From: a virus | Reading direction: 5' to 3' (one strand) | IMG/VR virus record: IMGVR_UViG_3300021964_000017 | DNA length: 64,000 nucleotides | Shown: piece after piece, positions 1 through 64,000 of the stretch | How positions within the stretch are numbered: position 1 is the first letter of the stretch | How the letters are laid out: every line of letters begins with the position of its first letter | Notes under the pieces: generated by a model | The model's database searches: none | Told to the model about the DNA's origin: nothing | What the model saw: the letters and a program-made list of their open reading frames with translations, nothing else | Translations under genes and position numbers: made by a program

Positions 1-1206
1 ATCAGGCGAAAAGTTGTTGTATGAGAATTCCATTCTATCAACAATCTTTACAGCGTCACCACCAATTTTATCAATTGCAACGTAACCTTCTTCTCCAGTT
101 ACCTTGTATCCATTCCGTGTTCTAACAAAAGTCTTAACATTCGCTAGTTTGTTGAGAGTATTTATAAGTTTTAGTTTGGCCAATACAATAACTTTTTGTA
201 GGTCAAACATCTTAATTAACCCCACTCTATTCTTATTTGAAAAGAATTCTAATAGAGCGTCTAGCTTCTGCTTCTGAGCTGTCTTCCCTCGTTCCGTCTT
301 ACGTGAATCGATCTCTCGTTGATATCGCGCTGTGATCCAACGTATGAGGCCAGATACGTGTCGTTTTGTATCTCCGATGACCTCTCCTTTTCGGACAAAT
401 GAGTTGTTGTATGTTTCGATGTGCTGAGCGAGTTGAGCATTGGATTCCAGTTCTCTAAGAGTTGATCCGGAAATTTGGTTAAATAGTTTGCCAGCTTGTG
501 ATAGGTATTCATTAACAACTTCAGTGTCCTTTTTGCTCATAGTAGCTTTGGTTAAATCACGAAGCATTGCGTCTTGCGACCACACCGACTTCGAAGTCTT
601 TAGTTTAGATACATCTACTCCATAACTTGCTTTAAGGGAGGCAAAATCTCCACCTCTATTGGATCCGGTATAAGTTGTGTGCCACACGATTCCAATTTTA
701 GCCGCTTTGATTGCTCTCGCAGCATCAGACTCTGCAGGAACAGCATAAACGATAGTATTAGGATGGAAGGTAAGATAATTTTCGCCATTAATTTTTTTCT
801 TTTTTACATCTCCAGGACCAAACAAGAAATCGCCTTGGATTACACCTTTGATTCCTAGCTTAGGCAATTCTCTTAAAGCTAGCTTTAATTTATCTGCTAG
901 ATCGCCACTTGTATCATCATCAACTTCACTAGCTGTTTTGTACACTTTTGGATTCTTATTAAAGATACCCTTTTTAGCAACAAAGAATTGACCATCGGAG
1001 GGATCGGTTCCTGCAAAGACAGCTGGAGCGCCATCCCATTTAACAGAGACACTACCATCATGCTGACCCTTTAACATATCACGTAAAGAGCGCAACGCAA
1101 GAATAGCTTGTCGCGTACCTTTGACACCACCATAGATAACTTTATCTTCGATGTGAGTCATGTGTGTATTCTTCTGCTCTGAGAGTGTCTCAGTAAAACT
1201 TAACAT
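1..1206 (-). CDS. Conserved T4-like marine phage protein (DUF6267-like), partial, runs off the left edge
   Basis: Open frame from ATG at 1206 to the edge, absent from the ORF track: MLSFTETLSEQKNTHMTHIEDKVIYGG...VSVKWDGAPAVFAG...GVIQGDFLF...FHPNTIVYAVP...EGYVAIDK...VKIVDRMEFS. KWDG/EG/K motifs resemble the ligase-like nucleotidyltransferase fold. Confidence 0.75.
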   Translation of the reverse strand, partial: MLSFTETLSEQKNTHMTHIEDKVIYGGVKGTRQAILALRSLRDMLKGQHDGSVSVKWDGAPAVFAGTDPSDGQFFVAKKGIFNKNPKVYKTASEVDDDTSGDLADKLKLALRELPKLGIKGVIQGDFLFGPGDVKKKKINGENYLTFHPNTIVYAVPAESDAARAIKAAKIGIVWHTTYTGSNRGGDFASLKASYGVDVSKLKTSKSVWSQDAMLRDLTKATMSKKDTEVVNEYLSQAGKLFNQISGSTLRELESNAQLAQHIETYNNSFVRKGEVIGDTKRHVSGLIRWITARYQREIDSRKTERGKTAQKQKLDALLEFFSNKNRVGLIKMFDLQKVIVLAKLKLINTLNKLANVKTFVRTRNGYKVTGEEGYVAIDKIGGDAVKIVDRMEFSYNNFSPD

Positions 1207-1208
1207 AA

Positions 1209-1991
1209 TTAATTCTCCAAGAACAATTTTTGAATACCTTGGACAGTATCAATTGTGTGTTTTGATTTACCCTTAGTTCTTAGACGACCCTGAAAACGAA
1301 GTCCAGCTGTGCGGGTTTCAGTGCCATCAGGGAACCTACCTTTTGTTCCAGAATACGCAAGACGTATCTCCACTTGGATCTCACCTTTGAGGCGAGGGAC
1401 AGGTAGATTGTAAATGTTATTACCCAGATAGAAAAGACCAGCTTTACCAATCTGGATATAGTACACACCCTTCTTGTTGTAGTGCTTTTCAATGAATCTT
1501 GCGTCAGTAATTACTTTTGTGTTGATGTCTTTGAGCAAGCCTTTTGCTTTTAGCTCGTCACGACCAGCCTTCGATACTTTAATCGGAACACCAGAAATGT
1601 CTTTATGATACTTGACTGGATCTAACTTTTGAGCAGCCTTGATGTAATTGTCAAGAGCTTTTGTTTTGTCCTTTACAGCGGAAAGTAGAAGCTCTTCGTC
1701 GGCAGGATCCATCTTCTTTGCAGCAGTAAATTTCTTACTACGCATATCATATATAAAAGACCCACCACCCATTTGATCATCAGGAGATAGCTTAACTTCA
1801 ATATTAAATGGCTTGCCATTGAGCGTACCTTCAATATCACCAGCACCAACATTTGAGAAACCAGCAGATGGTTTGTCTCCAGGTGTGAAGAAATCAACTC
1901 CAGATTGCTGAATAGCTTTATAGATTTTCAGCTCATAATCTAAACCCTTTTGACCTGAAACCATTTCTCGTACTTCCCTAAACGTCTTCAT
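1209..1991 (-). CDS. PD-(D/E)XK nuclease-fold protein with a capsid-targeting-like N-terminus
   Basis: E...GDI...NIEVK catalytic pattern; N-terminus MKTFREVRE; late promoter upstream. Confidence 0.55.
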   Translation of the reverse strand: MKTFREVREMVSGQKGLDYELKIYKAIQQSGVDFFTPGDKPSAGFSNVGAGDIEGTLNGKPFNIEVKLSPDDQMGGGSFIYDMRSKKFTAAKKMDPADEELLLSAVKDKTKALDNYIKAAQKLDPVKYHKDISGVPIKVSKAGRDELKAKGLLKDINTKVITDARFIEKHYNKKGVYYIQIGKAGLFYLGNNIYNLPVPRLKGEIQVEIRLAYSGTKGRFPDGTETRTAGLRFQGRLRTKGKSKHTIDTVQGIQKLFLEN

Positions 1992-2018
1992 ACTGACCCC
2001 ATATGATATCTTTTCTTC

Positions 2019-2026
2019 TATTTATA
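2019..2026 (-). promoter_or_regulatory. T4-type late promoter TATAAATA
   Basis: Exact consensus about 30 bp upstream of the 1991 start. Confidence 0.8.
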
Positions 2027-2051
2027 AAGAAAAAAGAGGCCGCGACCTCTT
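2027..2051 (-). terminator. Intrinsic terminator
   Basis: AAGAGG-TCGCGG-CCTCTT followed by TTTTCTTT on the minus strand. Confidence 0.65.
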
Positions 2052-2109
2052 GACAGTTTGCAAAATACTGTGTATAATAAAGGGGCCTCCTTTGCGGTGG
2101 GCAGTATAT
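2050..2109 (+). promoter_or_regulatory. Consensus sigma70 promoter plus hairpin plus GGGCAGTATAT element (copy 1), antisense to the neighbouring gene
   Basis: TTGACA-17-TATAAT, then AAAGG-GGCCT-CCTTT-GCGGTGGGCAGTATAT. A second copy lies at 49498-49555. Confidence 0.65.
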
Positions 2110-2291
2110 TATAATTGGCGAACATAGACTTTTTTACCTATCTTCTCTGCCTTATATTGATATTGCTCGAATCCAGAATCACGAAGATCTCGATTAGTAT
2201 TCTTTACCATGTTACTGACAAATAAAAAGTCATCAGATGACTCAATCATCCCCACTAGATCCGGATCGTTCTTGTCGTTGATAAGCTTCAT
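2109..2291 (-). CDS. Hypothetical protein
   Basis: 60-aa ORF with a purine-rich RBS. Confidence 0.6.
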   Translation of the reverse strand: MKLINDKNDPDLVGMIESSDDFLFVSNMVKNTNRDLRDSGFEQYQYKAEKIGKKVYVRQL

Positions 2292-2378
2292 CTTCTTCCC
2301 TCAATCTCCTAAGTATATAGTTGTGGTAGCGCTCCTGATTGCTATCTTTATCATTGATATTGTTAACAGCCTCGAAGG

Positions 2379-2412
2379 ACGGGTAGCCCCTCTCGAATAC
2401 TGGGGCTACCCG
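2379..2412 (-). terminator. Strong GC hairpin downstream of the DUF932 gene
   Basis: CGGGTAGCCCC...GGGGCTACCCG inverted repeat; weak U-tract. Confidence 0.45.
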
Positions 2413-2419
2413 ATCACTA

Positions 2420-3388
2420 TCATGCTGCATTAGCATACTCCACAGCTTTGTTGACAGCAACCAGCTTACGAGCTTGGTTTTGACCAAACCACGCAGACTG
2501 CATACGAGACTCTGCATTACGACCCATCTGGTGATCGGTCATGTAAGTTACAGAGTTAAGAGCCTGCCACCAAGAACCCTCACCCAGCTGGGCACCAGGC
2601 TGTGTGTAGAGAACATCCATAGCAGCCTTAGCATTCTTAGTCAAGTCTTCAGCGACTTTCACTTCCTTGCCTTTGCTATAAGTGTGGGGGAATACATCGT
2701 TGTAGTAGTTGATCAACGACTCTACTGAGAAACGCTTTGTGCTCAAGAACTCAGCCATCTCTTTGTATTGAGCAAACTTCTCGTGAGCAATACCCATCTG
2801 CTCTTTAACCATATCTGGGTTGAAGACAGAACGGTGGTTCAACTTAACAGCGTTCTTAGACTTGGCTTCCAATGAGAATGTAAGAGTGTTGTTGCATACA
2901 ACGCGGATAGGAGTAAAGCGAACATCAATAGCTTTACCATACTCGTGTGGGTTAGAGAACAACAAATATGAATCGACTTGGTCTTCGCCAAGGATAGTAA
3001 ATGATTCTTTTACTTTGGCAAGAGCAAACACATTCTTACCACCTTTCAAAGAACCTGCTGTGTGCATTTCCATGTCACCAGCCAGCACATACTCTGAGAA
3101 GAATTCAAACGCTTCTGAGTTCTGTACAGGGTTCCAACCCTTTCCAACATTGGTAAGGATCTTGCCATCGGTAGAGCGAACCAACGACTTCTGACCAGTA
3201 GGTACCTGCTCACCGTTGAAGTTGATGTATGATTCGACTTCTTCGACAGTCCAATCCAGACCAGCTTTCTGCTGCATCTGAGCTGGTGTCAGATCATTAG
3301 ATACTTCTGTACCAAGACCATGCCAAGGTGTTGCGCCTGCATAAGCCATTTGAGCTACACCGTTTACGATTTCTACTTCATGTGCCAT
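2420..3388 (-). CDS. DUF932 / phage-plasmid-like protein (TIGR03299 type)
   Basis: MAHEVE...TPWHGLG...AGLDWTV...PVQNSEAFEFF...TAGSLKGGK...TPIRVVCNNTL signature. Confidence 0.9.
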   Translation of the reverse strand: MAHEVEIVNGVAQMAYAGATPWHGLGTEVSNDLTPAQMQQKAGLDWTVEEVESYINFNGEQVPTGQKSLVRSTDGKILTNVGKGWNPVQNSEAFEFFSEYVLAGDMEMHTAGSLKGGKNVFALAKVKESFTILGEDQVDSYLLFSNPHEYGKAIDVRFTPIRVVCNNTLTFSLEAKSKNAVKLNHRSVFNPDMVKEQMGIAHEKFAQYKEMAEFLSTKRFSVESLINYYNDVFPHTYSKGKEVKVAEDLTKNAKAAMDVLYTQPGAQLGEGSWWQALNSVTYMTDHQMGRNAESRMQSAWFGQNQARKLVAVNKAVEYANAA

Positions 3389-3421
3389 TTTCACTTCTCC
3401 ATTATTTAATCTTTATACCTT

Positions 3422-3459
3422 AACATACATCAGTCTGAAGGTAAAGTCAACAGCTAATT
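3422..3459 (-). promoter_or_regulatory. Early sigma70-like promoter (AATTARCTGTTGACY family)
   Basis: AATTAGCTG-TTGACT-17-TATGTT upstream of the DUF932 gene. Confidence 0.7.
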
Positions 3460-3865
3460 ACGCTGCGCACATATCTTTATACTCAACAACAGCAGCTAGA
3501 TCTTTAACTAGCCGCTTACCATAATCAGTAAACAAGATACCTTGCTCCCAAACAAAGTGTTCGACATCTTGAATGTGATAGAAGGTTTCAGTACCTACTA
3601 TCCAGAGAAGAGCGTTGGTGTAGTTGCCAGCACCAAGCTCGATAACATCCTGAACACGAGCTTGAAAGCGAGCTACTGCTTTGACTTCTTGTTCTTTTTC
3701 AAACTTATTGTTAACCTCAAGCTCCTCACAGAGTTCATCCCAACGAGCTTGCTTCTGGGCAGGGTCCATAGAATCCCAGTTCTCCATGATAATACCGCGA
3801 GGACGAAATCCATAAACATCTTTATGAAGATCTGAGAAGCAATCGTCTGAATAAGTAAATGTCAT
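3458..3865 (-). CDS. Hypothetical early protein
   Basis: 135-aa ORF with AAGGAG RBS and its own early promoter; SDLHKDVYGFRPR motif. Confidence 0.8.
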   Translation of the reverse strand: MTFTYSDDCFSDLHKDVYGFRPRGIIMENWDSMDPAQKQARWDELCEELEVNNKFEKEQEVKAVARFQARVQDVIELGAGNYTNALLWIVGTETFYHIQDVEHFVWEQGILFTDYGKRLVKDLAAVVEYKDMCAA

Positions 3866-3890
3866 TTTTTTTTTCTCCTTCTATACCCCC

Positions 3891-3928
3891 TTTATACATC
3901 ATAGTGATACTAAGGTCAACAGTTAATT
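3891..3928 (-). promoter_or_regulatory. Early promoter
   Basis: AATTAACTG-TTGACC-17-TATAAA. Confidence 0.7.
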
Positions 3929-3931
3929 GAA

Positions 3932-4082
3932 ACTATTTTATACATACGCCCGAGTTAGTATCTCCAATCTCTCCGCGCGGCCTTATTGACATTGCCGCTC
4001 TAGTTCGATTGAAACTAACATCTCTTTCGAGATAGTGCTTTTAGGTAGCCTGCCCTCTACACAGACGTATGTATGAAATAGT
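3932..4082 (-). ncRNA. Putative ~150-nt structured non-coding RNA
   Basis: Long closing stem (CTATTTCATACATACGTCTG / CGGGCGTATGTATAAAATAG) enclosing several hairpins, including ATCTC-GAAA-GAGAT; no sizeable ORF. Confidence 0.5.
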
Positions 4083-4090
4083 CTCCTTAG

Positions 4091-4294
4091 TTAGGGTAAC
4101 TGAACCATTTCAATCTTAGCAAAACGATTAGTATCACGAAGACGCTTGAAAAACTTATCAGCATGAGCATGACTAAGACCACTTGCAAATTCAGCTAACT
4201 GGTAATAACCAGCGTTGAATGTGTAAGCATTAATTGTCCAAGATGTATTATTCATGATGTATTCCTTTTCATTTGATAACTTAATGTACCTCAT
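4091..4294 (-). CDS. Hypothetical early protein (true start probably MNNTSW)
   Basis: Short ORF behind an early promoter with an AAGGA RBS. Confidence 0.6.
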   Translation of the reverse strand: MRYIKLSNEKEYIMNNTSWTINAYTFNAGYYQLAEFASGLSHAHADKFFKRLRDTNRFAKIEMVQLP

Positions 4295-4320
4295 TGTGGA
4301 ACAGAAGTCAACAGTTAATT
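4283..4320 (-). promoter_or_regulatory. Early promoter
   Basis: AATTAACTG-TTGACT-17-TACATT. Confidence 0.7.
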
Positions 4321-4506
4321 GTATGCTTCGGCCATCATTGCATCAACTTCTCTCAATTCTTTAATTCGTTTCACCATCACATAATCTGGATTTTCTCTCT
4401 TACTCATCCAATATTTGTACAATATCCCATTATGTGTTTCTTTGTCAGGAGCATACTCTTCTCTCAGAGCGTCTAATTGAGATTTTCTTTTTCTAGCAAT
4501 AGTCAT
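4315..4506 (-). CDS. Hypothetical early protein
   Basis: 63-aa ORF, AAGGAG RBS, own promoter. Confidence 0.7.
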   Translation of the reverse strand: MTIARKRKSQLDALREEYAPDKETHNGILYKYWMSKRENPDYVMVKRIKELREVDAMMAEAYN

Positions 4507-4531
4507 TACACTTCTCCTTATGTGAACACTA

Positions 4532-4569
4532 ATAGTACATCGTAGTCAAACTCAGGTCAACAGTTAAGT
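4532..4569 (-). promoter_or_regulatory. Early promoter
   Basis: TTAACTG-TTGACC-17-TACTAT. Confidence 0.7.
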
Positions 4570-5151
4570 TAGCATTTCGTAGATTTCTTTCCAACCTTTT
4601 ACAATAGGAATATCATCATTGACATAATTCATATTATGACCATGTTCAACCAGAATTGATTGCAGACCCAACCGCTGACCAAGCTCAGCATTCTCGATCT
4701 TATCTTCAATCCAGAATAGACCTGAACCTTCGTAAGGAGCAAGAGCTTCATCTTTATCAGCACCTGTGCCAATACAAAGAACATCTTCAAACACAGTAGG
4801 TCCAAAGAGCTTACTGAGATTCTCTTCACGCAACTTTGCAGCTGCTGGATCAGTTGATAGGGAGGTTATTGCACGGAACACATATCCATGCTTGCGATGT
4901 AGCAGATCTACATAGTACATTGCATCTCGCAATGGAGGTAAGAATCCAATAGCAGCTGATTCGTTAAAGAACCGTACTAACTCTTTACCTTTTGAGTATG
5001 GAATACCATAGCGGTCAGATATATCATAATCTGAAGCTGTAGTGTTTAGCTTATAGCCATGCTGTTCCATCCAGCATTTAAAAGCGTACTCCCAATTAAG
5101 AAGTACACCATCAACATCCGTTAGGATTACTTTATTCGTATTAATGATCAA
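4564..5151 (-). CDS. HAD-family phosphatase (5'-nucleotidase-like)
   Basis: ILTDVDGVL motif I, ITS motif II, K, WIEDK motif IV. Confidence 0.85.
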   Translation of the reverse strand: MIINTNKVILTDVDGVLLNWEYAFKCWMEQHGYKLNTTASDYDISDRYGIPYSKGKELVRFFNESAAIGFLPPLRDAMYYVDLLHRKHGYVFRAITSLSTDPAAAKLREENLSKLFGPTVFEDVLCIGTGADKDEALAPYEGSGLFWIEDKIENAELGQRLGLQSILVEHGHNMNYVNDDIPIVKGWKEIYEMLT

Positions 5152-5179
5152 CTTTGATCTCCTTTATAAGTTATGCCCC

Positions 5180-5216
5180 CTTATAGCACATTCTTATACT
5201 GAAGTCAACAGCTAAT
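5180..5216 (-). promoter_or_regulatory. Early promoter
   Basis: ATTAGCTG-TTGACT-17-TATAAG. Confidence 0.7.
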
Positions 5217-5490
5217 CGTAACCAAGGACAGCAACTTTAGATATTTCTTCGTCTTCTCTATCTCTCCACGCAGATGAAAATCCACTTTCGCTAACACAGT
5301 TTTCGTGATTGCCCCAGATGCGTTTCATATACGATTCGTATATTTCTTCTACATCTTTGTCGGACCATGATTGGGGGATTAATGAACCTTTTACTATCCA
5401 GTAAAAACGATTGGCTTGCTTACGCACATATGGTGAACACACATATAATACTCCTATAAATAGATACTTATACTCTGTTAGCGCTAACAA
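5212..5490 (-). CDS. Hypothetical protein (start uncertain)
   Basis: 92-aa ORF; YWIVKG...SYMKRIWGNHE. Confidence 0.6.
   Translation of the reverse strand: MLALTEYKYLFIGVLYVCSPYVRKQANRFYWIVKGSLIPQSWSDKDVEEIYESYMKRIWGNHENCVSESGFSSAWRDREDEEISKVAVLGYD
5455..5462 (+). promoter_or_regulatory. Late promoter driving the plus-strand arm of the oxygenase island
   Basis: TATAAATA upstream of 5538. Confidence 0.65.
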
Positions 5491-5537
5491 TGTTTAGCAA
5501 AACAAAACTTTTGGCAAATACACAGTTGGGATGATTA

Positions 5538-6026
5538 ATGAAATGGTTTGATGTAGATATGAATTTACGCGATGAAGATGTAGAATGGATAAATAATATT
5601 GGTGATAATATTAATAAACCTAAATGGTCTATAAGATCGTACAAACTAAATAAGGAAGAACTCAAAAGAATATCTTATATTACTGAGCAGATTAAAGTAA
5701 AACCTTCCTATGTTGTTATAATGATGGTTCCCGCAAATAGTATATGTGAAACTCATGTAGATCACAAGGCTGGTATGGGTATGAGACAACGTATAACAGC
5801 GATTAACATACCAGTTCAAGTACATCAGACTAGTGCTTTTCAATATATGAAGGGGATTGAAAGCCCACAGATTTTAGAGGAAGTATATCTTGACAGAGCA
5901 AAGTGTTGGAGAGTTGATAAACCCCATCGAGTAGATAATTCTCAAAGTCCTTTTAACAGAGTTGTTCTCAGCTTATCATATACGGAAAGCATAGATCAAA
6001 TATATAATTCCTTATCAAGCCGCTGA
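5538..6026 (+). CDS. Fe(II)/2OG oxygenase-like cupin (Asp/Asn beta-hydroxylase-like)
   Basis: THVD...AINIP...PHRVDN...RVVLSL (HxD...H...R). Confidence 0.7.
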   Translation: MKWFDVDMNLRDEDVEWINNIGDNINKPKWSIRSYKLNKEELKRISYITEQIKVKPSYVVIMMVPANSICETHVDHKAGMGMRQRITAINIPVQVHQTSAFQYMKGIESPQILEEVYLDRAKCWRVDKPHRVDNSQSPFNRVVLSLSYTESIDQIYNSLSSR

Positions 6027-6065
6027 GCTAAATACAGTGTGGACTCAGGATAGAGAACAGGTTGC

Positions 6066-6509
6066 ATGAAATATTTTATAACAGGAACAAGGCGGGGCTT
6101 AGGTGAAGCCTTAGCCAATAAGTATGGTAATTGTGGTTCCCTTGAAGATTGTGATGTTTTTATTAATAACAAGTGTGATAGGTTTGAACAGGTGTTTATG
6201 CTATATCGTGCAGCTGAGCTAAATAAAAGGATTATAAATATAAGTAGCAATACGTCAGATAAGAAGAAGCCTAATAATAGAATGTACGCAGTCTATAAAG
6301 GCGCATTAGACGACTTAAATGATAGATTGTATTATGAAGGGTATCCTACAACATCAATAAGGTTTGGATATTTTGATAGTCCAAGAGTTGAACATATCGA
6401 TGCGGATAAAATGCCAATCGATTATTGTGTAGACGTAATTGATTGGATATTGAAACAACCTTACGTAATAAAAGAAATAACTATCACTCCAGAGGTTAAA
6501 CATGGCTAA
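6066..6509 (+). CDS. Short-chain dehydrogenase/reductase (minimal)
   Basis: ITGTRRGLG, FINN, IINISS, YxxxK (YAVYK). Confidence 0.8.
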   Translation: MKYFITGTRRGLGEALANKYGNCGSLEDCDVFINNKCDRFEQVFMLYRAAELNKRIINISSNTSDKKKPNNRMYAVYKGALDDLNDRLYYEGYPTTSIRFGYFDSPRVEHIDADKMPIDYCVDVIDWILKQPYVIKEITITPEVKHG

Positions 6510-6813
6510 AACACAATCGTATACAATTATATTTAACACGCCCCAGGATGATGCACTCAGTGCAATGAATTTGGTAGGAGCTGATGTAGCTAACGACATT
6601 AGAGCTCTTATACATGAGGGATTAGTGGTTGGCAGCGTTGTTGATCAGGTTCAGAATTTATCATCGGATGGGTTAACTCTAAACGTGGAAAGAACCTTTA
6701 CAGATGAGGTTTATAACAATTTAATGGAAATCGTATCAGTAAGCGATATCAAAACTCAAATTGAAAATGTGACAGAAGTGAGTTCAGTGACATATGGATT
6801 TTCAGACTCTTGA
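6502..6813 (+). CDS. Hypothetical acidic protein
   Basis: 103-aa ORF translationally coupled to its neighbours. Confidence 0.7.
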   Translation: MAKTQSYTIIFNTPQDDALSAMNLVGADVANDIRALIHEGLVVGSVVDQVQNLSSDGLTLNVERTFTDEVYNNLMEIVSVSDIKTQIENVTEVSSVTYGFSDS

Positions 6814-7189
6814 TCAAATAGATGTAGAAGCAATATTGGATGAAGTTTCACATCTAATAGATCCTACTGATAATATATTGTTGCAAAAGGGTACAAGCAC
6901 TCTACACAATTTGCCGTATACAAATTCACTATTTGAAAAATATAATATGACTACATCTCGTATCATGAAGCTAACACCAAGAGAATGTTATTCATGGCAC
7001 ACTGATGTATCTCCAAGAATACACTTTCCTTTAATAACAAACGATAGCTGTCTTTTTATTTTAGAAGACACTGTTTATACAATGCCGTCAGGTAATGCGT
7101 ACTATGTTGATACTCGAAAAAAACACACTGCAATAAATGGTAACAGAAGAAATTTTATCAGGTATCACATTGTGGGCATGGTAAGTTGA
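6794..7189 (+). CDS. Fe(II)/2OG oxygenase-like cupin (Asp/Asn beta-hydroxylase-like)
   Basis: SWHTD...RIHFPLITN...KHTAIN...RYHIV. Confidence 0.75.
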   Translation: MDFQTLDQIDVEAILDEVSHLIDPTDNILLQKGTSTLHNLPYTNSLFEKYNMTTSRIMKLTPRECYSWHTDVSPRIHFPLITNDSCLFILEDTVYTMPSGNAYYVDTRKKHTAINGNRRNFIRYHIVGMVS

Positions 7190-7258
7190 GAAGTTTATAT
7201 CGCTATATCTTGTATAGAATACAACTATACAAAATGAAGAAAGAGGATCACTTTATTT

Positions 7259-7921
7259 ATGAAACCGATAGTCATCGTAGGGACGAGCCATAGTTCAGTA
7301 AGGTATTCACCAAGCCTAACAAACATTCTTTCTGAATTATCAACTGTTAAAAATCTGGCGGCATATGGCCATGGAATTGACACCTACTTTCCTAGAGTAG
7401 TAAAGATAAGAGAGCCATCGATATTTGTAATTGAAGCTCCTCATCATACTAGATATACAGAATTCATGAATGAGTCAACGTACGAACCATTTAGTTATAC
7501 AGATGATGAATTTTGGACTGAAAAGAGATATATGGATCATCTGGCGTTTTTCTCAAAGTCAGTTTTGTTACCAGATGAAGAATATAGGGAAGCAATACGT
7601 CCCAGTAAAAATGATCTAATTGCATTGCAAAGAATTAAAGTATTAGCAAACCAACAACTGGAATTAGAAGACAATATATTAAAATGTGTGGCCATTGATG
7701 TGTACTTGAAATACAACAACCATCAAGTTTATTGGTGGACAGCAAACAACAAGTTGTTGCATAAATGGAATCATGATTTTCATTTGCTTACAGATAAACC
7801 TGTGTTTGATAACTATCCAGATAAATCTATGTACCCTGACGGATACCATCTAGCAGATAAATATTTTAAACATATAATTAGAGAGAGTTTTGTAAATGAA
7901 TTGGTTCGAAGTAGATGTTAA
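7259..7921 (+). CDS. SGNH/GDSL hydrolase-like protein
   Basis: VGTSHS block I, NLAAYGHG block II, C-terminal DGYH. Confidence 0.6.
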   Translation: MKPIVIVGTSHSSVRYSPSLTNILSELSTVKNLAAYGHGIDTYFPRVVKIREPSIFVIEAPHHTRYTEFMNESTYEPFSYTDDEFWTEKRYMDHLAFFSKSVLLPDEEYREAIRPSKNDLIALQRIKVLANQQLELEDNILKCVAIDVYLKYNNHQVYWWTANNKLLHKWNHDFHLLTDKPVFDNYPDKSMYPDGYHLADKYFKHIIRESFVNELVRSRC

Positions 7922-8399
7922 TTTAAACGAAGAAGATTTTCATTGGGCTTTGGATATTGGAGACAACATCACGGAACCCAATTGGACTATACGTCCATAC
8001 AAACTAAATGATCAAGAGATGGATCGTATTTCTTATCTTACAGATCAAATTGGTACAGCTCCTAGCTATGCAGCAATAATAATGGTTCCAGCGAATAGTG
8101 TTTGTAAAACTCATGTTGATGACAAGGCTGATACTGCTGGAGTCAAACAAAGAATAACTGCTATCAACATTCCTATTCAAGTACACCAATCTTCTATGTT
8201 TCAATACATGATTAATGATCCATTTGCAGGAGAGATGGCTATAGAAATGGTTAAACTTAACACACCTAAATGTTGGAGGGTTGATATACCCCACAGAGTA
8301 GACAATAGTAAAAGTCCGTTTAACAGAGTTGTTCTAAGCCTATCTTATACTCAAACAATAGAGGAACTACATGAAGTATATCGTGCCATTAAAAATTGA
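7896..8399 (+). CDS. Fe(II)/2OG oxygenase-like cupin, paralog of 5538..6026
   Basis: THVD...PHRVDNSKSPFNRVVLSLSY, nearly identical blocks. Confidence 0.7.
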   Translation: MNWFEVDVNLNEEDFHWALDIGDNITEPNWTIRPYKLNDQEMDRISYLTDQIGTAPSYAAIIMVPANSVCKTHVDDKADTAGVKQRITAINIPIQVHQSSMFQYMINDPFAGEMAIEMVKLNTPKCWRVDIPHRVDNSKSPFNRVVLSLSYTQTIEELHEVYRAIKN

Positions 8400-8937
8400 A
8401 TATGATAAGAATCAATTTCTAGAATTCATTAATCGAAAAAATTTAGATTATGATGCATTGGCCCAAAAGAAACGATGGCACAATAACTTTCCTGTTGAAG
8501 AATTAAACATCGGACCTATCCAGCAATACATGAAGGATGTTGTTCTAATTCTTAGTTTGTTTCCAAAGTATCAAATACCAATTCATGCAGATGGTGCAGG
8601 GACCAGATTAGACAATACCTACAATGTCAGTATTAATTTTCCTGTTGCTAATTGCACTGAAGAGACAGTCACTCACTTCTGGGATTTTGAAGACAGACGT
8701 GAGATAAAATATATTCATCATGAGAAGTTGGGGACACGAGAAATAGTTGATAAGGACCAACTAGTAGTTGCACAAGATTATGTGTTTAGAGATACGCCTG
8801 TGCTATTCAGAAATGAATATCCTCATAGTGTATCTAATAAATGTAATAATTTGAGATTAATGTTAAGCTGGAGATTTAAACCAGAATATTCGTGGGAACA
8901 GGCAATTGAACTATGTGAGCAACATCACCTGTCATAA
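8371..8937 (+). CDS. Fe(II)/2OG oxygenase-like cupin
   Basis: IPIHAD...SINFP...PHSV...RLMLSW. Confidence 0.65.
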   Translation: MKYIVPLKIEYDKNQFLEFINRKNLDYDALAQKKRWHNNFPVEELNIGPIQQYMKDVVLILSLFPKYQIPIHADGAGTRLDNTYNVSINFPVANCTEETVTHFWDFEDRREIKYIHHEKLGTREIVDKDQLVVAQDYVFRDTPVLFRNEYPHSVSNKCNNLRLMLSWRFKPEYSWEQAIELCEQHHLS

Positions 8938-9325
8938 TATAGTGTTGATTGATAGTCCATTTATCTCGCTCAATTATAGTTTGTTGATAAACCTGATCAA
9001 ATAGATCCTTACCTGTAATTCTTTCTAGCGATTGCTTTACAAGGTCAATTCTTCTATATGATGTTGCAATTGTATAGTTCTCCATCACGTACTGATAGAT
9101 CTTGTTATCTAGTTTATGTAAGGAATGCCAATGGCCATGTAATACATGCTTGTGACCATATACTATTTCTTCTACATTATATTCATTTTTTCCAAGATAT
9201 TCAGGTGTGTGCAACACACCATGCGCAGGAAGTTTATTATGCTTTTCTGCAAGATAGTTTACTAATGCTTTGGATGCAGTTCGTGGAAAACTAATTACTG
9301 CTATATTAGAAATTGTGTTCTCCAT
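8876..9325 (-). CDS. Sulfotransferase-like protein
   Basis: VISFPRTAS resembles the 5'-PSB loop; YRR..LVKQS resembles the 3'-PB motif. Confidence 0.5.
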   Translation of the reverse strand: MENTISNIAVISFPRTASKALVNYLAEKHNKLPAHGVLHTPEYLGKNEYNVEEIVYGHKHVLHGHWHSLHKLDNKIYQYVMENYTIATSYRRIDLVKQSLERITGKDLFDQVYQQTIIERDKWTINQHYIMTGDVAHIVQLPVPTNILV

Positions 9326-9993
9326 AACAACCTTTCGCCTTCAAACGCTATACGCTTATGATTCATCCTTAGATTATCCCATACAAGTATTTCGTTATCT
9401 TTCCATTTATGTTTGTATGCGTTTTCTTCACAGTATTCTCTAATTGGTGTAACATCCCAATCAAAGTTTTGTAGTGTTCCTATGCTACAATATAATATCT
9501 CTTCGCCTGTAATATGGTGATTTATAATGAACGGACGAGTGGCCTTTTGTTTTTCTAAAATACGCAGCTGCTTTTCCGTAAAGCATTGTCCATGTAGGTT
9601 TTGTGGAGGATAATATTCTCCTACTGCATCCTTATAGATATGTTTTAAGATATCTGGTGCTTTACTCATATCACAAAACCAAGTAGGCGACAAGTGTGCA
9701 TTACTTACATTGTATAGTATTGTGCCAAAATAGTTACCTCTACCATAACTCCAATCATGATGCCACTGTACATCATCATTACCAAATAATCCACTATTGC
9801 TTAATTCCTGTACAGTTCTATTTTCATTAAGGACATGCTTTGTTGTTACTAACGGTTTACCTAATGCATTAGCAATCTTTTCGAATTGTTCTATAGTAAT
9901 CTTACCTGGCATTTGTATCTTAAGCAATCCATAATTTAGGAGATCGTCACGCAATGTGTGTAACCACTTATCCTGCCATTCTATTTCAAGCAT
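9301..9993 (-). CDS. TauD/TfdA-family dioxygenase
   Basis: WHHDWSY, TWFCDM, HKW...LVWDNLRMNHKR...RLLWR. Confidence 0.85.
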   Translation of the reverse strand: MLEIEWQDKWLHTLRDDLLNYGLLKIQMPGKITIEQFEKIANALGKPLVTTKHVLNENRTVQELSNSGLFGNDDVQWHHDWSYGRGNYFGTILYNVSNAHLSPTWFCDMSKAPDILKHIYKDAVGEYYPPQNLHGQCFTEKQLRILEKQKATRPFIINHHITGEEILYCSIGTLQNFDWDVTPIREYCEENAYKHKWKDNEILVWDNLRMNHKRIAFEGERLLWRTQFLI

Positions 9994-10582
9994 TGTATTC
10001 TCCTAAATGTTTTTCCATTTGTTCAAAGGTTAAATCTGGAAGTTCAATATGTAACATTAGCCTGTCTTTGTTAATATTTTTAACACCATGTCTTTTCATT
10101 ACATTCATTATAACTGGCTGTGTTATATTGTAGCTTCCACCATCCGGATAATATGTTAATGCTTCAGTAGTCTCAAACTCATTATAAAAAAGAGGAAGCA
10201 TTAACAAACAATTTTTTCTATAAGGATAATCGCCATGTACAGGAACATCTTCTCCTGCACGCTGCATAAAAAATGTAATTAATCCTGGCTTTAGTCCCAA
10301 ACCACTTAATTGTGCAATTATGGGTATTATACTTTCATGCATAACATCTGGATATGCTATAATGTCTGTCCTTGCCTGACTTTGTACGCCTTTACTTTGT
10401 AAATGCTTTTTTAGATCTCTTATGCTATCACCTTCAAAGTACCCATAATCACGTTTAAATTCATCTACGTATGTTGCTGGTGTATCCTCCAGCATTTCTA
10501 ATGATAATTTTTTAAAATATCTGTAAAGGGCAGCTGTGCAATATGTTATATCAATCAGTAATATTTCACTGGTGTGTGGCAA
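9986..10582 (-). CDS. Fe(II)/2OG oxygenase-like cupin
   Basis: VPVHGD...RHGV...DRLMLHI. Confidence 0.6.
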   Translation of the reverse strand: MPHTSEILLIDITYCTAALYRYFKKLSLEMLEDTPATYVDEFKRDYGYFEGDSIRDLKKHLQSKGVQSQARTDIIAYPDVMHESIIPIIAQLSGLGLKPGLITFFMQRAGEDVPVHGDYPYRKNCLLMLPLFYNEFETTEALTYYPDGGSYNITQPVIMNVMKRHGVKNINKDRLMLHIELPDLTFEQMEKHLGEYNA

Positions 10583-10584
10583 GG

Positions 10585-11457
10585 TTAAGAGGCTTCTGAC
10601 ATGAGACTTTCACAAGTCCATGTTTCAGAAGTTTCTCTCTTAGGGGTAAGCCAGATTCCAGCTCTCCATAATTCACGGTCTCCATCATATGCGTCCCTCT
10701 TGTGCAAGCTGTGGTGTTGATCACTCAGTACAATGTCGTACTGATCCCACTTATGAGTGTAGACATACTTGTCGCTAAGCGTATGTTCTTTTAGTTTATA
10801 ATACAAGTCATGTTGCTGATCATGAGTAAGTCCAGTGAATCCTCTAATAACACTCCAAGGGAAATACAACCCTTCCTTGTTGTTTATAGGATGAATTGTT
10901 ACCAGATCTTTTCTGGGCGCTTGCTTTTCAAATGATGTCTGACCATCAATGTCTCTAAATTCCATCATAGTCTGTTCGTCACTGAAAACATTTTTATAAT
11001 GCATCTTCTCTAACTTCATTTTTGCATTATACGTAACAGTCTTTGACTTTACCTTTCGGCAAACATCTTTTGTATCATCATCTAAGTCTTCCCATGCAGA
11101 TTGGTGATCAGTAAAATAAGTGTCACCACCACTATCTGCTTTTTGATGCATATACATTGCAACAATGTCATCGTGGCCAGTTCTATTCATACCTGCACTA
11201 TGCCATTCTAACTCACCATCATCCTTGCCTGCAAACAAACCATTCTGTCTTACCTTGACAAGTTCTCCAGTAGCAATGGTGCCTGTTACCTTTTTGTTTT
11301 GTTTTACAACATCACCTATCTTCTTGTAGAACTCTATCAGAGTTTGAGGAGCAAGAGGCACTTTATTTTTTATGATAACAGTTCTATACTCTCCAATCAA
11401 TTCTCTAATTCTTGGAGCATCCGTATCATAATTTATGTCATTTACAATATAAGTCAT
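10585..11457 (-). CDS. TauD/TfdA-family enzyme with HxA in place of HxD (candidate halogenase)
   Basis: EWHSAG, GGDTYFTD, LVTIHP, YTHKW...SDQHHSLHKR...RELWR. Confidence 0.8.
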   Translation of the reverse strand: MTYIVNDINYDTDAPRIRELIGEYRTVIIKNKVPLAPQTLIEFYKKIGDVVKQNKKVTGTIATGELVKVRQNGLFAGKDDGELEWHSAGMNRTGHDDIVAMYMHQKADSGGDTYFTDHQSAWEDLDDDTKDVCRKVKSKTVTYNAKMKLEKMHYKNVFSDEQTMMEFRDIDGQTSFEKQAPRKDLVTIHPINNKEGLYFPWSVIRGFTGLTHDQQHDLYYKLKEHTLSDKYVYTHKWDQYDIVLSDQHHSLHKRDAYDGDRELWRAGIWLTPKRETSETWTCESLMSEAS

Positions 11458-11954
11458 TTTTTCTCCATCAATAGTTCAGCAGTATTATTTATAGGTGTCC
11501 AAGCTATATGCTGATAATCATTCTCTGTCATTCTATACAATTGATCGGGAGTATGCCATAGCTGAGGTAAGTATTTTTTATAATGATTAAACGCTTGAGT
11601 CTTTGCTTCTCTACTCATGAACGCACAATCAAAACCAAGTTGTTTAGCAACGATTAGTTGTTGATCGATCATCTGCAATGTTTCTTGTGACACTCTTGCT
11701 TTTTTATTTTCAAATCTATAGTTAGGAACTTTATAAAACCTATTTAAAATTCGACAATTGTTCTGCCAATATGGTCTCCATATTACTGAAGAAAATCCTC
11801 CGGCAAAAACTGATACTGCTTCCCACTCTTGTGTTTTTAATTGTTGATATGAATAATTAAGGCGTAGCTTGTCGTTTGGAAGATTACTTACCATTTCCTT
11901 TATTTGTTCTATACAATCGATAAAGTCTGGATGATCTCTAATAACCGTTTTCAT
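11454..11954 (-). CDS. Hypothetical protein, possible GNAT-like fold
   Basis: RILNRFYKVPNYR...AKQLGFDCAFMSRE pattern. Confidence 0.55.
   Translation of the reverse strand: MKTVIRDHPDFIDCIEQIKEMVSNLPNDKLRLNYSYQQLKTQEWEAVSVFAGGFSSVIWRPYWQNNCRILNRFYKVPNYRFENKKARVSQETLQMIDQQLIVAKQLGFDCAFMSREAKTQAFNHYKKYLPQLWHTPDQLYRMTENDYQHIAWTPINNTAELLMEKK
11486..11493 (-). promoter_or_regulatory. Late promoter upstream of the TauD pair
   Basis: TATAAATA about 30 bp upstream of 11457. Confidence 0.6.
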
Positions 11955-12870
11955 TTTTCTTCACGTGTTCAAAAAAAGGAGCAATCTTAAAGTTTTCTGT
12001 TAACCTACCTCTGTTAGGATTATCATGATCAATCACCCCATCGTCATTTGTCTGCCAATCAATAAGGCGAATAAGAACTGTACCAGCTCTAGTTTTATAT
12101 GGAAACATCATAGACGTAAGAGCCTCCATTGTAGGTCCTGCCTTTACTACTCCAGCAGATGTTTGTATCATTTGATCTTTTGTAACGCCCAGTCTATACT
12201 CAGCCATATCAATTAACTCTTCCATGGTATGAGAACAATCTTCCATATACCGCCCGATGGCACCAACGCTTTTCATTCTTAATACTGGAGTAATTTTATT
12301 GTAAGGTTTAGTTGTATCGAAGTTTATACCATGAGCAATTGCTCTTTCTGCAAACAGCTCTATCTGTCTTAACATGGTAAACTCATTAACTCCTTTTGCA
12401 ATAATTGTTCCGGTATTAACAGGAAGTCTTTGTTCAAATATATTGTCCAGAGCTCTTACTTTTACTGTTGCCCATTTGCCATTATCAAGCTCCTTGTATA
12501 CCAAATCATCATCTGCTCCATTCATACTATGAAGCAACAACCTTAGACCAGAATCTTTCAATTGTTTGACGTAAGATTTGTTTGCTAGCTTTAAACCATT
12601 AGTTGTTAGACTAGGTCTATGGCCAAGAGACTTTACCATATAAATTATCTCACATATATCTTCTCTCATTGTGGGCTCAGCACCAATTAATCTAATGTAA
12701 GTTCTAAATGGAAGTTTTTTAAGAAAGTCGTATAGATTGCTTGTTGGTAGATCGGGAACATCTCTATTGGGAATGTAGCAGTTAGCACATTCCATGTTAC
12801 ATCTGTGAGTTAAATCAACTACAATGTTTGAGAACGTATTGTTCTCTGGATCGAGTTCATAATAATTCAT
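11938..12870 (-). CDS. Radical SAM protein (MoaA-like N-terminal domain, no C-terminal Cys cluster)
   Basis: CNMECANC (CxxxCxxC), LIGAEPT, LTTNG; start MNYYE after a GAGG RBS. Confidence 0.85.
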   Translation of the reverse strand: MNYYELDPENNTFSNIVVDLTHRCNMECANCYIPNRDVPDLPTSNLYDFLKKLPFRTYIRLIGAEPTMREDICEIIYMVKSLGHRPSLTTNGLKLANKSYVKQLKDSGLRLLLHSMNGADDDLVYKELDNGKWATVKVRALDNIFEQRLPVNTGTIIAKGVNEFTMLRQIELFAERAIAHGINFDTTKPYNKITPVLRMKSVGAIGRYMEDCSHTMEELIDMAEYRLGVTKDQMIQTSAGVVKAGPTMEALTSMMFPYKTRAGTVLIRLIDWQTNDDGVIDHDNPNRGRLTENFKIAPFFEHVKKNENGY

Positions 12871-12943
12871 ATTGTTACCCTCGTTATGGACGTTTTGCCC
12901 TCGTCCGCACACTACTATTTATTGCATAATATTTTTACATTAT

Positions 12944-13261
12944 CTACCAGTTTAATTCGTAACCTATCACAGCACCTACTGTATCTTTGCCTTCTAATGC
13001 AGGTGCTACAAAAAAGTTTTTGTATGTTCCTCTCACATAAGGAATAACATCTGCTTGAGGATAGCCTGTGACTGCTCCTGCCTCCAAACCAAAGCCGTTG
13101 TATTCCCAACGTTTGCCAGCATAGGTGCTTATGTTACTTTCTGAGTTGTAGTATACACCCGCAATATAGTTTTGCTCATTATATCTTATGTGCGGGTGTA
13201 TGCTATTGTAGTCGCCTTGTAATCCTAAGTGTAGGCTAAATGCCAACGCTAATTCAATCAA
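12944..13261 (-). CDS. Small outer-membrane beta-barrel-like protein
   Basis: Amphipathic strands, YYNSE...GAVTGY, C-terminal GYELNW beta-signal. Confidence 0.55.
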   Translation of the reverse strand: MIELALAFSLHLGLQGDYNSIHPHIRYNEQNYIAGVYYNSESNISTYAGKRWEYNGFGLEAGAVTGYPQADVIPYVRGTYKNFFVAPALEGKDTVGAVIGYELNW

Positions 13262-13398
13262 TTACACACTCCTCATATTTGCAAGGATTTAACATTTGAT
13301 CCCATTTGGGGCCAACACTTTCCCAATACACTTTACTCGTTCCACCATATGAAAAAATAGTGTATAATAAGAACATCAGTCCCACTACCATTATAATA

Positions 13399-13821
13399 CT
13401 AATCTTCCACATCGCGATTGTCCCATGGTGCGTTTTCGTAACAGCCTGCTGGCAGTTTATCTTTGTAACTTACGCCTGCTTTGAATCCATTTTGAGTTTG
13501 TTCTAGGTATGCACTCTCAAACGGCATATCTCTTGGCTTGCCCCAGCAACGATTTAAGCTTTGGCCTGGAACTCTGTATCTGGGATTGTGTTTTAGAAAG
13601 TCTCTTAGCTCTGCCAACTCAGCTGCTTGTATCTTCATACGTACCTTCATAGCGCAACTTGCTATCTTCGTAAAGTCGATAGTGTCGAACTTATCAATTG
13701 AGTAGTTATGATCAGATAGACATTTCTTCAATCCGTTGTTATATGTCTCTTCTGCGTTTGCGTGGTTAAATGTAAAGAAAACTAAACAGCCAATTACTAA
13801 ACACCGTAATACATTTTTCAT
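13399..13821 (-). CDS. Exported hypothetical protein
   Basis: Signal peptide ending ANA; paired cysteines. Confidence 0.7.
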   Translation of the reverse strand: MKNVLRCLVIGCLVFFTFNHANAEETYNNGLKKCLSDHNYSIDKFDTIDFTKIASCAMKVRMKIQAAELAELRDFLKHNPRYRVPGQSLNRCWGKPRDMPFESAYLEQTQNGFKAGVSYKDKLPAGCYENAPWDNRDVED

Positions 13822-13842
13822 TATGTGTTATTATTTCATCTC

Positions 13843-14484
13843 CTAATTTGCTAGTGGATTATCCAATGCTCGCTGCAGCTTCGTATTCAATGCGTCTTGC
13901 AGTTCTCTCATTTCACGAGCAATCTTTGCTTCTAGGTCAGTCATACGCTGGCCACTAGACTCACGCAGATCTGTTGCTTTAGTATCGTATTGATTCTGTA
14001 GTGCATCTCTCTTATTATCAAAACGCTCTTCAGCATTCTGAATAATCTGTCTGATGTCTGCTTCTGTCTCTCGTACCAACTTCTCTACTCTACGAGTCTG
14101 ATCTTCAAGGTAACCAATCTGTGAGTTGGTGTCTACTTTGTTCTCGCGGTTGCGGGTGTTTGCATCATCTAACTGCTTTTGTATAGCAATAAGCTGAATA
14201 GTGATTTCTTTATTTACATTTTCAAGTGACGCTTCTATCTGTTGATTGCGTGTTTCAATTACATCAACATCAATGTTTTGAACAATCTCTTTCATACCCA
14301 TGTAGTCGTCATACACTTGGAAAGCACCGTACAGACCACCGACGATTGAACTGAGCAACGCAAACAGCATACCAATAGTTGTTGGTGTCATTGTGATACC
14401 AAACAACTTCATTTTAGTGTTCTTGAGATTTTCTACTTCTTGTTCAAAATTCTCTATGCCTTCGCCAAGATCTTTATCGGCCAT
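13843..14484 (-). CDS. Membrane-anchored coiled-coil protein
   Basis: One TM helix, then a long heptad-rich region ending ALDNPLAN. Confidence 0.8.
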   Translation of the reverse strand: MADKDLGEGIENFEQEVENLKNTKMKLFGITMTPTTIGMLFALLSSIVGGLYGAFQVYDDYMGMKEIVQNIDVDVIETRNQQIEASLENVNKEITIQLIAIQKQLDDANTRNRENKVDTNSQIGYLEDQTRRVEKLVRETEADIRQIIQNAEERFDNKRDALQNQYDTKATDLRESSGQRMTDLEAKIAREMRELQDALNTKLQRALDNPLAN

Positions 14485-14495
14485 CTAAACTTCTC

Positions 14496-14918
14496 CTAGT
14501 TTTCAAACTGTGCTGTACTAGACTCATTCAAACGCCTAAGAGCCTCTAACTCTTGTTGCAGCTTTAAAACTTCTAGTCGCTTTTTCCTCAGCTCTAATTG
14601 ATATAAACTGTTACAGTTAATTCTTTCTTTGGGTTTGTCCAATGGAATAACAATACGTGCATACACACCCACATCTTTTTCGCTATTGCCATAATCAGGA
14701 GATCCAAACGGACTTGCATAATTATCAATGATACCAGTAAGACCAAATTCAAGTTGTGTCGCGCCACCGATAGAGTTCTTACAATCTATGTCCCCAGCTC
14801 TAATGCTGTCTGATCCATATGAACTACCAGCTCCTGGCAGCGACAATCCAATTCCTGCATTATCAGCTAATCCTTGAATTGGGAATAACATAACACATGC
14901 TATAATATATTTTTTCAT
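14496..14918 (-). CDS. Exported protein with a Cys-flanked beta-hairpin and C-terminal coiled coil
   Basis: Signal peptide; DC...LEFGLTG...GVYARIVIPL...INCNSLYQLEL. Confidence 0.75.
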   Translation of the reverse strand: MKKYIIACVMLFPIQGLADNAGIGLSLPGAGSSYGSDSIRAGDIDCKNSIGGATQLEFGLTGIIDNYASPFGSPDYGNSEKDVGVYARIVIPLDKPKERINCNSLYQLELRKKRLEVLKLQQELEALRRLNESSTAQFEN

Positions 14919-15304
14919 TCGCCTGGCCCCCCTACCTTAGAACAAATCTTAGATGAGATCGCTGTCCGATTAACAACCGATTTGCGTAATTTTGATACAG
15001 AGCATATGTAAGTAACTTTGTCCTTATTAATGTCTTGAACGTAAATATCAAACGTCACTGCGCTCAGGTATGGAATTTTATAAACTTTGTAACTGGAAAC
15101 GAACCGAATGGGTTTCCAATCTTTAGTGAAAACTCCAATTTCATAGTACTCAATCTCCGGTCTTTTATTGAATACTGTTAAGGAAGTCTTATGCAGACCT
15201 TCCATATAAGATGGTGCCAACTTGGGATATGTTGGCACCATCTCATGTGCATTTACAGGAGAACAAACAATACACACTAGCATAAACAAGACATAACGTA
15301 ACAT
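14915..15304 (-). CDS. Exported protein resembling a single-domain fimbrial chaperone
   Basis: Signal peptide (VNA-HEM); P..P, LTVFN, beta-rich Ig-like pattern, two C-terminal Cys. Confidence 0.55.
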   Translation of the reverse strand: MLRYVLFMLVCIVCSPVNAHEMVPTYPKLAPSYMEGLHKTSLTVFNKRPEIEYYEIGVFTKDWKPIRFVSSYKVYKIPYLSAVTFDIYVQDINKDKVTYICSVSKLRKSVVNRTAISSKICSKVGGPGE

Positions 15305-15313
15305 AAGTAATCC

Positions 15314-15832
15314 TTACTTCGCGATACAGGAAGCCTCTACAAGTGCTGTATAGTTGCCTCCAGGGAACGCTTTAGAACCACCCATTGTGGCTGTTGAAGA
15401 AGTTTCAAACCATGTTGATCCAGTAGCAGTAAGATCATAGCGATCTGTCATTCCTGTTTCAATTTTATTGGTTTCGTACGATCCCATCCCCGTTGCATCT
15501 GACAATGTCTTGACGGATGTGTCCCCAGCCCAGGTAACAAGGTCTGGAAGGTTAGGTGCAGATGAAAAGCTACTGGGCGCAGTAATATCCACGTAGTATG
15601 CGTTTGCTAGAGTCACATCTACTCGGATAATTGGAAGTGCTCCACCATCGGCTGGTGTTGTGGATAGTGTATAAGCATTAGGGTTTCCGTAGATCCCAGG
15701 TTGGTCTGTTTGAATAATACAGCGACTTTGTACGGTACCATTAATAGGTGTGTCTTGTGCTTGCGAGATACCTGGTTGTACCAGAAGTGGTACAAGGAGT
15801 ACTGCAAGCGCACCTCTTTTTAAAGTTAACAT
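15314..15832 (-). CDS. Exported fimbrial-subunit (pilin)-like protein
   Basis: Signal peptide; INGTVQSRC near the mature N-terminus; PGGNYTALVEASC at the C-terminus; Thr/Ser/Gly rich. Confidence 0.6.
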   Translation of the reverse strand: MLTLKRGALAVLLVPLLVQPGISQAQDTPINGTVQSRCIIQTDQPGIYGNPNAYTLSTTPADGGALPIIRVDVTLANAYYVDITAPSSFSSAPNLPDLVTWAGDTSVKTLSDATGMGSYETNKIETGMTDRYDLTATGSTWFETSSTATMGGSKAFPGGNYTALVEASCIAK

Positions 15833-15842
15833 TTTATTCTCC

Positions 15843-16748
15843 TTAGTTTTCGTTTAGGGTATATTGCATATCAATCATTTGCTTGTGTAACAACTGCTGA
15901 GCTAATCCATTACGTAAACCATTCTTTGCATCAGGAATTTTTGTATCTACTAATGATACACTTTCATTGTATTGTCCACCTGGAATACTAGCTATCAAAT
16001 ATGTTGAAGCGATTGCGGTTTGAGCAACCTCATTCATTAACTGTATTCTTTGATTCTCCGCTAACAACGCATTTGTGTCGATAGCAGACATTGCCTTTTC
16101 CAGTCTGTATTTTCTCTTCAGTTCTTCTTCTTCTTCTTTTTTCTTCTTTTCAGATTCTTCTAAATTCTCTACATCTTGCTCTAAAGAAACCTTGCGGTCA
16201 AGCTCAATGTTCTCATCTTTGGTTGCATCATATACATCATCCAGACTAACCTGGGGGATGTCTGGCACCGGCGTCACATATCCAGGACAGTTCGGATCAA
16301 ACTGTGGATCATAACAAGGGGTAACCTTGTAGGTATATATCACACTCGCATCGTAAACTGAACCATTTCCTTGCACATCAATACTACCAGGTCCCCATAG
16401 CTCTCTAGGCAGATCACCCACAGCAACAACTTTATTAATCTGCGTGCCAGCTATTGATCCTGGCTTCCAATCATCTCGCTGTCTAAAGATATATCCAGTC
16501 CCATCCGCGTTCTCGTTTTGGACATAAACTGTAACCCATTCACCCGTTTCTTTTTGAATTCTATAACTGTATATTACATTCTGAATATCCAACCCAGCAG
16601 GATCTGGTAACACGCCGCCCATAGACCAGCTTAAAGACTGATCTGTTATAGCGTTTCCAGTATACCCGAAGTACGGTGCTATGCTATCAGAGTAGCAGTA
16701 GGAAGGCCAAAACGCCAGCGCCGACAACAGGAGCAGCTTTTTCTGCAT
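15843..16748 (-). CDS. Exported protein: beta-rich domain, CYDPQFDPNCPGY linker, charged coiled coil
   Basis: N-terminal hydrophobic signal; domain pattern read from the translation. Confidence 0.75.
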   Translation of the reverse strand: MQKKLLLLSALAFWPSYCYSDSIAPYFGYTGNAITDQSLSWSMGGVLPDPAGLDIQNVIYSYRIQKETGEWVTVYVQNENADGTGYIFRQRDDWKPGSIAGTQINKVVAVGDLPRELWGPGSIDVQGNGSVYDASVIYTYKVTPCYDPQFDPNCPGYVTPVPDIPQVSLDDVYDATKDENIELDRKVSLEQDVENLEESEKKKKEEEEELKRKYRLEKAMSAIDTNALLAENQRIQLMNEVAQTAIASTYLIASIPGGQYNESVSLVDTKIPDAKNGLRNGLAQQLLHKQMIDMQYTLNEN

Positions 16749-17286
16749 CTATAGGTCCCATTAGTTTGAGTTCTTTTTCAGTCTCTTCAACATGAGTTTC
16801 CCAACCCAGCTTAGCCGCTTCACCAATTAAACCTTGATATGGACAAGGTGTTCCTGCGTTCATCATTGCCTTAAAGACGTTTTCATCTTGACACATAGTT
16901 GAAACTGCGGCCACCTTCATGCCCATATCGTAGAGCACTTTTGCATTTTTCAATCGCTGACAATTCTCTTCAGTGAATGTACCACCCGCCGAGATACCTA
17001 AGATCTGTGTTTGTACAGATGCTGAAGCACCAATTGTACATAAGTCACTATTATTCCCAGAACTAAACTGTGGTGATATTGCGGATGGGGGTGGCTGCTT
17101 AATAGTTGTTGTCATTTGTCCACTGGTAGTGATATTACTATCATTGCCTGACAAAGTACACACATACCCTTCAGGACATTCAACATCTTGAGCATGTGCT
17201 GATGTTGCGAGTGCCGCAACTATCAACATACCAAAGAACATCACTACAACTAGCCAAATAATTTTATGCAACATGTTAAACTCCAT
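16687..17286 (-). CDS. Exported/membrane Cys-rich protein, first gene of a late operon
   Basis: Signal peptide AHA-Q; PPPSAISP...DLC...GISAG...NCQRLK...MCQD...GTPCP; C-terminal hydrophobic anchor. Confidence 0.8.
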   Translation of the reverse strand: MEFNMLHKIIWLVVVMFFGMLIVAALATSAHAQDVECPEGYVCTLSGNDSNITTSGQMTTTIKQPPPSAISPQFSSGNNSDLCTIGASASVQTQILGISAGGTFTEENCQRLKNAKVLYDMGMKVAAVSTMCQDENVFKAMMNAGTPCPYQGLIGEAAKLGWETHVEETEKELKLMGPIDAEKAAPVVGAGVLAFLLLL

Positions 17287-17296
17287 TCATCAGTCC

Positions 17297-17304
17297 TATT
17301 TATA
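17297..17304 (-). promoter_or_regulatory. Late promoter of the exported-protein operon
   Basis: TATAAATA immediately upstream of 17286. Confidence 0.75.
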
Positions 17305-17524
17305 AAGATTCCTTTTTGGACCCATACTGGTGGCATTTGAGATCAATAATCTCATATCGTTCCAGTATAGAAGTATTCTCGTATAGTGAATTTACTTTTT
17401 GAACCACCACGTTCATACATTGCTGTTCTGTTTCGAATTTTACTTTACCCTCAACTACTTCGCAGGTCTCATATGAATGGGGTTGTCCAATAAGACATAC
17501 GTATATTGCTGCTGTGAATATCAT
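17300..17524 (-). CDS. Small Cys-containing hypothetical protein
   Basis: 74 aa, four Cys, hydrophobic N-terminus. Confidence 0.65.
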   Translation of the reverse strand: MIFTAAIYVCLIGQPHSYETCEVVEGKVKFETEQQCMNVVVQKVNSLYENTSILERYEIIDLKCHQYGSKKESL

Positions 17525-17608
17525 TATAGTTTCTCTCTAAATAATGTGCCCGTATTATTTAGTCAAGAATAAAGGCCGCACAAATCGACCTTTTAGTGTT
17601 GTATTTGC

Positions 17609-18088
17609 CTAATCAATATTAGCTCTATCTAACCGTCTAAATATTTCTTCAATGTCCTTCAAGACATTGTGGATGCGTTTATCATCATCTATCTGTGTGT
17701 TGTTAACTTCACGTTCTATCTTGTCAAGTCTGCTGTAGATATCTGAAACTTTGTTTGACAGGTTACGCATCTGTTCAAGTGTGTCTCTCAGTGCGTAGAT
17801 TTGATCTCTTAATGTGTCCATCTGTCCACGTGTAACTGAGTCATTTTTCTGACGCTCTAATGATCCTACAATTCCGTTTACTTCAGCACTGATTGACTGT
17901 AAATCTAATAGTTGCTTGTTGATGTCTTTTTGGGATTGTGCAATAGAATCTATCCTTGCGTGAGCATCTGCTGATGTCTGTATAGACTGTTCAAGCGAAG
18001 TTTGTAGATCACTGGTGATTCTAAGACCTCCGTACAACACCCCAATCAAAGGCAAGACTGCTGTGATATATCCTATCCATTTCCACAT
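17609..18088 (-). CDS. Membrane-anchored coiled-coil protein
   Basis: N-terminal TM helix plus heptads; AAGGAG RBS. Confidence 0.75.
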   Translation of the reverse strand: MWKWIGYITAVLPLIGVLYGGLRITSDLQTSLEQSIQTSADAHARIDSIAQSQKDINKQLLDLQSISAEVNGIVGSLERQKNDSVTRGQMDTLRDQIYALRDTLEQMRNLSNKVSDIYSRLDKIEREVNNTQIDDDKRIHNVLKDIEEIFRRLDRANID

Positions 18089-18102
18089 TTTATAATTCTC
18101 CT

Positions 18103-18137
18103 TAAAAACAAAAAAGTCGGGCTAACCATGGCCCGAC
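18103..18137 (-). terminator. Intrinsic terminator within a structured leader
   Basis: GTCGGGC-CATGGTTA-GCCCGAC-TTTTTTGTTTTT. Confidence 0.75.
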
Positions 18138-18168
18138 ACGTGCTTATTACGTAGCAACCCGATACTTT

Positions 18169-18176
18169 TATTTATA
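18169..18176 (-). promoter_or_regulatory. Late promoter
   Basis: TATAAATA right after the stop of the porin-like gene. Confidence 0.65.
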
Positions 18177-18180
18177 CGTA

Positions 18181-18540
18181 TTAGAATGCGAAAGATGCAC
18201 CCATTTTTACGTTGCCAAACTCAAAGTCAGAGTCTGTAGATACTTCACCATATGCGGTCAAGCCTGTTGCGCCAATGGCATACTCAGCTGAGAAGTCCAG
18301 ACCCTTAAAGGTGTCATCACCATTGAGGTTCATCAGATCGAATGTGGATCCCACGGTTACTTCTGCGCCCATAAGACCCAAGCCAACTTCAGGAGTTGCT
18401 TCAAGTGCCCAAAGCTCTGTGCCAGTGGTGTAGTTCATATCTACTTCACCACCTACTGTAAGACCATTACCAAGGTCTACTGCTGATGCTTGTGTTGCAA
18501 CCAAGAGAGTTGCTGCTGTTGCGAATACTGCGAGTTTCAT
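18181..18540 (-). CDS. Small porin/outer-membrane beta-barrel-like protein
   Basis: Ala-rich signal peptide (ASA), alternating strands, C-terminal GASFAF. Confidence 0.7.
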   Translation of the reverse strand: MKLAVFATAATLLVATQASAVDLGNGLTVGGEVDMNYTTGTELWALEATPEVGLGLMGAEVTVGSTFDLMNLNGDDTFKGLDFSAEYAIGATGLTAYGEVSTDSDFEFGNVKMGASFAF

Positions 18541-18576
18541 TTTACTTTTTCCTAGATTGAGTTAAACATTATAAAA

Positions 18577-18870
18577 GTGCCACATTTTCTGTTGCTAAGC
18601 AAGTGGCCAGCTCCCTGTGTTTAGGCTGCTAGAGCCAAACCAGATGGTGCAAAGTTATTGTTTGCAGTTAGTTTGTTTGATCTATACGCGATCATCCGGT
18701 AAACTCCACTTCATCTTCACACCTGTCGATCCTATTTCAGCCCCATCAAAAGTACACTTTATATTGAGAGGTTCTTACGGCTTCAGCGCTGCCTCGTAGT
18801 GTACTTATGGTGGAGCTGCTGGGTACCGCCCCCAGGTCCAGTATGTGTCCACGTTGCTTCAACGTTTACT
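18577..18870 (-). ncRNA. ssrA: Permuted (two-piece) tmRNA, alphaproteobacterial type
   Basis: Acceptor piece ...GGACCTGGGGGCGGTACCCAGCAGCTCCACCA ends at 18808. An intervening hairpin (18745-18807) follows, then the coding piece starting GGGGCTGAAATAGGATCGAC (18744). Tag ANNNFAPSGLALAA* at 18665-18621. Confidence 0.92.
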
Positions 18871-18873
18871 AGC

Positions 18874-19101
18874 TTACTTATACATCCTCTTTAATTTAAA
18901 GGCAACAAGGTTTAAACATTTGTACAGAGTAGGACCTAAAAGGCACAGTGCATAATACATTCCAAGTATTATCAAATACTCTGTAAACACATTCCCTTGT
19001 GTACGTAACACTCCACTGAATATACTACTATGGATTGCGGTGTATAGTAATACAAGAAAATATGAAAAGAATGGCCCCAAAGCCAGCATTAGCAATTTCA
19101 T
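18874..19101 (-). CDS. Small membrane protein
   Basis: Two hydrophobic segments; coupled to the upstream gene. Confidence 0.55.
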   Translation of the reverse strand: MKLLMLALGPFFSYFLVLLYTAIHSSIFSGVLRTQGNVFTEYLIILGMYYALCLLGPTLYKCLNLVAFKLKRMYK

Positions 19102-19346
19102 TAAAAGGGTGGCTCCTCACCCTCATACGAAGGCATCCATCCCATGGATATACCAGTGCGTACAGCGCGCTCATGGGGAGTTTCTTCTTCAGGCCACACA
19201 ATATCTGACTGTGAACCATAAATTGCTATTCTGTCATCTGATGATAGAACGCCATGCTTAAGCATCCAGCACTCAAGGTCAATAGGTATCTCTTCAGTTG
19301 CTTGCATCCCAATCTCCATCCCATGTATAAAATAAATGATTACCAA
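19101..19346 (-). CDS. Hypothetical protein (start probably MQATEE)
   Basis: Ends WMPSYEGEEPPF; coupled to the hydrolase stop. Confidence 0.55.
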   Translation of the reverse strand: MVIIYFIHGMEIGMQATEEIPIDLECWMLKHGVLSSDDRIAIYGSQSDIVWPEEETPHERAVRTGISMGWMPSYEGEEPPF

Positions 19347-19782
19347 TCACTTTAGACAGATCAACATATTCTGCCCAGCTAGGATTGACGTAGTTCGCAT
19401 GATAGTATACAGCACCCATGGTAGGGTCGACAACATTTCCTATCATGACATCGCGCGCAATTACCTTAGCTGCGTTCCACGCTTTGTATTCTTGTGGAGT
19501 CTGCTGTTTAATTAGATGAGTCCAGCTAAACTGCTTAGGTTGATAAACAACCTCACAAACCGTTGAAGGCCATTTTTTATGGGCCACACGATTCATAGTA
19601 ACATGAGCAACTGCAATTTGACCTTCTACACGTTCACCTCTAGCCTCATGATAGATGTTCAAAGCAAGGCATTCATGCTGCTTTGAATCAACGGTAGGAG
19701 GAGCCATCATAGCTGCCGCAACAACGCTTGCTGCAATAGACATAGTGATTAATCCACTTATTATGTTAGTTGTTCTGCTCAT
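19294..19782 (-). CDS. Cell wall hydrolase, SleB/Hydrolase_2 family
   Basis: CLALNIYHEARGE...GQIAVAHVTMNRV...VCEVVYQPKQFSW...GAVYYHANYVNPSW...IGNHLFY. Confidence 0.92.
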   Translation of the reverse strand: MSRTTNIISGLITMSIAASVVAAAMMAPPTVDSKQHECLALNIYHEARGERVEGQIAVAHVTMNRVAHKKWPSTVCEVVYQPKQFSWTHLIKQQTPQEYKAWNAAKVIARDVMIGNVVDPTMGAVYYHANYVNPSWAEYVDLSKVIGNHLFYTWDGDWDASN

Positions 19783-19787
19783 ACTTA

Positions 19788-19824
19788 TACATACCTCACT
19801 TTGATATTGAAGTCAACAGCTAAT
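19788..19824 (-). promoter_or_regulatory. Early promoter
   Basis: ATTAGCTG-TTGACT-17-TATGTA. Confidence 0.65.
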
Positions 19825-19827
19825 ATT

Positions 19828-19835
19828 TATAAATA
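19828..19835 (+). promoter_or_regulatory. Late promoter for the plus-strand nuclease/membrane trio
   Basis: TATAAATA upstream of 19870. Confidence 0.7.
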
Positions 19836-19869
19836 CGATAATAAAACAATAATAATTGGGAACCAACCT

Positions 19870-20334
19870 ATGTATGAATATAGAGCAAGGATTAACAGAG
19901 TCGTAGATGGCGATACCGTTGATGTTGATATTGAACTTGGATTTGGAGTTGTCTTATCAGACGAGCGAGTCCGTATTATGGGTATTGATACACCCGAATC
20001 CCGTACAAGCGATAAAGTAGAAAAGTTGTTTGGAAAAGCTGCTAAGGCTAAACTTCAAGAACTGTTGGGCGATGTCTCTATTCTAAAGACCCAGATCGCT
20101 AAAGACGGTGAAGATATGAAAGGTAAGTTTGGCCGAGTTCTTGGTGACTTTGTTACAGAAGATGGTCGAATGGTAACAGAAGTAATGGCAGAGACCGGCC
20201 ATTGCGTGCCGTACATGGGTGGTTCGAAAGAAGATACACAGGCAGGCCACCAAGCTAATAGAGAGCGTCTATTGGCCGAAGGTGTGGTGTCACAAGAGGA
20301 TTATAAAAAGGCTTGGGAGAAAATGAATGGCTGA
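19870..20334 (+). CDS. Thermonuclease (SNase)-family protein
   Basis: MYEY...RVVDGDTVDVDI.LGF...RVRIMGIDTPESRT...GKFGRVLG. Confidence 0.88.
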   Translation: MYEYRARINRVVDGDTVDVDIELGFGVVLSDERVRIMGIDTPESRTSDKVEKLFGKAAKAKLQELLGDVSILKTQIAKDGEDMKGKFGRVLGDFVTEDGRMVTEVMAETGHCVPYMGGSKEDTQAGHQANRERLLAEGVVSQEDYKKAWEKMNG

Positions 20335-20536
20335 TAATCAACAACCAATAGACATGCCAGAAGGTAAAATGGAAATGTCCCTCAGAGTTCTGGGCAATGA
20401 GCTTATTGGAATCAAGATGACTGTAGATGACTTCAAAATGAAGTGGATGGCTTTTGGAGTAATTGCAATCGTTGTAGTAACAGCAGCAGTTTCTACCTTT
20501 GGTCCATCAATAGCGGGGTTACTCGATAATGGCTAA
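20327..20536 (+). CDS. Small membrane protein
   Basis: One C-terminal TM helix. Confidence 0.65.
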   Translation: MADNQQPIDMPEGKMEMSLRVLGNELIGIKMTVDDFKMKWMAFGVIAIVVVTAAVSTFGPSIAGLLDNG

Positions 20537-20888
20537 TAAGAAAAACACTTTTGGTATTGAACAACGAACACTAGACGGAATGAAAGCTGCTGACCTTGAT
20601 GGCAACGGCGATGTTACTCATGAAGAGCTAGAGCTACAGCGTAAGATTTTAGAGATTCAAGACGAAGATGCTATGCGTGATGCACAGCGGAAGATGGCAT
20701 GGTTTGCCTTGTTTGGAATGCTGCTGTATCCATTTGCTGTTGTTCTAGCAGTGCTGCTTGGACTGGGCGAAGCGTCGAAGATACTTGGAAGCATGGCTTC
20801 TGTATACTTTGTCTCTGTCGCAGCAATCGTAGCAGCGTTCTTTGGTGGCCAAGCGATCAAAGGTAAGGGTACGCCTGATAAGAAGTAG
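20529..20888 (+). CDS. Two-TM membrane protein with an EF-hand-like loop (holin-like)
   Basis: DLDGNGDVTHEE loop, two TM helices, basic C-tail. Confidence 0.6.
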   Translation: MANKKNTFGIEQRTLDGMKAADLDGNGDVTHEELELQRKILEIQDEDAMRDAQRKMAWFALFGMLLYPFAVVLAVLLGLGEASKILGSMASVYFVSVAAIVAAFFGGQAIKGKGTPDKK

Positions 20889-20899
20889 TGCGGAACGTA

Positions 20900-21045
20900 T
20901 ATTCTAGTTCACTAATCAGATCTTTTAAGTCATCTCGATTAGCTTGATATAGAAATCCAATTCCCCCAGCAGCTTTCCACTTTTGAATGTTGCTGGGGTT
21001 ATCATCTACAAGGATGTTAGGCGAACCATCAACAATGTCATTTAC
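20900..21045 (-). pseudogene. C-terminal remnant of a 5'(3')-deoxyribonucleotidase (HAD)
   Basis: Start-less frame VNDIVDGSPNILVDDNPSNIQKWKAAGGIGFLYQANRDDL. Confidence 0.65.
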
Positions 21046-21257
21046 ACTCCTAAAATTCGACGTACGGTTGTCGGATCATCCGACATAACATTACCACCAG
21101 CATTCATATGCTCAACAATCTGCTCAAAGTAGAACTGAGCATCAGACTCGTCCTCCATTAGCTGAGCAGCTGTACGAAAGAAGTTACGCAACTTCATATC
21201 CTGCATGCCATCGTTAGCTGCAGCCTTGTGTGTCTTACCTGATCGTTGATTACTCAT
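21042..21257 (-). CDS. Hypothetical protein
   Basis: 71-aa coupled ORF. Confidence 0.7.
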   Translation of the reverse strand: MSNQRSGKTHKAAANDGMQDMKLRNFFRTAAQLMEDESDAQFYFEQIVEHMNAGGNVMSDDPTTVRRILGV

Positions 21258-21460
21258 GATGTATACTCCTTACTAACTTCGCTTGCATCCCAAACATAGG
21301 GATGATACTTCAAATTATCAACAACGACAACATCGCTATCACCAACCTCGGTCCAGACTCTATCATCCATCCACTTGTGGTAATAAGCAGGTCCACCCCA
21401 GACTCTTCGAGCCCGTTGGTAAGTTGCCTCATCCATTCCTACGTAGTGCACGGTTCGCAA
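21254..21460 (-). CDS. Hypothetical protein
   Basis: 68-aa coupled ORF. Confidence 0.7.
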   Translation of the reverse strand: MRTVHYVGMDEATYQRARRVWGGPAYYHKWMDDRVWTEVGDSDVVVVDNLKYHPYVWDASEVSKEYTS

Positions 21461-21648
21461 AAGTTTTCCTCCACAGACTTAATATGTTTACATTTCTTGA
21501 ATGCGGGACAGTCACAATAGAAACCCCTGTCCGACAATTCAATATTATACATGTTATTCTTAGAACCAGCAACAGTCCATTTGAACCCTATTGCCCAATG
21601 ACCTTTAGTGTTGATCTCATCAGACTTATGATAAAACTTAGACTTCAT
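21439..21648 (-). CDS. SWIM zinc-finger protein
   Basis: GSKNNMYNI...CDCPAFKKCKH. Confidence 0.75.
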   Translation of the reverse strand: MKSKFYHKSDEINTKGHWAIGFKWTVAGSKNNMYNIELSDRGFYCDCPAFKKCKHIKSVEENFCEPCTT

Positions 21649-21914
21649 TAGGCTGCTTGATCAGCCATGTTGTCATCAACTTCACCAAACTCGATATACT
21701 CTCTAACCAAGCCTTCGATAAAATCATCAAGGTCAAAATGCAATTCACCAAGATCTGCTTCTTTAACACCGATGTGTACATCAGCATCAACAAAGTTCCA
21801 ATTAAAACCTTCCCAAGGATTGTTTTTGCAATCAGCATTTTCAGGGTTAGCTACAGCCTTACGGAAGATTGCGATTACTTTGTCTTCGATCATCATTTCG
21901 TTTGTATAAGCCAT
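21648..21914 (-). CDS. Hypothetical early protein
   Basis: AAGGAG RBS and own early promoter; NWNFVDAD motif. Confidence 0.75.
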   Translation of the reverse strand: MAYTNEMMIEDKVIAIFRKAVANPENADCKNNPWEGFNWNFVDADVHIGVKEADLGELHFDLDDFIEGLVREYIEFGEVDDNMADQAA

Positions 21915-21938
21915 TATAGTTCTCCTTTTGTTATATTA

Positions 21939-21976
21939 GTTATAACATATAAAAGAACAAAGGTCAACAACTAAAT
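21939..21976 (-). promoter_or_regulatory. Early promoter
   Basis: ATTTAGTTG-TTGACC-17-TATAAC. Confidence 0.65.
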
Positions 21977-22210
21977 TTAACTTTTTTGATCATCTATTAC
22001 ATATGCCCCTTCAGGTAATTGAAAAGACTTCATTAGTTGAAGATACATTTCTGGGGATAATACAATAACGTCAAACCAATCTTTCTTTTCATTCCACTGG
22101 CGAATATAGCAAACTTCGTCATAGAGCAGAGCAGAGACATCTTCATGATATCCCTCTCTGTCCATAATAGTCAGTAAAGTTTCGTCGTGATCAAACTCTA
22201 CTGTAATCAT
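21977..22210 (-). CDS. Hypothetical protein
   Basis: 77-aa coupled ORF. Confidence 0.7.
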   Translation of the reverse strand: MITVEFDHDETLLTIMDREGYHEDVSALLYDEVCYIRQWNEKKDWFDVIVLSPEMYLQLMKSFQLPEGAYVIDDQKS

Positions 22211-22335
22211 TTGTTTCGACGCTGACGACGAAGTCGTGCAAATATGTTCTCTGTCCGTTGCCGAATTACAGAATTGATTCTTTTGCGTTTCAATCTAGCT
22301 GCAGTAGACTTTGCTAGTCTTATTGCTCTATCCAT
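22207..22335 (-). CDS. Small very basic protein (42 aa)
   Basis: MDRAIRLAKSTAARLKRKRINSVIRQRTENIFARLRRQRRNK; overlaps both neighbours; below the ORF-track cutoff. Confidence 0.6.
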   Translation of the reverse strand: MDRAIRLAKSTAARLKRKRINSVIRQRTENIFARLRRQRRNK

Positions 22336-22825
22336 ATTTTTTGTCATGTCCTTTACCATCACCATAATCTCCATCATACATGCTAAGAGTTTCTGCTTCG
22401 TAACTTAGATACTGACCAATACGAGTACCAGGCTTAATACGCATTGGACCCACACCTACATGCATAACACCAGCCATCACACCAGAGTATCCAGCATCAT
22501 ACAAACCAGAGGTGAGGAACACGCCATTGCGGTTAAGAGTAGAACGTGTGATGACCCAACCTGCTTCACCACTTGCAACTGTCACTTTGTTTTCCATAAT
22601 GACTTCATAGTCTCCTGGAATAAGATGATAGTATCCATCAGATCCAACATGCATCTCATCAGACCCACGATGAACTTTTTGATCTTCATCAATAATGAAT
22701 TCGGTGCCCTTGATCTTGAAGATCTTACCTACACGTAAGTCAACAGCGTTCGGCTGAACATCTCCATCCTTAACAGCAGTTAAACTAGAATTGTTTTGCT
22801 TACTTGCAATATTAATCATGCTCAT
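22328..22825 (-). CDS. dCTP deaminase / trimeric dUTPase-family protein
   Basis: VQPNAVDLRV, RSTLNRNG, YDAGYSG, PGTRIGQ, YDGDY. Confidence 0.8.
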   Translation of the reverse strand: MSMINIASKQNNSSLTAVKDGDVQPNAVDLRVGKIFKIKGTEFIIDEDQKVHRGSDEMHVGSDGYYHLIPGDYEVIMENKVTVASGEAGWVITRSTLNRNGVFLTSGLYDAGYSGVMAGVMHVGVGPMRIKPGTRIGQYLSYEAETLSMYDGDYGDGKGHDKKYG

Positions 22826-23108
22826 AGTTTGCGCTCTCCCATGCATTTAGAATATTATTAAAACCCATTATGACCCAATCATATGGTGTATCATATTGGA
22901 GGTCAACCCAATTGCGTAGCTCCTGCCACTGCTCTTCGGTTAGATCATCAGTATCATCTACCCCATAATGTTCTTGAACGGTATCCATTGCCCACTCGGT
23001 GAGAGTGTGCTCAATGTTATCAACCCACTTGTGTAGCTTTGGTACATCAAACTCAGACATTAGTTTCCTCCAGATCCAAAGCATGGCATAAGAATAGACT
23101 GTACGCAA
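22812..23108 (-). CDS. Hypothetical acidic protein (start probably MSEFDV, 23060)
   Basis: GGAGG RBS before MSEF. Confidence 0.65.
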   Translation of the reverse strand: MRTVYSYAMLWIWRKLMSEFDVPKLHKWVDNIEHTLTEWAMDTVQEHYGVDDTDDLTEEQWQELRNWVDLQYDTPYDWVIMGFNNILNAWESANYEHD

Positions 23109-23245
23109 TTACTAGAATACGCTTCTGGGTCGATTGCAAATGCTAAAAATAATGGGACTGCGCTAAGTATTAGGATGATCGTAAGAAACGATAGCGGAAG
23201 TCCTCGAAATAGTTTAGTAGACTTGCTCATGATTGTGCCTCCCAT
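23060..23245 (-). CDS. Small membrane protein
   Basis: One TM helix and a Cys pair. Confidence 0.6.
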   Translation of the reverse strand: MGGTIMSKSTKLFRGLPLSFLTIILILSAVPLFLAFAIDPEAYSSNCVQSILMPCFGSGGN

Positions 23246-23251
23246 TTACCT

Positions 23252-23572
23252 TCAACAACCCAAGAAGGGCGCGCGGCCCTCTCGGACAGCATCAAGTTCT
23301 GCTTCCTCTAGATCCAATGCATATAACATTAATACACAATAGTGCATAGCCTTCATAATGTCCTTACGATTCTTACCACCTTTCTTACCGTACCGAGCAA
23401 GATACTTAATCGCTGTATCACGAGACGTAGTCTCCAGCGAACCTAAGGAACGCCAGAAGTCTACAGTCTGAACATCACCATCACCAACATAGTGTTGGCC
23501 ATACGTTCCATCAATATACTCTTGCAAAGCTGCCATAGCTTTGTCTTCATTATATTTGTATTTAATTGTCAT
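23252..23572 (-). CDS. DUF3310 / T7 gp1.7-like nucleotide kinase-like protein
   Basis: YKYNED...TYGQHY...AIKYLARYGKKGG...DIMKAMHY. Confidence 0.7.
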   Translation of the reverse strand: MTIKYKYNEDKAMAALQEYIDGTYGQHYVGDGDVQTVDFWRSLGSLETTSRDTAIKYLARYGKKGGKNRKDIMKAMHYCVLMLYALDLEEAELDAVREGRAPFLGC

Positions 23573-24431
23573 AGTACACTCCTGAATCAGCTGGTAATTG
23601 ATCATCGATATGCCGGCAATTATACATTGCTTTGGCAATCTTGGCAACGTCTGCTGAGTTGTGATCGAAATCTACCTCAATCTCATTCTTACCAGCAATC
23701 AATCCAGTTGGAGAATTATCAAATTGAATATCACACATACCAGCCCACACAGCTGCAGAGCTATCCCAAGAGTCAATCGCCCACAGATACTCTTCCACTA
23801 GACTACATTCGTTAGGACCATCAACCATACCCAGGAAGTGAATCTTCTTATTGTTACCTTTGATTGCATCTAGGATACCACGCTCGTGGAGCTCACGCAT
23901 AAACTTCCAACGAGACATGAATCGTTGTAGCTTATTGTCTTTTTCAACACCATACGCAATTGGGACGGCTAGAATAGAGACACCAATATAATCTACATGC
24001 TCGGACTGAGCTGCCCACTCGAACGCACGAATGAGATCTTCGAGGTCTCCCTCTTCCGATTGAGGAACAAAGAATGTTCCAAACCCAGCCTCTCGTAGCT
24101 CTGGCGCCATCTCAATAGCTTTATCAATAGTTACTTGAGAGGGTTGGCCTGGATAGTCGGACATCACAATGTAGTCAGCTCCGACTTTGGTTCCCATTTC
24201 AATTAGCTTATCGGATGGATACATTTCACGACCCTGCTTGTACATCTCGAAGGCAGAGTTATCCATAATGTTAACATAAGGACTAAGCCCACGAGACAAG
24301 TCGCGATCAGCATACCAACTGGCATACGTCTCGTCTTGCTCGATCAAGTGTGCTAATGTTAAGTGAAAAGGTCGACCTGCTGCAAACAAGTCTAAGTACG
24401 CGGTTGGCGTAATGTGCGCAAATTCAGTCAT
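23562..24431 (-). CDS. dpdA: TGT-fold DNA guanine transglycosylase (DpdA-like)
   Basis: IMDNSAFE, ADYIVMSDYP, FFVPQ, KIHFLGM, IDSWDSS mirror TGT/DpdA motifs; lies in a folE-queD-queE cluster. Confidence 0.7.
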   Translation of the reverse strand: MTEFAHITPTAYLDLFAAGRPFHLTLAHLIEQDETYASWYADRDLSRGLSPYVNIMDNSAFEMYKQGREMYPSDKLIEMGTKVGADYIVMSDYPGQPSQVTIDKAIEMAPELREAGFGTFFVPQSEEGDLEDLIRAFEWAAQSEHVDYIGVSILAVPIAYGVEKDNKLQRFMSRWKFMRELHERGILDAIKGNNKKIHFLGMVDGPNECSLVEEYLWAIDSWDSSAAVWAGMCDIQFDNSPTGLIAGKNEIEVDFDHNSADVAKIAKAMYNCRHIDDQLPADSGVYYDN

Positions 24432-24503
24432 GATATCTCCATAGTTTAAGGTATAGGCAGATTAATCGTCTGCCTATATTATACTTCAAATCAGTTTAAA
24501 AGT

Positions 24504-24734
24504 CTACTGGGCTTGATGAATGTGATGAGGAGGAACTCGATGTGCTGCTTTACCAGTTTCGACATGAGCATAAGACCGACCGCCCATTGACTTCATGCCT
24601 TTATAAGTACCAGTAACTTTTTCGCCTGTTCTCTGATGCGTGAAAGATACTTCTTTGCCCTTCATAGGCTTGAGTTTAGCCTTAGCGGCCTTAACTGCAT
24701 CTTCCTGCAGTGAGTGGTTTTGAAATGATTGCAT
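24504..24734 (-). CDS. Small basic late protein with a capsid-targeting-like N-terminus
   Basis: MQSFQNHSLQE followed by a Lys-rich domain; own late promoter. Confidence 0.65.
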   Translation of the reverse strand: MQSFQNHSLQEDAVKAAKAKLKPMKGKEVSFTHQRTGEKVTGTYKGMKSMGGRSYAHVETGKAAHRVPPHHIHQAQ

Positions 24735-24771
24735 CTTTAAGATCCCATAAGATTAAGTGTATATACAGTCT

Positions 24772-24779
24772 TATTTATA
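24772..24779 (-). promoter_or_regulatory. Late promoter
   Basis: TATAAATA overlapping the dpdL stop. Confidence 0.7.
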
Positions 24780-25158
24780 CATCTTCATATCGCGAAACGG
24801 AACCGTTCTCACCATCTTCTGATACTTCTATTTCAATGGATCGTCCAGGATACTTAGCATTGATAAGTTCTGCAAGCTCGTCTGAAACCATCTCACAAGA
24901 TCTGTAGTCAAGTGTGAGTGTTCCGTCAGAATATAGACGCTCAAGCCAACGCTTAAACTGAATAAACTCAATGTCACGATCATCATGAAAAACCTCAATA
25001 CCCACCCGAAAATGGAAAATGTGCCGATGAGGATAGCCCAGAAAGCTAACATCATCCCAACCACCAGTAGCAAGTTTAGGATCATCTAATGCTGCAGGAT
25101 ACTTATGTATCCCCTCCTTTTTGAATGTTACCCATATTTGATTAAATACTTTTTTCAT
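24775..25158 (-). CDS. dpdL: QueD-paralog T-fold protein, putative CDG decarboxylase (DpdL-type)
   Basis: LGYPHRHIF (LxxxHRHxF) in place of QueD CxxxHGH; DRDIEF, SCEM, VSEDGENG. Confidence 0.7.
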   Translation of the reverse strand: MKKVFNQIWVTFKKEGIHKYPAALDDPKLATGGWDDVSFLGYPHRHIFHFRVGIEVFHDDRDIEFIQFKRWLERLYSDGTLTLDYRSCEMVSDELAELINAKYPGRSIEIEVSEDGENGSVSRYEDV

Positions 25159-25487
25159 TAGCGAATTGCCTCGTATCGGTTACGTTTTACTGAATGTTCA
25201 TAGGGGTTCATGTCGATATTATACTTTGGTCTTGTATAACGAATCAACGCACCCTCTTCAATTTCAATTTGCTGTTTAGTGCATTCTTTAGGTTCTTGAG
25301 CCCAACGAACGGTCCAATCTTGACCAATGGTAATCAGAGCTTCTCGGAACAAGGTAGAACTATATCCCTTCTCCTTCCACTGTCTATGATTCTCTTCAAG
25401 ACCACCTAAATACCATTTAGACGTTGATCCCTGATAGACCACCTCATTTCCATCTAACCATTCATAGATTCCATACTTATACGCCAT
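25158..25487 (-). CDS. GIY-YIG-like nuclease
   Basis: YGIYEW...VVYQGST...H...EGALI...PKYN. Confidence 0.6.
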   Translation of the reverse strand: MAYKYGIYEWLDGNEVVYQGSTSKWYLGGLEENHRQWKEKGYSSTLFREALITIGQDWTVRWAQEPKECTKQQIEIEEGALIRYTRPKYNIDMNPYEHSVKRNRYEAIR

Positions 25488-25695
25488 AACCCTGGCCTTT
25501 CATAATAAAGTTATTCATAGCAAGAATCATACGATCTTTCTTCATGTAAGACAACTGATTAATCAATGTGTAATTGGGTGCGCGCGCATTTTCAATCAAT
25601 GCTTTACAATACGCTTCACACTCATCGCGATCCATAGTTTGGATTGCAGAATAGAATTCAAGCTGCTGTTGTTCTTTGATCTTAGCGTTTTTCAT
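25477..25695 (-). CDS. Hypothetical protein
   Basis: 72-aa coupled ORF. Confidence 0.65.
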   Translation of the reverse strand: MKNAKIKEQQQLEFYSAIQTMDRDECEAYCKALIENARAPNYTLINQLSYMKKDRMILAMNNFIMKGQGYGV

Positions 25696-26222
25696 TATAT
25701 ATAATAAATCCCATACTGTTTTTTTGCTTTGGTAGTATTCAGCTTCGGCATTTCAATTAACTCTACTCCCGCAGTTTCATACATTTCCTTCCAACAGTCA
25801 ACGCCAAAAACGAAGTCCTTTTGAAAATGCTTCAATCGCATATTCTCATCTGCTGTTGTGATGGTTGTTACTAGATTGGTGAACCACATATCAATATAAT
25901 CCTGAAAGGATAATGTGTGTGGTAAACAGAGAATGTGCTCAGCAACATTCTTATGAGTGATGGGATGCTCGACAGCAGTTCTTTGACCGCCTACCGGTTT
26001 GATCCCTTTCTTTTTATTGATAATAGTTTCTAAAGCTGCTTTACTAACAAGGCCTGTCTTATTGCCTCGGAATCCTGCTTCTGTAAGCATACCTTCTATT
26101 TGCCTGCGGGCTCTTGACTTTTGAGTCTTTGATAAGCTATTCCAGTTTTCTTTCACCTGGACATATACACCATATGCCAACTCGTAGTTAAATTTTACGT
26201 CTTCGAAAGTTATCTTCGCCAT
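25695..26222 (-). CDS. Hypothetical early protein
   Basis: 175 aa, own early promoter; VEHP...TTADEN...YETAGVEL. Confidence 0.7.
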   Translation of the reverse strand: MAKITFEDVKFNYELAYGVYVQVKENWNSLSKTQKSRARRQIEGMLTEAGFRGNKTGLVSKAALETIINKKKGIKPVGGQRTAVEHPITHKNVAEHILCLPHTLSFQDYIDMWFTNLVTTITTADENMRLKHFQKDFVFGVDCWKEMYETAGVELIEMPKLNTTKAKKQYGIYYI

Positions 26223-26253
26223 AGGTCACTACTCCATTTTTGATATACCTATA

Positions 26254-26291
26254 GGTATACCATACAGTCGAATAGAAGTCAACAGTTAATT
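26254..26291 (-). promoter_or_regulatory. Early promoter
   Basis: AATTAACTG-TTGACT-17-TATACC. Confidence 0.7.
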
Positions 26292-26293
26292 AA

Positions 26294-26575
26294 TTAAACA
26301 CCAAAACTTTCTCCACAACCACAGTTAGCGGTTGCGTTGGGGTTGATTACTTTAAGGTAGGACCCACCCAACTCTTTCACATAATCAATTGTGCATCCAA
26401 AGATAAACATCTCAGCCATAGGATCAAGCCATAGGTTGTCTATGGTAGGTTCTTTATCAGTAGTGCCCCACACATACTGAAAACCAGCACATCCCCCGCC
26501 TTTGACAGCGAGGGACACATTTGGATCACCAACTTCCAGCATGTATTGCTTTGCTGATTCAGTTAAAGTAATCAT
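26294..26575 (-). CDS. iscA: Iron-sulfur cluster assembly accessory protein, IscA/HesB family
   Basis: ITLTESA, GGGCAGFQY, NPNATANCGCGESF. Confidence 0.92.
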   Translation of the reverse strand: MITLTESAKQYMLEVGDPNVSLAVKGGGCAGFQYVWGTTDKEPTIDNLWLDPMAEMFIFGCTIDYVKELGGSYLKVINPNATANCGCGESFGV

Positions 26576-26772
26576 TTTAGATACTTGTTTACCATCTCTA
26601 GTAGATCATCATATTTAGCTACTTCATCGAGTTCTTTTTCAATCTCCTCAATGATATCACCATTGTTACCAACTCCAACTGGATTGTTAAGCAACACTTC
26701 TACATTTGCTAAGTGTTTATCAACATGACCCTTTGCATGTGATACGAAGCATTCTAATAGGCGTTCTTTCAT
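26572..26772 (-). CDS. Conserved phage hypothetical protein
   Basis: HLANVEVLLNNPVGVG...IEKEL. Confidence 0.75.
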   Translation of the reverse strand: MKERLLECFVSHAKGHVDKHLANVEVLLNNPVGVGNNGDIIEEIEKELDEVAKYDDLLEMVNKYLK

Positions 26773-26930
26773 TGATCTTCCTTCCGTTTATCTACAACTT
26801 CTTCCAACACACCTAGGACTTCTGCTAGGATAATGAATACACCACCCCATAGTAGGCTACCATAGATGAAAGCAGCACCAGCAACAAAGCGCAGGCCACT
26901 CTTAACAAAACTTACATTCATGTGATTCAT
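26769..26930 (-). CDS. Small membrane protein (53 aa)
   Basis: MNHMNVSFVKSGLRFVAGAAFIYGSLLWGGVFIILAEVLGVLEEVV; coupled at both ends. Confidence 0.6.
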   Translation of the reverse strand: MNHMNVSFVKSGLRFVAGAAFIYGSLLWGGVFIILAEVLGVLEEVVDKRKEDQ

Positions 26931-27622
26931 TATACACGATTCCCCGCGAACTGTTGTTGCATTTTAATATAGTCAAGGAATTCATTCTTGACAGATGGAT
27001 TAAAGAACTGACCACGCAGCTCACACGTTTGAGTCAATGAGCTATGAGCCATGATACCACGGTTCTCACAACATCCATGAGTCCCTTGAATATATACAGC
27101 CAAGTCTTTTGCGCCTGTATGTGCTGCAATCTCATTAGCAATGTCTTGCGTAAGCTCTTCTTGCAGAGTCCCACGACGTGCACAGTGCTGAGCTATACGA
27201 GTGTATTTAGACAAACCAATTACTTTAACACTAGGAATCAGACCAATATATGCTACACCTGATACCGGCTGGTGGTGATGTGAACACATAGACTTAATCT
27301 CAGAACGTACAACAATCATACCACCATAACGAGTATCAATATCGTCGTTGGGGAATGCTGTAACAGATGGCTGAGGGTCATAACGACCAGCCATAGTCTC
27401 GTTTACATACATCTTAGCCAGACGACGAGCTGTACCCATAGAGTTAGGATCTTCATTCTGATCAATAATCAAAGAGCTAAGGACACCACGAAACTTCTCT
27501 TCGAGCTCATCAATAAGCTCCCATTTCTCTTCTTCACTAATAAACTCCGCGATGTTGTCATTAGCCCAATAGCGAGCTCCTGCTTCATCAATGCGGTCCT
27601 TAATTACATCAGAAATGTTCAT
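26930..27622 (-). CDS. folE: GTP cyclohydrolase I
   Basis: SMCSHHHQP, VIGLSKYTRI, RRGTLQEELT, HGCCENRG. Confidence 0.95.
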   Translation of the reverse strand: MNISDVIKDRIDEAGARYWANDNIAEFISEEEKWELIDELEEKFRGVLSSLIIDQNEDPNSMGTARRLAKMYVNETMAGRYDPQPSVTAFPNDDIDTRYGGMIVVRSEIKSMCSHHHQPVSGVAYIGLIPSVKVIGLSKYTRIAQHCARRGTLQEELTQDIANEIAAHTGAKDLAVYIQGTHGCCENRGIMAHSSLTQTCELRGQFFNPSVKNEFLDYIKMQQQFAGNRV

Positions 27623-27641
27623 TTGTTTTCCTTTTACCATA

Positions 27642-28079
27642 TTAATCTTTCTCCCAAGGAAATACTATCCAACGATCGTCGCTCAAAGTCAACGCTGCAG
27701 TTGCTGGATGTGTAGTTTCGAGCTTCTGGACTAGAGAGATAAACATTACATTGGATCGAGCTCCATGATATGCTTTACTAATCTCACTAAATGTACGCCC
27801 AGTATCATTGATATCATCCACAAAGACAACACGAGATCCTGTGTCAATCAATTGTTGAATGTAACTATTATGCTCACACTTATTGACGTCTCGCGTCTGC
27901 CATATAATCGTTTGCAGTGGTCGATCTAGGTGATGCGACAAGTGGAGAGCTGGAAGAAGACCTCCTCTTGTAATACCTACAATAACGTCAGGTTTAAACT
28001 TAGATACATCATGAACAAGATTCATGTTCATTGATTCTACATCATTGTAGTCCAAATAGATTTTATTTTTAAACTTCAT
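27642..28079 (-). CDS. Purine (xanthine-guanine-type) phosphoribosyltransferase
   Basis: VGITRGGLLPA, VFVDDINDTGRT, WIVFPWE. Confidence 0.88.
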   Translation of the reverse strand: MKFKNKIYLDYNDVESMNMNLVHDVSKFKPDVIVGITRGGLLPALHLSHHLDRPLQTIIWQTRDVNKCEHNSYIQQLIDTGSRVVFVDDINDTGRTFSEISKAYHGARSNVMFISLVQKLETTHPATAALTLSDDRWIVFPWEKD

Positions 28080-29020
28080 TATGTACCAATCGCATTACCA
28101 AAGAGATACACATGCATGCGACCAGATACGTTATAGCCACGCTCAAATGCCATCTTAGCTACATCACCTGCTGTCTCTTCTTGCTCTTCGAGTCTGGCAC
28201 CTGTTGGCATGATCCAGATTGGATACTTAACACCAGCATCACGGAACAATGTTACAACTTCATCTAGCTCGTCCCATTGATCTTGCTCAGGTCCTACAAC
28301 AAACTTTAGTTGACCTTTATCAGACACATCGTAGTACGATTTAACAATCTCTGGCTTGATGGCTTTCTCACGTTTCTCGCCAGCTACAGTCCATAGCTTA
28401 GGTGATACAGAGAAGAATGCTTCTGGCTTAAACAGAGGTGACTTAACCAGCTTAACAAAGTCATCTGATAGACGCTGTGTACCATTAGTCTCCCATGTAA
28501 TCGACGAAGGTAGGTTCTCTGCAGCGTTATAAGACGTCTCTGCAATAGGTCCACCAGGCATAATAGTCAATGCATCGTAGATGTCAAGGAAAGCCATCTG
28601 AGATAGTTTCATCAAAGGCTCACCACCAGTAATACACAAATGATTGTGATGACCAGACAAAGGATGACGGAACCAACCTTCTGGGTTGTGTTCATTCTTC
28701 ATAATGTCTACGAGCTTCTGAGCCAACTCAGGTCCTGTAGCTTGACCCATCAAGTGCTTATACTTCTTAGACCAAGTATATGACGAGTCACACCCTTTCT
28801 CCCACACAGGAAGATCTTCAACACGTTCTACTTTAGATGCATCAAACTCTGCATAAGGCAACTCGTATGTCTCAGGCTTAGTCGGAAACTTCTGACCGAA
28901 GCCATCACATTGTAAGTTACACAAGAAGAATCTTATCCAGGCAGTAGGGACACCAGTGTAGTGTCCCTCACCTTGAATCGAATGGAAGATTTCACTATAC
29001 GTGTATTTCCTATCCGTCAT
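28079..29020 (-). CDS. queE: 7-carboxy-7-deazaguanine synthase (radical SAM)
   Basis: SEIFHSIQGEG, CNLQC...CDS, ITGGEP, ETNGT, SVSPKL, RMHVYLFGN. Confidence 0.92.
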   Translation of the reverse strand: MTDRKYTYSEIFHSIQGEGHYTGVPTAWIRFFLCNLQCDGFGQKFPTKPETYELPYAEFDASKVERVEDLPVWEKGCDSSYTWSKKYKHLMGQATGPELAQKLVDIMKNEHNPEGWFRHPLSGHHNHLCITGGEPLMKLSQMAFLDIYDALTIMPGGPIAETSYNAAENLPSSITWETNGTQRLSDDFVKLVKSPLFKPEAFFSVSPKLWTVAGEKREKAIKPEIVKSYYDVSDKGQLKFVVGPEQDQWDELDEVVTLFRDAGVKYPIWIMPTGARLEEQEETAGDVAKMAFERGYNVSGRMHVYLFGNAIGT

Positions 29021-29198
29021 GCGTCTTCGCCTTTTCTACATTGTATCCATTACCATTAGGAAGCTCGGTCCAGATGATAGTATCACCTGGCTTCCAGTTC
29101 ATAGTATCCAACAAATCGTCAGGAAACTCAAGGAATAATTCTCCACTTGAGTCTGCTTGAACAGTTAGAAACTTTTTATTGAGAATAGCTTTGACCAT
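29010..29198 (-). CDS. AbrB/MazE-like small protein
   Basis: LEFPDDLLDTMNWKPGDTIIW. Confidence 0.65.
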   Translation of the reverse strand: MVKAILNKKFLTVQADSSGELFLEFPDDLLDTMNWKPGDTIIWTELPNGNGYNVEKAKTHDG

Positions 29199-29206
29199 AA
29201 TAACTC

Positions 29207-29674
29207 CTAAGCATTGTATGCAATGCCACTAGTGGCATTATAGATGGCGCTATTGGCTCCATGCTCTGCACATTCCACAGAGACAACCCAACAACGATTA
29301 TCTGTCATTTCTCTTACTAATTTATCTGCAAAGTTGTATGCATGCTTAGCAAACATCTCTACACCCACACCATCTAGAATCGTAAGCTCGGCTAGTCCAT
29401 TACTTGCTAGAAACTCAAACTTAGGAAGATGAGGATCTGTGCTATCCAATACTACCTTATGATCGAATGTATCTTCAAGCCAGGCTTTCAGAGGTTTCAA
29501 CCCACCAAAGTCTACTACCCAATTGCGTTCATCCAGCTCAGCAGCTTGGAATGTAAACTTGAATGCTAGTGAATATCCATGCAAGAACTTGCAATGTGAA
29601 TGAGCGTTTGGTTGTCTAAAACAAGCGCTGAGGCCAATATTATGGCCATATGTTTTTGTACTACAATAAGGCAC
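29207..29674 (-). CDS. queD: 6-carboxytetrahydropterin synthase
   Basis: HCKFLHGYS, WVVDFGGLK, FDHK, EHGANSAIY. Confidence 0.93.
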   Translation of the reverse strand: MPYCSTKTYGHNIGLSACFRQPNAHSHCKFLHGYSLAFKFTFQAAELDERNWVVDFGGLKPLKAWLEDTFDHKVVLDSTDPHLPKFEFLASNGLAELTILDGVGVEMFAKHAYNFADKLVREMTDNRCWVVSVECAEHGANSAIYNATSGIAYNA

Positions 29675-29906
29675 TTTGAATGTTTCCTTCCAGTTTCTTA
29701 ATTCCTAAAGCCCAGTTCTCTGCAGCATCTTCAACATAACTAATAGACTTGTTAGGAAAATCTTCTTCAAAGAACTTAACATCATTATCGTCAAAATACT
29801 TAATAAAGGCAACTTCTTCTTTGAAGTCCATCCAAACTTCAGCGTATCCCTTTCCAAAGTCTGACCAGTATGTTGAAATCTTCCTTTGACGACTTTCTGT
29901 GGACAT
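29661..29906 (-). CDS. Conserved phage hypothetical protein
   Basis: KSISYVEDAAENWALG motif. Confidence 0.75.
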   Translation of the reverse strand: MSTESRQRKISTYWSDFGKGYAEVWMDFKEEVAFIKYFDDNDVKFFEEDFPNKSISYVEDAAENWALGIKKLEGNIQSALL

Positions 29907-29910
29907 TATA

Positions 29911-30597
29911 CTACTCCTTTATGAAATTGGCAACAGGGGGATAGATGTTAGATATAGCATCTGCTACTGCTATCGCAATATCCATATGTTCCTTCTGTGT
30001 ACCGTTAGCTGAACGAAGTTCGATATAATGAATCCATGATCTAATAGTACCATTCACATACAATCTAGAAACGGTATTGCCTTCTGGTAGAACAGCTCGA
30101 GCTTGTTCTTTAGCAATACCTGCTTCAATAGCCCAATCATAAGCATTCTTAGCTGCTTCGATTACTATTTGCTGATGGGCATGCCACGCTCTTTGAAGAT
30201 GTTCATCATCTGTCTCAATAGAGTTCTGACGATTTTTCATATCTTGTAGACGGCATTCCCGAATTACAAAATCATTATTAAGATCGCGGACGTCAGCATA
30301 CCGCTGAGAAAACTCTTGGAATGAGAATGATCGGTGGCGGAGGAGCTGCCGTGCAATATCTCTGGTTGTTTCGATTTCAATGCAGGCTGATGCCATTTCA
30401 AATGGGGACCAGTGCTTGTGTTTAATGAGATACTCAAGTAGCTTTGGTGTTGTCTTCGTGTTAGCTTGGTTTGCTGGATTGGAGACACGCGCTGCGTAAG
30501 CGATGAGGTCTTGGATATTGTCGAGCCCCGTCGGTGCAAGTTCGCCAGCGTGGATTCGAAAGCTGGGTTGACTATAGGAAATGAGTTTAGCATGCAT
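29911..30597 (-). CDS. thyX: FAD-dependent thymidylate synthase
   Basis: HWSPFE, RQLLRHRSFSFQEFSQRYA, EQARAVLP, TQKEH. Confidence 0.96.
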   Translation of the reverse strand: MHAKLISYSQPSFRIHAGELAPTGLDNIQDLIAYAARVSNPANQANTKTTPKLLEYLIKHKHWSPFEMASACIEIETTRDIARQLLRHRSFSFQEFSQRYADVRDLNNDFVIRECRLQDMKNRQNSIETDDEHLQRAWHAHQQIVIEAAKNAYDWAIEAGIAKEQARAVLPEGNTVSRLYVNGTIRSWIHYIELRSANGTQKEHMDIAIAVADAISNIYPPVANFIKE

Positions 30598-30710
30598 TAA
30601 CCCTGACCTCGATTCTTCTTATAGCTACGTTTTTTCGATTTGTTCATAGAAGACATCTTGATATTTCGTTTGCCAATAGAAGTCTTTTTACTGTTAGTTA
30701 TACCCTTCAT
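30597..30710 (-). CDS. Small very basic protein (37 aa)
   Basis: MKGITNSKKTSIGKRNIKMSSMNKSKKRSYKKNRGQG; GAGG RBS; stop overlaps the thyX start. Confidence 0.65.
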   Translation of the reverse strand: MKGITNSKKTSIGKRNIKMSSMNKSKKRSYKKNRGQG

Positions 30711-30716
30711 AGTACC

Positions 30717-31199
30717 TCACACTTGTTTGTACCAGATAAGATCTGGTCCGGTTTCGTACGTTACGATTGTTTCTGTTATAGCTTGTTTAACCCACGGTTG
30801 ATTAATGTCATGACCACACATATATCCTCCAGATCGGACCTTAGGTAGCCAGTTAATAATGTCTTTCTTTACGGATTCGTATTTATGATCAGCATCGATA
30901 AACACAAAGTCTAACGATACATCATCAATGTGTCTATGAGCTGTAAATGTAGATTCTCGTAAGATAATAGAGTTGCTATTAGTCTTACAATCTTCAACCA
31001 ACTGTTTATACCAATTGATAAAGATAGGTTTATGAGTCCACAGATCAACACCATAGAGGGTTAGGGTTGGACATGTCTCTAACAGATGTCTGTAAGTAAC
31101 ACCTTCATGCACCCCTAGTTCCGCTCCTCTAGTAAAGTTATTGTCTTTGACTAGTTTCTCTAGCCACAGCTTTCTATGATTATCTGGATGCGCTACCAT
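30717..31199 (-). CDS. Class I SAM-dependent methyltransferase (Methyltransf_24-like)
   Basis: GAELGVHEG, YGVDLW, LDFVFIDADHKYE, GGYMCGHD. Confidence 0.88.
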   Translation of the reverse strand: MVAHPDNHRKLWLEKLVKDNNFTRGAELGVHEGVTYRHLLETCPTLTLYGVDLWTHKPIFINWYKQLVEDCKTNSNSIILRESTFTAHRHIDDVSLDFVFIDADHKYESVKKDIINWLPKVRSGGYMCGHDINQPWVKQAITETIVTYETGPDLIWYKQV

Positions 31200-31202
31200 G
31201 TT

Positions 31203-32570
31203 CTATTCCATCTTAAAGTCATTAAATCTTTCTGCAGTCTTTGACTTATCGAATGCAGGTGAATCATCCACAACTCCTTCCTCGGGGTTATCTACATCAT
31301 ACAACCTCATCCGCGAGCGGTCAATGCCTAACACGAATCTTTTCTTAAAGTTGGGATCATTATATCGATTCTTCAATTGCTTGACCATAACCTGTCCGAG
31401 CGATTCTAGTTCTTCTGATGATACCAGAGCAAACATTAGATCTGCCGTTGCGGGTAGTCCAAAAGATTCGGACGTGTCTTCAAGCCCAGGATCCGAGCTA
31501 GTATAACCACTACGAGTCGTCTGCGTTGCAGATACGACCGGTACGTCAAACTCGACCGCAAGGCCACGAAGCTCTTCAGCAATTGCTTTAATGTATGTGT
31601 AGGAATTGATTGACCCTCCCATGCCTTTCATACGAGACGAAGAACAGATATTCAGATAGTCAATAAAGATCATCTCTGGGACAAAGTTCTTCTTTAGTTT
31701 AAGTTCATTAAGTAGAGCTCTAAAGTGACCCGCATGGGCAGCTCCAGTTGGATATTCTTTAATGATCAACTTACCATTGCTGCCAGTAGCAATATCTTCT
31801 ACTTTTGACGTCAGCATAGGTTTAGATATGTGCTGCAACTGATCTAGTGGTATATTGAGCAGGTTAGCATCTATACGTTCAGCAATACGCTCTTCTGCCA
31901 TTTCCATGGTAATATATAGGACGTTTCTACCCTGAGCAAGAACATTACCTGCAACATGACACATAAACAATGACTTACCAACACCAGTACCAGCCAGGCA
32001 GATGTTGAGAGTCTTATTAGGTAAACCACCTTTGGTAATCCTATTAAAGTAATCTAGATCAAAAGAGATACGTTCTTCATCCATATGATAGAAGTCATAT
32101 CGTTGTTCCACATCCTCGATATAGTCATGACCGACAGACGGATCAAATGTAACAGCCAACGCTTTGGTCAACAGATCTGGCAAAGCATTCTTAGTAAGAC
32201 TCTTATGCTTACCATCTATAATACTAATCGATTCCATAATTGCATTGTGGATAGCTCTATCTTGACACCACTTCTCCGTAGTGTCGTGTAGCCACTTCTC
32301 ATCAGCTTCTTCTGGTGCAAAGATCTTTGGCAACAACTCCATTGCAGCAGTATACTGATCGTCATTAAACTTATCAGATTGATCAATTTCAATCCTAAAG
32401 GCATCAAGGTTAGGTAGCTTATTGTACTTGCCAACAAACTTACCAGCTTCCTTAAAAAGCTGGTTGTACACACCCTCAAAGTATTCTGGTTTAATAAAAG
32501 GAAGTACCTTACGCATAAACTGCTCATTGGTCAGTATGTTGCGTAAGATTACTTGTTCAATGTTGCTCAT
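31203..32570 (-). CDS. gp41: Replicative DNA helicase
   Basis: LAGTGVGKS, YITMEM, IFIDYLNIC, SESFGLPATAD, QLKNRY. Confidence 0.97.
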   Translation of the reverse strand: MSNIEQVILRNILTNEQFMRKVLPFIKPEYFEGVYNQLFKEAGKFVGKYNKLPNLDAFRIEIDQSDKFNDDQYTAAMELLPKIFAPEEADEKWLHDTTEKWCQDRAIHNAIMESISIIDGKHKSLTKNALPDLLTKALAVTFDPSVGHDYIEDVEQRYDFYHMDEERISFDLDYFNRITKGGLPNKTLNICLAGTGVGKSLFMCHVAGNVLAQGRNVLYITMEMAEERIAERIDANLLNIPLDQLQHISKPMLTSKVEDIATGSNGKLIIKEYPTGAAHAGHFRALLNELKLKKNFVPEMIFIDYLNICSSSRMKGMGGSINSYTYIKAIAEELRGLAVEFDVPVVSATQTTRSGYTSSDPGLEDTSESFGLPATADLMFALVSSEELESLGQVMVKQLKNRYNDPNFKKRFVLGIDRSRMRLYDVDNPEEGVVDDSPAFDKSKTAERFNDFKME

Positions 32571-32977
32571 AGTTTTCCTTCTCTACGCATCTCCGCTCTA
32601 ATCTTGGTGGCAGATATGTCGTGTATTTCTTTGCCTAAGTCGTGCTCTGTAAATGTATATCCTACACCACGACCGTAGCTAATATCAACAATGTTGGGAA
32701 CCACTATTATAACATATTCTTCGCCTAAAGTAAACCCTGCTTCTTTAAGTCCAGCAACAATATTTAACTTCACTTTATCCATTTGAAATGGATTGTCATC
32801 TTGTACTGCAGTACGTCCACCGCCTGCGTCATAGTTAACAATACCTGCTACATCTCTAATCTGAATACACACTTGACCTGTTATTGCATGACAACGTCTA
32901 AACAATTCAGTGTGGCCATCATGCCACGGTTGCCATCGTCCCAACATCTGCACTGTGGGTAATTGACTGTTAAACAT
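32567..32977 (-). CDS. HIGH-motif nucleotidyltransferase (cytidylyltransferase-like)
   Basis: GRWQPWHDGH, YGRGVGY, ISATKIR. Confidence 0.8.
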   Translation of the reverse strand: MFNSQLPTVQMLGRWQPWHDGHTELFRRCHAITGQVCIQIRDVAGIVNYDAGGGRTAVQDDNPFQMDKVKLNIVAGLKEAGFTLGEEYVIIVVPNIVDISYGRGVGYTFTEHDLGKEIHDISATKIRAEMRREGKL

Positions 32978-33392
32978 TTGGAAAATCCTTACGCATGTTA
33001 ATAACAAATGAATCGACTTCATCATTAGTCATAAACTTATCAACAACGTATGTTTTGTGAATTGGTTCTTCAAAGATTTTATTTGTATCTTTAAACCTTC
33101 CTGCAACAATAGTATCCATCCAAATAGTAACATCAGCATTAAATACAGATCTTGTTGTCGCCAGCGGACAGACAAAGTCACATATCACAGTACGATTGTA
33201 ACTCTTTTCCAAGTCAGCAAGTACTTTCATTCGATATGCTTGTTTGAGTCTAGCCGCCTCAGAGAACTCCCAATCATTTGCCATCTCACGAATCTTATCC
33301 GCATTGTACCAAGCGCAATTCAATCTTGTTTGAAGTTGCTCAGCTAACCACGTCTTACCAGACCCAGGTAGGCCCATAACTAGAATTTTCAT
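32970..33392 (-). CDS. cysC: Adenylylsulfate kinase-like P-loop kinase
   Basis: MGLPGSGKT, NADKIR, DWEFS..AR, DFVCP, FEEP. Confidence 0.7.
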   Translation of the reverse strand: MKILVMGLPGSGKTWLAEQLQTRLNCAWYNADKIREMANDWEFSEAARLKQAYRMKVLADLEKSYNRTVICDFVCPLATTRSVFNADVTIWMDTIVAGRFKDTNKIFEEPIHKTYVVDKFMTNDEVDSFVINMRKDFPNV

Positions 33393-33676
33393 TTTTTATC
33401 TTGCTCATTAAGGTTGTTAACAATAATACTTTCTAAGATTTTACCTGCATACTTTTGAAGATCAATATTATTAGTTGTTAGATCTTCGTCTGGACTATAC
33501 TCTAAAGTCAAGTCAAAGTTTAGGATCGGTGAGTCATCCTCCATTGTAATCTTACCAAAGCTAATTACAGATTCGATAAACTCACCTTCCTTAATTCTAA
33601 TATGCCAATGATCATCACTACCAGGTGTCAACTCATACTGCACATTCTCTTCAAACATATTAGGAATACTAACCAT
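33389..33676 (-). CDS. Conserved hypothetical protein directly downstream of uvsX (T4 gp40 position)
   Basis: Acidic ORF of about 95 aa; assignment is from synteny only. Confidence 0.6.
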   Translation of the reverse strand: MVSIPNMFEENVQYELTPGSDDHWHIRIKEGEFIESVISFGKITMEDDSPILNFDLTLEYSPDEDLTTNNIDLQKYAGKILESIIVNNLNEQDKK

Positions 33677-34721
33677 CAATGCTCTCCACAATTTCATCCA
33701 TGGACACTAGAGACTGGAATCCAATCTGATATTGCTTCTTTAAGAACTCTTTAAAATCTGTGTCAGCAAAGACTGGATCCCAGAAGGCTTGATCATTAGT
33801 GGCATCGAACCGTACTTTAGGTCCAACTTCTCCAGTAGCTTTATTAACCACAGCATACCAGCCGTTAGCAGGCTTAGTAACATAGCCGCCAGCGAGAGCG
33901 CAATCGAGCAAGCCAGAATACTTGCGGACACCCCCATCCCAAGACACTGTAATAGGAATCTTAGACTTTTCTTTAACATAACGAGATTTCTCCACATTGA
34001 TTACAAAATGATACCCTTGGATCTCAGTACCTTTCTTGTCTTGCTGACGACCCAAGATCCAGATATTATCTGCACTATAATAGATACCGGTACCACCACC
34101 CACAACGTCTTTAGGGAATAGACCAATCTCTTTGTAGGTGTGGTTGATAGCTAACAAAGGAATATTCTTCATTGTCAGATATGGAGTTGTCATACGAAAC
34201 AACCCTTTGAGAGCCTTTGCTCGAGACATATCTGCAACAGACTTTTCATTCTGTGCATCTTCTAGTTCTTTCTTCGATGCCATGTTACCAATAGAGTCAA
34301 TAACAATAATGACATCATCATCGCGGTCTAGCTCTTCAAGCTGACCAATCATATCGAACTTTAGTTCTTCAACATTGGTAATCGGTGTATGCAACACACG
34401 GTCTGTATCAATGCCAAACTGTTCGAAGTAGCTCTGTGGACTACCAAATTCACTGTCATAGAACAGCATTACGGCGTCTGGATGCGCCTTTAGGTAGGCA
34501 CCTGCCATCAGTAGTGCAAAGGAAGTCTTGAAGTGCTTAGATGGCCCAGCTAGCACTGTTAACCCAGCTGCTAGACCTCCATCTACTGATCCAGACAGTG
34601 CGACATTGATCATCGGCACGTCTGTAGGTGTAAAATCTTTTTCGTTAAAGAACTTTGAATCAGACAGGATATCCGTCGATTTGATCTTGGAGTTCTTCTT
34701 TAGTTTGTCCATAATTGACAT
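33669..34721 (-). CDS. uvsX: RecA-like recombinase
   Basis: LAGPSKHFKT, YDSEFG, DSIGN, GGGTGIYYSAD. Confidence 0.96.
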   Translation of the reverse strand: MSIMDKLKKNSKIKSTDILSDSKFFNEKDFTPTDVPMINVALSGSVDGGLAAGLTVLAGPSKHFKTSFALLMAGAYLKAHPDAVMLFYDSEFGSPQSYFEQFGIDTDRVLHTPITNVEELKFDMIGQLEELDRDDDVIIVIDSIGNMASKKELEDAQNEKSVADMSRAKALKGLFRMTTPYLTMKNIPLLAINHTYKEIGLFPKDVVGGGTGIYYSADNIWILGRQQDKKGTEIQGYHFVINVEKSRYVKEKSKIPITVSWDGGVRKYSGLLDCALAGGYVTKPANGWYAVVNKATGEVGPKVRFDATNDQAFWDPVFADTDFKEFLKKQYQIGFQSLVSMDEIVESIDG

Positions 34722-35496
34722 GTTGTTCAATCTCCCGATTGTCTAGTTCATATTGTGATCTGTAATCATTGTTAATCATAATACATTTCTCCAGTAATGT
34801 CAACTTATCGCTGTGCTTTGTAAACGCAGAAAGATCCTTTGGAAAGCATGCTCCTCCAAATCCTTGCTTGCCATCAAACCCTGGAACTTTTGTATGAGAT
34901 GATCCAATACGACTATCAGCAGCAACTGCTTTTATTACTGTCATAAAGTTTGAGTCTGTTGCTGATATTGTATCGTACAGCTGATTAAAGAATGTTACTT
35001 TTAGTGCAAGGAAGCTATTGATTGTATACTTTACATAGCTTGCCTCTGCTGCTGTCATGTGGTAGAACTCTGCTTCATCACAAAGACTGTTGTGACGATA
35101 GAACTGTTCCACTGTAATTGTATCTAATGGGTAACCGCCAAGGATGTGAAACTTTGCGGACACAAACTGTTCATTAGCAGCTTTCTCTGTTAAGAACTCC
35201 GGATTGTATACAACATTATATTGCTCGATAATGTCAGGAGTTACTGTAGACTTTACAACTACTAAGGGGTGATCCTTTACTCGTTGAAGAACGCTATCAA
35301 GGATAGATGTATCAATACCGCCGTCACTCCCCATAGGGGTAGGTACACACACAAATACAATATCATACTGTAGTAAAGTATCGTCAGGAATTTCTGTATC
35401 ATATTTTGGATCCACAATGTACCTGGGTATGTTGCTAAATGCATAGTCAACTGCCTGGCCGACAAACCCATGGCCAATAATTAAAATGTTAGGCAT
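34660..35496 (-). CDS. ugd: UDP-glucose/GDP-mannose dehydrogenase family, lacking the C-terminal domain
   Basis: IIGHGFVG, CVPTP, KSTV, YNPEFL, GFGGACFPKD. Confidence 0.85.
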   Translation of the reverse strand: MPNILIIGHGFVGQAVDYAFSNIPRYIVDPKYDTEIPDDTLLQYDIVFVCVPTPMGSDGGIDTSILDSVLQRVKDHPLVVVKSTVTPDIIEQYNVVYNPEFLTEKAANEQFVSAKFHILGGYPLDTITVEQFYRHNSLCDEAEFYHMTAAEASYVKYTINSFLALKVTFFNQLYDTISATDSNFMTVIKAVAADSRIGSSHTKVPGFDGKQGFGGACFPKDLSAFTKHSDKLTLLEKCIMINNDYRSQYELDNREIEQHVNYGQTKEELQDQIDGYPV

Positions 35497-35923
35497 TACT
35501 TACTCTCGCTCTCAGATCGCTGGTAGAAAACCTATGATCTCGTTTGTTAAAATATATCTCAATACCTCGTGCTGCGCATGTAGCTCTACCAGTAAATGTA
35601 CCATGTTTATATTCTTCACCGATGATCCGTACATCAATGTGAAATGTATTCAAGATATCTTCAAGGTCTGTTTCAGTCTGATATGGTATGATTTCATCAA
35701 CATATTTTACTGCTGATAGCTGTATGTATCTTTCTACCAAAGTCTGGACTGGTTTGTTCTTTTCTTTTCTATCAACAGATGGGTCAACTTGAATCCCACA
35801 TATCAAATGATCGCATTGAGACTTAGCTTCACGCAACATCATAATATGGCCAGCATGTAGTAGATCAAACGTACTAAACGTGATTCCTACAGTTGCTTTA
35901 GAATCTTCCATGTATCTTTCCAA
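35489..35923 (-). CDS. tagD: Glycerol-3-phosphate cytidylyltransferase-like protein
   Basis: TFDLLHAGH, ER...AVKYVDEI, RDHRFSTS. Confidence 0.8.
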   Translation of the reverse strand: MERYMEDSKATVGITFSTFDLLHAGHIMMLREAKSQCDHLICGIQVDPSVDRKEKNKPVQTLVERYIQLSAVKYVDEIIPYQTETDLEDILNTFHIDVRIIGEEYKHGTFTGRATCAARGIEIYFNKRDHRFSTSDLRARVSNA

Positions 35924-35995
35924 TCTTTAACATGATGTACTATACCACCAATTTCATCAATGGCCAACAATATTTCATAGTTGTTTCCCCCCAAA

Positions 35996-36184
35996 TCACG
36001 ATCCCCACTTTTCACGTCCTTGAGTTTGCATTCTTACATGCCTTGTTGGAAGTTCAGCTTCTTGCTCGCCTAAATTTTCCCAACCTTCGTTTAGCTCTAA
36101 CCATCGATTCAGTTGTTTGCTATCGTCGAATGTCATTTCAGTAACCATGCCATTGTTACGATTTATAATAGATACTTTTTTCAT
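35996..36184 (-). CDS. Hypothetical protein
   Basis: 62-aa coupled ORF. Confidence 0.6.
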   Translation of the reverse strand: MKKVSIINRNNGMVTEMTFDDSKQLNRWLELNEGWENLGEQEAELPTRHVRMQTQGREKWGS

Positions 36185-36528
36185 TTTGTATGACCTACAG
36201 TTTCACGGACAATGTCATTATGCGAAAATTCTGCCCAATATAATTCAAAGGCAACGCCATCTTCTAGACACTCAAATTGGTGATACACACCAGGCTTAAC
36301 TTTAGTATACATTCCAGGCTCAAGAATAGTTTCATCCACCAAGTCGTAGTCTTTCTGCCATACACGAATAAGCATACGGCCGGATTCAACATAAAAGCCA
36401 TTCCACTTAAACTCATGTAGATGTTTTGAGCATACTCCACCTTTATTCATTTCAATCCGATGGAACTCTAAAGCACCATTGGCCTCAAGCAGCTCTGTTT
36501 GTCCCCAAACTTTTCCAAAAATACCCAT
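36181..36528 (-). CDS. Cupin (sugar isomerase-like) protein
   Basis: GKVWG, CSKHLH, FYVESG, PGVYHQF. Confidence 0.8.
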   Translation of the reverse strand: MGIFGKVWGQTELLEANGALEFHRIEMNKGGVCSKHLHEFKWNGFYVESGRMLIRVWQKDYDLVDETILEPGMYTKVKPGVYHQFECLEDGVAFELYWAEFSHNDIVRETVGHTK

Positions 36529-36592
36529 ACTTAATCCTTATCCCCACCATCCTAATTTAACTGTGTTATGTATAATACTCGTGTATGTGTGT

Positions 36593-36859
36593 CTACATCA
36601 CTGTCCGTGTAGTATGTTGTGATTTTATTACCTGCTCATACATAAAGAATAGTTGCTCAAACTTCCACTCATATAGCTGTTGCATACCTATCAAGGCGTT
36701 CATCATTTCATCGTGTGTAGGCTCACGTTCACCGTCACCTATCTGCTTGAACACTGTCTCAAGGTCATTACAAACGTGCCAACAATCCATTATAGGTTGT
36801 TCAAGGTCGTGTAGTTGCATTCCACTTCTCCATATCATATGGTGTATTAATTTCAACAC
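36593..36859 (-). CDS. Hypothetical protein (start uncertain)
   Basis: [16 protein letters not shown]...[10 protein letters not shown]. Confidence 0.6.
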
Positions 36860-36897
36860 CGTTAAAGTCTACTTTACGCAAATGTACTTTGTGTCCA

Positions 36898-37686
36898 TTA
36901 GCAATCCATCTTAGTTGTTAATTCCTGTATTGTATATTGATACCGTACAATATCTTCAACAACTTTTTCAAAATCTTCTAAGCGTATCATATTTGGCCCA
37001 TCGCTTGGAGCATTATCTGGATCAGGATGCACTTCTAAGAAGAAGTTACTAACACCCATAGCAGAGGCAGCGCGAGCAAGACCTGGAACGTAATCACGAT
37101 TACCGCCACTAGATTTCCCATTGCCTCCTGGCTTTTGAACAGCGTGGGTAACATCAAAAACAATAGGTACATCGTAATTGTCAAGCATATACTGAATCCC
37201 AGTATAATCAACGACCAAAGTATTATAGCCAAAACTCGTCCCTCTTTCAGTAATCCAGACTTCTTTAGCGCCTTGCGTCTTACTGAGGATACCATCAACA
37301 TCCCATGGTGCTAAGAACTGCCCTTTCTTAATGTTGACAATACATTCTGTAGCACAAGCAGCTCTGATCAAATCTGTCTGTCTAGACAAGAACGCAGGAA
37401 TTTGTAGTACGTCTACAAAGGAGCGACATCTACTGACATGTCCTTCTGTGTGAACATCCGTAAAGATCTTAACCCCAAGAGTTTCTTTTAAAGCCTGTAG
37501 ATCAGGAAGTCCAGCGGATATTCCCACACCACGTTGACCGCTCATGGATGTGCGGTTGGCTTTATCAAAACTTGCTTTAAAGTAATAATCGATATCATAC
37601 TTGTCGCACACACGTTGACACTCTTTAGCAATCTCAGCGCTCTGAGCCAGTGTTTCGTGTTGACATGGTCCTGCAATGATTCTCAT
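36898..37686 (-). CDS. kdsA: KDO 8-phosphate synthase
   Basis: IAGPC, KASFDKANRTS, QIPAFLSRQTDL, NIKKGQF, ERGTSFGY, SDGPN. Confidence 0.95.
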   Translation of the reverse strand: MRIIAGPCQHETLAQSAEIAKECQRVCDKYDIDYYFKASFDKANRTSMSGQRGVGISAGLPDLQALKETLGVKIFTDVHTEGHVSRCRSFVDVLQIPAFLSRQTDLIRAACATECIVNIKKGQFLAPWDVDGILSKTQGAKEVWITERGTSFGYNTLVVDYTGIQYMLDNYDVPIVFDVTHAVQKPGGNGKSSGGNRDYVPGLARAASAMGVSNFFLEVHPDPDNAPSDGPNMIRLEDFEKVVEDIVRYQYTIQELTTKMDC

Positions 37687-37880
37687 TGTGATTGACTCGC
37701 TGTTATAAACATCTCACGCCGACCCTCAATGCCTAGCTGAGCATCATAGATGTCTTTCAATTTAACTTGCATCATTGAAGCCAACATTAAGATTTCATTA
37801 CGATCATCACATAGCATAATCGCTTCATCAATTGGCGCGGCTAGCATTAACATTTTAGCAGTCAGTTGTTCATTGTTCAT
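37683..37880 (-). CDS. Hypothetical protein
   Basis: 65-aa coupled ORF. Confidence 0.65.
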   Translation of the reverse strand: MNNEQLTAKMLMLAAPIDEAIMLCDDRNEILMLASMMQVKLKDIYDAQLGIEGRREMFITASQSQ

Positions 37881-38875
37881 TGTATAACTCCATGCTTGTA
37901 TGCATACTCTAATGCGTTGTTAGCTTCTACTTCCATAGGTCTATTCTCATACCAGTTGCCTGTCTCTCTATCAAACTGCTTACACAATTCAACTATCTGA
38001 GATGCAGTGATTGGATATCCCTTCTCAACAGCCTTGCCAGCTGTTGCTATCATAATACGATACATTTGTCTGTACCAACCAGTGGATGAGATAGTTATGT
38101 ATTCCATTGCTAGTTTCTTCGGCCAGAATGGACAATCGTTGTATCCAGTCCAAACATACGATGTGTTATCTAGTTTGCCTTTACGATACTCTACAATCTG
38201 CTCTCTCCACGCAGGAGGAAGTCTATCCATAAAACTCTTAGCATCACGTTTGTCATCGTATGGCCAACGAGCTAGAACATAATCGACATCCATAGGCTCA
38301 GCGCTATTAACGAAGAAAAAATTATTAGCATCAAAATAACTAGCAGGAATATAATACATACGCGCAAAGTCTTTAGTTTGCTTATCTCCGATGTCTTCAA
38401 GCTCTGAGTTGAGGGCGTACCAAAAGTGTTTAATTCGATCTTTTGTAACTGAACCGTTAAGTTGGAATACCAACCGAAACTTTGGTAGAGTAGTAGTACT
38501 GCTAGCAGTACTGTAACAAACGTAGGTCCAATGACCAAAGCGCTTACGAAGCTCATCTTCTACATCTCCATCAATCTCAATATCATCAACATCAACAGCA
38601 GCCCAACCAGCCCAAGCAATGACATTGTCGTTCTTTCTAGTAGTATTAGGTTTAAATATAGCTGGCGTAATAAGTTCAGCGTCTTGCTTACCATTTAGTT
38701 TCCTTTCACTTAGTTTGCTTAGGAACTTAACAAATCGCTCCCAAGACTCAAAGTCCATTCTACGATGGGTCTTATTATCATATACAAAACGTTGTTGTTC
38801 TTCCCACCAACGTGGTGATTTAAATACTGTTAGACTATACAAAGAAGTCCTCCAACGTAGCTCTTGGCTCAACAT
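37877..38875 (-). CDS. Archaeo-eukaryotic primase (PrimPol)-like protein with a helical C-terminal domain
   Basis: AAVDVDD, YSTASS...PKFRLVF, D.QTKD.ARMYYIP; start probably TTG near 38842. Confidence 0.6.
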   Translation of the reverse strand: MLSQELRWRTSLYSLTVFKSPRWWEEQQRFVYDNKTHRRMDFESWERFVKFLSKLSERKLNGKQDAELITPAIFKPNTTRKNDNVIAWAGWAAVDVDDIEIDGDVEDELRKRFGHWTYVCYSTASSTTTLPKFRLVFQLNGSVTKDRIKHFWYALNSELEDIGDKQTKDFARMYYIPASYFDANNFFFVNSAEPMDVDYVLARWPYDDKRDAKSFMDRLPPAWREQIVEYRKGKLDNTSYVWTGYNDCPFWPKKLAMEYITISSTGWYRQMYRIMIATAGKAVEKGYPITASQIVELCKQFDRETGNWYENRPMEVEANNALEYAYKHGVIQ

Positions 38876-41333
38876 CCCAACCTATCTCATCTAAGATGTT
38901 GCGAATTGGCTCAACAAAAGATTTTTCATACATCTTATTATAGTCGATAAACCGATGTAAGTCAAGCTCCTTAGGTAAGTTCAACGAGTAAGAGATAATG
39001 TTTTCTTTGATAGGATTGGGTGTCTTTAGATAACAGAACTTAATCTTCTCGCCGTTCTTGACAGCCTCATATCGATTGTCAATACCTTTCTTTGCTACAT
39101 GATAGTTATACAGCAACGCACCTCGGACATGTATAGGACATGCCTTCTTATAGATATCCCGACGATCTGACCATTTGTCGAGATCGGATATACCACGAGG
39201 GAATGATACCTGCTCAGGGTCAAGCGCAGAGAATTCCTTACGGAAGTTAGCAACAAACTTCTGAGTAGCATCCTCTCCTTCGTTTAGAATAACATTGAAG
39301 ATCTCTTTGAATCGATCACGACATACTTGAGGAGTAGACGACTTGACAGCCTCAACTCCCATAACCTTCAGCTTGGGTTGAGCATAACGTACACCTTCGT
39401 TATCATGCACTTGCATGAAGTAGCGCTTCTTGGCAATCCACACAGCCTTATCAGCAATTACTTCTCGAGCCATCTCCATACGATTCTCATATGCATTCAT
39501 CTTTCTAAACAGCTTATCATAAGCGGATGCAAGAATATCCTCAAAGTGCTCTGAGCATATCTTATTAAGAAAGTCGACAGGAGAGTTTGGATTAAACTTA
39601 TCGACAAGAGGCTTCATACGAACATACAATGAGTCTGTATCGATAGCTATGATGTAATCTACATCAGTCGTTTCAAGTAGCTTGTTCATCTCTTTGTTAA
39701 TAGCTTCTTGAGCCCACAGAATAGATAGCTGACCAGATGTAGTAATAGCCTCAGCCATACGACGATCAAAGTATCTAAAGTAGTTATTACCTAGAGCACC
39801 ATACAAAGAGTTCATAAGAATCTTGATAGACATCTGTTGATTCTCTAATGTGTTGATCTCATTCTCTAGCTTCTTAGTCTTACCAGACTCATACTCTTGC
39901 TGAGCTTCTAGCATGCGATTCTTAATAGCTCTACGCTCATCATAGTACTGCTTAATGATCTTAGGAATCACACCCTGCTGATCTTTACGGAACTGCAACC
40001 CAGATGCAGCAACAGCATAATCGTCTTCTAAGATGAAGTCTTGGTCGTTTAAGATAGCTTCGACGTTGATACCAGGAATTGCTCCATCAACGATAGTCTC
40101 AGGTGACATGTTATACTGAACAATGATGTTAGGATATAGAGAGTTGAGGTCAAATGACACAACCCAATCATGCTTGCCTGTCATAGGATCTTTTACGTAA
40201 GCACCAGGATACTTCTCTTTTATCTTTGCTACCTTAGGAGGAACAACAGTCTGATCCTTATACATCAGACGATATAGAATAGAATCCCAGATCGATGTAG
40301 TACCGAATGTCTCGGAGTAGTTAACACCACCACGATATGCCATAGTCATGGCAAGAGTGATAAGACCCATCTTCTCTTCTAATCGATCGATCAACTGTAC
40401 ATCCTTGATGTTATAGTCGATATACAACTGATGGTCTTGCTTATAGAGATTCTGTAGGTTGCCTACTTCATCAAACGATAGTTTGTTATCACCGAGAACA
40501 ATGTATGCAACATGGTCTAGCTTGTATGATTCCAATGTACCATATGCATATCCAAACTTACGGAATAGATCATAGTAGTCTAGCTGTTGAATGCCCATCA
40601 TCTCATAGGCAATATTAGTACGACCAGCAATGACGATGTCGCGTTGATCTACTACACCCCATGGAGAGAACTTCTTATAGACGTCTCCACCAATGATATT
40701 CTTTACACGATTAATAAGATATGGAAAGTCAAATAGACGAGTATTCCAACCCGTAACCACATCGGGACAATACCTAGAATCGTGCCACCAACCCAACCAA
40801 TCGAGTAGCAAAGAGATTTCGTCTTTGCACTTCTTGTAATGGATTGCGTTAACTCCCTCAATGGGACACTTGTCTGGATCATAGTCTTTCAGCCCCCACA
40901 CATAGTATGTATCTGATTGGTTACTCTTCATGGTAATAGCTGTCACTGGATGAGCAGCATCTGCAACAAAGGGAAAACCATCTTCTGAGTGAACCTCAAT
41001 ATCAATAGAAGTCACATTGACTTTATCTCGATCGAACTTGATCTCACCAGGGAAGCGATCAGTCAGAAACTGGTTAACGTAATTGGTAGTACCATAGATA
41101 GGAAAGTTGTCCACACCTTCATACTTCTTAATGAAGTCACGCGCATCGCGCATCGTATCAAATGTAACCGGTTGGACAGGATTGTTCTGTAGTGTATTCC
41201 ATCCAGACTCTTTGTTGGTGGGAATAAACAGAGTTGGCATATAGGGAATCTTCTTATCGATACGTTTGCCATCTTCAAATCCTCTATAGAGGATGTTATT
41301 ACCGTATCGATTGACGCTAGTGTAAAAGTTCAT
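38835..41333 (-). CDS. gp43: Family B DNA polymerase
   Basis: DIEV exo I, SFDLNSLYP, KILMNSLYG, IDTDS, KKRY. Confidence 0.98.
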   Translation of the reverse strand: MNFYTSVNRYGNNILYRGFEDGKRIDKKIPYMPTLFIPTNKESGWNTLQNNPVQPVTFDTMRDARDFIKKYEGVDNFPIYGTTNYVNQFLTDRFPGEIKFDRDKVNVTSIDIEVHSEDGFPFVADAAHPVTAITMKSNQSDTYYVWGLKDYDPDKCPIEGVNAIHYKKCKDEISLLLDWLGWWHDSRYCPDVVTGWNTRLFDFPYLINRVKNIIGGDVYKKFSPWGVVDQRDIVIAGRTNIAYEMMGIQQLDYYDLFRKFGYAYGTLESYKLDHVAYIVLGDNKLSFDEVGNLQNLYKQDHQLYIDYNIKDVQLIDRLEEKMGLITLAMTMAYRGGVNYSETFGTTSIWDSILYRLMYKDQTVVPPKVAKIKEKYPGAYVKDPMTGKHDWVVSFDLNSLYPNIIVQYNMSPETIVDGAIPGINVEAILNDQDFILEDDYAVAASGLQFRKDQQGVIPKIIKQYYDERRAIKNRMLEAQQEYESGKTKKLENEINTLENQQMSIKILMNSLYGALGNNYFRYFDRRMAEAITTSGQLSILWAQEAINKEMNKLLETTDVDYIIAIDTDSLYVRMKPLVDKFNPNSPVDFLNKICSEHFEDILASAYDKLFRKMNAYENRMEMAREVIADKAVWIAKKRYFMQVHDNEGVRYAQPKLKVMGVEAVKSSTPQVCRDRFKEIFNVILNEGEDATQKFVANFRKEFSALDPEQVSFPRGISDLDKWSDRRDIYKKACPIHVRGALLYNYHVAKKGIDNRYEAVKNGEKIKFCYLKTPNPIKENIISYSLNLPKELDLHRFIDYNKMYEKSFVEPIRNILDEIGWDVEPRATLEDFFV

Positions 41334-41373
41334 ATTACCTCCGAACTTACATATTTAGCTTATATTATACTAT

Positions 41374-41402
41374 AAAAAGGAAAGGGGGGCAACAGCCCCC
41401 CA
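41374..41402 (-). terminator. Intrinsic terminator overlapping the gp43 promoter
   Basis: GGGGGGC-TGTT-GCCCCCC-TTTCCTTTTT. Confidence 0.7.
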
Positions 41403-41407
41403 ATCTT

Positions 41408-41617
41408 TTATTTCTTGTCAGACACAAAGGAATACATTTCCTTGGCCTTCTCTTGAAGTTCTTCCATTGTATACATTGTTGGACATTCGTCGATAGTTTT
41501 TTTACCAGCTTCCATCATTTGCGTAAAGAGAGCGGTATTCAATTCTACTTGTTTATCCATGTAGTCTTTTGCCATAGCAAGAATGTCTGCACGGATTTCG
41601 AATGGATTCTTATTCAT
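41408..41617 (-). CDS. Conserved phage hypothetical protein
   Basis: NPFEIRADILAMAKD...AKEMYSFV. Confidence 0.75.
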   Translation of the reverse strand: MNKNPFEIRADILAMAKDYMDKQVELNTALFTQMMEAGKKTIDECPTMYTMEELQEKAKEMYSFVSDKK

Positions 41618-41647
41618 ATTATTTTCTTTCTGTGATGTGTGTGATCA

Positions 41648-41671
41648 GAGGGGCGGGTGATTCCGCCCCTC
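41648..41671 (-). terminator. GC hairpin after the hsp20-DUF1127 unit
   Basis: GAGGGGCGG-AATCAC-CCGCCCCTC. Confidence 0.5.
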
Positions 41672-41679
41672 AGTGCCGT

Positions 41680-41853
41680 TTAGTTTCTTAGGTTCTTAAT
41701 CTGAAGCATACAATACTTTGATTCTTCATACAAACCTTGACGTGCTAGTTCAGCAGCTGCTCTAGCATATCCAATTACCTCAAGCTGATTCATAATCTTT
41801 TTTCCTAAACCAGCAAATGGGCTGGCTATCAAGTTATAAGCGATAGTTGTCAT
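41680..41853 (-). CDS. Small protein of a type seen in roseobacters
   Basis: GYARAAAELARQG motif; GGAG RBS. Confidence 0.6.
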   Translation of the reverse strand: MTTIAYNLIASPFAGLGKKIMNQLEVIGYARAAAELARQGLYEESKYCMLQIKNLRN

Positions 41854-41854
41854 C

Positions 41855-42112
41855 TTAAACTCTCCCACGAATTTTATCGTGGTAGTCGGAAACATCTGTA
41901 CTTGCAATGGTGTAGATATCACCACGGCTAATACCAATGTCGCGCAATTCAGCGTTAGTAAGATTATTCAATTCGCGAATTGTATTCCGGATGTCTTGTT
42001 CTTTACGATATGAAGTGTAAAGACCTTTAAAGATATCCACAACAGCTTTAAAGAGTTGTGCGACCTGAGTGATTACCATCATTTTCGGTAAGTAGTTGAC
42101 TATTGTAGTCAT
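41855..42112 (-). CDS. DUF1127 (YjiS-like) protein
   Basis: TIRELNNLTNAELRDIGISRGDI. Confidence 0.85.
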   Translation of the reverse strand: MTTIVNYLPKMMVITQVAQLFKAVVDIFKGLYTSYRKEQDIRNTIRELNNLTNAELRDIGISRGDIYTIASTDVSDYHDKIRGRV

Positions 42113-42536
42113 TTGTTAATTCCTCGTTTTGACCAATATTGATTTTACGAGGACGCATTTCTTCAGGGATAATATACTTCAGTTCGATTGCAAGTATACC
42201 ATCTCGAATATCTGCTCCGTGCACTTTTACGTGCTCAGACAGCCGGAATGTTCGTTTAAACTTCTTTGTGGAAATACCACGGTGAATAAACTCACGACCC
42301 CTTGAGACATGCTCCCCTGTTACTGTCAAGGTACGATCCTTAACTTCAACAGATAGTTCATCCTTTGTGAACCCCGCAATAGCCAGCTCAATCAGATAGT
42401 CTGATTCAGATGTACGAATAATATTATGTGGGGGATAATGGTCTTGAGCATGTTTAGCAGTGAACTCGAGTTCATTGAATAGATGATCGAAACCAACAAA
42501 AGATGACCGCGGGAATAGTGTTTGTAAGCCTGTCAT
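42048..42536 (-). CDS. Small heat-shock protein Hsp20 (IbpA-like)
   Basis: GFDHLF, YPPHNI, IELAIAGF, FIHRGIS...FKRTF, GILAI, PEEMRPRKI. Confidence 0.95.
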   Translation of the reverse strand: MTGLQTLFPRSSFVGFDHLFNELEFTAKHAQDHYPPHNIIRTSESDYLIELAIAGFTKDELSVEVKDRTLTVTGEHVSRGREFIHRGISTKKFKRTFRLSEHVKVHGADIRDGILAIELKYIIPEEMRPRKINIGQNEELTNDYNSQLLTENDGNHSGRTTL

Positions 42537-42540
42537 TGTT

Positions 42541-42592
42541 ATCTCCTTTTGAACAAGCAAGATTATAGCGTGACCGGATTATTCCGCATCAC
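42541..42592 (-). promoter_or_regulatory. ROSE-like RNA thermometer in the hsp20 5' UTR
   Basis: ATCTTGCTT-GTTCA-AAAGGAGAT: UUGCU pairs with the SD with a bulged G; a second hairpin lies upstream. Confidence 0.6.
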
Positions 42593-42638
42593 TATAGTAT
42601 ATATAATACCTTTGAACGCAAATGTCAACAGGTAGAAT

Positions 42639-43046
42639 TTATTTATTTCCAATATTATATTTTGGACAAAGTTCCCACTGAACCTTCTCCTTGAATGGGA
42701 TGATCTTAATCTGACGAAGAGGTGCACAACTCAATTCATTTACACCTTCAATCTCAACAAGACCCCAATCGCTCAGTAGTGTAGCAATTGTGTTTCTTCG
42801 TGCGATATCGTTCTCTTCGAGATTAGCTTTCTTCCCATCCAACATAAACAGTTCTTTAAAGTGGACGATAAAGTATCTGCCCTGCTTATGTAGAATATGA
42901 CATGATTGAAATAGTTTTTTATCTTTGCGGGACGCAACGCCAATACGTGTAAGTGTCTCACGAACCTTCAAGAAATCATCAGGCTCATTCAGAACAATTT
43001 CCAACATATCTGTGGGTTGCCACTCTACTATATTATTTTCTTCCAC
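42639..43046 (-). CDS. regA: Translational repressor
   Basis: DDFLKVRETLTRIGVAS...QSCHILHKQGRYFIVHFKELF. Confidence 0.97.
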   Translation of the reverse strand: MEENNIVEWQPTDMLEIVLNEPDDFLKVRETLTRIGVASRKDKKLFQSCHILHKQGRYFIVHFKELFMLDGKKANLEENDIARRNTIATLLSDWGLVEIEGVNELSCAPLRQIKIIPFKEKVQWELCPKYNIGNK

Positions 43047-43410
43047 CTTTGCTCACCTTCTGTCTTATAATTTTTATTTGTTCAGGTGATAGAAGAGATA
43101 ATACTTGTTTGGCTTTTTCGTTGCTATAACCATAGTATTGCTTAATCACTTCAATATCACTGACCTGCTGAGGTTTAATCCATTTCGAAAATCTTTTACG
43201 TTTTCGAATAATATTTATAAGAAAGTGATATTGGAGTTTATTATCAATGTGATGATAACGGTTCATCACATTAGCAAAGGATACAGTATCTTGAAAGTAG
43301 CTTAATGATCTATTGATCATAAAACCATTATATGACTTCTCGGTCATATCATCAATCATAAGATTTCGCTTATGATCATTTATGCTGTTGAGGTAATCGA
43401 ATGGGCTCAT
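43033..43410 (-). CDS. gp62: Clamp loader small subunit
   Basis: PFDYLNSIN, FMINRSLS, RKRKRFSKW, YYGYSNEKA. Confidence 0.93.
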   Translation of the reverse strand: MSPFDYLNSINDHKRNLMIDDMTEKSYNGFMINRSLSYFQDTVSFANVMNRYHHIDNKLQYHFLINIIRKRKRFSKWIKPQQVSDIEVIKQYYGYSNEKAKQVLSLLSPEQIKIIRQKVSKGGRK

Positions 43411-44345
43411 TTGAAGTTAACCTGCATCATAATCTCTGTCATACAAGCGACAGTATTAAGCTCATGATCAGCAACAAATGCATCCTTATATTGGTAGTCT
43501 GCTAGAATAAGAACCAGCTGAGGAACACTATTGTCAGCAACATACTGGAACATATTATCGTAGAGACCTCTAAAGATAGCAACAGTATCAACGTCCATAT
43601 GGTTAACTACCCACGCACGCATCTTCTTAAACTGCTTACCCTTTAGATGTTGTACTAGCTCAGCAATGCTACTATCAACACTGCCAATGTCAGCACCACC
43701 ACTATCAAAGCCTCCAATAGATCGTCGCTGTCCTTCATTAAGAACTCTACGCCAATCAGGAGCATGCTTCATAATCAAGTCAGCGATTACCTTATTCTCA
43801 TAAGGAACACTCTCTTGATCTAGGATATCGGTGAATCGCTTGAAGAATTGAGCAGCAAGCTCAGCCATGTCTTTCTTAGATGTATTAAACTCATATACAC
43901 CACATCGAGAGTGTAACGGCTCGATGATACGGTTCTTAAAGTTACATGTAAGAATAAAGCGACAGTTATTGCTAAACTCTTCAATAAATCCCCGCAAGGC
44001 AGGTTGGGTTGATTGAGGATTAAGGTAATCAGCCTCATCCAGAATTACTACCTTATACCCACCTTGCAAGGACACACTAGAGGCAAACTGTTTGATCTTA
44101 CCTCGTAGTGTATCAATGTTGCCTTCTTCAGATCCATTGACCACAATATAGTCAAGGTCTAATTGTTTACACATAGCCTTGGCAACAGTAGTTTTACCCA
44201 AACCAGCAGTACCAGAGAACAACATATTAGGAATCTCGCCGGTGTCTACAATAGCTTGGAGTGTTTGTTTTAGTTGTTTAGGAAGGATCGTATCCTCAAT
44301 AGTTTGAGGACGATACTTCTCAACCCACAGAAAGTCTTTAGACAT
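43407..44345 (-). CDS. gp44: Clamp loader large subunit
   Basis: LWVEKYRP, GTAGLGKT, ILDEAD, PLHSRC. Confidence 0.96.
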   Translation of the reverse strand: MSKDFLWVEKYRPQTIEDTILPKQLKQTLQAIVDTGEIPNMLFSGTAGLGKTTVAKAMCKQLDLDYIVVNGSEEGNIDTLRGKIKQFASSVSLQGGYKVVILDEADYLNPQSTQPALRGFIEEFSNNCRFILTCNFKNRIIEPLHSRCGVYEFNTSKKDMAELAAQFFKRFTDILDQESVPYENKVIADLIMKHAPDWRRVLNEGQRRSIGGFDSGGADIGSVDSSIAELVQHLKGKQFKKMRAWVVNHMDVDTVAIFRGLYDNMFQYVADNSVPQLVLILADYQYKDAFVADHELNTVACMTEIMMQVNFK

Positions 44346-44398
44346 ATTAACCTCATTATATAAAAAAGCATTGTATCACATTATGGTTAGAATGTCAA

Positions 44399-44638
44399 TT
44401 ATGATTCTGCGGCCTGTTCTTGTTGATATGATTCAGCTAGCTGGATGATCTGTAGAGATTGATCGCGGAGTTGGCCAATAGTAGTTAGCTCTTCACCTTT
44501 GAATGCACCACGAGAAGTCAATGCATCAACCACAGCCACTGTGCTTCGAGCTACGCGGTTAGATAGATTGTAGATCTGAGAGTGATCGGGAGTTGTTGGG
44601 GTGGTTGTTTCTGCTTTCGCCATTTGCTTCTGCTCCAT
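44399..44638 (-). CDS. Hypothetical protein
   Basis: VVDALTSRGAFKGEELTTIGQLR. Confidence 0.7.
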   Translation of the reverse strand: MEQKQMAKAETTTPTTPDHSQIYNLSNRVARSTVAVVDALTSRGAFKGEELTTIGQLRDQSLQIIQLAESYQQEQAAES

Positions 44639-45319
44639 TTATGATTCGAAAGTTGATGTTTTTTCTAGGGCAATCCAGTACTTGAGATCCATAGTATCAT
44701 CCATACTGGTAAACTGCGAGATCAGTTTAGTTGAGATCTCGACTTTGTAATCGCTAGGAATAAGTTTAAGGTTAGCGATATCAATAATGAAGTTGCAATC
44801 AGTTAGCTTGCTTTCTCCATCAACGTCAATAGCATATGTATTTGATGTAGAGTTATCTGTCTCTATGATAGAGAGACGAATCAGACCATCAACATGTCTA
44901 ATTGACATTTGTGAATGACCCAATGCACTTGCAGCGCGTTTAAGGTTATTCAGAGTACCATGATCCAAAGAGAATGTTACATCTGGCTCAGGCATCGCGA
45001 TTGGTTTGGATGGGCTAGTCAACATCTCTGGATCAGAGAAGAAGTACTTAATCTCAGCACGACCTGTGCTGTCACCAATCAATAGATGGTTAGGCTCAAA
45101 CCTAACCCGAGGACTATCCACAAGTCCCAACACATTCAAGAATTCTTGCAGATCGTAGATACCAAACTGCTGTGTGAATGTTTCGGGAACCGTGGCTTGT
45201 CCAAGTATGTTCTTCGGTTCAGCCATAGTCATGATAGAGTTACCTGGTTGGATAACTACATTACTATTGACTGTCGCAAAGTTCTTCAACACTTGCATAG
45301 TAAAATTGGACAGTTCCAT
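44639..45319 (-). CDS. gp45: Sliding clamp
   Basis: LKNFATVN, FGIYDLQEFL, YWIALE; synteny. Confidence 0.95.
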   Translation of the reverse strand: MELSNFTMQVLKNFATVNSNVVIQPGNSIMTMAEPKNILGQATVPETFTQQFGIYDLQEFLNVLGLVDSPRVRFEPNHLLIGDSTGRAEIKYFFSDPEMLTSPSKPIAMPEPDVTFSLDHGTLNNLKRAASALGHSQMSIRHVDGLIRLSIIETDNSTSNTYAIDVDGESKLTDCNFIIDIANLKLIPSDYKVEISTKLISQFTSMDDTMDLKYWIALEKTSTFES

Positions 45320-45321
45320 TA

Positions 45322-47040
45322 TCAGTTTCCTTTAATCTTGGAGAAGTTTTTCTCCTTATATATTTCGAGCTTGTTGGCAAACTTACCATCAAGAACTTCA
45401 CCTTTGTGGGATATAACAAATACATTTGTATCGTTCCCAAGAGTATAGATGATTTTCATCAAATTGTCAACACCTTCATGATCCAAAGACGAATCAAATG
45501 TCTCGTCGAGGATTAGTAGATTGGTTGCAACTGAGTTTTTCATCTTAGCAATCTGCCGCCATGTGAACAGAAGCGCTAGGTCAATACGTTGCTTCTCACC
45601 TTCAGAAAAAGAATCATATGTGAAGTTATCGCGGAAACGAGATCTGATTGTTTCTTGAAAAGCCTCGTCAAGATTAAACGACACAAAGAAGTCTAACACT
45701 TGCAAGTACTGATTGACTAATTTATTTATAACAGGAAGATATTGTTTTACAATCTTTGTTTTAATTCCTGTATCTTTTAGCATCTGGCTCATCACCAGAT
45801 TGTAGTTGAACTGCTCGTTCAATACTAGTTTCTGCTCGACTAGCGAGTCACCCGTCTCTATAAGCTGATCCAGATCAGCCTGCGCTGCATCCACATCAAC
45901 ATTATTATTTAGTTTGTTAATCTCGTTATGAGTTCTATCAATAGATGATTGAAATTGTGCGATCGATCGATTGTTAACAGCGATCTCATTTTGATACTCT
46001 CTACACTTCTCTATGATAGTGGTTGCTGCTAGAAGTGCTTGTTGAGCGGTACGTAGTCCTTCATCCGCTTTAGTAATTCCCGCCTGGAGTTCCTTCGCTC
46101 TGCTTTTTCCTTCCAGCACGTGGGCCTCTTTTGTGTCCTCAGTGATGGTTTGATCACAGGTCGGGCAGATATCGTTCTTCTCAAAGAATTGGACGTCTTT
46201 AACGATCTTCTTGACCTCAGTGTTGAATTTTGTTTTGTACGCTTCAAGCTCTTTGATCTTAGCTTCGTGTTGTTTTCTTTCCGCATCTGAATTAGGTAGT
46301 TGAGATTGAATGGAATCACTAAGCTCTGTGTTCTTTCCTTGTAGAGTTTTGATTTCATCTTGGAAATCTGAGATGAGTTTGAGTTTCTCTTCCCTTTGCT
46401 CTTTGTTGATTGCTTTGACGTCTTTAATGTATTTTTTCTGAGCGTCAACTTTAGTTGTTGTGAGGTCATGCTGATGTATAACATTTTTAATGTTGTCCTT
46501 CAATAATGATGTCTTCTCTTTCAAGATTCCATTCATCTTAGAGAATACATTAATGTCCAGAAGATCCTCGATAACATCTCTTCGATTCGTAGAGCTTAGC
46601 TGCATGAAAGGAATGAAGGAGGAGGAGCCTAGCACCACTATCTGATGGAAGCTTTTATGATTGAGCTTCAAGATGTTTTGCTCGAGGATCTTCTGGTACT
46701 CTTTAGCATGCGACGATTGATTAATCATCGTGCCATTTTGCCATATTTCAAAAGAGTTGGGTTTAATAGTTCTTCGAATTAGATACTCTTTACCGTGAAC
46801 ATCGAATGATACTTGAACTACAGTACCTTTGTTGTTAATACTGTTAACTAGCTGAGCCTTACTTATGTTACGGTGAGCTCTACCAAACAATGCAAAGCTC
46901 AGAGCATCCAACATAGTAGATTTGCCGGCGCCATTATGCCCTACAACAAGCGTAGTGCTATGCTTGGTAAGATCTACTTCTAACCATTGATTGCCAGTAG
47001 AAAGAAAGTTCTTCCAGCGTAAAGATTTAAATGTTATCAT
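45322..47040 (-). CDS. gp46: Recombination endonuclease ATPase subunit (SbcC/Rad50-like)
   Basis: GHNGAGKS, CPTC hook, FSEGEK, LILDE. Confidence 0.97.
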   Translation of the reverse strand: MITFKSLRWKNFLSTGNQWLEVDLTKHSTTLVVGHNGAGKSTMLDALSFALFGRAHRNISKAQLVNSINNKGTVVQVSFDVHGKEYLIRRTIKPNSFEIWQNGTMINQSSHAKEYQKILEQNILKLNHKSFHQIVVLGSSSFIPFMQLSSTNRRDVIEDLLDINVFSKMNGILKEKTSLLKDNIKNVIHQHDLTTTKVDAQKKYIKDVKAINKEQREEKLKLISDFQDEIKTLQGKNTELSDSIQSQLPNSDAERKQHEAKIKELEAYKTKFNTEVKKIVKDVQFFEKNDICPTCDQTITEDTKEAHVLEGKSRAKELQAGITKADEGLRTAQQALLAATTIIEKCREYQNEIAVNNRSIAQFQSSIDRTHNEINKLNNNVDVDAAQADLDQLIETGDSLVEQKLVLNEQFNYNLVMSQMLKDTGIKTKIVKQYLPVINKLVNQYLQVLDFFVSFNLDEAFQETIRSRFRDNFTYDSFSEGEKQRIDLALLFTWRQIAKMKNSVATNLLILDETFDSSLDHEGVDNLMKIIYTLGNDTNVFVISHKGEVLDGKFANKLEIYKEKNFSKIKGN

Positions 47041-48098
47041 GCTATCTCTAGGGTTTGTGCCTCTATCATCAATCCACTCATCTCAACCTTAATCCGATCC
47101 TTATCTAGATCGGTATCAACAGCATCGATATAGCTGTTGAGAAGGGTAGGAGTATCATCCACTGAAACGCTTTGATCGTCAACAGCTGATCCGATAAACT
47201 CGTTAAAGTTTTCTGCGATCTTTAGTTCAAGGATGTTGCGGTTCTGGATGCGATCGATAAATCTATCGAATGTGAATGTATCAGACTTGTTAATAACAAC
47301 AATCTTTACAAAGTGATTTTCTATACCTGAAAGATCATAGTGAAGATAGTCGTGCTTAGTGTCATCATACCTAATCCGATAGTGTAGAGTATGAGGATTA
47401 CGAACGGCTTCGATAGTTCTGGTTTCTGTATCAAGGATGTGGAAATACTTAGCATCATGTGCATCATTCCAAAAGAACTCCATTTGTGAACCCAGATACA
47501 TTATATTGTCTTGTTCTGATTTTGTATGAAAGTGACCAGACAATACTCGCTCAAACCGTTTAAAGATAGATCGATCTAGTCCGTGCTCACACTTAATACC
47601 TTTCATCATCTCATATCCTTGGATATCAAAATGACCACCTAGCCAATCACACTTTGCGTTTGCAATGAAGTCTAGTGATTGTTTCTCGTTGGCATCATCA
47701 ATCCATGGGACTAGGCCTATCTTCATAGATCCATATTCCATAACCTTAGGCTCTTGAATGATTGTTACCTCATTCATATAATGACCCAATAGTTCCTTGA
47801 GAGAGTTTAGCTCACCAGTGTTCTTATAGAATGTATCATGGTTCCCACGAATAATATCCATGGTAATGCCATTATCCCTTAACGGTTTAAGGAAGTGATT
47901 ACGGTTGCGGTTAAGAGCGCGGAAGTTAATAAATTTCCTGTTATCATAGTAATCACCAAGATGCACAATATGCTTAATATCATGTTCCAGAAGATAAGGA
48001 AAAAATACATCAGAATAAAATTTCTCTGCATTATTGAGAAATACGTCAGAGCTATTGCGGATACCACAATGAGTGTCATTAAGAAGGGCAATTTTCAT
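47037..48098 (-). CDS. gp47: Recombination endonuclease nuclease subunit (SbcD/Mre11-like)
   Basis: DTHCG, LGDYYD, GNHD, SGHFH. Confidence 0.96.
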   Translation of the reverse strand: MKIALLNDTHCGIRNSSDVFLNNAEKFYSDVFFPYLLEHDIKHIVHLGDYYDNRKFINFRALNRNRNHFLKPLRDNGITMDIIRGNHDTFYKNTGELNSLKELLGHYMNEVTIIQEPKVMEYGSMKIGLVPWIDDANEKQSLDFIANAKCDWLGGHFDIQGYEMMKGIKCEHGLDRSIFKRFERVLSGHFHTKSEQDNIMYLGSQMEFFWNDAHDAKYFHILDTETRTIEAVRNPHTLHYRIRYDDTKHDYLHYDLSGIENHFVKIVVINKSDTFTFDRFIDRIQNRNILELKIAENFNEFIGSAVDDQSVSVDDTPTLLNSYIDAVDTDLDKDRIKVEMSGLMIEAQTLEIA

Positions 48099-48843
48099 GA
48101 TCAAGTATGTTCCATTTTGGCGTCCAGCCTAGTTTCAACAGTGCTTCGATATTAGCTTTTGTGTGTACACGTTCTCCGTTAGGATTTGCATCACGCCATT
48201 CTCCTTGGAAGTTCATAACCTTAGCTACTTCTTCCACTGGTGTAGAGTGACCAGTGCCAATATCATAAACACGTTGACTCATTATAGCTGAATTGAAGTT
48301 GGAAAGCAACACTTGAATTGCTTCGACAACATCGTTTACATGAACAAAGTCGCGAAAGTGCCCTCGATTGATATATTCAACTTCACCTCGTTTAAACTTC
48401 ATGAATAACATATCATCACGACCAGGCCAGATAGTATGAAATCTCATACCAATAGCTGGATAGTCTTCTGCTTGAATCTCATTCATCTTCTTAGTAGCGG
48501 CATATGGATTACCCCACCACTCGTATGCATTAGAAGAAGAAGCATATAAGATGTTACTATCATTTAGCTCAGAGAATGCTAGCATATGACGCATACCACC
48601 AACATTAACTTCCTCATACAGTTCTGGCGCATCAAATGAAGGTCTGACTCCAGCTAGAGCTGCAAGATGAATAATAGTATCTATAGGTTTAGATTCATCA
48701 TGAAGTTCTGCCCAATGTTCCCAATTGCGGACGTCTTTATCCTCTCCAAAGGTTACAACAGGATATCCTTTACCAACTAGATGTTTTACTAGCCGGCTTC
48801 CGACCATACCATCAGAACCTGTAATCAACAACCGCATAATCAA
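48079..48843 (-). CDS. NAD-dependent epimerase/dehydratase
   Basis: ITGSDGMVG, HLAALAGVR, ASSS, YAATK, RDFVHVND. Confidence 0.9.
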   Translation of the reverse strand: MIMRLLITGSDGMVGSRLVKHLVGKGYPVVTFGEDKDVRNWEHWAELHDESKPIDTIIHLAALAGVRPSFDAPELYEEVNVGGMRHMLAFSELNDSNILYASSSNAYEWWGNPYAATKKMNEIQAEDYPAIGMRFHTIWPGRDDMLFMKFKRGEVEYINRGHFRDFVHVNDVVEAIQVLLSNFNSAIMSQRVYDIGTGHSTPVEEVAKVMNFQGEWRDANPNGERVHTKANIEALLKLGWTPKWNILDHENCPS

Positions 48844-49439
48844 TCCTCCATAAAATCACCGAGGTCAGAATCAACGTACATTACTCTTTTCTTACGTTTT
48901 TTTTCTTCCCTGATGTACTGTTTAATCTCAGTGTCTTTCTCTTTCACTCTGTCAATACGATCTTTTAACTGGTTGACAAACGCTTGAACAACTTGCACAG
49001 ATTGTTGGTCCGATTGGTCTGTTGCAATGTATTCTTCAAGGCCACTTTGAGAGAGATATCTTAACTTAACATCCTGTTGCTTCTTTTCCTTTGCAATACG
49101 ACGAAGGAATGCATACCAACTAATTTGCGTGAAGTATGCGAATGCATTAGGTAGGCCGGTCCGTGTGGCTGCTTCGATGTTGTAGTTCTCAATTGCCTTG
49201 AGGCAGTTCTCTACTGCGTCCATAACCATCTCTTCACGATATGTGTATCGGATGAAGTTAGACTTATGAGAAAGCCCTTCTGAGATTTTTAGAAAACAAG
49301 AAGCAATATAGTCAGGTACAATTGGCAATGGTTGTTCATTTGCCTTTGCTTCTTTTAGTGTTGTACAATAATCAACAACTGCTTGAGAGAACTCTTTGTT
49401 GTTGACGTAATGAATGCTCGCGCGTTTTGATCTAGCCAT
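48840..49439 (-). CDS. gp55: Late-transcription sigma factor
   Basis: HYVNNKEF, NFIRYTYREEMVMD, NAFAYFTQI, FLRRIAKEK. Confidence 0.96.
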   Translation of the reverse strand: MARSKRASIHYVNNKEFSQAVVDYCTTLKEAKANEQPLPIVPDYIASCFLKISEGLSHKSNFIRYTYREEMVMDAVENCLKAIENYNIEAATRTGLPNAFAYFTQISWYAFLRRIAKEKKQQDVKLRYLSQSGLEEYIATDQSDQQSVQVVQAFVNQLKDRIDRVKEKDTEIKQYIREEKKRKKRVMYVDSDLGDFMED

Positions 49440-49497
49440 AATATAGTCCTCACTATTTGATATTATTATACACCATTAAAAAAGATTTTACAACCCG

Positions 49498-49555
49498 TTG
49501 ACTTATTTTATTTTTCTGGTATAATAAGGCATCAGCCTTGCAGGGGGCAGTATAT
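49498..49555 (+). promoter_or_regulatory. Sigma70 promoter plus hairpin plus GGGCAGTATAT element (copy 2), divergent from gp55
   Basis: TTGACT-16-TATAAT with extended TG, then AAGGC-ATCA-GCCTT-GCAGGGGGCAGTATAT. Confidence 0.6.
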
Positions 49556-49557
49556 CC

Positions 49558-50217
49558 CTATTTAACTAAAAATCCAATCCGTGAATCTTCGAGTTGTCCG
49601 TCTGCATCATCATACGATTCTACAAAGTTATAACCGTGCATTTCCATATGTTGTTTCTTTACACCAAGATCCGAAGCCCACACAGGAATGATATGATCAT
49701 AATCCGGATCGGGGGATGGACGTAAATGAACCTCTATAACTTGATTACCTTTAAACTCAACATTAATAGCTTCAACGTCTCTCAGGCAAACCAACTCATC
49801 AGGTACTTCTGGTATATAGTCAGATCTTTTCCACTCAACAAACTTAGTCAGATTGATAGGCATGTTAGTTCCTTCCCAACAGGAAAATCCTTTCCATGGC
49901 TGCAACCACTTACCATCTTGCATATCTCTGTCGTATTTCCACTTATAGTTTGCTGAGTAATGTTTCCCCGTGAGGTATTCACACCAGAAGTAACCTGCAG
50001 GGACAGATCGATCGTCTCCAGCTTTTATTTCTTTTACTTCAGCTCCAACGCCCATACCCGACAGATTGTATATAGGTCTTACAATGTATGTTCCATCCTT
50101 AGTTGGTGCAGTTCCGCTTGGACCACAATCATATCCAAACAGCTCAGCGATGTATAGTTTATTAAACCATTTACGATGATGTGGGTACTTTGCATATGAG
50201 TCGTCGTCGTCTTGCAT
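49558..50217 (-). CDS. Conserved hypothetical protein, possible ATP-grasp-like fold
   Basis: YIVRPIYNLSGMG, FWCE...G.HYS, INVEF...IEVHLR. Confidence 0.65.
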   Translation of the reverse strand: MQDDDDSYAKYPHHRKWFNKLYIAELFGYDCGPSGTAPTKDGTYIVRPIYNLSGMGVGAEVKEIKAGDDRSVPAGYFWCEYLTGKHYSANYKWKYDRDMQDGKWLQPWKGFSCWEGTNMPINLTKFVEWKRSDYIPEVPDELVCLRDVEAINVEFKGNQVIEVHLRPSPDPDYDHIIPVWASDLGVKKQHMEMHGYNFVESYDDADGQLEDSRIGFLVK

Positions 50218-50645
50218 TAGTGTAACTTATCCTTATTAAACAACGAAACGACATTACTATTATCTGAATCACTCAATTCAGCTTGTTGTAGTTTGTGCAG
50301 TATTCGTTGTATCATTATTGCATCATCACTATCATAATGATCAGATAATTCACCTTCATCACTTTGCGCTTCAATTGATTTTAGATATTGATTCAATAAA
50401 ATCTTAGATGGTTTGGCTTCACCGACAATATGAGAATAGTTTAGTAGCTGCAGATATTCATTGTTAAGTTGAAATGACATCCATGGCCTAAAAGAATAAA
50501 ATCTATATCCAGTCTCTAGATTATCAGTTCTAGTTATCATCATAGCATTGCGAATTACTATATTAACCTCTTCACCTTCAGGTTCTTGTACGACTTGAGC
50601 AATAATCTCATCGCCGTTGGATAATCTAAACTGTGTATAATTCAT
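50217..50645 (-). CDS. Conserved hypothetical protein downstream of uvsW (Sm-like)
   Basis: FRLSNGDEIIA...FRPWM. Confidence 0.7.
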   Translation of the reverse strand: MNYTQFRLSNGDEIIAQVVQEPEGEEVNIVIRNAMMITRTDNLETGYRFYSFRPWMSFQLNNEYLQLLNYSHIVGEAKPSKILLNQYLKSIEAQSDEGELSDHYDSDDAIMIQRILHKLQQAELSDSDNSNVVSLFNKDKLH

Positions 50646-52144
50646 TTAAGATCTACCTTTACTATTTCATAATCAAATTGTTCTTTATCATACATCTTTA
50701 CACGAAGGGCAGAGTGTGTGAGAGTAAAATTATTCCTTTTACCCCAATGAAGATCGTCCGCTATGTCAAATAGTTTAGTATCTTGTCCATTGTCCGATTT
50801 CCGTAGTCCGCGTCCGATTGACTGAAGAACTTTGATTTGGGACTTCGAAGGTGATGCAAATATAATATTATGAAGGTTACGTATGTTAATACCAGTACTG
50901 AAGGTACCAAGACTAGCAACAATGATAGCATCTTTTTGCTTCTCCACTATTTTACGAATGGCTTCTCTATCTGAGGTATCTGTGTCGCCTGATACAAAGA
51001 ATACCTTTCTGCCTCTTGCGACCTTATTATTTATAAGCTCGAATAATGGCTTGCCATGAGCTTCCACACGATGATATAGGACGAGAGTATTTCCAGAAGA
51101 AGATACAGCCAGATTACGAATGAAATTATTACGAGATTCCATTCCGATAATAAAATTGATTTCATCTTGATAAGTTTGTTTGCCAAAGTTTTTCCTAACA
51201 TCCTCAGCGTAATTCATTAATAATACTTTAATATTTAGTTTTGCTAATGTCCCATCTTTCTGCAGATCAACGGTCTTTGTGACGTTGTATACGGGGCCAA
51301 ACAACCCCTCTAGTACTAACTTGTGAGTCTGGGTACCATCGAGAGTCCCTGTAAACCCGTACCGGTATTTGGCAAGGGTAGCTTTGTTCATAATTGAAGA
51401 TAGTGACTTAGATTTAAAACCATGACACTCATCTCCCAGCACCATACCAAATTGCTCAAACCACTTCTTAGGAAGTTTATAAATACTCTGCCATGTAGAA
51501 ATAATAAATACTTTATTAGTATCCTTATCTTTGCCTGAATAAATTTTATGGGCAGCGTCTGGGATCATACCATAGTCGATAAAGTCTTGATGCATTTGTT
51601 CGACTAAAGACGTGGTAGGAACAATTATAAGCACTTTGCTCGCTCTGGGGTAGTTTACCCCATCGGTGAGATATTGTTGCCAGTATTTCATGATCAGATA
51701 TATCATATAAGATTTACCTGATCCAGTAGGAGACAAAAGAATTGCTCGAGTTCTTGTCAGGGCTGTGGTTATCGCATCGAGTTGGTAATCTCGAGGTTGA
51801 AATGGAAGTGCTTCATCAGCTAGTAAATGAGGTACGGATTGAGCAGCTTGTGGATCCGGAATTGGAAGCCCGTAATCAGACTCTTCAGTGTCAAGAAGAT
51901 ACGATCGCTCAGCTGCAAACTTTATTAAATAAACATATAGCCCAGCAGAGAGCTCTCCAGTCATGCGATTGAATAGCTTGATCTTTCCATCCCAAACTTT
52001 GTTCTTATAAGCAGGCATAAACTTGTAGCCTGGAACAAAGAATGAGAAGTAGTCAGATATCTCCGCAGCTAACCCAGCGTCAACATCTACTTCTAACATC
52101 GAATAATCTTTTAGTCTACAAACAATATCAACCACCGGCTTCAA
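50642..52144 (-). CDS. uvsW: SF2 DNA helicase
   Basis: SPTGSGKS, DECH, GFTGT, QSIGRGLR. Confidence 0.96.
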   Translation of the reverse strand: MKPVVDIVCRLKDYSMLEVDVDAGLAAEISDYFSFFVPGYKFMPAYKNKVWDGKIKLFNRMTGELSAGLYVYLIKFAAERSYLLDTEESDYGLPIPDPQAAQSVPHLLADEALPFQPRDYQLDAITTALTRTRAILLSPTGSGKSYMIYLIMKYWQQYLTDGVNYPRASKVLIIVPTTSLVEQMHQDFIDYGMIPDAAHKIYSGKDKDTNKVFIISTWQSIYKLPKKWFEQFGMVLGDECHGFKSKSLSSIMNKATLAKYRYGFTGTLDGTQTHKLVLEGLFGPVYNVTKTVDLQKDGTLAKLNIKVLLMNYAEDVRKNFGKQTYQDEINFIIGMESRNNFIRNLAVSSSGNTLVLYHRVEAHGKPLFELINNKVARGRKVFFVSGDTDTSDREAIRKIVEKQKDAIIVASLGTFSTGINIRNLHNIIFASPSKSQIKVLQSIGRGLRKSDNGQDTKLFDIADDLHWGKRNNFTLTHSALRVKMYDKEQFDYEIVKVDLK

Positions 52145-52571
52145 ATACTCTCCATTTTATCATATTACCAATTGTCTGGTGTCTCCAGTTGAGATTGTTT
52201 ACTATCTCATTAAGCGTATCTATCATAGTTTTTAGATATTGAATTCTAAGCTCTGACTCTTGAATCTCTTTATCAGAATCATAATAGTAATCCATCTCAC
52301 CCTTCATAATCTTTAGACCATCAAGAGGATCATAATCCCAACCCAACTCTTTGATTTGATCTTCAGACATCTTACCATTGTACCAAAGCCATTTTAGCTT
52401 TAGTAGCTTCTTTTGATCCATTTCCGCTTTCTTAATTCTAAGTTTAGTATTAGAAAGTAGCGTCAGATACTTGGCATGTAGCGCTGGGGTTTGACGAGAT
52501 GTTTCGTCCAGGTTGTTCTTAGACAGCTGTGAATCAGCTGCCCACTCTTCGAGCAGTTGCTCTAATGTCAT
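52128..52571 (-). CDS. uvsY: Recombination mediator
   Basis: PALHAKYL, WLWYNGK, IKWRVFEAG; synteny. Confidence 0.9.
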   Translation of the reverse strand: MTLEQLLEEWAADSQLSKNNLDETSRQTPALHAKYLTLLSNTKLRIKKAEMDQKKLLKLKWLWYNGKMSEDQIKELGWDYDPLDGLKIMKGEMDYYYDSDKEIQESELRIQYLKTMIDTLNEIVNNLNWRHQTIGNMIKWRVFEAGG

Positions 52572-52586
52572 AATATAACTCCATCA

Positions 52587-53147
52587 TTAGTTCAATTCAA
52601 AGTACGAAAATCTAAAAGTAGCTGGAAATGTAATCTGCGTGGTATCACCAGTCGTAGCTTCCATAACCATGTTACCTAGTCCTGTTGGTACACAATCTAT
52701 ATATCTAATCTTTCTAGTGACGTTATTGTGGCTGCTAAGAATAGCAAGTGTGATATCACTATACGTTGGAGGAGTAGTATCGGTTAACGATCTGTTCAAG
52801 CGACTCTTCTGTGGTGTTTGTACCAATCTTTGCATCCAGTTATACATCTCAGTATATGCATTCATATTTTCGTCAACTATAATCATACACTCTAATTCAG
52901 TAAAGTTCAACTTATCTCCTGCCATAGCAATGTTACCAATACGTGAATAAGAAACATCTGCAGCTGGAATATCCATTGCTGGGTGAGCTACACTTTGACA
53001 AAAGAACTCAAGGTTTGGAAAGTTCTTTCTATCAACAATTAGTTTAAACGCCGTGGGTTGTAATAGGTTAACATTGTTCAAACCAGTGGTAGATCCAGTT
53101 AGAGTATCATCTACATTAACTGTGACTGATGGGTTTAGTGTTACCAT
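52587..53147 (-). CDS. gp3: Tail tube terminator / tail completion protein
   Basis: NLLQPTAF, FFCQSV, GDKL, VDENM..Y.EMYNW. Confidence 0.85.
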   Translation of the reverse strand: MVTLNPSVTVNVDDTLTGSTTGLNNVNLLQPTAFKLIVDRKNFPNLEFFCQSVAHPAMDIPAADVSYSRIGNIAMAGDKLNFTELECMIIVDENMNAYTEMYNWMQRLVQTPQKSRLNRSLTDTTPPTYSDITLAILSSHNNVTRKIRYIDCVPTGLGNMVMEATTGDTTQITFPATFRFSYFELN

Positions 53148-53167
53148 AATTTTTTCCTAAAGATGAA

Positions 53168-53204
53168 ATTACCTGTTGACTTGTTATTATTTATATGTGA
53201 TAAA
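53168..53204 (+). promoter_or_regulatory. Early promoter (+) overlapping a minus-strand late promoter (53188-53195) for gp3
   Basis: AATTACCTG-TTGACT; TATTTATA lies inside the spacer. Confidence 0.6.
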
Positions 53205-53228
53205 GAATACAGATAAAGGAGATACACT

Positions 53229-53573
53229 ATGACACAGTTTAATAAAGCAGACTTTGAATACCACGGTGGATACTTAATGTATAGAGGTGATTACGAAGGC
53301 CGTCCAGTATATCCCAACAAAGAAGGTGTTCATCCTTCAAATGTGGGTCGTGGTATCGATCTCTTCGTCGCCCGCTTCAAGTATTCCAAATCTCCTATCA
53401 CAAAGGCTAAGTTTTTAAAAGAACTCATCAAGAACTTTACTGTTGAAGAGTATGTAGAGGCTCGTAGCCGGGAAGGAATCGAGGGCTCACCGCTTGAGAT
53501 TTTGAAGAATAATAATCCAGAGTGGTATTGGAAAATTATTAATAATTTCTATCCTGCAGAGCCGCGGGTATAA
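53229..53573 (+). CDS. Hypothetical protein, lone plus-strand gene
   Basis: AAGGAG RBS; FEYHGGYLMY...FVARFKY. Confidence 0.8.
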   Translation: MTQFNKADFEYHGGYLMYRGDYEGRPVYPNKEGVHPSNVGRGIDLFVARFKYSKSPITKAKFLKELIKNFTVEEYVEARSREGIEGSPLEILKNNNPEWYWKIINNFYPAEPRV

Positions 53574-53597
53574 AAAAAGGGCCGCGTGAGCGGCCCT
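53572..53597 (-). terminator. Terminator after gp23 (probably bidirectional)
   Basis: AGGGCCGC-TCAC-GCGGCCCT-TTTTTT. Confidence 0.85.
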
Positions 53598-53619
53598 AGT
53601 TGTTTCCGTAATCCGAATC

Positions 53620-54939
53620 CTATGCTGGGTTCAGGATGTTGTCTACGCGGAAGATTCTGTAATACTGGTTAGCACGTGCTGTACCAATATCGTCGCCTGG
53701 TGTAGAACCTACGAATGGGTTTGCAACCATACCATAACGAGTTTTGAACCCGATACGTGGTTGGAAATCATTCTCGCCTACTGCACGGACCATAGTTAGT
53801 GGTACGTATGGGCAATAGAAGATACCTGCGTCATATGCGTTTGTACCTTTGTAGCCTACTGTGACATAGTCAGCAGTTGCATATGGATCGATGTATACTT
53901 TCATACGACCGTTCAAAGTACCTGCAAATGTGTTACCTGTATCGTCTACGTTTAGGCCTGTTGCCATTGCTGGTGTATAATCCAACATACCGGAAGCAGA
54001 CAAAGCCGTTGCAACGTCTGAAGAACAGATAACGATGTTACCTTTACCACGGCGTGTGTCTTTGGCAATTTGATTTGCTTCACGGTCAAGTTGTACTACC
54101 AGACCTTTGAACTTCTCTGCTGACCAACGGCCATCTGCGTCTGCTGACAGATCGAAGATACCTGGCTTAGTAGCGTTTGAAGTTGTGAAACCAGTTTTCG
54201 CACGAGAGTTGATTGTACGAATAACTTCACGGTTGATTTCAGCCAAGATCTCAGTTGACAAGATGTTTGCCAATTCTGTCTCAGCGTCAAGACCATGAAT
54301 CGCTTTCAAGTCTTGTGCAAGCTCGAGTGTGTACTCTGCTTTCAGCGCGCGTGACTTTGCAGTCACAGTTGCTTTTTCAATGGTGAAACCCATTTCAGCA
54401 AAAGAAGACTCACCAGTTGTTCCCAACTGTTCTGCGTTTGCTGTGGACATGCCACCACCAAATGTTGGTACTGCACCTGCAGAGTCAACATTAGCCAAGC
54501 CACTGAGACCAGTACCATCTGTTGATTGTGTTGAAGACGAGTCACCAGCAAAGCCTGAAATTGCTTCACCGAACAATGCTTCATCACCAGATGTGGCGCC
54601 AGCGCGTGTTGTTTTGTACTTGGACTTCATTGCGAAGATCAAGCCTGTTGGGCCAGACATTGGCTGAACACCACATACGTCATATGCCATCATGTTTGGC
54701 ATAGCACGGCGTACGAGTGAAATCAATACTGGGTTCCAGTTTGCTGCAACAGATGTGTTGTTGGCAGCTGCATCTTCCGTCATCATTGAGGCTTGTTCGC
54801 CTTGCTCACGGATTGCTTTTTCTGTGTTCTCCAGAACGACAGCGGTAACAGCACGCTTGTGAGCGTCCTGAATTGAACCGGCTGATTCTTCGTTCAATAC
54901 CGGAGACCATTTCTCTACGAGACGATCATAAGTTTCCAT
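53620..54939 (-). CDS. gp23: Major capsid protein
   Basis: LISLVRR, GVQPMSGPTGLIFAM, SRALKAEYTLELAQDLKAIHGLDAE, FYCPYVPL, GFKTRYG. Confidence 0.98.
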   Translation of the reverse strand: METYDRLVEKWSPVLNEESAGSIQDAHKRAVTAVVLENTEKAIREQGEQASMMTEDAAANNTSVAANWNPVLISLVRRAMPNMMAYDVCGVQPMSGPTGLIFAMKSKYKTTRAGATSGDEALFGEAISGFAGDSSSTQSTDGTGLSGLANVDSAGAVPTFGGGMSTANAEQLGTTGESSFAEMGFTIEKATVTAKSRALKAEYTLELAQDLKAIHGLDAETELANILSTEILAEINREVIRTINSRAKTGFTTSNATKPGIFDLSADADGRWSAEKFKGLVVQLDREANQIAKDTRRGKGNIVICSSDVATALSASGMLDYTPAMATGLNVDDTGNTFAGTLNGRMKVYIDPYATADYVTVGYKGTNAYDAGIFYCPYVPLTMVRAVGENDFQPRIGFKTRYGMVANPFVGSTPGDDIGTARANQYYRIFRVDNILNPA

Positions 54940-54954
54940 AATTGGATCTCCTAC

Positions 54955-55887
54955 TTACTTATTTGTTTTGCGTAATGCATTAAGGTACTGTTCCATCATT
55001 GGAGATACTTCTACTTCATCGGAAGTGTCATCTGCATCTTCTACAACGGACTCAGCGGTTTTTTTAGCGCCAAAATATGATTCTTTCAACGTAGCGACTT
55101 TCTGTGTAAAAGACTTTTCGTTTTCAAAATCTACATTTTCAGCAAGTGATGTTAGCTTTTCAACTTGTGTTTCTGCTAGATCCTTAGAAGCTTCGCGAAT
55201 AACCGCTGCGCGCTTATATGATTCCAACTCTTCTGCAAGTGAAAGACTCTTAGCAGTTGCTTCATTGATCCGAGCTTCAAGATCTACATTAGCTTCTGCT
55301 AGTTCATCAACTAGGTCTACTTTGGATTCTGGGACTTCAATGTAAGACTCGACGAACACGTCTTTCAACTTGCTCATAAAGCCTTCTGCAATCTCAGTAC
55401 GAAGACCGGTTTGAATTGCAACTTTGTTATCTTCCATCCATTGCTCAACTACATAGTTGAGGTAGCTGTCTACTTTCTCTACAAGATCGGCTTTTGTTGT
55501 AGAAACTTCTTCTGCCAATTGCTCAGCATATTCTGTTTCCAAACGATCGATCTCTTCTGAAAGTTTAGACTTAACCGCCGCTTCGAAAATCACTGCAGTT
55601 TTAGCTTTGAACTCTTCGCTCAATGTAGCTTCAGATTCTACAAGTGCATTCAGGTCGTCACTAAAATCTCCATCAAAATCTACGTCTTCGGCCTTCATAG
55701 CCTTGCCTGCAGCTTTCAATTCGGACGGTTGGCTGTTGCTCTTATCACCCTTGCGCTTTGCAGCTTTGGGGCCTTTGTTCTCAGCAGCATCTACAGATGC
55801 AACTGATTGAGCTTCAGCATTCTTTGGATCGTGAGCTTCTTCGATTTCCTCGTCGAGCTCAACATCATAATCGATTTGATCAGTCAT
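54955..55887 (-). CDS. gp22: Prohead core scaffold protein
   Basis: LSEEFK...IFEAAV, VDSYLNYVVEQW, LKESYF. Confidence 0.93.
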   Translation of the reverse strand: MTDQIDYDVELDEEIEEAHDPKNAEAQSVASVDAAENKGPKAAKRKGDKSNSQPSELKAAGKAMKAEDVDFDGDFSDDLNALVESEATLSEEFKAKTAVIFEAAVKSKLSEEIDRLETEYAEQLAEEVSTTKADLVEKVDSYLNYVVEQWMEDNKVAIQTGLRTEIAEGFMSKLKDVFVESYIEVPESKVDLVDELAEANVDLEARINEATAKSLSLAEELESYKRAAVIREASKDLAETQVEKLTSLAENVDFENEKSFTQKVATLKESYFGAKKTAESVVEDADDTSDEVEVSPMMEQYLNALRKTNK

Positions 55888-55898
55888 GTCTGACTCCT

Positions 55899-56558
55899 TT
55901 ACAATTTAGTTTTCATTAACGAGAGGAAATTTTTAAACTCACGTGTCTGCACCTCATAAAGGTCAGCACGTGGAGCCTTCTTAATTTCAGTCTCCATTTG
56001 TTCAATTACTTGAGATTCGATAATACCATTATTCCAGATCCATTCAACACCTTCCATTATTCCATTTACAAAAGCTGTTGGCGCTGATGGATCTTGCACG
56101 ATATCAACCGTGTTTAGAATGAAGTCGTCTTTGACGTACATAGTACCATTTCTTTCCTCAAGGCTACCCATACCACGAGTTGACACTCCTAGTTGAACAC
56201 CACCTTCAAGTAAACCCTTTACGATATTACCCATTGGAGTATCCAAAATTTGTGCCTTACCCATAACATCATTTCCCTTAAAATTAAGTTCTGTAATCTT
56301 ATGAGATACTTTATCCAAGTTAACAGTTGGTCCGTCTGGGTGATTCAATTCACCTACAGCTCTGTTCTTGGAAACCTGTTCAGTAACATACTTATCCACA
56401 GCCTTTTCCATAATGGCTTTAGGGTAGATACGTCCGTTTCTATTCTTTGCTTCTGATTGCATGAAGACGCCTTCGATGAAGTGATTCTTTGTACCATCTT
56501 CATTGGCTTCAACAAGACATTCAATGTTCTGTTCGTTATATTCTGCAATCAGTTTCAT
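55899..56558 (-). CDS. gp21: Prohead protease
   Basis: NRNGRIYP, GELNHP, GVSTRGMGS, DIVQDPSAP. Confidence 0.96.
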   Translation of the reverse strand: MKLIAEYNEQNIECLVEANEDGTKNHFIEGVFMQSEAKNRNGRIYPKAIMEKAVDKYVTEQVSKNRAVGELNHPDGPTVNLDKVSHKITELNFKGNDVMGKAQILDTPMGNIVKGLLEGGVQLGVSTRGMGSLEERNGTMYVKDDFILNTVDIVQDPSAPTAFVNGIMEGVEWIWNNGIIESQVIEQMETEIKKAPRADLYEVQTREFKNFLSLMKTKL

Positions 56559-56773
56559 GATCTTGCGTCCCAATATGTTTTACTTATTTCGCCATGATCT
56601 ACATTACCGCTACCAACTCTTCTACAGCGAGTGTATACACTATGACCAAACTCGGTTCTAATTCCGTTAGTCTGCTTTTGCCACAACGGTCTCATGGGGT
56701 GATTAGCACCAGGATCAGGTGGAGCATTATCATACTCATACTGATCATTATTTGGTATTGCTACAAACGCCAT
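56555..56773 (-). CDS. Hypothetical protein
   Basis: 72-aa coupled ORF in the head module. Confidence 0.65.
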   Translation of the reverse strand: MAFVAIPNNDQYEYDNAPPDPGANHPMRPLWQKQTNGIRTEFGHSVYTRCRRVGSGNVDHGEISKTYWDARS

Positions 56774-56774
56774 T

Positions 56775-56987
56775 TTAACCCTTATAAGCCTTTACAAATT
56801 GTTTCGCCATCTTCTCAGCCTCACGCTGAGTTTTATAAGCATCTAATCTATCACCGTCAAGATAAACTACAAACCCTGATTTCTCTTTATGGATCATCAC
56901 AGGAATACGGTCTATCTTTTTATTAAAGACCATGTCGCCCGAAGGATGTCTACCCAGCTTTTCTCTAAGTTGTCCAAACGTCTTCAT
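56775..56987 (-). CDS. Small head-module protein with a capsid-targeting-like N-terminus
   Basis: MKTFGQLRE; late promoter at 57016-57023; gp68 position. Confidence 0.7.
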   Translation of the reverse strand: MKTFGQLREKLGRHPSGDMVFNKKIDRIPVMIHKEKSGFVVYLDGDRLDAYKTQREAEKMAKQFVKAYKG

Positions 56988-57015
56988 TTCTACACAGTCT
57001 CTTATTATTGTAATT

Positions 57016-57023
57016 TATTTATA
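57016..57023 (-). promoter_or_regulatory. Late promoter
   Basis: TATAAATA. Confidence 0.75.
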
Positions 57024-57045
57024 TAAAATAAAATTTAGGGAAAGA

Positions 57046-57369
57046 TTATTGCTCTTCTTCGTCAGATTCGGAATCATCATCACCTTCATCCTCATCATCC
57101 TCATCATCTTCCAGTTCAAGAGCTTCTTCAGCTGCATCGTCTAGTTCATCCTCATCATCGATGTTAGGATCATCCAAGTCCAGTTCATACTGATCTTGAT
57201 CTGCACGCTCTTCTGGATCAACTCCATTGTAAACTTGATTGGCTATTTTTACCTTCTCTTGTTCCAATGATTGGTTGACCATATCACCCATAATGTCTTT
57301 AAACATAGGGGCTGCGCTTGCAAAGTCTTGATTAATAACCTGATCCAAAAAGTCTGTTACTTCTGCCAT
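57046..57369 (-). CDS. Prohead core protein (gp67-like)
   Basis: Very acidic C-terminus, directly after the portal gene. Confidence 0.7.
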   Translation of the reverse strand: MAEVTDFLDQVINQDFASAAPMFKDIMGDMVNQSLEQEKVKIANQVYNGVDPEERADQDQYELDLDDPNIDDEDELDDAAEEALELEDDEDDEDEGDDDSESDEEEQ

Positions 57370-57398
57370 TTTATACTCCACTATTATTCATTTGATTG

Positions 57399-58919
57399 TT
57401 ATTCATTGTCTTGAGGTTGTTGGTCTTCATCATCATTTATATCACCAGCTTTTACTTCATCGGCAATCTGCTTCTTCATTTCATCAATCTGGTTTTCATC
57501 GAGGAACAGAACATTCTTCATAACATATTCTTTGGAGAAGAACTCTCCCACATATTGTTGCATCATATCTAGGGTCTGTAATCTTTCCCTGAGAAGTTCA
57601 GCATCTTTAAGTTCTGTGAAATGATTATCACGAACATACTCAATATTAATATTTTCTTTCCAGCTATCCCAATCTTCTTGAGTGATAATCCCTTTAAGAA
57701 TTAATTGTTTCTTTAAGATATTATAGAAAAGGTTATCAAAACGAGAACGGAGTCTGTCAATAAACTTCTGGAACTTCAACTCGTCTCTCGTGATCTCTGT
57801 AGATCTACCTAGTGAGAACTGAGACTCTTGCTCAAGTCTATTAATAGGAACATTTAACGAACGATATAGACGTTTTTGGAAATATATAATGTCATCGATT
57901 TGTCCGAGATTTTCACCACCTGGCAAAGTTGATATTTCAGTCCCTCTACCACCTTCACGACGAGGAAGCCAAAAGTCTTCCAACATCGACATATGTTTAC
58001 GATCATCTCTGATGGCTCCTGTATTAGCGTCATATACCAGTTTGTTCCGGTATTTAGCCATGATACCTTTCATATATTCTTCTGACTTACCTTTTGGAAG
58101 GTTGCCCACATCAATGTAAAAGATACGTCTTTCGGGCGCGCGGGCCAAACGATAGATGACCAAAGAGTCTTCCATCATACGTAGTTGGTTAATAGGTTTT
58201 AGAGCTTTGTGTAGATGAGAGACTACTTTCTTACGAGCCTCATCCAACAGACCTGATGTTACATAAGAAACACTATCTGCTGTAATCTTAACACCCTGAT
58301 TGGTTCCACCTGGTTTCTCTTGGTAGATGTAGAATTCGTCTACACGCTCGACCAACGTTGCACCTGTATCAGGATCTTTTTTCTTCTTGACTTGTTTAAC
58401 TTTTTTAATTTTTGCTGCATCGATAGGACGAACCTCTTGAATACCAGCTTTAAGATTTCTCTCGTCTAGCACAAGATGGTGGAACATGCGACCATCAATA
58501 TACCAACGCTTGAACATATCATGTCCAAGATCATTAAAGTTGAGCATAGACAATACAGAACTAAATTCTTCAGCCATTGCTTTTTTAATACTGTCGCTCA
58601 AACCATCTACGTTATCAAGATTAAGTCTTACGGGAGGCTCGTTCTGACTGGATGAGATTGCTTCACCAACAATATCCTCAACTGCTGCATCAACCTCGGG
58701 GTGATGGGACACAGCACGATATTGCATAATTAATTGTTTTTCATCTTTGGATTTTTCACCATCTAAGTCTACATAGGTACCATAGTGTGCACCTGCAGCT
58801 GTGACAAAGCCTGCACCATCCTCATCTACCGGAGGAACAATAGATTGCAACTTGCCTTGCTGTCTATTGCGGGCTCGTTTAATCTCGAACCCAAATAATT
58901 TAATACTGTCGTCAGCCAT
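57399..58919 (-). CDS. gp20: Portal protein
   Basis: WYIDGR, NQLRMMEDSLVIYRLARAPERRIFYIDVGNLPK, EDFWLPRREGGRGTEI. Confidence 0.98.
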   Translation of the reverse strand: MADDSIKLFGFEIKRARNRQQGKLQSIVPPVDEDGAGFVTAAGAHYGTYVDLDGEKSKDEKQLIMQYRAVSHHPEVDAAVEDIVGEAISSSQNEPPVRLNLDNVDGLSDSIKKAMAEEFSSVLSMLNFNDLGHDMFKRWYIDGRMFHHLVLDERNLKAGIQEVRPIDAAKIKKVKQVKKKKDPDTGATLVERVDEFYIYQEKPGGTNQGVKITADSVSYVTSGLLDEARKKVVSHLHKALKPINQLRMMEDSLVIYRLARAPERRIFYIDVGNLPKGKSEEYMKGIMAKYRNKLVYDANTGAIRDDRKHMSMLEDFWLPRREGGRGTEISTLPGGENLGQIDDIIYFQKRLYRSLNVPINRLEQESQFSLGRSTEITRDELKFQKFIDRLRSRFDNLFYNILKKQLILKGIITQEDWDSWKENINIEYVRDNHFTELKDAELLRERLQTLDMMQQYVGEFFSKEYVMKNVLFLDENQIDEMKKQIADEVKAGDINDDEDQQPQDNE

Positions 58920-58965
58920 ATTAATTCCTAGTTAGAGTTGGCGAGGCCATTTCTAGCCTCGCCTG

Positions 58966-58973
58966 TATTTATA
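58966..58973 (-). promoter_or_regulatory. Late promoter followed by a GC hairpin (58940-58963)
   Basis: TATAAATA, then GGCGAGGC...GCCTCGCC. Confidence 0.7.
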
Positions 58974-58979
58974 GGACTC

Positions 58980-59507
58980 TTACGAAGTGGTGTTTGATTC
59001 CCAGTACTGGACTTGGAACTCAACAGTGAATCGTTCAATCTCATTTTCTGATGCATAGCTCAGATCGATTGGTGATACAGCTGTTGGGAAACAACCGCGG
59101 AAGTTATATGTCTTAATTGTAGAACCATCTTTATCAAGTTGCTCTACAACAAGATCAGCTTCGTAATCAACTACGTTTACAAGACCGGTGTTTGCACTGT
59201 GTGCATTCATACCGTTCATCCAACGCTCCATTGAGTCACGAATTACAAAATCCGTATCGTTAATGATAGTTGGAGTCCATACATCAAATGTACGATCTCC
59301 AGCCATTTTCAATTGTCTACCTCTGAATGGGACAACAATCGGTGAGATTGTTGAACCAGGTAGCTGTGCTGCCTCACAGAGGAATGAAGATGCTTCTACA
59401 TCGCCCCCTGCATAAGCTGGGAAGTTGATTGTCGCTTTGAACAGATTAGGTCTAGCGCCGCCACCTCTCAGCTTGGCTTTAAAGTCGTCTACTCCTAGAA
59501 TAGCCAT
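58980..59507 (-). CDS. gp19: Tail tube protein
   Basis: GGARPNLF, FRGRQLKMAGDRTF, NDTDF, FPT. Confidence 0.96.
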   Translation of the reverse strand: MAILGVDDFKAKLRGGGARPNLFKATINFPAYAGGDVEASSFLCEAAQLPGSTISPIVVPFRGRQLKMAGDRTFDVWTPTIINDTDFVIRDSMERWMNGMNAHSANTGLVNVVDYEADLVVEQLDKDGSTIKTYNFRGCFPTAVSPIDLSYASENEIERFTVEFQVQYWESNTTS

Positions 59508-59527
59508 TTATTTACTCCTCTGACCTG

Positions 59528-61249
59528 TTATACTGTGCCTGCGACTTCTTCGAAGTCAACACCAGTTCTAACAGCTACGAAGTTCAGAGTTACGTAGTTA
59601 ATTGAACGTGCGGGCTTGACGAAGATGTTCGCGATGAATTCATTGCGGTCTACAACTGCTGCTCCATTGTTGGTTGCATCGCAAACAACTTTGAAGTCTG
59701 TAATACCACGGCGACCTTGAATCTCTCTCAAGAATGGCTCTACAATGTTTACAAACTCAGCGCGAGTAAACTCATCGTTGAATTCAAACATTACATTTCT
59801 AGCCGCTGCTGCAATCGCTCTTTCCATGACAAGGAACAATCTACGAACATTAACTCTATCAAATGCAGATGGTCTGTTCAAGAATGTTTTGTCACCAAAA
59901 AGCAGAATGCCTTGGCCAGGAATGTTTGCCACAGGATTGACTCCAGCTTTATATAGTGCATCTCTTTGTGCCTTTGTAGGAGAATAAGACAAAGCTGTCA
60001 CACCAAAGTACTGTCCACGTCTCTGACCTGCTGGTGAGAACCATGGAGCTGCGTTAGCGTCTGTGGCTGCCATTACACCTGCTGTTGTTGATGCAGCTGG
60101 GATAAAGACATATTGGTCGTTAAATTTGTCGTAGACTTTAAGGTAGTTATTGTCTACAACTAGGTATGAAGAACTGTTGAAAGATCCTACTGTAGTAGTT
60201 GTTGCCGAGACTGGAGTAGAGTTGTTAACAACTGCTGCTCTGTCTGGAGAGGTTACTACTACACAATCTTTTCTAGTTGTACCTGCGATACCTACTAGAT
60301 TGTTTACTACTGTTGCCTGGTCAGCGGCGTTTGCCATACCAGGTGCAATCAAAAAGTCAACCTGGATGGTGTCTGTATCTTTGTACAAATCAAAGCCAGT
60401 TGCTACTTCAGTAGTTGTCAGAGAACCTGAATCAACACCACCAGTAAGAGACTTACTAATTGCTGCTGATGGGTTGCCAAAAGTTAGACCTGAAGCTGCA
60501 GAACCTGCATTTGTCATTGTAGAAAGATCACCGTCCCAATGTGCCAACCACACGTAGTTGGAACTAGAGTTGATTACATCTAGTGCATAGTTTGATGAGC
60601 CGTCAGTTGCTTTTGCATCACTGGCCATAGATACGAATGCAAATCTTTCGAGAACAGTTCCTACTGTACCTGAAAATTCACCATCTTCGTCTACAACTAC
60701 AACATGACACTCATCACCTGAAGCGCTTCTGGCAGATGCGTATGCTGATGTTCCTGGTGCCGCGTCGAACTCACTATTGTAAGCCCATGCTGCAAATCCT
60801 GCCGCTGTACAAATATCTACTTTAAGTGAGTTGCCGAGCGCGCCGGCCCATTTAGCAATCCAGGCACCTACGTTGGTATCGCCTGAGTCTGCACCAAATG
60901 CACTTTTTACTGTCTCCCAATGATCCTTGTTGTTAACTGTTGTTACAACAGATGTTGAGGAGGTTGCGTTTTTAGCTGCTGATGTAATCTCGCGAACGAC
61001 AAACATTGCAGCGGAATATCTTAGAAATTGTGCTGCGGACAAAAAGTCTACTGCACCAGTTGCTGTGGGGGATCCAAACTTCTCGGCAAGCGTGGCCTCT
61101 GTGTCAACCAGAGTAGCTTTCTTTGCTGGACCCCAGCGAAAATTTCCTACGAAAGCACCAGTAGTTGACTGTACATTAGGGACAAAACCCGAAAGGTCAA
61201 CTTCCTTAACTGTAATCGCAGGAGATTCAGAGGGACTAAATACTGCCAT
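59528..61249 (-). CDS. gp18: Contractile tail sheath protein
   Basis: SP..TVKEVDL, PWFSPAG..RG, FGDKT, FDRVNVRRLF, FEFNDEFTR, KPARSIN. Confidence 0.97.
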   Translation of the reverse strand: MAVFSPSESPAITVKEVDLSGFVPNVQSTTGAFVGNFRWGPAKKATLVDTEATLAEKFGSPTATGAVDFLSAAQFLRYSAAMFVVREITSAAKNATSSTSVVTTVNNKDHWETVKSAFGADSGDTNVGAWIAKWAGALGNSLKVDICTAAGFAAWAYNSEFDAAPGTSAYASARSASGDECHVVVVDEDGEFSGTVGTVLERFAFVSMASDAKATDGSSNYALDVINSSSNYVWLAHWDGDLSTMTNAGSAASGLTFGNPSAAISKSLTGGVDSGSLTTTEVATGFDLYKDTDTIQVDFLIAPGMANAADQATVVNNLVGIAGTTRKDCVVVTSPDRAAVVNNSTPVSATTTTVGSFNSSSYLVVDNNYLKVYDKFNDQYVFIPAASTTAGVMAATDANAAPWFSPAGQRRGQYFGVTALSYSPTKAQRDALYKAGVNPVANIPGQGILLFGDKTFLNRPSAFDRVNVRRLFLVMERAIAAAARNVMFEFNDEFTRAEFVNIVEPFLREIQGRRGITDFKVVCDATNNGAAVVDRNEFIANIFVKPARSINYVTLNFVAVRTGVDFEEVAGTV

Positions 61250-61309
61250 TTCTCTTTTCCTTTTGAGTTAATGATAAGATGTCATAATAAGGCTATGTTC
61301 AATTACCAT

Positions 61310-61317
61310 TATTTATA
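61310..61317 (-). promoter_or_regulatory. Late promoter for gp18
   Basis: TATAAATA. Confidence 0.75.
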
Positions 61318-61329
61318 ACATTTTAAAAC

Positions 61330-62940
61330 TCAGTAATATTCTTCCACCCAAGGCTTTCCACCATGAATATTCCATTCATCAGGTTCAGGTTCAGGAAGTA
61401 TCTGATCTAATCCATCATCATGATATCCCCAATCAAGAATATCATTTTCAATCTCTGACATTCTTTGTTTGAACATCATCTCTTTCATATTAATATCTGT
61501 CATCTCAAGAAACAGATCGCCCAATGTAAAGTAACCAAACATAACAAGGTTCATCATTAAATCATCATGATTGCCATCAGACGCCTCATACGACTGACCT
61601 TTAGCAACAAATGTAGACATCTCAATAATAGTTTCTTGGTCATGAATATTTAGTTTATTGCTTTCAAGAATGTCTTTGATTGTTGAACATCCAAGCCGTT
61701 TAACTTTCTTATTCATTGTAACACCAAGACCATTAGCCTTCAATGCTGATTCAAGATGTAGGTTCTCATATTCCAATTCATAGTATAACCCATTACATAC
61801 AATGGATCCTTGGTCATTATTCTCTACAACAACATACGCTTCATTGTAGTTCTTTGCGTACTTATATATCATGTTGGGAAATAAGATTGGAGACATCTTA
61901 TTGTTTCTGTATACACATACCTGTTCAAATGGTGAAGTTGATATGTCTATAATATTGAAAGTAGAGTAATCACCACCAACGCCTTTAGCAACGTCGACAG
62001 TACAAATATAGCGGTGATCTTTTTCGGGTTCTTTATATACAAGGAGTGAGCCTCCTTCCAACGCAACGATAGGATTTTTAGCGCGAAGTCCCATGAGAGT
62101 TGCACCATCGATTAACGTGTCCCCTGTTCCAAAAAAGGTGTTGCCAAACTCTTGATCAAACTGTAGCTTAGATGTGTTGGCAATTGTTTGTTCCTTCCAT
62201 TGTTCATCTCGACCTGGAACATCATACCAATCAACTCTGAAAGGTTTGTACTCGTTTGTCTTCTGAACAGCACCTTCCCACAGTCTATGATACATGTTCC
62301 CAATACCATTGGCAGTGGAAGTGATAATAACTTTAGTGTTCTTACCAGATGCAATAACAGGATATGTTGAAGTATAGAAGGTAGCAGCATCTTCAACAAA
62401 TGCAAACTCGTCGAGGTATAGCAAGTTAACAGACATACCACGAATCGATGATCCAGATGTCGCTGCTGATACAATTCGAGAGTTATTACTAAACTCAATA
62501 GAACGCTTGTTGAGAGCTTTTGTCCCAGGTTGTAGAAAGAATGGAAGGTTCTCTAACATAAGAGTTACCCTCATCAACATCTCTTGTGCTGTTGCACCTT
62601 TGTTGGCTAGAATAGCAATAGTCTGATCTGGATGGAATGTTGCATACCATAGAAGATATGCTACTGATGATATTGACTTACCTGACTGTCGACAAGCAAG
62701 CACAATGGAGAATCTGTTATCATCAAAATGATTAAACATCTTCTGTTGATAAGGATATAGATCAAACGGAACCAGACCTCTATCGAGGTTAATTACCTTA
62801 CAATAATTGATAGCAAAGTATGCAGGATCTTTACTGCATTTTATATACTCATCTACTTCATATTGAGTGTATTGTTGTACAGCCCCATCACGCTTTACGT
62901 TGATGTTACCATTATATGAGTCATTCATCATTCTGTTCAA
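61330..62940 (-). CDS. gp17: Terminase large subunit
   Basis: CRQSGKS, LYLDEFAF, ITSTANG, VDVAKG, HDDLMM. Confidence 0.97.
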   Translation of the reverse strand: MNRMMNDSYNGNINVKRDGAVQQYTQYEVDEYIKCSKDPAYFAINYCKVINLDRGLVPFDLYPYQQKMFNHFDDNRFSIVLACRQSGKSISSVAYLLWYATFHPDQTIAILANKGATAQEMLMRVTLMLENLPFFLQPGTKALNKRSIEFSNNSRIVSAATSGSSIRGMSVNLLYLDEFAFVEDAATFYTSTYPVIASGKNTKVIITSTANGIGNMYHRLWEGAVQKTNEYKPFRVDWYDVPGRDEQWKEQTIANTSKLQFDQEFGNTFFGTGDTLIDGATLMGLRAKNPIVALEGGSLLVYKEPEKDHRYICTVDVAKGVGGDYSTFNIIDISTSPFEQVCVYRNNKMSPILFPNMIYKYAKNYNEAYVVVENNDQGSIVCNGLYYELEYENLHLESALKANGLGVTMNKKVKRLGCSTIKDILESNKLNIHDQETIIEMSTFVAKGQSYEASDGNHDDLMMNLVMFGYFTLGDLFLEMTDINMKEMMFKQRMSEIENDILDWGYHDDGLDQILPEPEPDEWNIHGGKPWVEEYY

Positions 62941-63262
62941 TTGGTGTTACATCTTTCATCAATATCTTTTGCAGGTCAGCTGTTGATCCCACAAAAACAT
63001 TATTATTAGTAGTACCAGTTGGAAGAGCAGGAGTATCCTTTTTTTCCATATCATGCTTCTTCTTGTGTAGGTCCATAAGAGAGCCGTTAATATCACCCAT
63101 GTTCTTCATCATACCAGAGAGAACTTCAAACGCTCGAGGGTGCTCTGTAGCTCGAGCAACTTCCATCATATCTTCAAGAGCTTCAGAGCCCTTTGCTAAA
63201 AGATCGTGATAGATCTGTCTCGAGTACTCAAAGTCGTTTTCTTTATTATCATTCGAACTCAT
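62921..63262 (-). CDS. gp16: Terminase small subunit
   Basis: DFEYSR, HPRAFEV, NNNVFVGSTADLQK. Confidence 0.93.
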   Translation of the reverse strand: MSSNDNKENDFEYSRQIYHDLLAKGSEALEDMMEVARATEHPRAFEVLSGMMKNMGDINGSLMDLHKKKHDMEKKDTPALPTGTTNNNVFVGSTADLQKILMKDVTPIEQNDE

Positions 63263-64000
63263 AGTCATATTCTTCCAAGAATCCATAATCACTGTCTGCA
63301 CTTACACCTGCAGGTGTGGGTGTAATTGTCATAGTTAAGTAATCACTATCAGCAATGCCTTTACTGTCTAAATCAATTTTAGGAATAGATTTTGTAATTA
63401 CTTTACCATTGTTAAGTGGGCCATAGAAGTTAACTTTCATATCAAAATTCATTGTGTATATAATAGTTCTTCTTGACGCTAGATCACCCTCATAATCATC
63501 GTTGAAATCAACACTGGTAATAGTGATTGGAACATCTTCAATTACGTTGGGGTAATCTGTAAAAGGTTTTATTGAAACATTATATTGTGGATTAAAATAT
63601 GGTAAAATCTGCTCGACAATTTGAAGAGCATCATTCTGAGTTTTTGAATAAATATTCATTTGAAAACTAATAGTATATGGGACAAATGTGTTTATCTTTG
63701 TTCGTAGAGACGACGATGTCCCAGCTTGCTGAAAGTTTGTTGTTTTTTGCAGTTGTCTTGCTGGATCATAATTAATACCTACAATTTCAAAAGACATCCT
63801 AGGTAATTTAATTGCTACTCGTTGACCTTCTCCTAAATCAGCTTGTTCCCTAATCCTATCTAAAAATTTAGAACGAGGTGCATATGAAAGCGGAACTTTA
63901 ACCTGACTGACAACTTGATTTGATGCGCCAACTCTCAGGACGTATATATCGTTGAATAGTCTACCAAATGTAGCTACTGACTTTCGGATCCGTTCGTGAT
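63249..64000 (-). CDS. gp15: Tail sheath stabilizer/completion protein, partial, starts beyond the right edge
   Basis: Frame open to the edge: FGRLFNDI...VPLSYAPR...LPRMSFEI...DALQIVEQILPYFNP. Confidence 0.93.
   Translation of the reverse strand, partial: HERIRKSVATFGRLFNDIYVLRVGASNQVVSQVKVPLSYAPRSKFLDRIREQADLGEGQRVAIKLPRMSFEIVGINYDPARQLQKTTNFQQAGTSSSLRTKINTFVPYTISFQMNIYSKTQNDALQIVEQILPYFNPQYNVSIKPFTDYPNVIEDVPITITSVDFNDDYEGDLASRRTIIYTMNFDMKVNFYGPLNNGKVITKSIPKIDLDSKGIADSDYLTMTITPTPAGVSADSDYGFLEEYDYEFE

Follow-up and report, generated by a model that had tools for sequence, protein, structure and literature searches.

Does a phage enzyme of the TauD fold, in which alanine takes the place of the iron-binding aspartate, halogenate its substrate, or does it oxidize this substrate with an iron center held by two histidines only? 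The question is raised by an open reading frame (ORF) at 10585–11457 of the viral record IMGVR_UViG_3300021964_000017, of which a stretch of 64,000 nucleotides (hereafter the window) was analyzed. A preliminary description of the window had proposed a candidate phage-encoded Fe(II)/2-oxoglutarate (2OG) halogenase. Such enzymes are sought for selective C–H halogenation, and few lineages are known for free substrates. Our analysis leads us to favor, tentatively, a functional Fe/2OG oxidase with a two-His site whose open position is taken by water or by the substrate and which would not halogenate.

The window belongs to a marine T4-like myovirus. It encodes gp23, gp20, the sheath, terminase and UvsW, together with a family-B polymerase that shares 54% identity with that of Phage C48C1 and 47% with those of cyanomyoviruses. 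A nucleotide comparison of the window with known phages gave no match, and tblastn yielded a single match, to a TauD of Pelagibacter phage Mosig with 26.5% identity. PHROGs contained no family for either TauD protein or for their small neighbors. Features of the region are collected in Table 1.

Table 1. Coordinates of the HxA gene, its active-site codons, its neighbors and the promoter motif in the window.
Feature	Position	Strand	Basis or remark
TauD/TfdA-fold Fe(II)/2OG enzyme (putative), 290 aa, H86-x-A88...H252 site	10585..11457	-	ORF, Pfam PF02668, AF2 model, fold match
W85-H86-S87-A88 codons; Ala at facial-triad carboxylate position	11194..11205	-	Sequence; alignment to RdpA/TfdA
E82 codon (G-E-L-x-W-H), four residues before His86	11212..11214	-	Group conservation; alignment to TfdA 'GNCLWH'
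T113 codon of GGDT motif	11119..11121	-	Nearly invariant column
H252-K253-R254 codons: distal His ligand and Arg254	10696..10704	-	Invariant columns; group comparison
R261-E-L-W-R265 codons	10663..10677	-	Alignment to TfdA 'RDMRR'; invariant
Radical SAM enzyme, 324 aa, first cassette gene	11938..12912	-	PF04055 E 8e-15; synteny
GNAT-fold protein, 166 aa	11454..11954	-	AF2 pLDDT 91.5; PDB fold matches; synteny
198-aa ORF, H-G-D...H spacing, between both TauD genes	9986..10582	-	ORF; no family match
Short TauD, 230 aa, canonical W-H-H-D...H-K-R	9301..9993	-	PF02668 E 1.9e-17
Sulfotransferase-like protein, 149 aa, S-F-P-R-T-A-S loop; usual last cassette gene	8876..9325	-	ORF; synteny
T4-type late-promoter motif TATAAATA	11486..11493	-	29 nt upstream of ATG, inside GNAT-fold gene

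The assignment of the ORF to the TauD fold, as first proposed from its sequence, is well founded. PF02668 was the only Pfam family matched (E = 8e-30; score 105 bits, cutoff 27; residues 11–266), with no match to PF05118. An AF2 model based on 71 homologues (pLDDT 91.5, pTM 0.88) superposed on 5hsx (Z 24.9), TauD (1gqw; Z 24.3) and RdpA (Z 24.2). Fold similarity at Z 22–25 extends over the PF02668 enzymes TauD, AtsK, TfdA/AAD-2, RdpA/AAD-1 and ScoE/Rv0097, and the family profile matched TauD/TfdA-type dioxygenases at E values of 1e-28 to 1e-18. For halogenases, the scores (Z 10.5 for WelO5, 8.3 for HalB) stayed at the level of generic 2OG oxygenases, and no halogenase chain was matched by the family profile at E ≤ 1 among PDB sequences.

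The minus-strand codons TGG CAT AGT GCA at 11205–11194 encode W-H-S-A in place of the WH(T/S)D motif, as originally described. HMMER alignments pair 'WHSAG' with 'WHTDS' of RdpA (6d1o) and 'WHSDS' of TfdA/AAD-2 (5bke); in phmmer and family-profile comparisons with PDB sequences, the longer segment 'ELEWHSAG' is aligned to 'GENWHTDS' of RdpA and 'GNCLWHSDS' of TfdA/AAD-2. Because 'WHSA' aligns to WHTD and WHSD of these enzymes, Ala88 occupies the position of the iron-binding Asp, and the protein has H86-S-A88...H252 where the facial triad reads His-x-Asp/Glu...His. Misalignment of the motif was ruled out, as Pfam, phmmer and profile alignments all set Ala88 on the Asp.

Other parts of the active site are those of a TauD/TfdA enzyme: both histidines, the Thr of GGDT, the 2OG Arg and the substrate-anion Arg are common to the two. 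The distal S-L-H252-K-R254 and R261-E-L-W-R265 segments are intact, also in agreement with the preliminary description. Across an alignment of 19 sequences that are 41–80% identical, H86, A88, H252, R254, R261 and R265 are invariant. R261 and R265 align with the first and second Arg of the 'RDMRR' motif of TfdA, and from established TauD/TfdA structures we take them to be the Arg residues for the 2OG C5 carboxylate and the substrate anion, respectively; T113 presumably corresponds to the residue that contacts the 2OG C1 carboxylate in TauD. Since H86, H252, R254, R261 and R265 are invariant and T113 is nearly so, the protein is probably a live enzyme. Apart from Ala88, it differs from TauD/TfdA enzymes in the additional invariant Arg254, which is Ala in canonical TauD relatives and was found throughout the superclade of Asn- and Ala-bearing proteins described below. 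Glu82 is conserved in the Ala and Asn groups and not in canonical relatives, with TfdA carrying Asn four residues before its first His. We equate this position with the amine-binding Asn95 of TauD, so that Glu82 is a probable contact to a substrate amine. Together with Arg265 and the adjacent GNAT gene, Glu82 suggests an anionic substrate that bears an amine.

A word-indexed search of 5.8 billion proteins returned 95 matches, 88 of them at no less than 40% identity. All but one of these 88 homologue clusters carry H-x-A, and the remaining one carries H-x-E. Among the 38 related loci that were fetched, the Ala codon is GCT in 11, GCA in 11 and GCC in three distinct contexts. The synonymous variation of the codon indicates that the residue itself is maintained, and Ala88 is under purifying selection. 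The conservation of HxA on which the preliminary description had made its proposal depend was therefore found, and a sequencing error or one-off mutation was ruled out by the 87 clusters and the three Ala codons.

The HxA clade was seen in viral or metagenomic DNA only, in which it differs from TauD/TfdA enzymes, as it does in its association with radical SAM and GNAT genes. IMG/VR contributed 27 loci of the family, and homologues are annotated at the source as 'taurine dioxygenase' or not at all. A scan with two peptide patterns of one genome for each of 185,579 prokaryote species detected no HxA member; it yielded just two His-x-Asn proteins, 29–31% identical, both in metagenome-assembled genomes.

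When 1.84 billion representatives were searched exhaustively with HMMER, 563 matches were obtained; those with at least 200 residues were aligned, and 149 entered a midpoint-rooted FastTree phylogeny. The tree separates a canonical HxD outgroup (n = 40) from a superclade of 106 representatives (support 100), all of which have the extra Arg two residues past the distal His that is replaced by Ala in canonical relatives. At the ligand position, the superclade has Asn in 53, Ala in 29 and Asp in 18 of the 106 members, with a few Glu, His, Gly and Cys, and N/D switches are scattered across the tree. The HxA clade (support 100; 27 Ala, two Glu and one Cys) is nested inside this superclade, and the small pair P0112/P0154 represents a separate, second origin of HxA. 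Closely related proteins can differ at this very position: L036 (W-H-N-A; 7974–8873) and L037 (W-H-N-D; 1689–2573) are orthologues with 72% identity, and P0084 (Ala) and P0086 (Glu) are orthologues with 60% identity. Glu82, Asp117 and Asp246 are unchanged in both pairs.

His-x-Asn TauD-like relatives associated with viruses and metagenomes include P0089–P0162, L008:2088–3035, L010, L011 and L041:7001–7993. Those from marine phages (such as P0092 and L008:2088–3035) are the nearest sequence relatives of the HxA protein, at 27–31% identity, and share with it the G-E-L-x-W-H, H-K-R and R-E-L-W-R segments. They lie in similar phage islands with genes for radical SAM enzymes, PF05118 proteins and fatty-acid desaturases, and differ from the HxA protein in the Asn at the ligand position and in their neighboring genes. 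We know of no characterized His-x-Asn 2OG oxygenase, and a literature search on such enzymes found none.

Gene order around the HxA gene is conserved. In 26 of the 38 loci, a radical SAM gene is followed by genes for a 166–208-aa protein, the HxA TauD and a short HxD TauD, and usually at the end by a gene for a 149–198-aa sulfotransferase-like protein; no locus with a protein that reaches 50% identity to that of the window falls outside these 26. The radical SAM protein showed partial matches, confined to the generic core, to TrsS, Tes and MoaA. The 166-aa protein encoded by the second gene had no Pfam, PHROG or NCBIfam match, and its best 50 PDB fold matches were all of the GNAT fold (Z 8.2–10.2), almost all of them acyl-CoA N-acyltransferases, the few exceptions being AHL and N-acyl amino acid synthases. 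By synteny, this GNAT-fold gene always stands between the radical SAM and HxA genes. That this cassette of radical SAM, GNAT and TauD genes is conserved implies that marine T4-like phages, which are abundant, produce or alter a small molecule while they infect, or else a component of the virion or the cell surface.

The second TauD does read W-H-H-D, as had been reported for the neighboring paralog, and is adjacent to the HxA gene in the same proportion of loci (26 of 38). In the window, however, the suggested hydroxylase partner is a short and distant TauD, separated from the HxA gene by another gene and only 27% identical to the HxA protein over 91 residues. The 198-aa ORF that separates the two TauD genes was found between them in the window and L021 only, and is located elsewhere or absent in the others of the 38 loci. 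The S-F-P-R-T-A-S loop of the protein at 8876–9325 resembles the PAPS-binding loop of sulfotransferases, and its orthologue in L006/L007 has a faint match to PF03567. No phosphopantetheine-binding domain was found among the called neighbors in the window and L001–L009.

Deeper HxA members (at most 48% identity) lie outside the cassette, and those of L030–L037 are without an HxD TauD partner. In L039, an HxE/HxA TauD tandem directly follows the DNA polymerase gene. An expanded phage island is present in L008 (ENA k141_123233) and its relative L009. That of L008 begins with genes for PanD (aspartate decarboxylase), an HxN TauD, a short HxD TauD and a fatty-acid desaturase and continues with those for a radical SAM enzyme, a 208-aa protein, a pair of HxA TauDs in tandem, an ATP-grasp protein and PhyH, which hints at a product derived from beta-alanine or an amino acid. 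On another phage contig (L041:8067–14638), the genes next to an HxN TauD encode a fatty-acid desaturase, a PF05118 protein and, in an unbroken row, four radical SAM enzymes.

How the iron site works without a carboxylate, its geometry being deduced from sequence and strand register, can be read in several ways. As a radical halogenase, the enzyme would bind Cl or Br to the iron where Ala88 leaves room, hydrogen would be abstracted from the substrate by a halo-ferryl and the halogen would rebound; we consider this a fair possibility, though less likely than the oxidase. The corresponding view of the whole HxA clade, as virus-borne Fe(II)/2OG halogenases of independent origin on the TauD/TfdA scaffold that would chlorinate or brominate an amine-bearing molecule from the four-gene cassette (radical SAM, GNAT and two TauDs), has in our judgment the same standing. 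Fe(II)/2OG halogenases arose several times, so that a new origin would be compatible with the lack of detectable kinship to known ones, and those of the BesD type and plant DAH branch from within groups that bear a ligand side chain, as does the HxA clade. Like SyrB2, WelO5, BesD/HalB, AdaV and DAH, the HxA protein combines HxA/G with an intact distal His and 2OG site; its other catalytic residues are intact too, and like theirs its replacement is conserved within the clade, strictly so in the main clade despite synonymous codon turnover. The occurrence of HxA beside HxD or HxE paralogues, in the window and in L039, resembles halogenase/hydroxylase pairs, and the marine setting is rich in chloride. 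Antiparallel strand pairing should place Ser250, a conserved residue of the HxA group, next to Ala88, where it could form a hydrogen bond with a halide. HxG/A is also the standard criterion by which the field mines halogenases (PMC11186838; PMC13519999), although it gives false positives (PMC13519999). Viral halogenation as such has a precedent in VirX1, a flavin-dependent halogenase from a cyanophage and the only viral halogenase cited in the literature searched. Our literature search found no described viral or phage Fe/2OG halogenase, in line with the earlier statement that no phage example is known. Several observations nevertheless weigh against halogenation. Kinship with halogenases is confined to distant fold likeness (Z 10.5 and 8.3, compared with 24–25 for TauD) and has no detectable counterpart in sequence; most of the superclade is HxN, the residue at position 88 switches often, and Ala-bearing proteins have Asp- and Glu-bearing orthologues. 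SyrB2-type halogenases act on carrier-protein-tethered substrates, whereas the cassette includes no carrier-protein gene, and no halogenated product is known. Human AspH provides a counter-example: in this natural 2OG hydroxylase, water joins two His ligands at the iron, and there is no halogenation, not even when pseudohalides are used (PMC13168262). Likewise, single Asp-to-Ala/Gly swaps alone do not make halogenases (bioRxiv 10.1101/2023.05.25.542349). HxA is necessary and not sufficient for halogenation, and the proposal of a phage halogenase is weakened: its conserved two-His site on a TauD scaffold stands, and the HxN superclade, the orthologue pairs, the lack of detectable halogenase kinship and AspH speak against the function assigned to it.

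Two further readings would dispense with an open iron site or with catalysis altogether. A different residue such as Asp117 or His249 might reach the iron and restore an ordinary three-ligand enzyme, for which the near invariance of both residues in the HxA group could be cited (Asp117 in 91 and His249 in 92 of 93 sequences). Asp117, which is mostly Asn in the HxN group, is also Asp in TfdA and most canonical HxD relatives, which argues that it does not compensate for the lost ligand, and the natural Asp and Glu revertants still have it. His249, variable outside the HxA group, is three residues before His252 and on a regular strand would face the other way. A comparison of group-specific conservation revealed no carboxylate column particular to the HxA group and hence no sign of another Asp or Glu that fills the site; a relocated ligand seems very improbable to us. 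The protein might instead have lost tight iron binding and serve the canonical TauD or the radical SAM enzyme as a non-catalytic TauD-fold partner for substrate binding or scaffolding. Loss of metal ligands is a common route to pseudoenzymes, and the HxA gene is paired with a canonical HxD TauD; yet the two histidines, the Thr and Arg for 2OG and the Arg for the substrate stay invariant while the sequences diverge by more than 60%, as would be unexpected for a pseudoenzyme, and the deeper members of L030–L037 have no HxD gene to partner. We hold such a role to be very unlikely as well, and the remaining probability goes to some explanation other than those considered here.

The two-His oxidase remains our preferred, if tentative, account. 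Building on the observed fold, motif, conservation and gene cassette, the use of iron and 2OG, the type of substrate, the sixth ligand and the outcome of the reaction may be envisaged as follows. His86 and His252 would be the sole protein ligands of the iron, and 2OG would be bound in the manner of TauD by Thr113 and Arg261. The substrate would probably be a small molecule with an anionic group, recognized by Arg265 and perhaps Arg254, and an amine, recognized by Glu82, and would be made or further tailored by the products of the radical SAM, GNAT-fold, short TauD(HxD) and sulfotransferase-like genes. An outside ligand, either water or the anionic group of the substrate itself, would fill the site opened by Ala88, and a C–H bond would be hydroxylated or otherwise oxidized, as the Asn-bearing relatives presumably do.

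The superclade offers an argument for a two-His oxidase. Because Asn mostly fills the site, its members appear to work already without an anionic protein ligand; Asn would occupy the ligand position and exclude halide, which points to an ancestral chemistry independent of the carboxylate. Ala together with water would then supply a neutral O-donor that mimics Asn. The Ala/Asp and Ala/Glu pairs, with no coupled change in other carboxylates, also count for an oxidase of this kind, and the AspH precedent, the swap results and the lack of close halogenase kinship may be added on the same side. The comparison with AspH applies to the two His ligands and the missing carboxylate; AspH belongs to a different subfamily (PF05118), has its water held by a second-sphere carboxylate, Asp721, and acts on EGF domains of proteins. 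Two points count against a two-His oxidase. At a permissive site, Ala should have given way to Gly, Ser, Thr, Asp or Glu over the 40–100% divergence of the main clade, which has not happened. Moreover, every characterized natural HxA/G 2OG enzyme known to us outside the AspH family is a halogenase.

If the enzyme were a halogenase, it would be the first non-heme-iron halogenase from any virus and the first on a TauD/TfdA scaffold, and the natural Ala/Asp and Ala/Glu orthologue pairs would be ready-made comparisons between halogenase and hydroxylase. As a soluble candidate of 290 aa with the TauD fold, it would provide an unusually clean system in which to test the change from hydroxylase to halogenase, with hundreds of natural variants and Ala, Asp, Glu and Asn versions at one position. 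Even without halogenation, a large virus-associated branch of TauD would work without the canonical carboxylate, mostly with His-x-Asn and here with His-x-Ala, a carboxylate-free coordination chemistry that has not been described for 2OG oxygenases.

A PF05118 protein (Asp/Asn beta-hydroxylase family) of 131 aa with W-H-T-D...K-H-T is encoded in the window itself at 6794–7189 on the plus strand (E = 3e-9). It is among several small oxygenase-like genes in the facing operon (7896–8399, 8371–8937 and 9986–10582).

The preliminary description had also assigned the HxA gene its own late promoter. A T4-type motif is indeed present upstream, and TATAAATA is three-fold enriched in the window (18 found against 5.9 expected, a count reached by none of 100 shuffles). 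A dedicated late promoter is nevertheless not a feature of the family, because this copy falls within the GNAT-fold gene and no more than three of 25 related loci have kept it. Scans for sigma-70 promoters and terminators between 8.5 and 13.5 kb gave no more than chance. Further TATAAATA sites occur in the window at 5455–5462 on the plus strand and at 17297–17304 and 53188–53195 on the minus strand.

Follow-up and report, generated by a model that had tools for sequence, protein, structure and literature searches.

A phiST-type 7-deazaguanine cluster in an uncultured T4-like phage and a possible nucleotide-level role for its DpdA3-like protein

Results

Gene content of the cluster

The region lies in a window of 64,000 nt (the whole stretch of DNA analysed) from the IMG/VR record IMGVR_UViG_3300021964_000017, which represents an uncultured marine T4-like phage. 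The whole gene set is encoded on the minus strand and comprises QueD, QueE, a phosphoribosyltransferase (PRTase), FolE, an IscA-like protein, DpdL, a DpdA3-like protein, a DUF3310 protein and a Dcd-like protein. QueD, a 6-carboxy-tetrahydropterin synthase of the PTPS family (29207..29674), was identified by PF01242 (E 8e-16) and FolE, GTP cyclohydrolase I (26930..27640), by PF01227 (E 1.3e-37). The QueE-like radical SAM enzyme (CDG synthase, 28079..29020) has no Pfam match and was recognised by phrog_2076 'QueE-like radical SAM' (E 1e-52). The first-pass annotation of this DNA had placed a purine PRTase between queE and folE, abutting both, and this was borne out: the Gpt/XGPRT-like 6-oxopurine PRTase gene (27642..28079; PF00156 E 1.7e-11, phrog_8995 E 5e-23) overlaps the QueE-like stop by 1 nt and ends 1 nt before the FolE start. 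The IscA/HesB-like Fe-S assembly protein (26294..26575; PF01521 E 1.2e-9), retained in several relatives, is likely a helper of QueE. ThyX, a methyltransferase and a P-loop kinase are also encoded nearby.

DpdL (24775..25158), a QueD paralogue and proposed CDG decarboxylase, shares 33% identity with the DpdL of Cellulophaga phage phiST (E 2e-15). It has a QueD-like T-fold, and the DpdL signature LxxxHRHxF (PMC10516641), which replaces CxxxHGH, is present as LGYPHRHIF. The dDG system of phiST consists of FolE, QueD, QueE, DpdL and DpdA3 (Cui, Hutinet et al., NAR 2023, PMC10516641). As homologues of DpdL and DpdA3 are present, and a Pfam scan of 54 window ORFs revealed no QueC, we assign the region by its gene content to the phiST-type 7-deazaguanine (dDG) DNA-modification clusters, here in a T4-like phage. 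Searched by megablast, none of 50,697 phage records matched the region. A 175-aa window ORF is unrelated to phiST CGPG_00066.

A T4-type late-promoter motif, TATAAATA, is located at 24772..24779 on the minus strand, just upstream of a block formed by a 76-aa ORF, DpdA3, DUF3310 and the Dcd-like gene. This small basic ORF (24504..24734, minus strand; pI 10.1) lies between DpdL and DpdA3, has no family match and is kept in most relatives. The motif is retained in 39 of 74 relatives, and since its offset from the DpdL stop varies among them, it is not a coding artefact.

The DpdA3-like protein is modelled as a TGT-type barrel

The gene at 23562..24431 has no Pfam match and was identified by DpdA3 homology and fold. 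BLASTP aligned its product with phiST DpdA3 (CGPG_00065) at 28% identity over 245 aa (E 3e-9), phmmer cross-matches link it with named DpdA3 homologues, and the DpdA3 profile (A1) retrieves the proteins of immuto and CP220 at 6e-51 and 6e-37, respectively. The AlphaFold model (pLDDT 94.7) was compared using Foldseek, and the top 50 matches were ArcTGT, bacterial and human TGT, and Cap10 (E ~1e-8 to 1e-7, TM ~0.5); by its entry title, the last is part of a complex with a 7-deazaguanine-modified protein. The modelled protein is a clear fold match to the TGT-type (beta/alpha)8 barrel. Sequence and profile searches against the PDB gave nothing beyond a marginal DUF89 phosphatase match at the DNSxFE motif (E 0.03), an identity overruled by the TGT fold match.

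Residues D57, R174, H198 and D223 are invariant in 79 DpdA3 sequences, and D57 (DNSAFE) and D223 (WDSS), candidates for the two catalytic aspartates, are positioned at barrel strand ends in the model. The HxxG...DSS stretch aligns to VpKK5 DpdA with low probability. The C-terminal Zn-binding subdomain of TGT and bacterial DpdA, with its Cys/His motif, is absent, and the protein stops after the helix at residues 262-278. Its few cysteines are not retained in the homologues of Rhizobium phage RHph_I1_18 or Vibrio phage D479, and the conserved columns of the family include no Cys. The net charge of the protein is approximately -25.

The order DpdL-DpdA3-DUF3310-Dcd-like was found in 80 of 80 IMG/VR relatives with DpdA3 proteins 54-94% identical; these loci form one related lineage and hence are not independent observations. 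VpKK5 DpdA, used as a control query in IMG/VR, matched only itself and yielded no broad DpdA1/2 neighbourhood control.

The DUF3310 gene is coupled or fused to DpdA3 and is replaced by other kinases

The DUF3310 gene was listed from a TTG at 23647; the true start codon is the ATG at 23572 within ...TATGACAATTAA, which gives a gene of 23252..23572 on the minus strand and an 11-nt overlap with the DpdA3 stop. The overlap with the dpdA stop noted in the first-pass annotation is thus real, and the arrangement indicates that the gene is translationally coupled to DpdA3. The ~106-aa product matches PF11753 (E 3.4e-8), phrog_480 and phrog_21972, as well as, weakly, 'nucleotide kinase' phrogs. The same annotation had called it gp1.7-like, and the shared DUF3310 domain supports this in part; of T7 gp1.7, only the C-terminal domain is represented (residues ~117-183 of 196; pairwise E 0.12). 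Twenty residues are invariant, including the K-Y-x2-R-x-G-K-K-x-G loop, whose K-Y-x2-R-x-G-K-K motif is shared with gp1.7. Meanwhile, the full-length gp1.7 architecture (~196 aa) was not found, as the window protein is about half that size and lacks gp1.7 residues 1-116. No PDB match was obtained by sequence, profile, Foldseek or VIA-wide searching (best Z 6.2, to generic helical hairpins), and the four-helix model resembles no solved kinase.

The DUF3310 domain itself is widespread. DpdA3 and DUF3310 are fused in Rhizobium phage RHph_I1_18 and in five distinct protein clusters (50% identity). In three cultured phages (D479 and Bakedbeans of Vibrio, Ahp1 of Aeromonas), the slot after DpdA3 is occupied not by DUF3310 but by a divergent T4 gp1-type dNMP kinase (DNMK), which is the sole copy in each of these genomes and is without close homologues elsewhere among phages.

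A Dcd-like subfamily restricted to DpdA3 phages

The Dcd/dUTPase-superfamily gene, a candidate dNTP pyrophosphatase, is located at 22328..22846 on the minus strand, with the likely start at 22825 by comparison of homologues. The first-pass annotation had a gene of this family following DUF3310, and it does (PF22769 E 1.2e-15), although two small ORFs intervene, one at 23060-23245 and an acidic one of 98 aa at 22812..23108 (minus strand), found in part of the lineage. The PF00692 score of the protein (20.8 bits) is below the 22-bit cut-off. Its nearest solved structure is 9w59, a 'probable dUTPase', and R101, S102, D117 and Q145 are invariant among homologues, D117 being a candidate for the motif III Asp of trimeric dUTPases. 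With the archaeal-type dUTPase/dCTP deaminase family (PDB 9w59, 1xs4) the protein shares the fold as well as the RS(T), YDxGY and Q motifs. In the HMMER alignment to 1xs4, the catalytic Glu of the deaminase (E138 of E. coli Dcd) is replaced by Gly; 1xs4, presumably the E138A mutant of Dcd, carries Ala there. The family carries G or A at this position, unlike a dCTP deaminase.

In a search of the 50,697 phage records the protein matched exactly four, all with this DpdA3. The gene immediately follows the kinase in D479 and Ahp1 and lies ~5 kb downstream in Bakedbeans. A second, better-scoring canonical dUTPase is encoded in D479 and in two IMG/VR genomes rated 100% complete.

The PRTase retains 6-oxopurine features and is optional

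The nearest solved structures to the PRTase were 1vdm (E 2e-16), 4z1o and 1a95, with S. solfataricus GpT-2 and E. coli XGPRT among the enzymes represented. The hallmarks of 6-oxopurine PRTases are all present (the PRPP motif with its acidic pair, the Asp of D-T-G and the C-terminal aromatic residue). G39, G40, D88, D89, D92, T96 and W137 are invariant across 14 phage homologues, with the motif VFVDDINDTG, and D92 is the Asp contacting the purine N7 in these enzymes.

The PRTase gave 33 tblastn matches, and all those checked were in phages with deazaguanine genes. The gene is in the cluster in 15 of 27 relatives, always among QueE, QueD and FolE, and is absent from it in the other 12; the PF00156 domain is also missing from four complete genomes carrying the DpdL-DpdA3-kinase-Dcd-like block. 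The PRTase is an optional accessory and is dispensable. The cellular relatives found in a contig scan with a narrow peptide pattern are stand-alone sphingomonad enzymes with no que genes nearby; the scan returned no Streptomyces toy or tub matches, a negative that carries no weight with so narrow a pattern. A PRTase::FolE fusion suggested by tblastn in VpKK5 (E 3e-4) is unsupported by Pfam.

Kinases and NTP hydrolases in other DpdA3 lineages

In CP220, DpdA3 is accompanied by an HD+AAA_33 protein and an AAA_28 kinase, and in immuto by a PRA-PH/MazG-like gene, DpdN and an AAA_28 kinase. Phage phiST encodes MazG, DpdL and DpdA3 together, and a PRTase, DNMK and ribonucleotide reductase (RNR) elsewhere in the genome, while Brevundimonas phage StAshley has DpdA3, DNA polymerase, RNR, DNMK, FolE and PRTase. 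These lineages repeat the triad with unrelated kinase and NTP-hydrolase folds.

Discussion

The cluster resembles the phiST system in that the enzyme set is the same, QueC was not detected and DpdL bears the HRHxF signature. A DpdA3 homologue and a clustered NTP pyrophosphatase are likewise shared, and the phiST genome encodes a homologous PRTase. It differs in that phiST is a siphovirus, that its DpdA3 is only 28% identical, that its pyrophosphatase is MazG instead of a Dcd/dUTPase-fold protein, and that the window has DUF3310 coupled to DpdA3 and the PRTase inside the que operon.

The genes beside DpdA3 also recall another known arrangement. The pre-replicative module of T4 consists of gp56 (dCTPase), gp42 (dCMP hydroxymethylase) and gp1 (dNMP kinase), and PurZ/MazZ/DatZ of the Z-genome phages are organised likewise. 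The likeness is that the enzyme which changes the base is accompanied by a hydrolase of dNTPs and by a dedicated dNMP kinase, and a gp1-family kinase even occupies the DpdA3-adjacent slot in D479, Ahp1 and Bakedbeans; the difference is that the proposed TGT-fold transglycosylase would swap the whole base, not decorate it.

From what was observed (the identities and folds of the gene products, the fusions, the conserved gene order and the exclusive co-occurrence), we infer all substrates and the direction of flow as follows. From family membership and Cui et al. (2023), FolE, QueD and QueE would convert GTP to CDG, and DpdL would decarboxylate CDG to 7-deazaguanine. DpdA3, the DUF3310 protein and the Dcd-like protein would form a pre-replicative module with the logic of gp56/gp42/gp1: the Dcd-like enzyme, lacking the deaminase glutamate, would hydrolyse dGTP to dGMP, TGT-fold DpdA3 would exchange guanine for 7-deazaguanine on the mononucleotide, and the DUF3310 protein (a gp1-type or AAA_28-type kinase in other phages) would phosphorylate the product for polymerisation by gp43. 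The Gpt-like PRTase could return the released guanine through GMP to GTP for FolE. This T4-like module is suggested by the fusions, the synteny, the kinase and hydrolase swaps beside DpdA3 and the exclusive Dcd-like subfamily, and we propose it tentatively, rating its chances at somewhat below even. The same guarded standing, possible but not quite probable, applies to the general form of the proposal, namely that DpdA3 enzymes are mononucleotide (dGMP) base exchangers rather than DNA transglycosylases, that a dGTP pyrophosphatase and a dNMP kinase, both dedicated to the task, help them to supply a pool of 7-deaza-dGTP, and that phages of the phiST, CP220 and immuto types achieve their complete G replacement before replication, contrary to the published conclusion. 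No description of a pre-replicative 7-deazaguanine route was found in the literature.

Several points weaken the pre-replicative proposal. The late-type TATAAATA directly precedes the block, and the pre-replicative enzymes of T4 are early genes. Polynucleotides are the substrates of those TGT and DpdA enzymes that have been characterised, and we know of no precedent for a mononucleotide substrate among them, nor of any purine-specific member of the dUTPase/Dcd fold. To our knowledge, no DpdA3 has a described enzyme activity, and the same holds for this Dcd-like subfamily and for proteins made up of DUF3310 alone; the DUF3310 protein here lacks the N-terminal half of gp1.7 and its model is unlike any solved kinase. 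The 80 loci, moreover, count as one lineage. The late-promoter motif and the nucleic acid substrates of the TGT/DpdA fold and family speak at the same time for the published model, a strong rival that we consider somewhat less likely than the pre-replicative proposal. It holds that DpdA3 puts 7-deazaguanine into finished DNA after replication; the kinase- and dUTPase-like genes would then serve general dNTP supply, pool sanitation or a lowering of dGTP that favours exchange, DUF3310 would partner or regulate the DNA enzyme, and the PRTase would salvage the excised guanine, a role that its features suit. Cui et al. (2023, PMC10516641) proposed post-replicative insertion and reported a DpdA from all 7-deazaguanine phages. 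The same work reports complete G replacement in DpdA3 phages and the ADG nucleoside in CP220-infected cells, but insertion of 7-deazaguanine into DNA has been demonstrated for no DpdA3, and attempts to make DpdA3 work in E. coli were unsuccessful (PMC10516641). Post-replicative exchange also leaves unexplained why the kinases beside DpdA3 in different lineages are of three unrelated types, as are the NTP hydrolases, why the DpdA3::DUF3310 fusion recurs and why an exclusive Dcd-like paralogue accompanies a canonical dUTPase in three genomes; the missing Zn subdomain and the strongly negative charge of DpdA3 likewise fit it poorly.

The first-pass annotation had suggested that the deaza base is phosphoribosylated and phosphorylated for direct incorporation by gp43. 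In a fuller form of this reading, a TubE-like PRTase would join CDG or 7-deazaguanine to PRPP, kinases and RNR would yield dDGTP for direct incorporation, and DpdA3 would merely patch residual G. TubE and ToyH are the deazapurine PRTases of tubercidin and toyocamycin biosynthesis, and TubE, a CDG-specific enzyme, is encoded with FolE, QueD and QueE homologues (PMC6112128). In gene context the small purine-type PRTase of the phages is similar, as several unrelated lineages have it amid QueE, QueD and FolE, and in phiST and Brevundimonas it is accompanied by DNMK and RNR. However, it resembles the archaeal purine PRTase and E. coli XGPRT, keeps the N7-contacting Asp and is dispensable in related phages; the cellular relatives found stand apart from que genes; a PF02867-type RNR was found neither in RHph_I1_18 nor in one IMG/VR genome rated 100% complete; and the PRTase phages make differing final bases, with guanine as the common by-product. 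In this lineage the kinase-like gene is coupled to, fused to or placed beside DpdA3, not the PRTase. A PRTase-based entry is thus improbable, and of that suggestion the nucleotide-level idea survives with different wiring. Because the PRTase is optional and retains the 6-oxopurine Asp, the other role proposed for it, recycling guanine to FolE, is favoured over TubE-like entry, and the nucleotide-level step itself is more likely made by DpdA3. Finally, phage replication modules often mix nucleotide genes, such as those near this cluster, and the PRTase, DUF3310 and dUTPase-like genes might be ordinary neighbours of the dpd genes. This coincidence is disfavoured and, in our view, most improbable, given the invariant synteny, the fusions, the translational coupling and the exclusive co-occurrence in the 50,697 phage records, where neither the PRTase nor the Dcd-like gene is equally common in phages without dpd genes and the dNMP kinase is similarly confined. 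Comparative genomics supports a functional link of these genes to the dpd cluster and favours a nucleotide-level route.

The DpdA3 branch is the only one giving 100% replacement, and it has never been reconstituted. The conserved pyrophosphatase/transglycosylase/kinase block supplies candidates for what is missing, so that the question can be put directly to the test. Should the pre-replicative proposal be true, this would be a fourth purine or pyrimidine replacement pathway resting on dNTP pools, it would extend TGT-fold chemistry to free nucleotides, and 7-deaza-dGTP analogues would become accessible by an enzymatic route. Should it be wrong, the obligate partners of DpdA3 are still defined by the block.

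Gene Content of the Window and Layout of the Cluster

The window comes from a T4-like phage and encodes homologues of gp23, gp20, gp18, the terminase, gp43, gp44, gp45, gp46/47, UvsX, UvsW, and gp41. The cluster genes all lie on the minus strand and run from 29.7 to 22.3 kb, with ThyX, a methyltransferase, gp41, and a P-loop kinase encoded upstream. QueD (29207-29674) is followed by a QueE-like protein (28079-29020), a PRTase (27642-28079), and FolE (26930-27640). Then come two small ORFs (26769-26930 and 26572-26772), an IscA/HesB-like gene (26294-26575), three ORFs without assignment (25695-26222, 25477-25695, and 25158-25487), a 127-aa homologue of DpdL, the proposed CDG decarboxylase (24775-25158), and the 76-aa basic orf76 (24504-24734). 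The cluster ends with the 289-aa DpdA3-like protein (23562-24431; hereafter DpdA3), a DUF3310 protein (23252-23572), two small ORFs (23060-23245 and 22812-23108, the latter being the acidic orf98), and a Dcd/dUTPase-family protein (22328-22846).

The first-pass annotation had described a PRTase abutting both QueE and FolE, a gp1.7-like DUF3310 gene overlapping the end of the DpdA gene, and a Dcd/dUTPase-family gene downstream. The coordinates confirm this, since the start of the PRTase and the stop of QueE share 1 nt, a gap of 1 nt separates the PRTase from FolE, and the DUF3310 ATG, located within TATGACAATTAA, lies 11 nt into the end of the DpdA3 gene. An alignment with 28 homologues confirms this ATG, and the Dcd-like gene follows after two small ORFs. 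Of T7 gp1.7, the DUF3310 protein corresponds to the C-terminal domain alone.

The Pfam scan showed no QueC; it took in 54 ORFs of the window, to which about 30 more of at least 100 aa, mostly in the first 16 kb, would have to be added. The Fe-S assembly gene of the IscA/HesB type inside the que cluster recurs in some relatives and probably serves the radical-SAM QueE. The small P-loop kinase (32970-33392, minus strand; AAA_18/APS-kinase-like, phrog_10255 'kinase') lies between UvsX and gp41, is kept in one relative (L013), and may supply the pathway with one more nucleotide kinase. A sugar-nucleotide gene set (34660-37686, minus strand) with UDP-glucose/GDP-mannose dehydrogenase-like, cytidylyltransferase-like, and DAHP/KDO8P-synthase-family genes adjoins UvsX and gp43, and an NAD-dependent epimerase is encoded at 48079-48843.

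DpdA3 and the Type of the Cluster

DpdA3 of the window is 28% identical (E 3e-9) to CGPG_00065, the DpdA3 of phiST, while the 127-aa protein shares 33% identity with the DpdL of phiST and contains the DpdL signature HRHxF. The DpdA3 model (pLDDT 94.7) is a barrel lacking the Zn subdomain, and the structures closest to it in the PDB are tRNA-guanine transglycosylases (TGT) and Cap10. DpdA3 has about 1,900 metagenomic homologues, without a Pfam domain, and 275 clusters were counted at 50% identity; D57, R174, H198, and D223 are invariant in 79 diverse members. Judged from the homology of DpdA3 and DpdL, the signature, and the TGT-like fold, the cluster is the phiST-type system for 7-deazaguanine in DNA (dDG) described by Cui, Hutinet et al. 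2023 (PMC10516641). That study proposed post-replicative insertion, could not make either DpdA3 or DpdL functional in E. coli, and cited the ADG nucleoside in CP220-infected cells.

Linkage of the DUF3310, Kinase, and Dcd-like Genes to DpdA3

The order DpdL, (orf76), DpdA3, DUF3310, (orf98), Dcd-like was found in 80 of 80 IMG/VR loci, which represent one lineage (DpdA3 identity 54-94%), and DUF3310 usually overlaps the end of DpdA3 there. Fusion of the two into a single protein is seen in five separate 50%-identity clusters and in RHph_I1_18, a Rhizobium phage. A DNMK-type kinase (T4 gp1 family) stands directly after DpdA3 in Vibrio phages D479 and Bakedbeans and in Aeromonas phage Ahp1_CNU-2021; the same Dcd-like gene follows it directly in D479 and Ahp1 and about 5 kb downstream in Bakedbeans. 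Each of the three phages has a single copy of this kinase, and the other phage records contain no close homologue of it, so it differs from the usual gp1 orthologue found in the relatives of these phages.

A tblastn search of 50,697 phage records with DpdA3 and with the Dcd-like protein returned, in both cases, just the same set of four. The Dcd-like protein keeps the hydrolase motifs but no longer has the deaminase glutamate; a second, better-scoring canonical dUTPase is encoded in D479 and in two IMG/VR genomes rated 100% complete. We regard a functional link of the PRTase, DUF3310, and Dcd-like genes to the dpd cluster as well supported and very probable.

A segment common to small ORFs just upstream of DpdA3 occurs in an RHph_I1_18 product annotated as 'Appr-1-p processing enzyme' (L002:7335-8159), which has no Pfam match. 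ORFs sharing it take the place of orf76 in D479 (L003:8695-8898) and in about eight IMG/VR loci.

The PRTase

The nearest solved relatives of the PRTase are the P. horikoshii purine PRTase, S. solfataricus GpT-2, and E. coli XGPRT; the search for cellular relatives turned up stand-alone enzymes of sphingomonads. The 33 tblastn matches in phages, all in lineages with deazaguanine genes where checked, fall in the CP220 and phiST groups, immuto, Brevundimonas, cyanophage BUCT-ZZ01, and, weakly, VpKK5. Of 26 placements in relatives, 25 put the gene among QueE, QueD, and FolE. It is present in 15 of the 27 relative loci spanning this region, one relative having it about 8 kb away, and no PF00156 domain was found in four complete genomes with the DpdL-DpdA3-kinase-Dcd-like block. 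D88, D89, D92, T96, and W137 are invariant, and D92 matches the Asp with which HGPRT and XGPRT contact purine N7. That a PRTase specific for CDG is possible in a gene neighbourhood of this kind is known from TubE of tubercidin biosynthesis (PMC6112128). A salvage role, earlier suggested as recycling of the guanine released by DpdA, is nevertheless favoured because the PRTase is dispensable and retains the Asp, and because guanine is the sole by-product common to phages with different final bases.

FolE of VpKK5 (L094:5998-6900) has a 116-aa N-terminal extension weakly similar to the PRTase (tblastn E 3e-4) and giving no Pfam PRTase match. Synechococcus phage BUCT-ZZ01 (L093) has the order QueE, PRTase, one gene, QueD, FolE, then a glycosyltransferase-like gene; no profile match to DpdA3 was found anywhere in its genome.

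Other DpdA3 Lineages

The pattern of kinases and NTP hydrolases around DpdA3 is repeated in other lineages with unrelated folds. CP220 has HD+AAA_33, DpdA3, and an AAA_28 kinase, and immuto_2-6A has PRA-PH (MazG-like), one gene, DpdA3, one gene, DpdN, AAA_28, and QueF. In phiST, the order is FolE, MazG, DpdL, one gene, DpdA3, and elsewhere PRTase, DNMK, one gene, RNR. Brevundimonas phage StAshley has QueC, QueD, QueE, one gene, DpdA3, DNA polymerase, one gene, two RNR genes, DNMK, FolE, and PRTase. Neither a kinase nor an NTP hydrolase adjoins DpdA in VpKK5, the only DpdA1/2-type phage examined (n = 1). A pol-A phage contig encodes a distant DpdA3 homologue (P0183; L117:12-584) in the order QueD, QueE, one gene, DpdA3, FolE, ThyX, with a full-size (190 aa) DUF3310 protein 4.4 kb upstream.

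A Possible Nucleotide-Level Route

In the route we propose, the Dcd-like enzyme would hydrolyze dGTP to dGMP, and DpdA3 would convert dGMP and 7-deazaguanine to dDGMP and guanine. The DUF3310 protein (or DNMK or the AAA_28 kinase) would phosphorylate dDGMP to dDGDP, which would become dDGTP for gp43, and the PRTase may return guanine to GMP, hence to GTP for FolE. We infer every substrate. The net charge of DpdA3 (about -25) and the 20 invariant polar or aromatic residues of the DUF3310 family, including a Gly/Lys-rich loop common with gp1.7, lend slight side support.

Against it, mononucleotides as substrates of a TGT-fold enzyme have no biochemical precedent that we know of, the DUF3310 protein is half of gp1.7, with a fold unmatched among solved structures, and the IMG/VR loci with the conserved gene order are a single lineage. 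At the DpdL stop (24772-24779, minus strand), upstream of the orf76-DpdA3-DUF3310-Dcd-like block, stands TATAAATA, a late-promoter motif of the T4 type. It is one of 18 such motifs in the window, versus about 6 expected, and 39 of 74 related loci have kept it, at offsets from the DpdL stop that vary, which indicates at least partly late expression of the block and also counts against the route. No description of a pre-replicative 7-deazaguanine route was found in the literature searched, and within it Cui et al. 2023 is the one source that mentions DpdA3. The published model, in which DpdA3 inserts 7-deazaguanine into DNA after replication, ranks next and is rather unlikely. The route to dDGTP starting from the PRTase, suggested in the first-pass annotation, is improbable: a PF02867-type RNR is absent from some of the phages considered here, which bears on this route and not on the exchange by DpdA3. 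Of that earlier suggestion, the nucleotide level is supported by the kinase and hydrolase genes beside DpdA3, but the PRTase-first wiring fits less well, given a dispensable PRTase with its Asp kept. Exchange by DpdA3 at the nucleotide level, with the PRTase as guanine salvage, is tentatively the best single reading, although short of probable; such a route would mirror T4 gp56/gp42/gp1.
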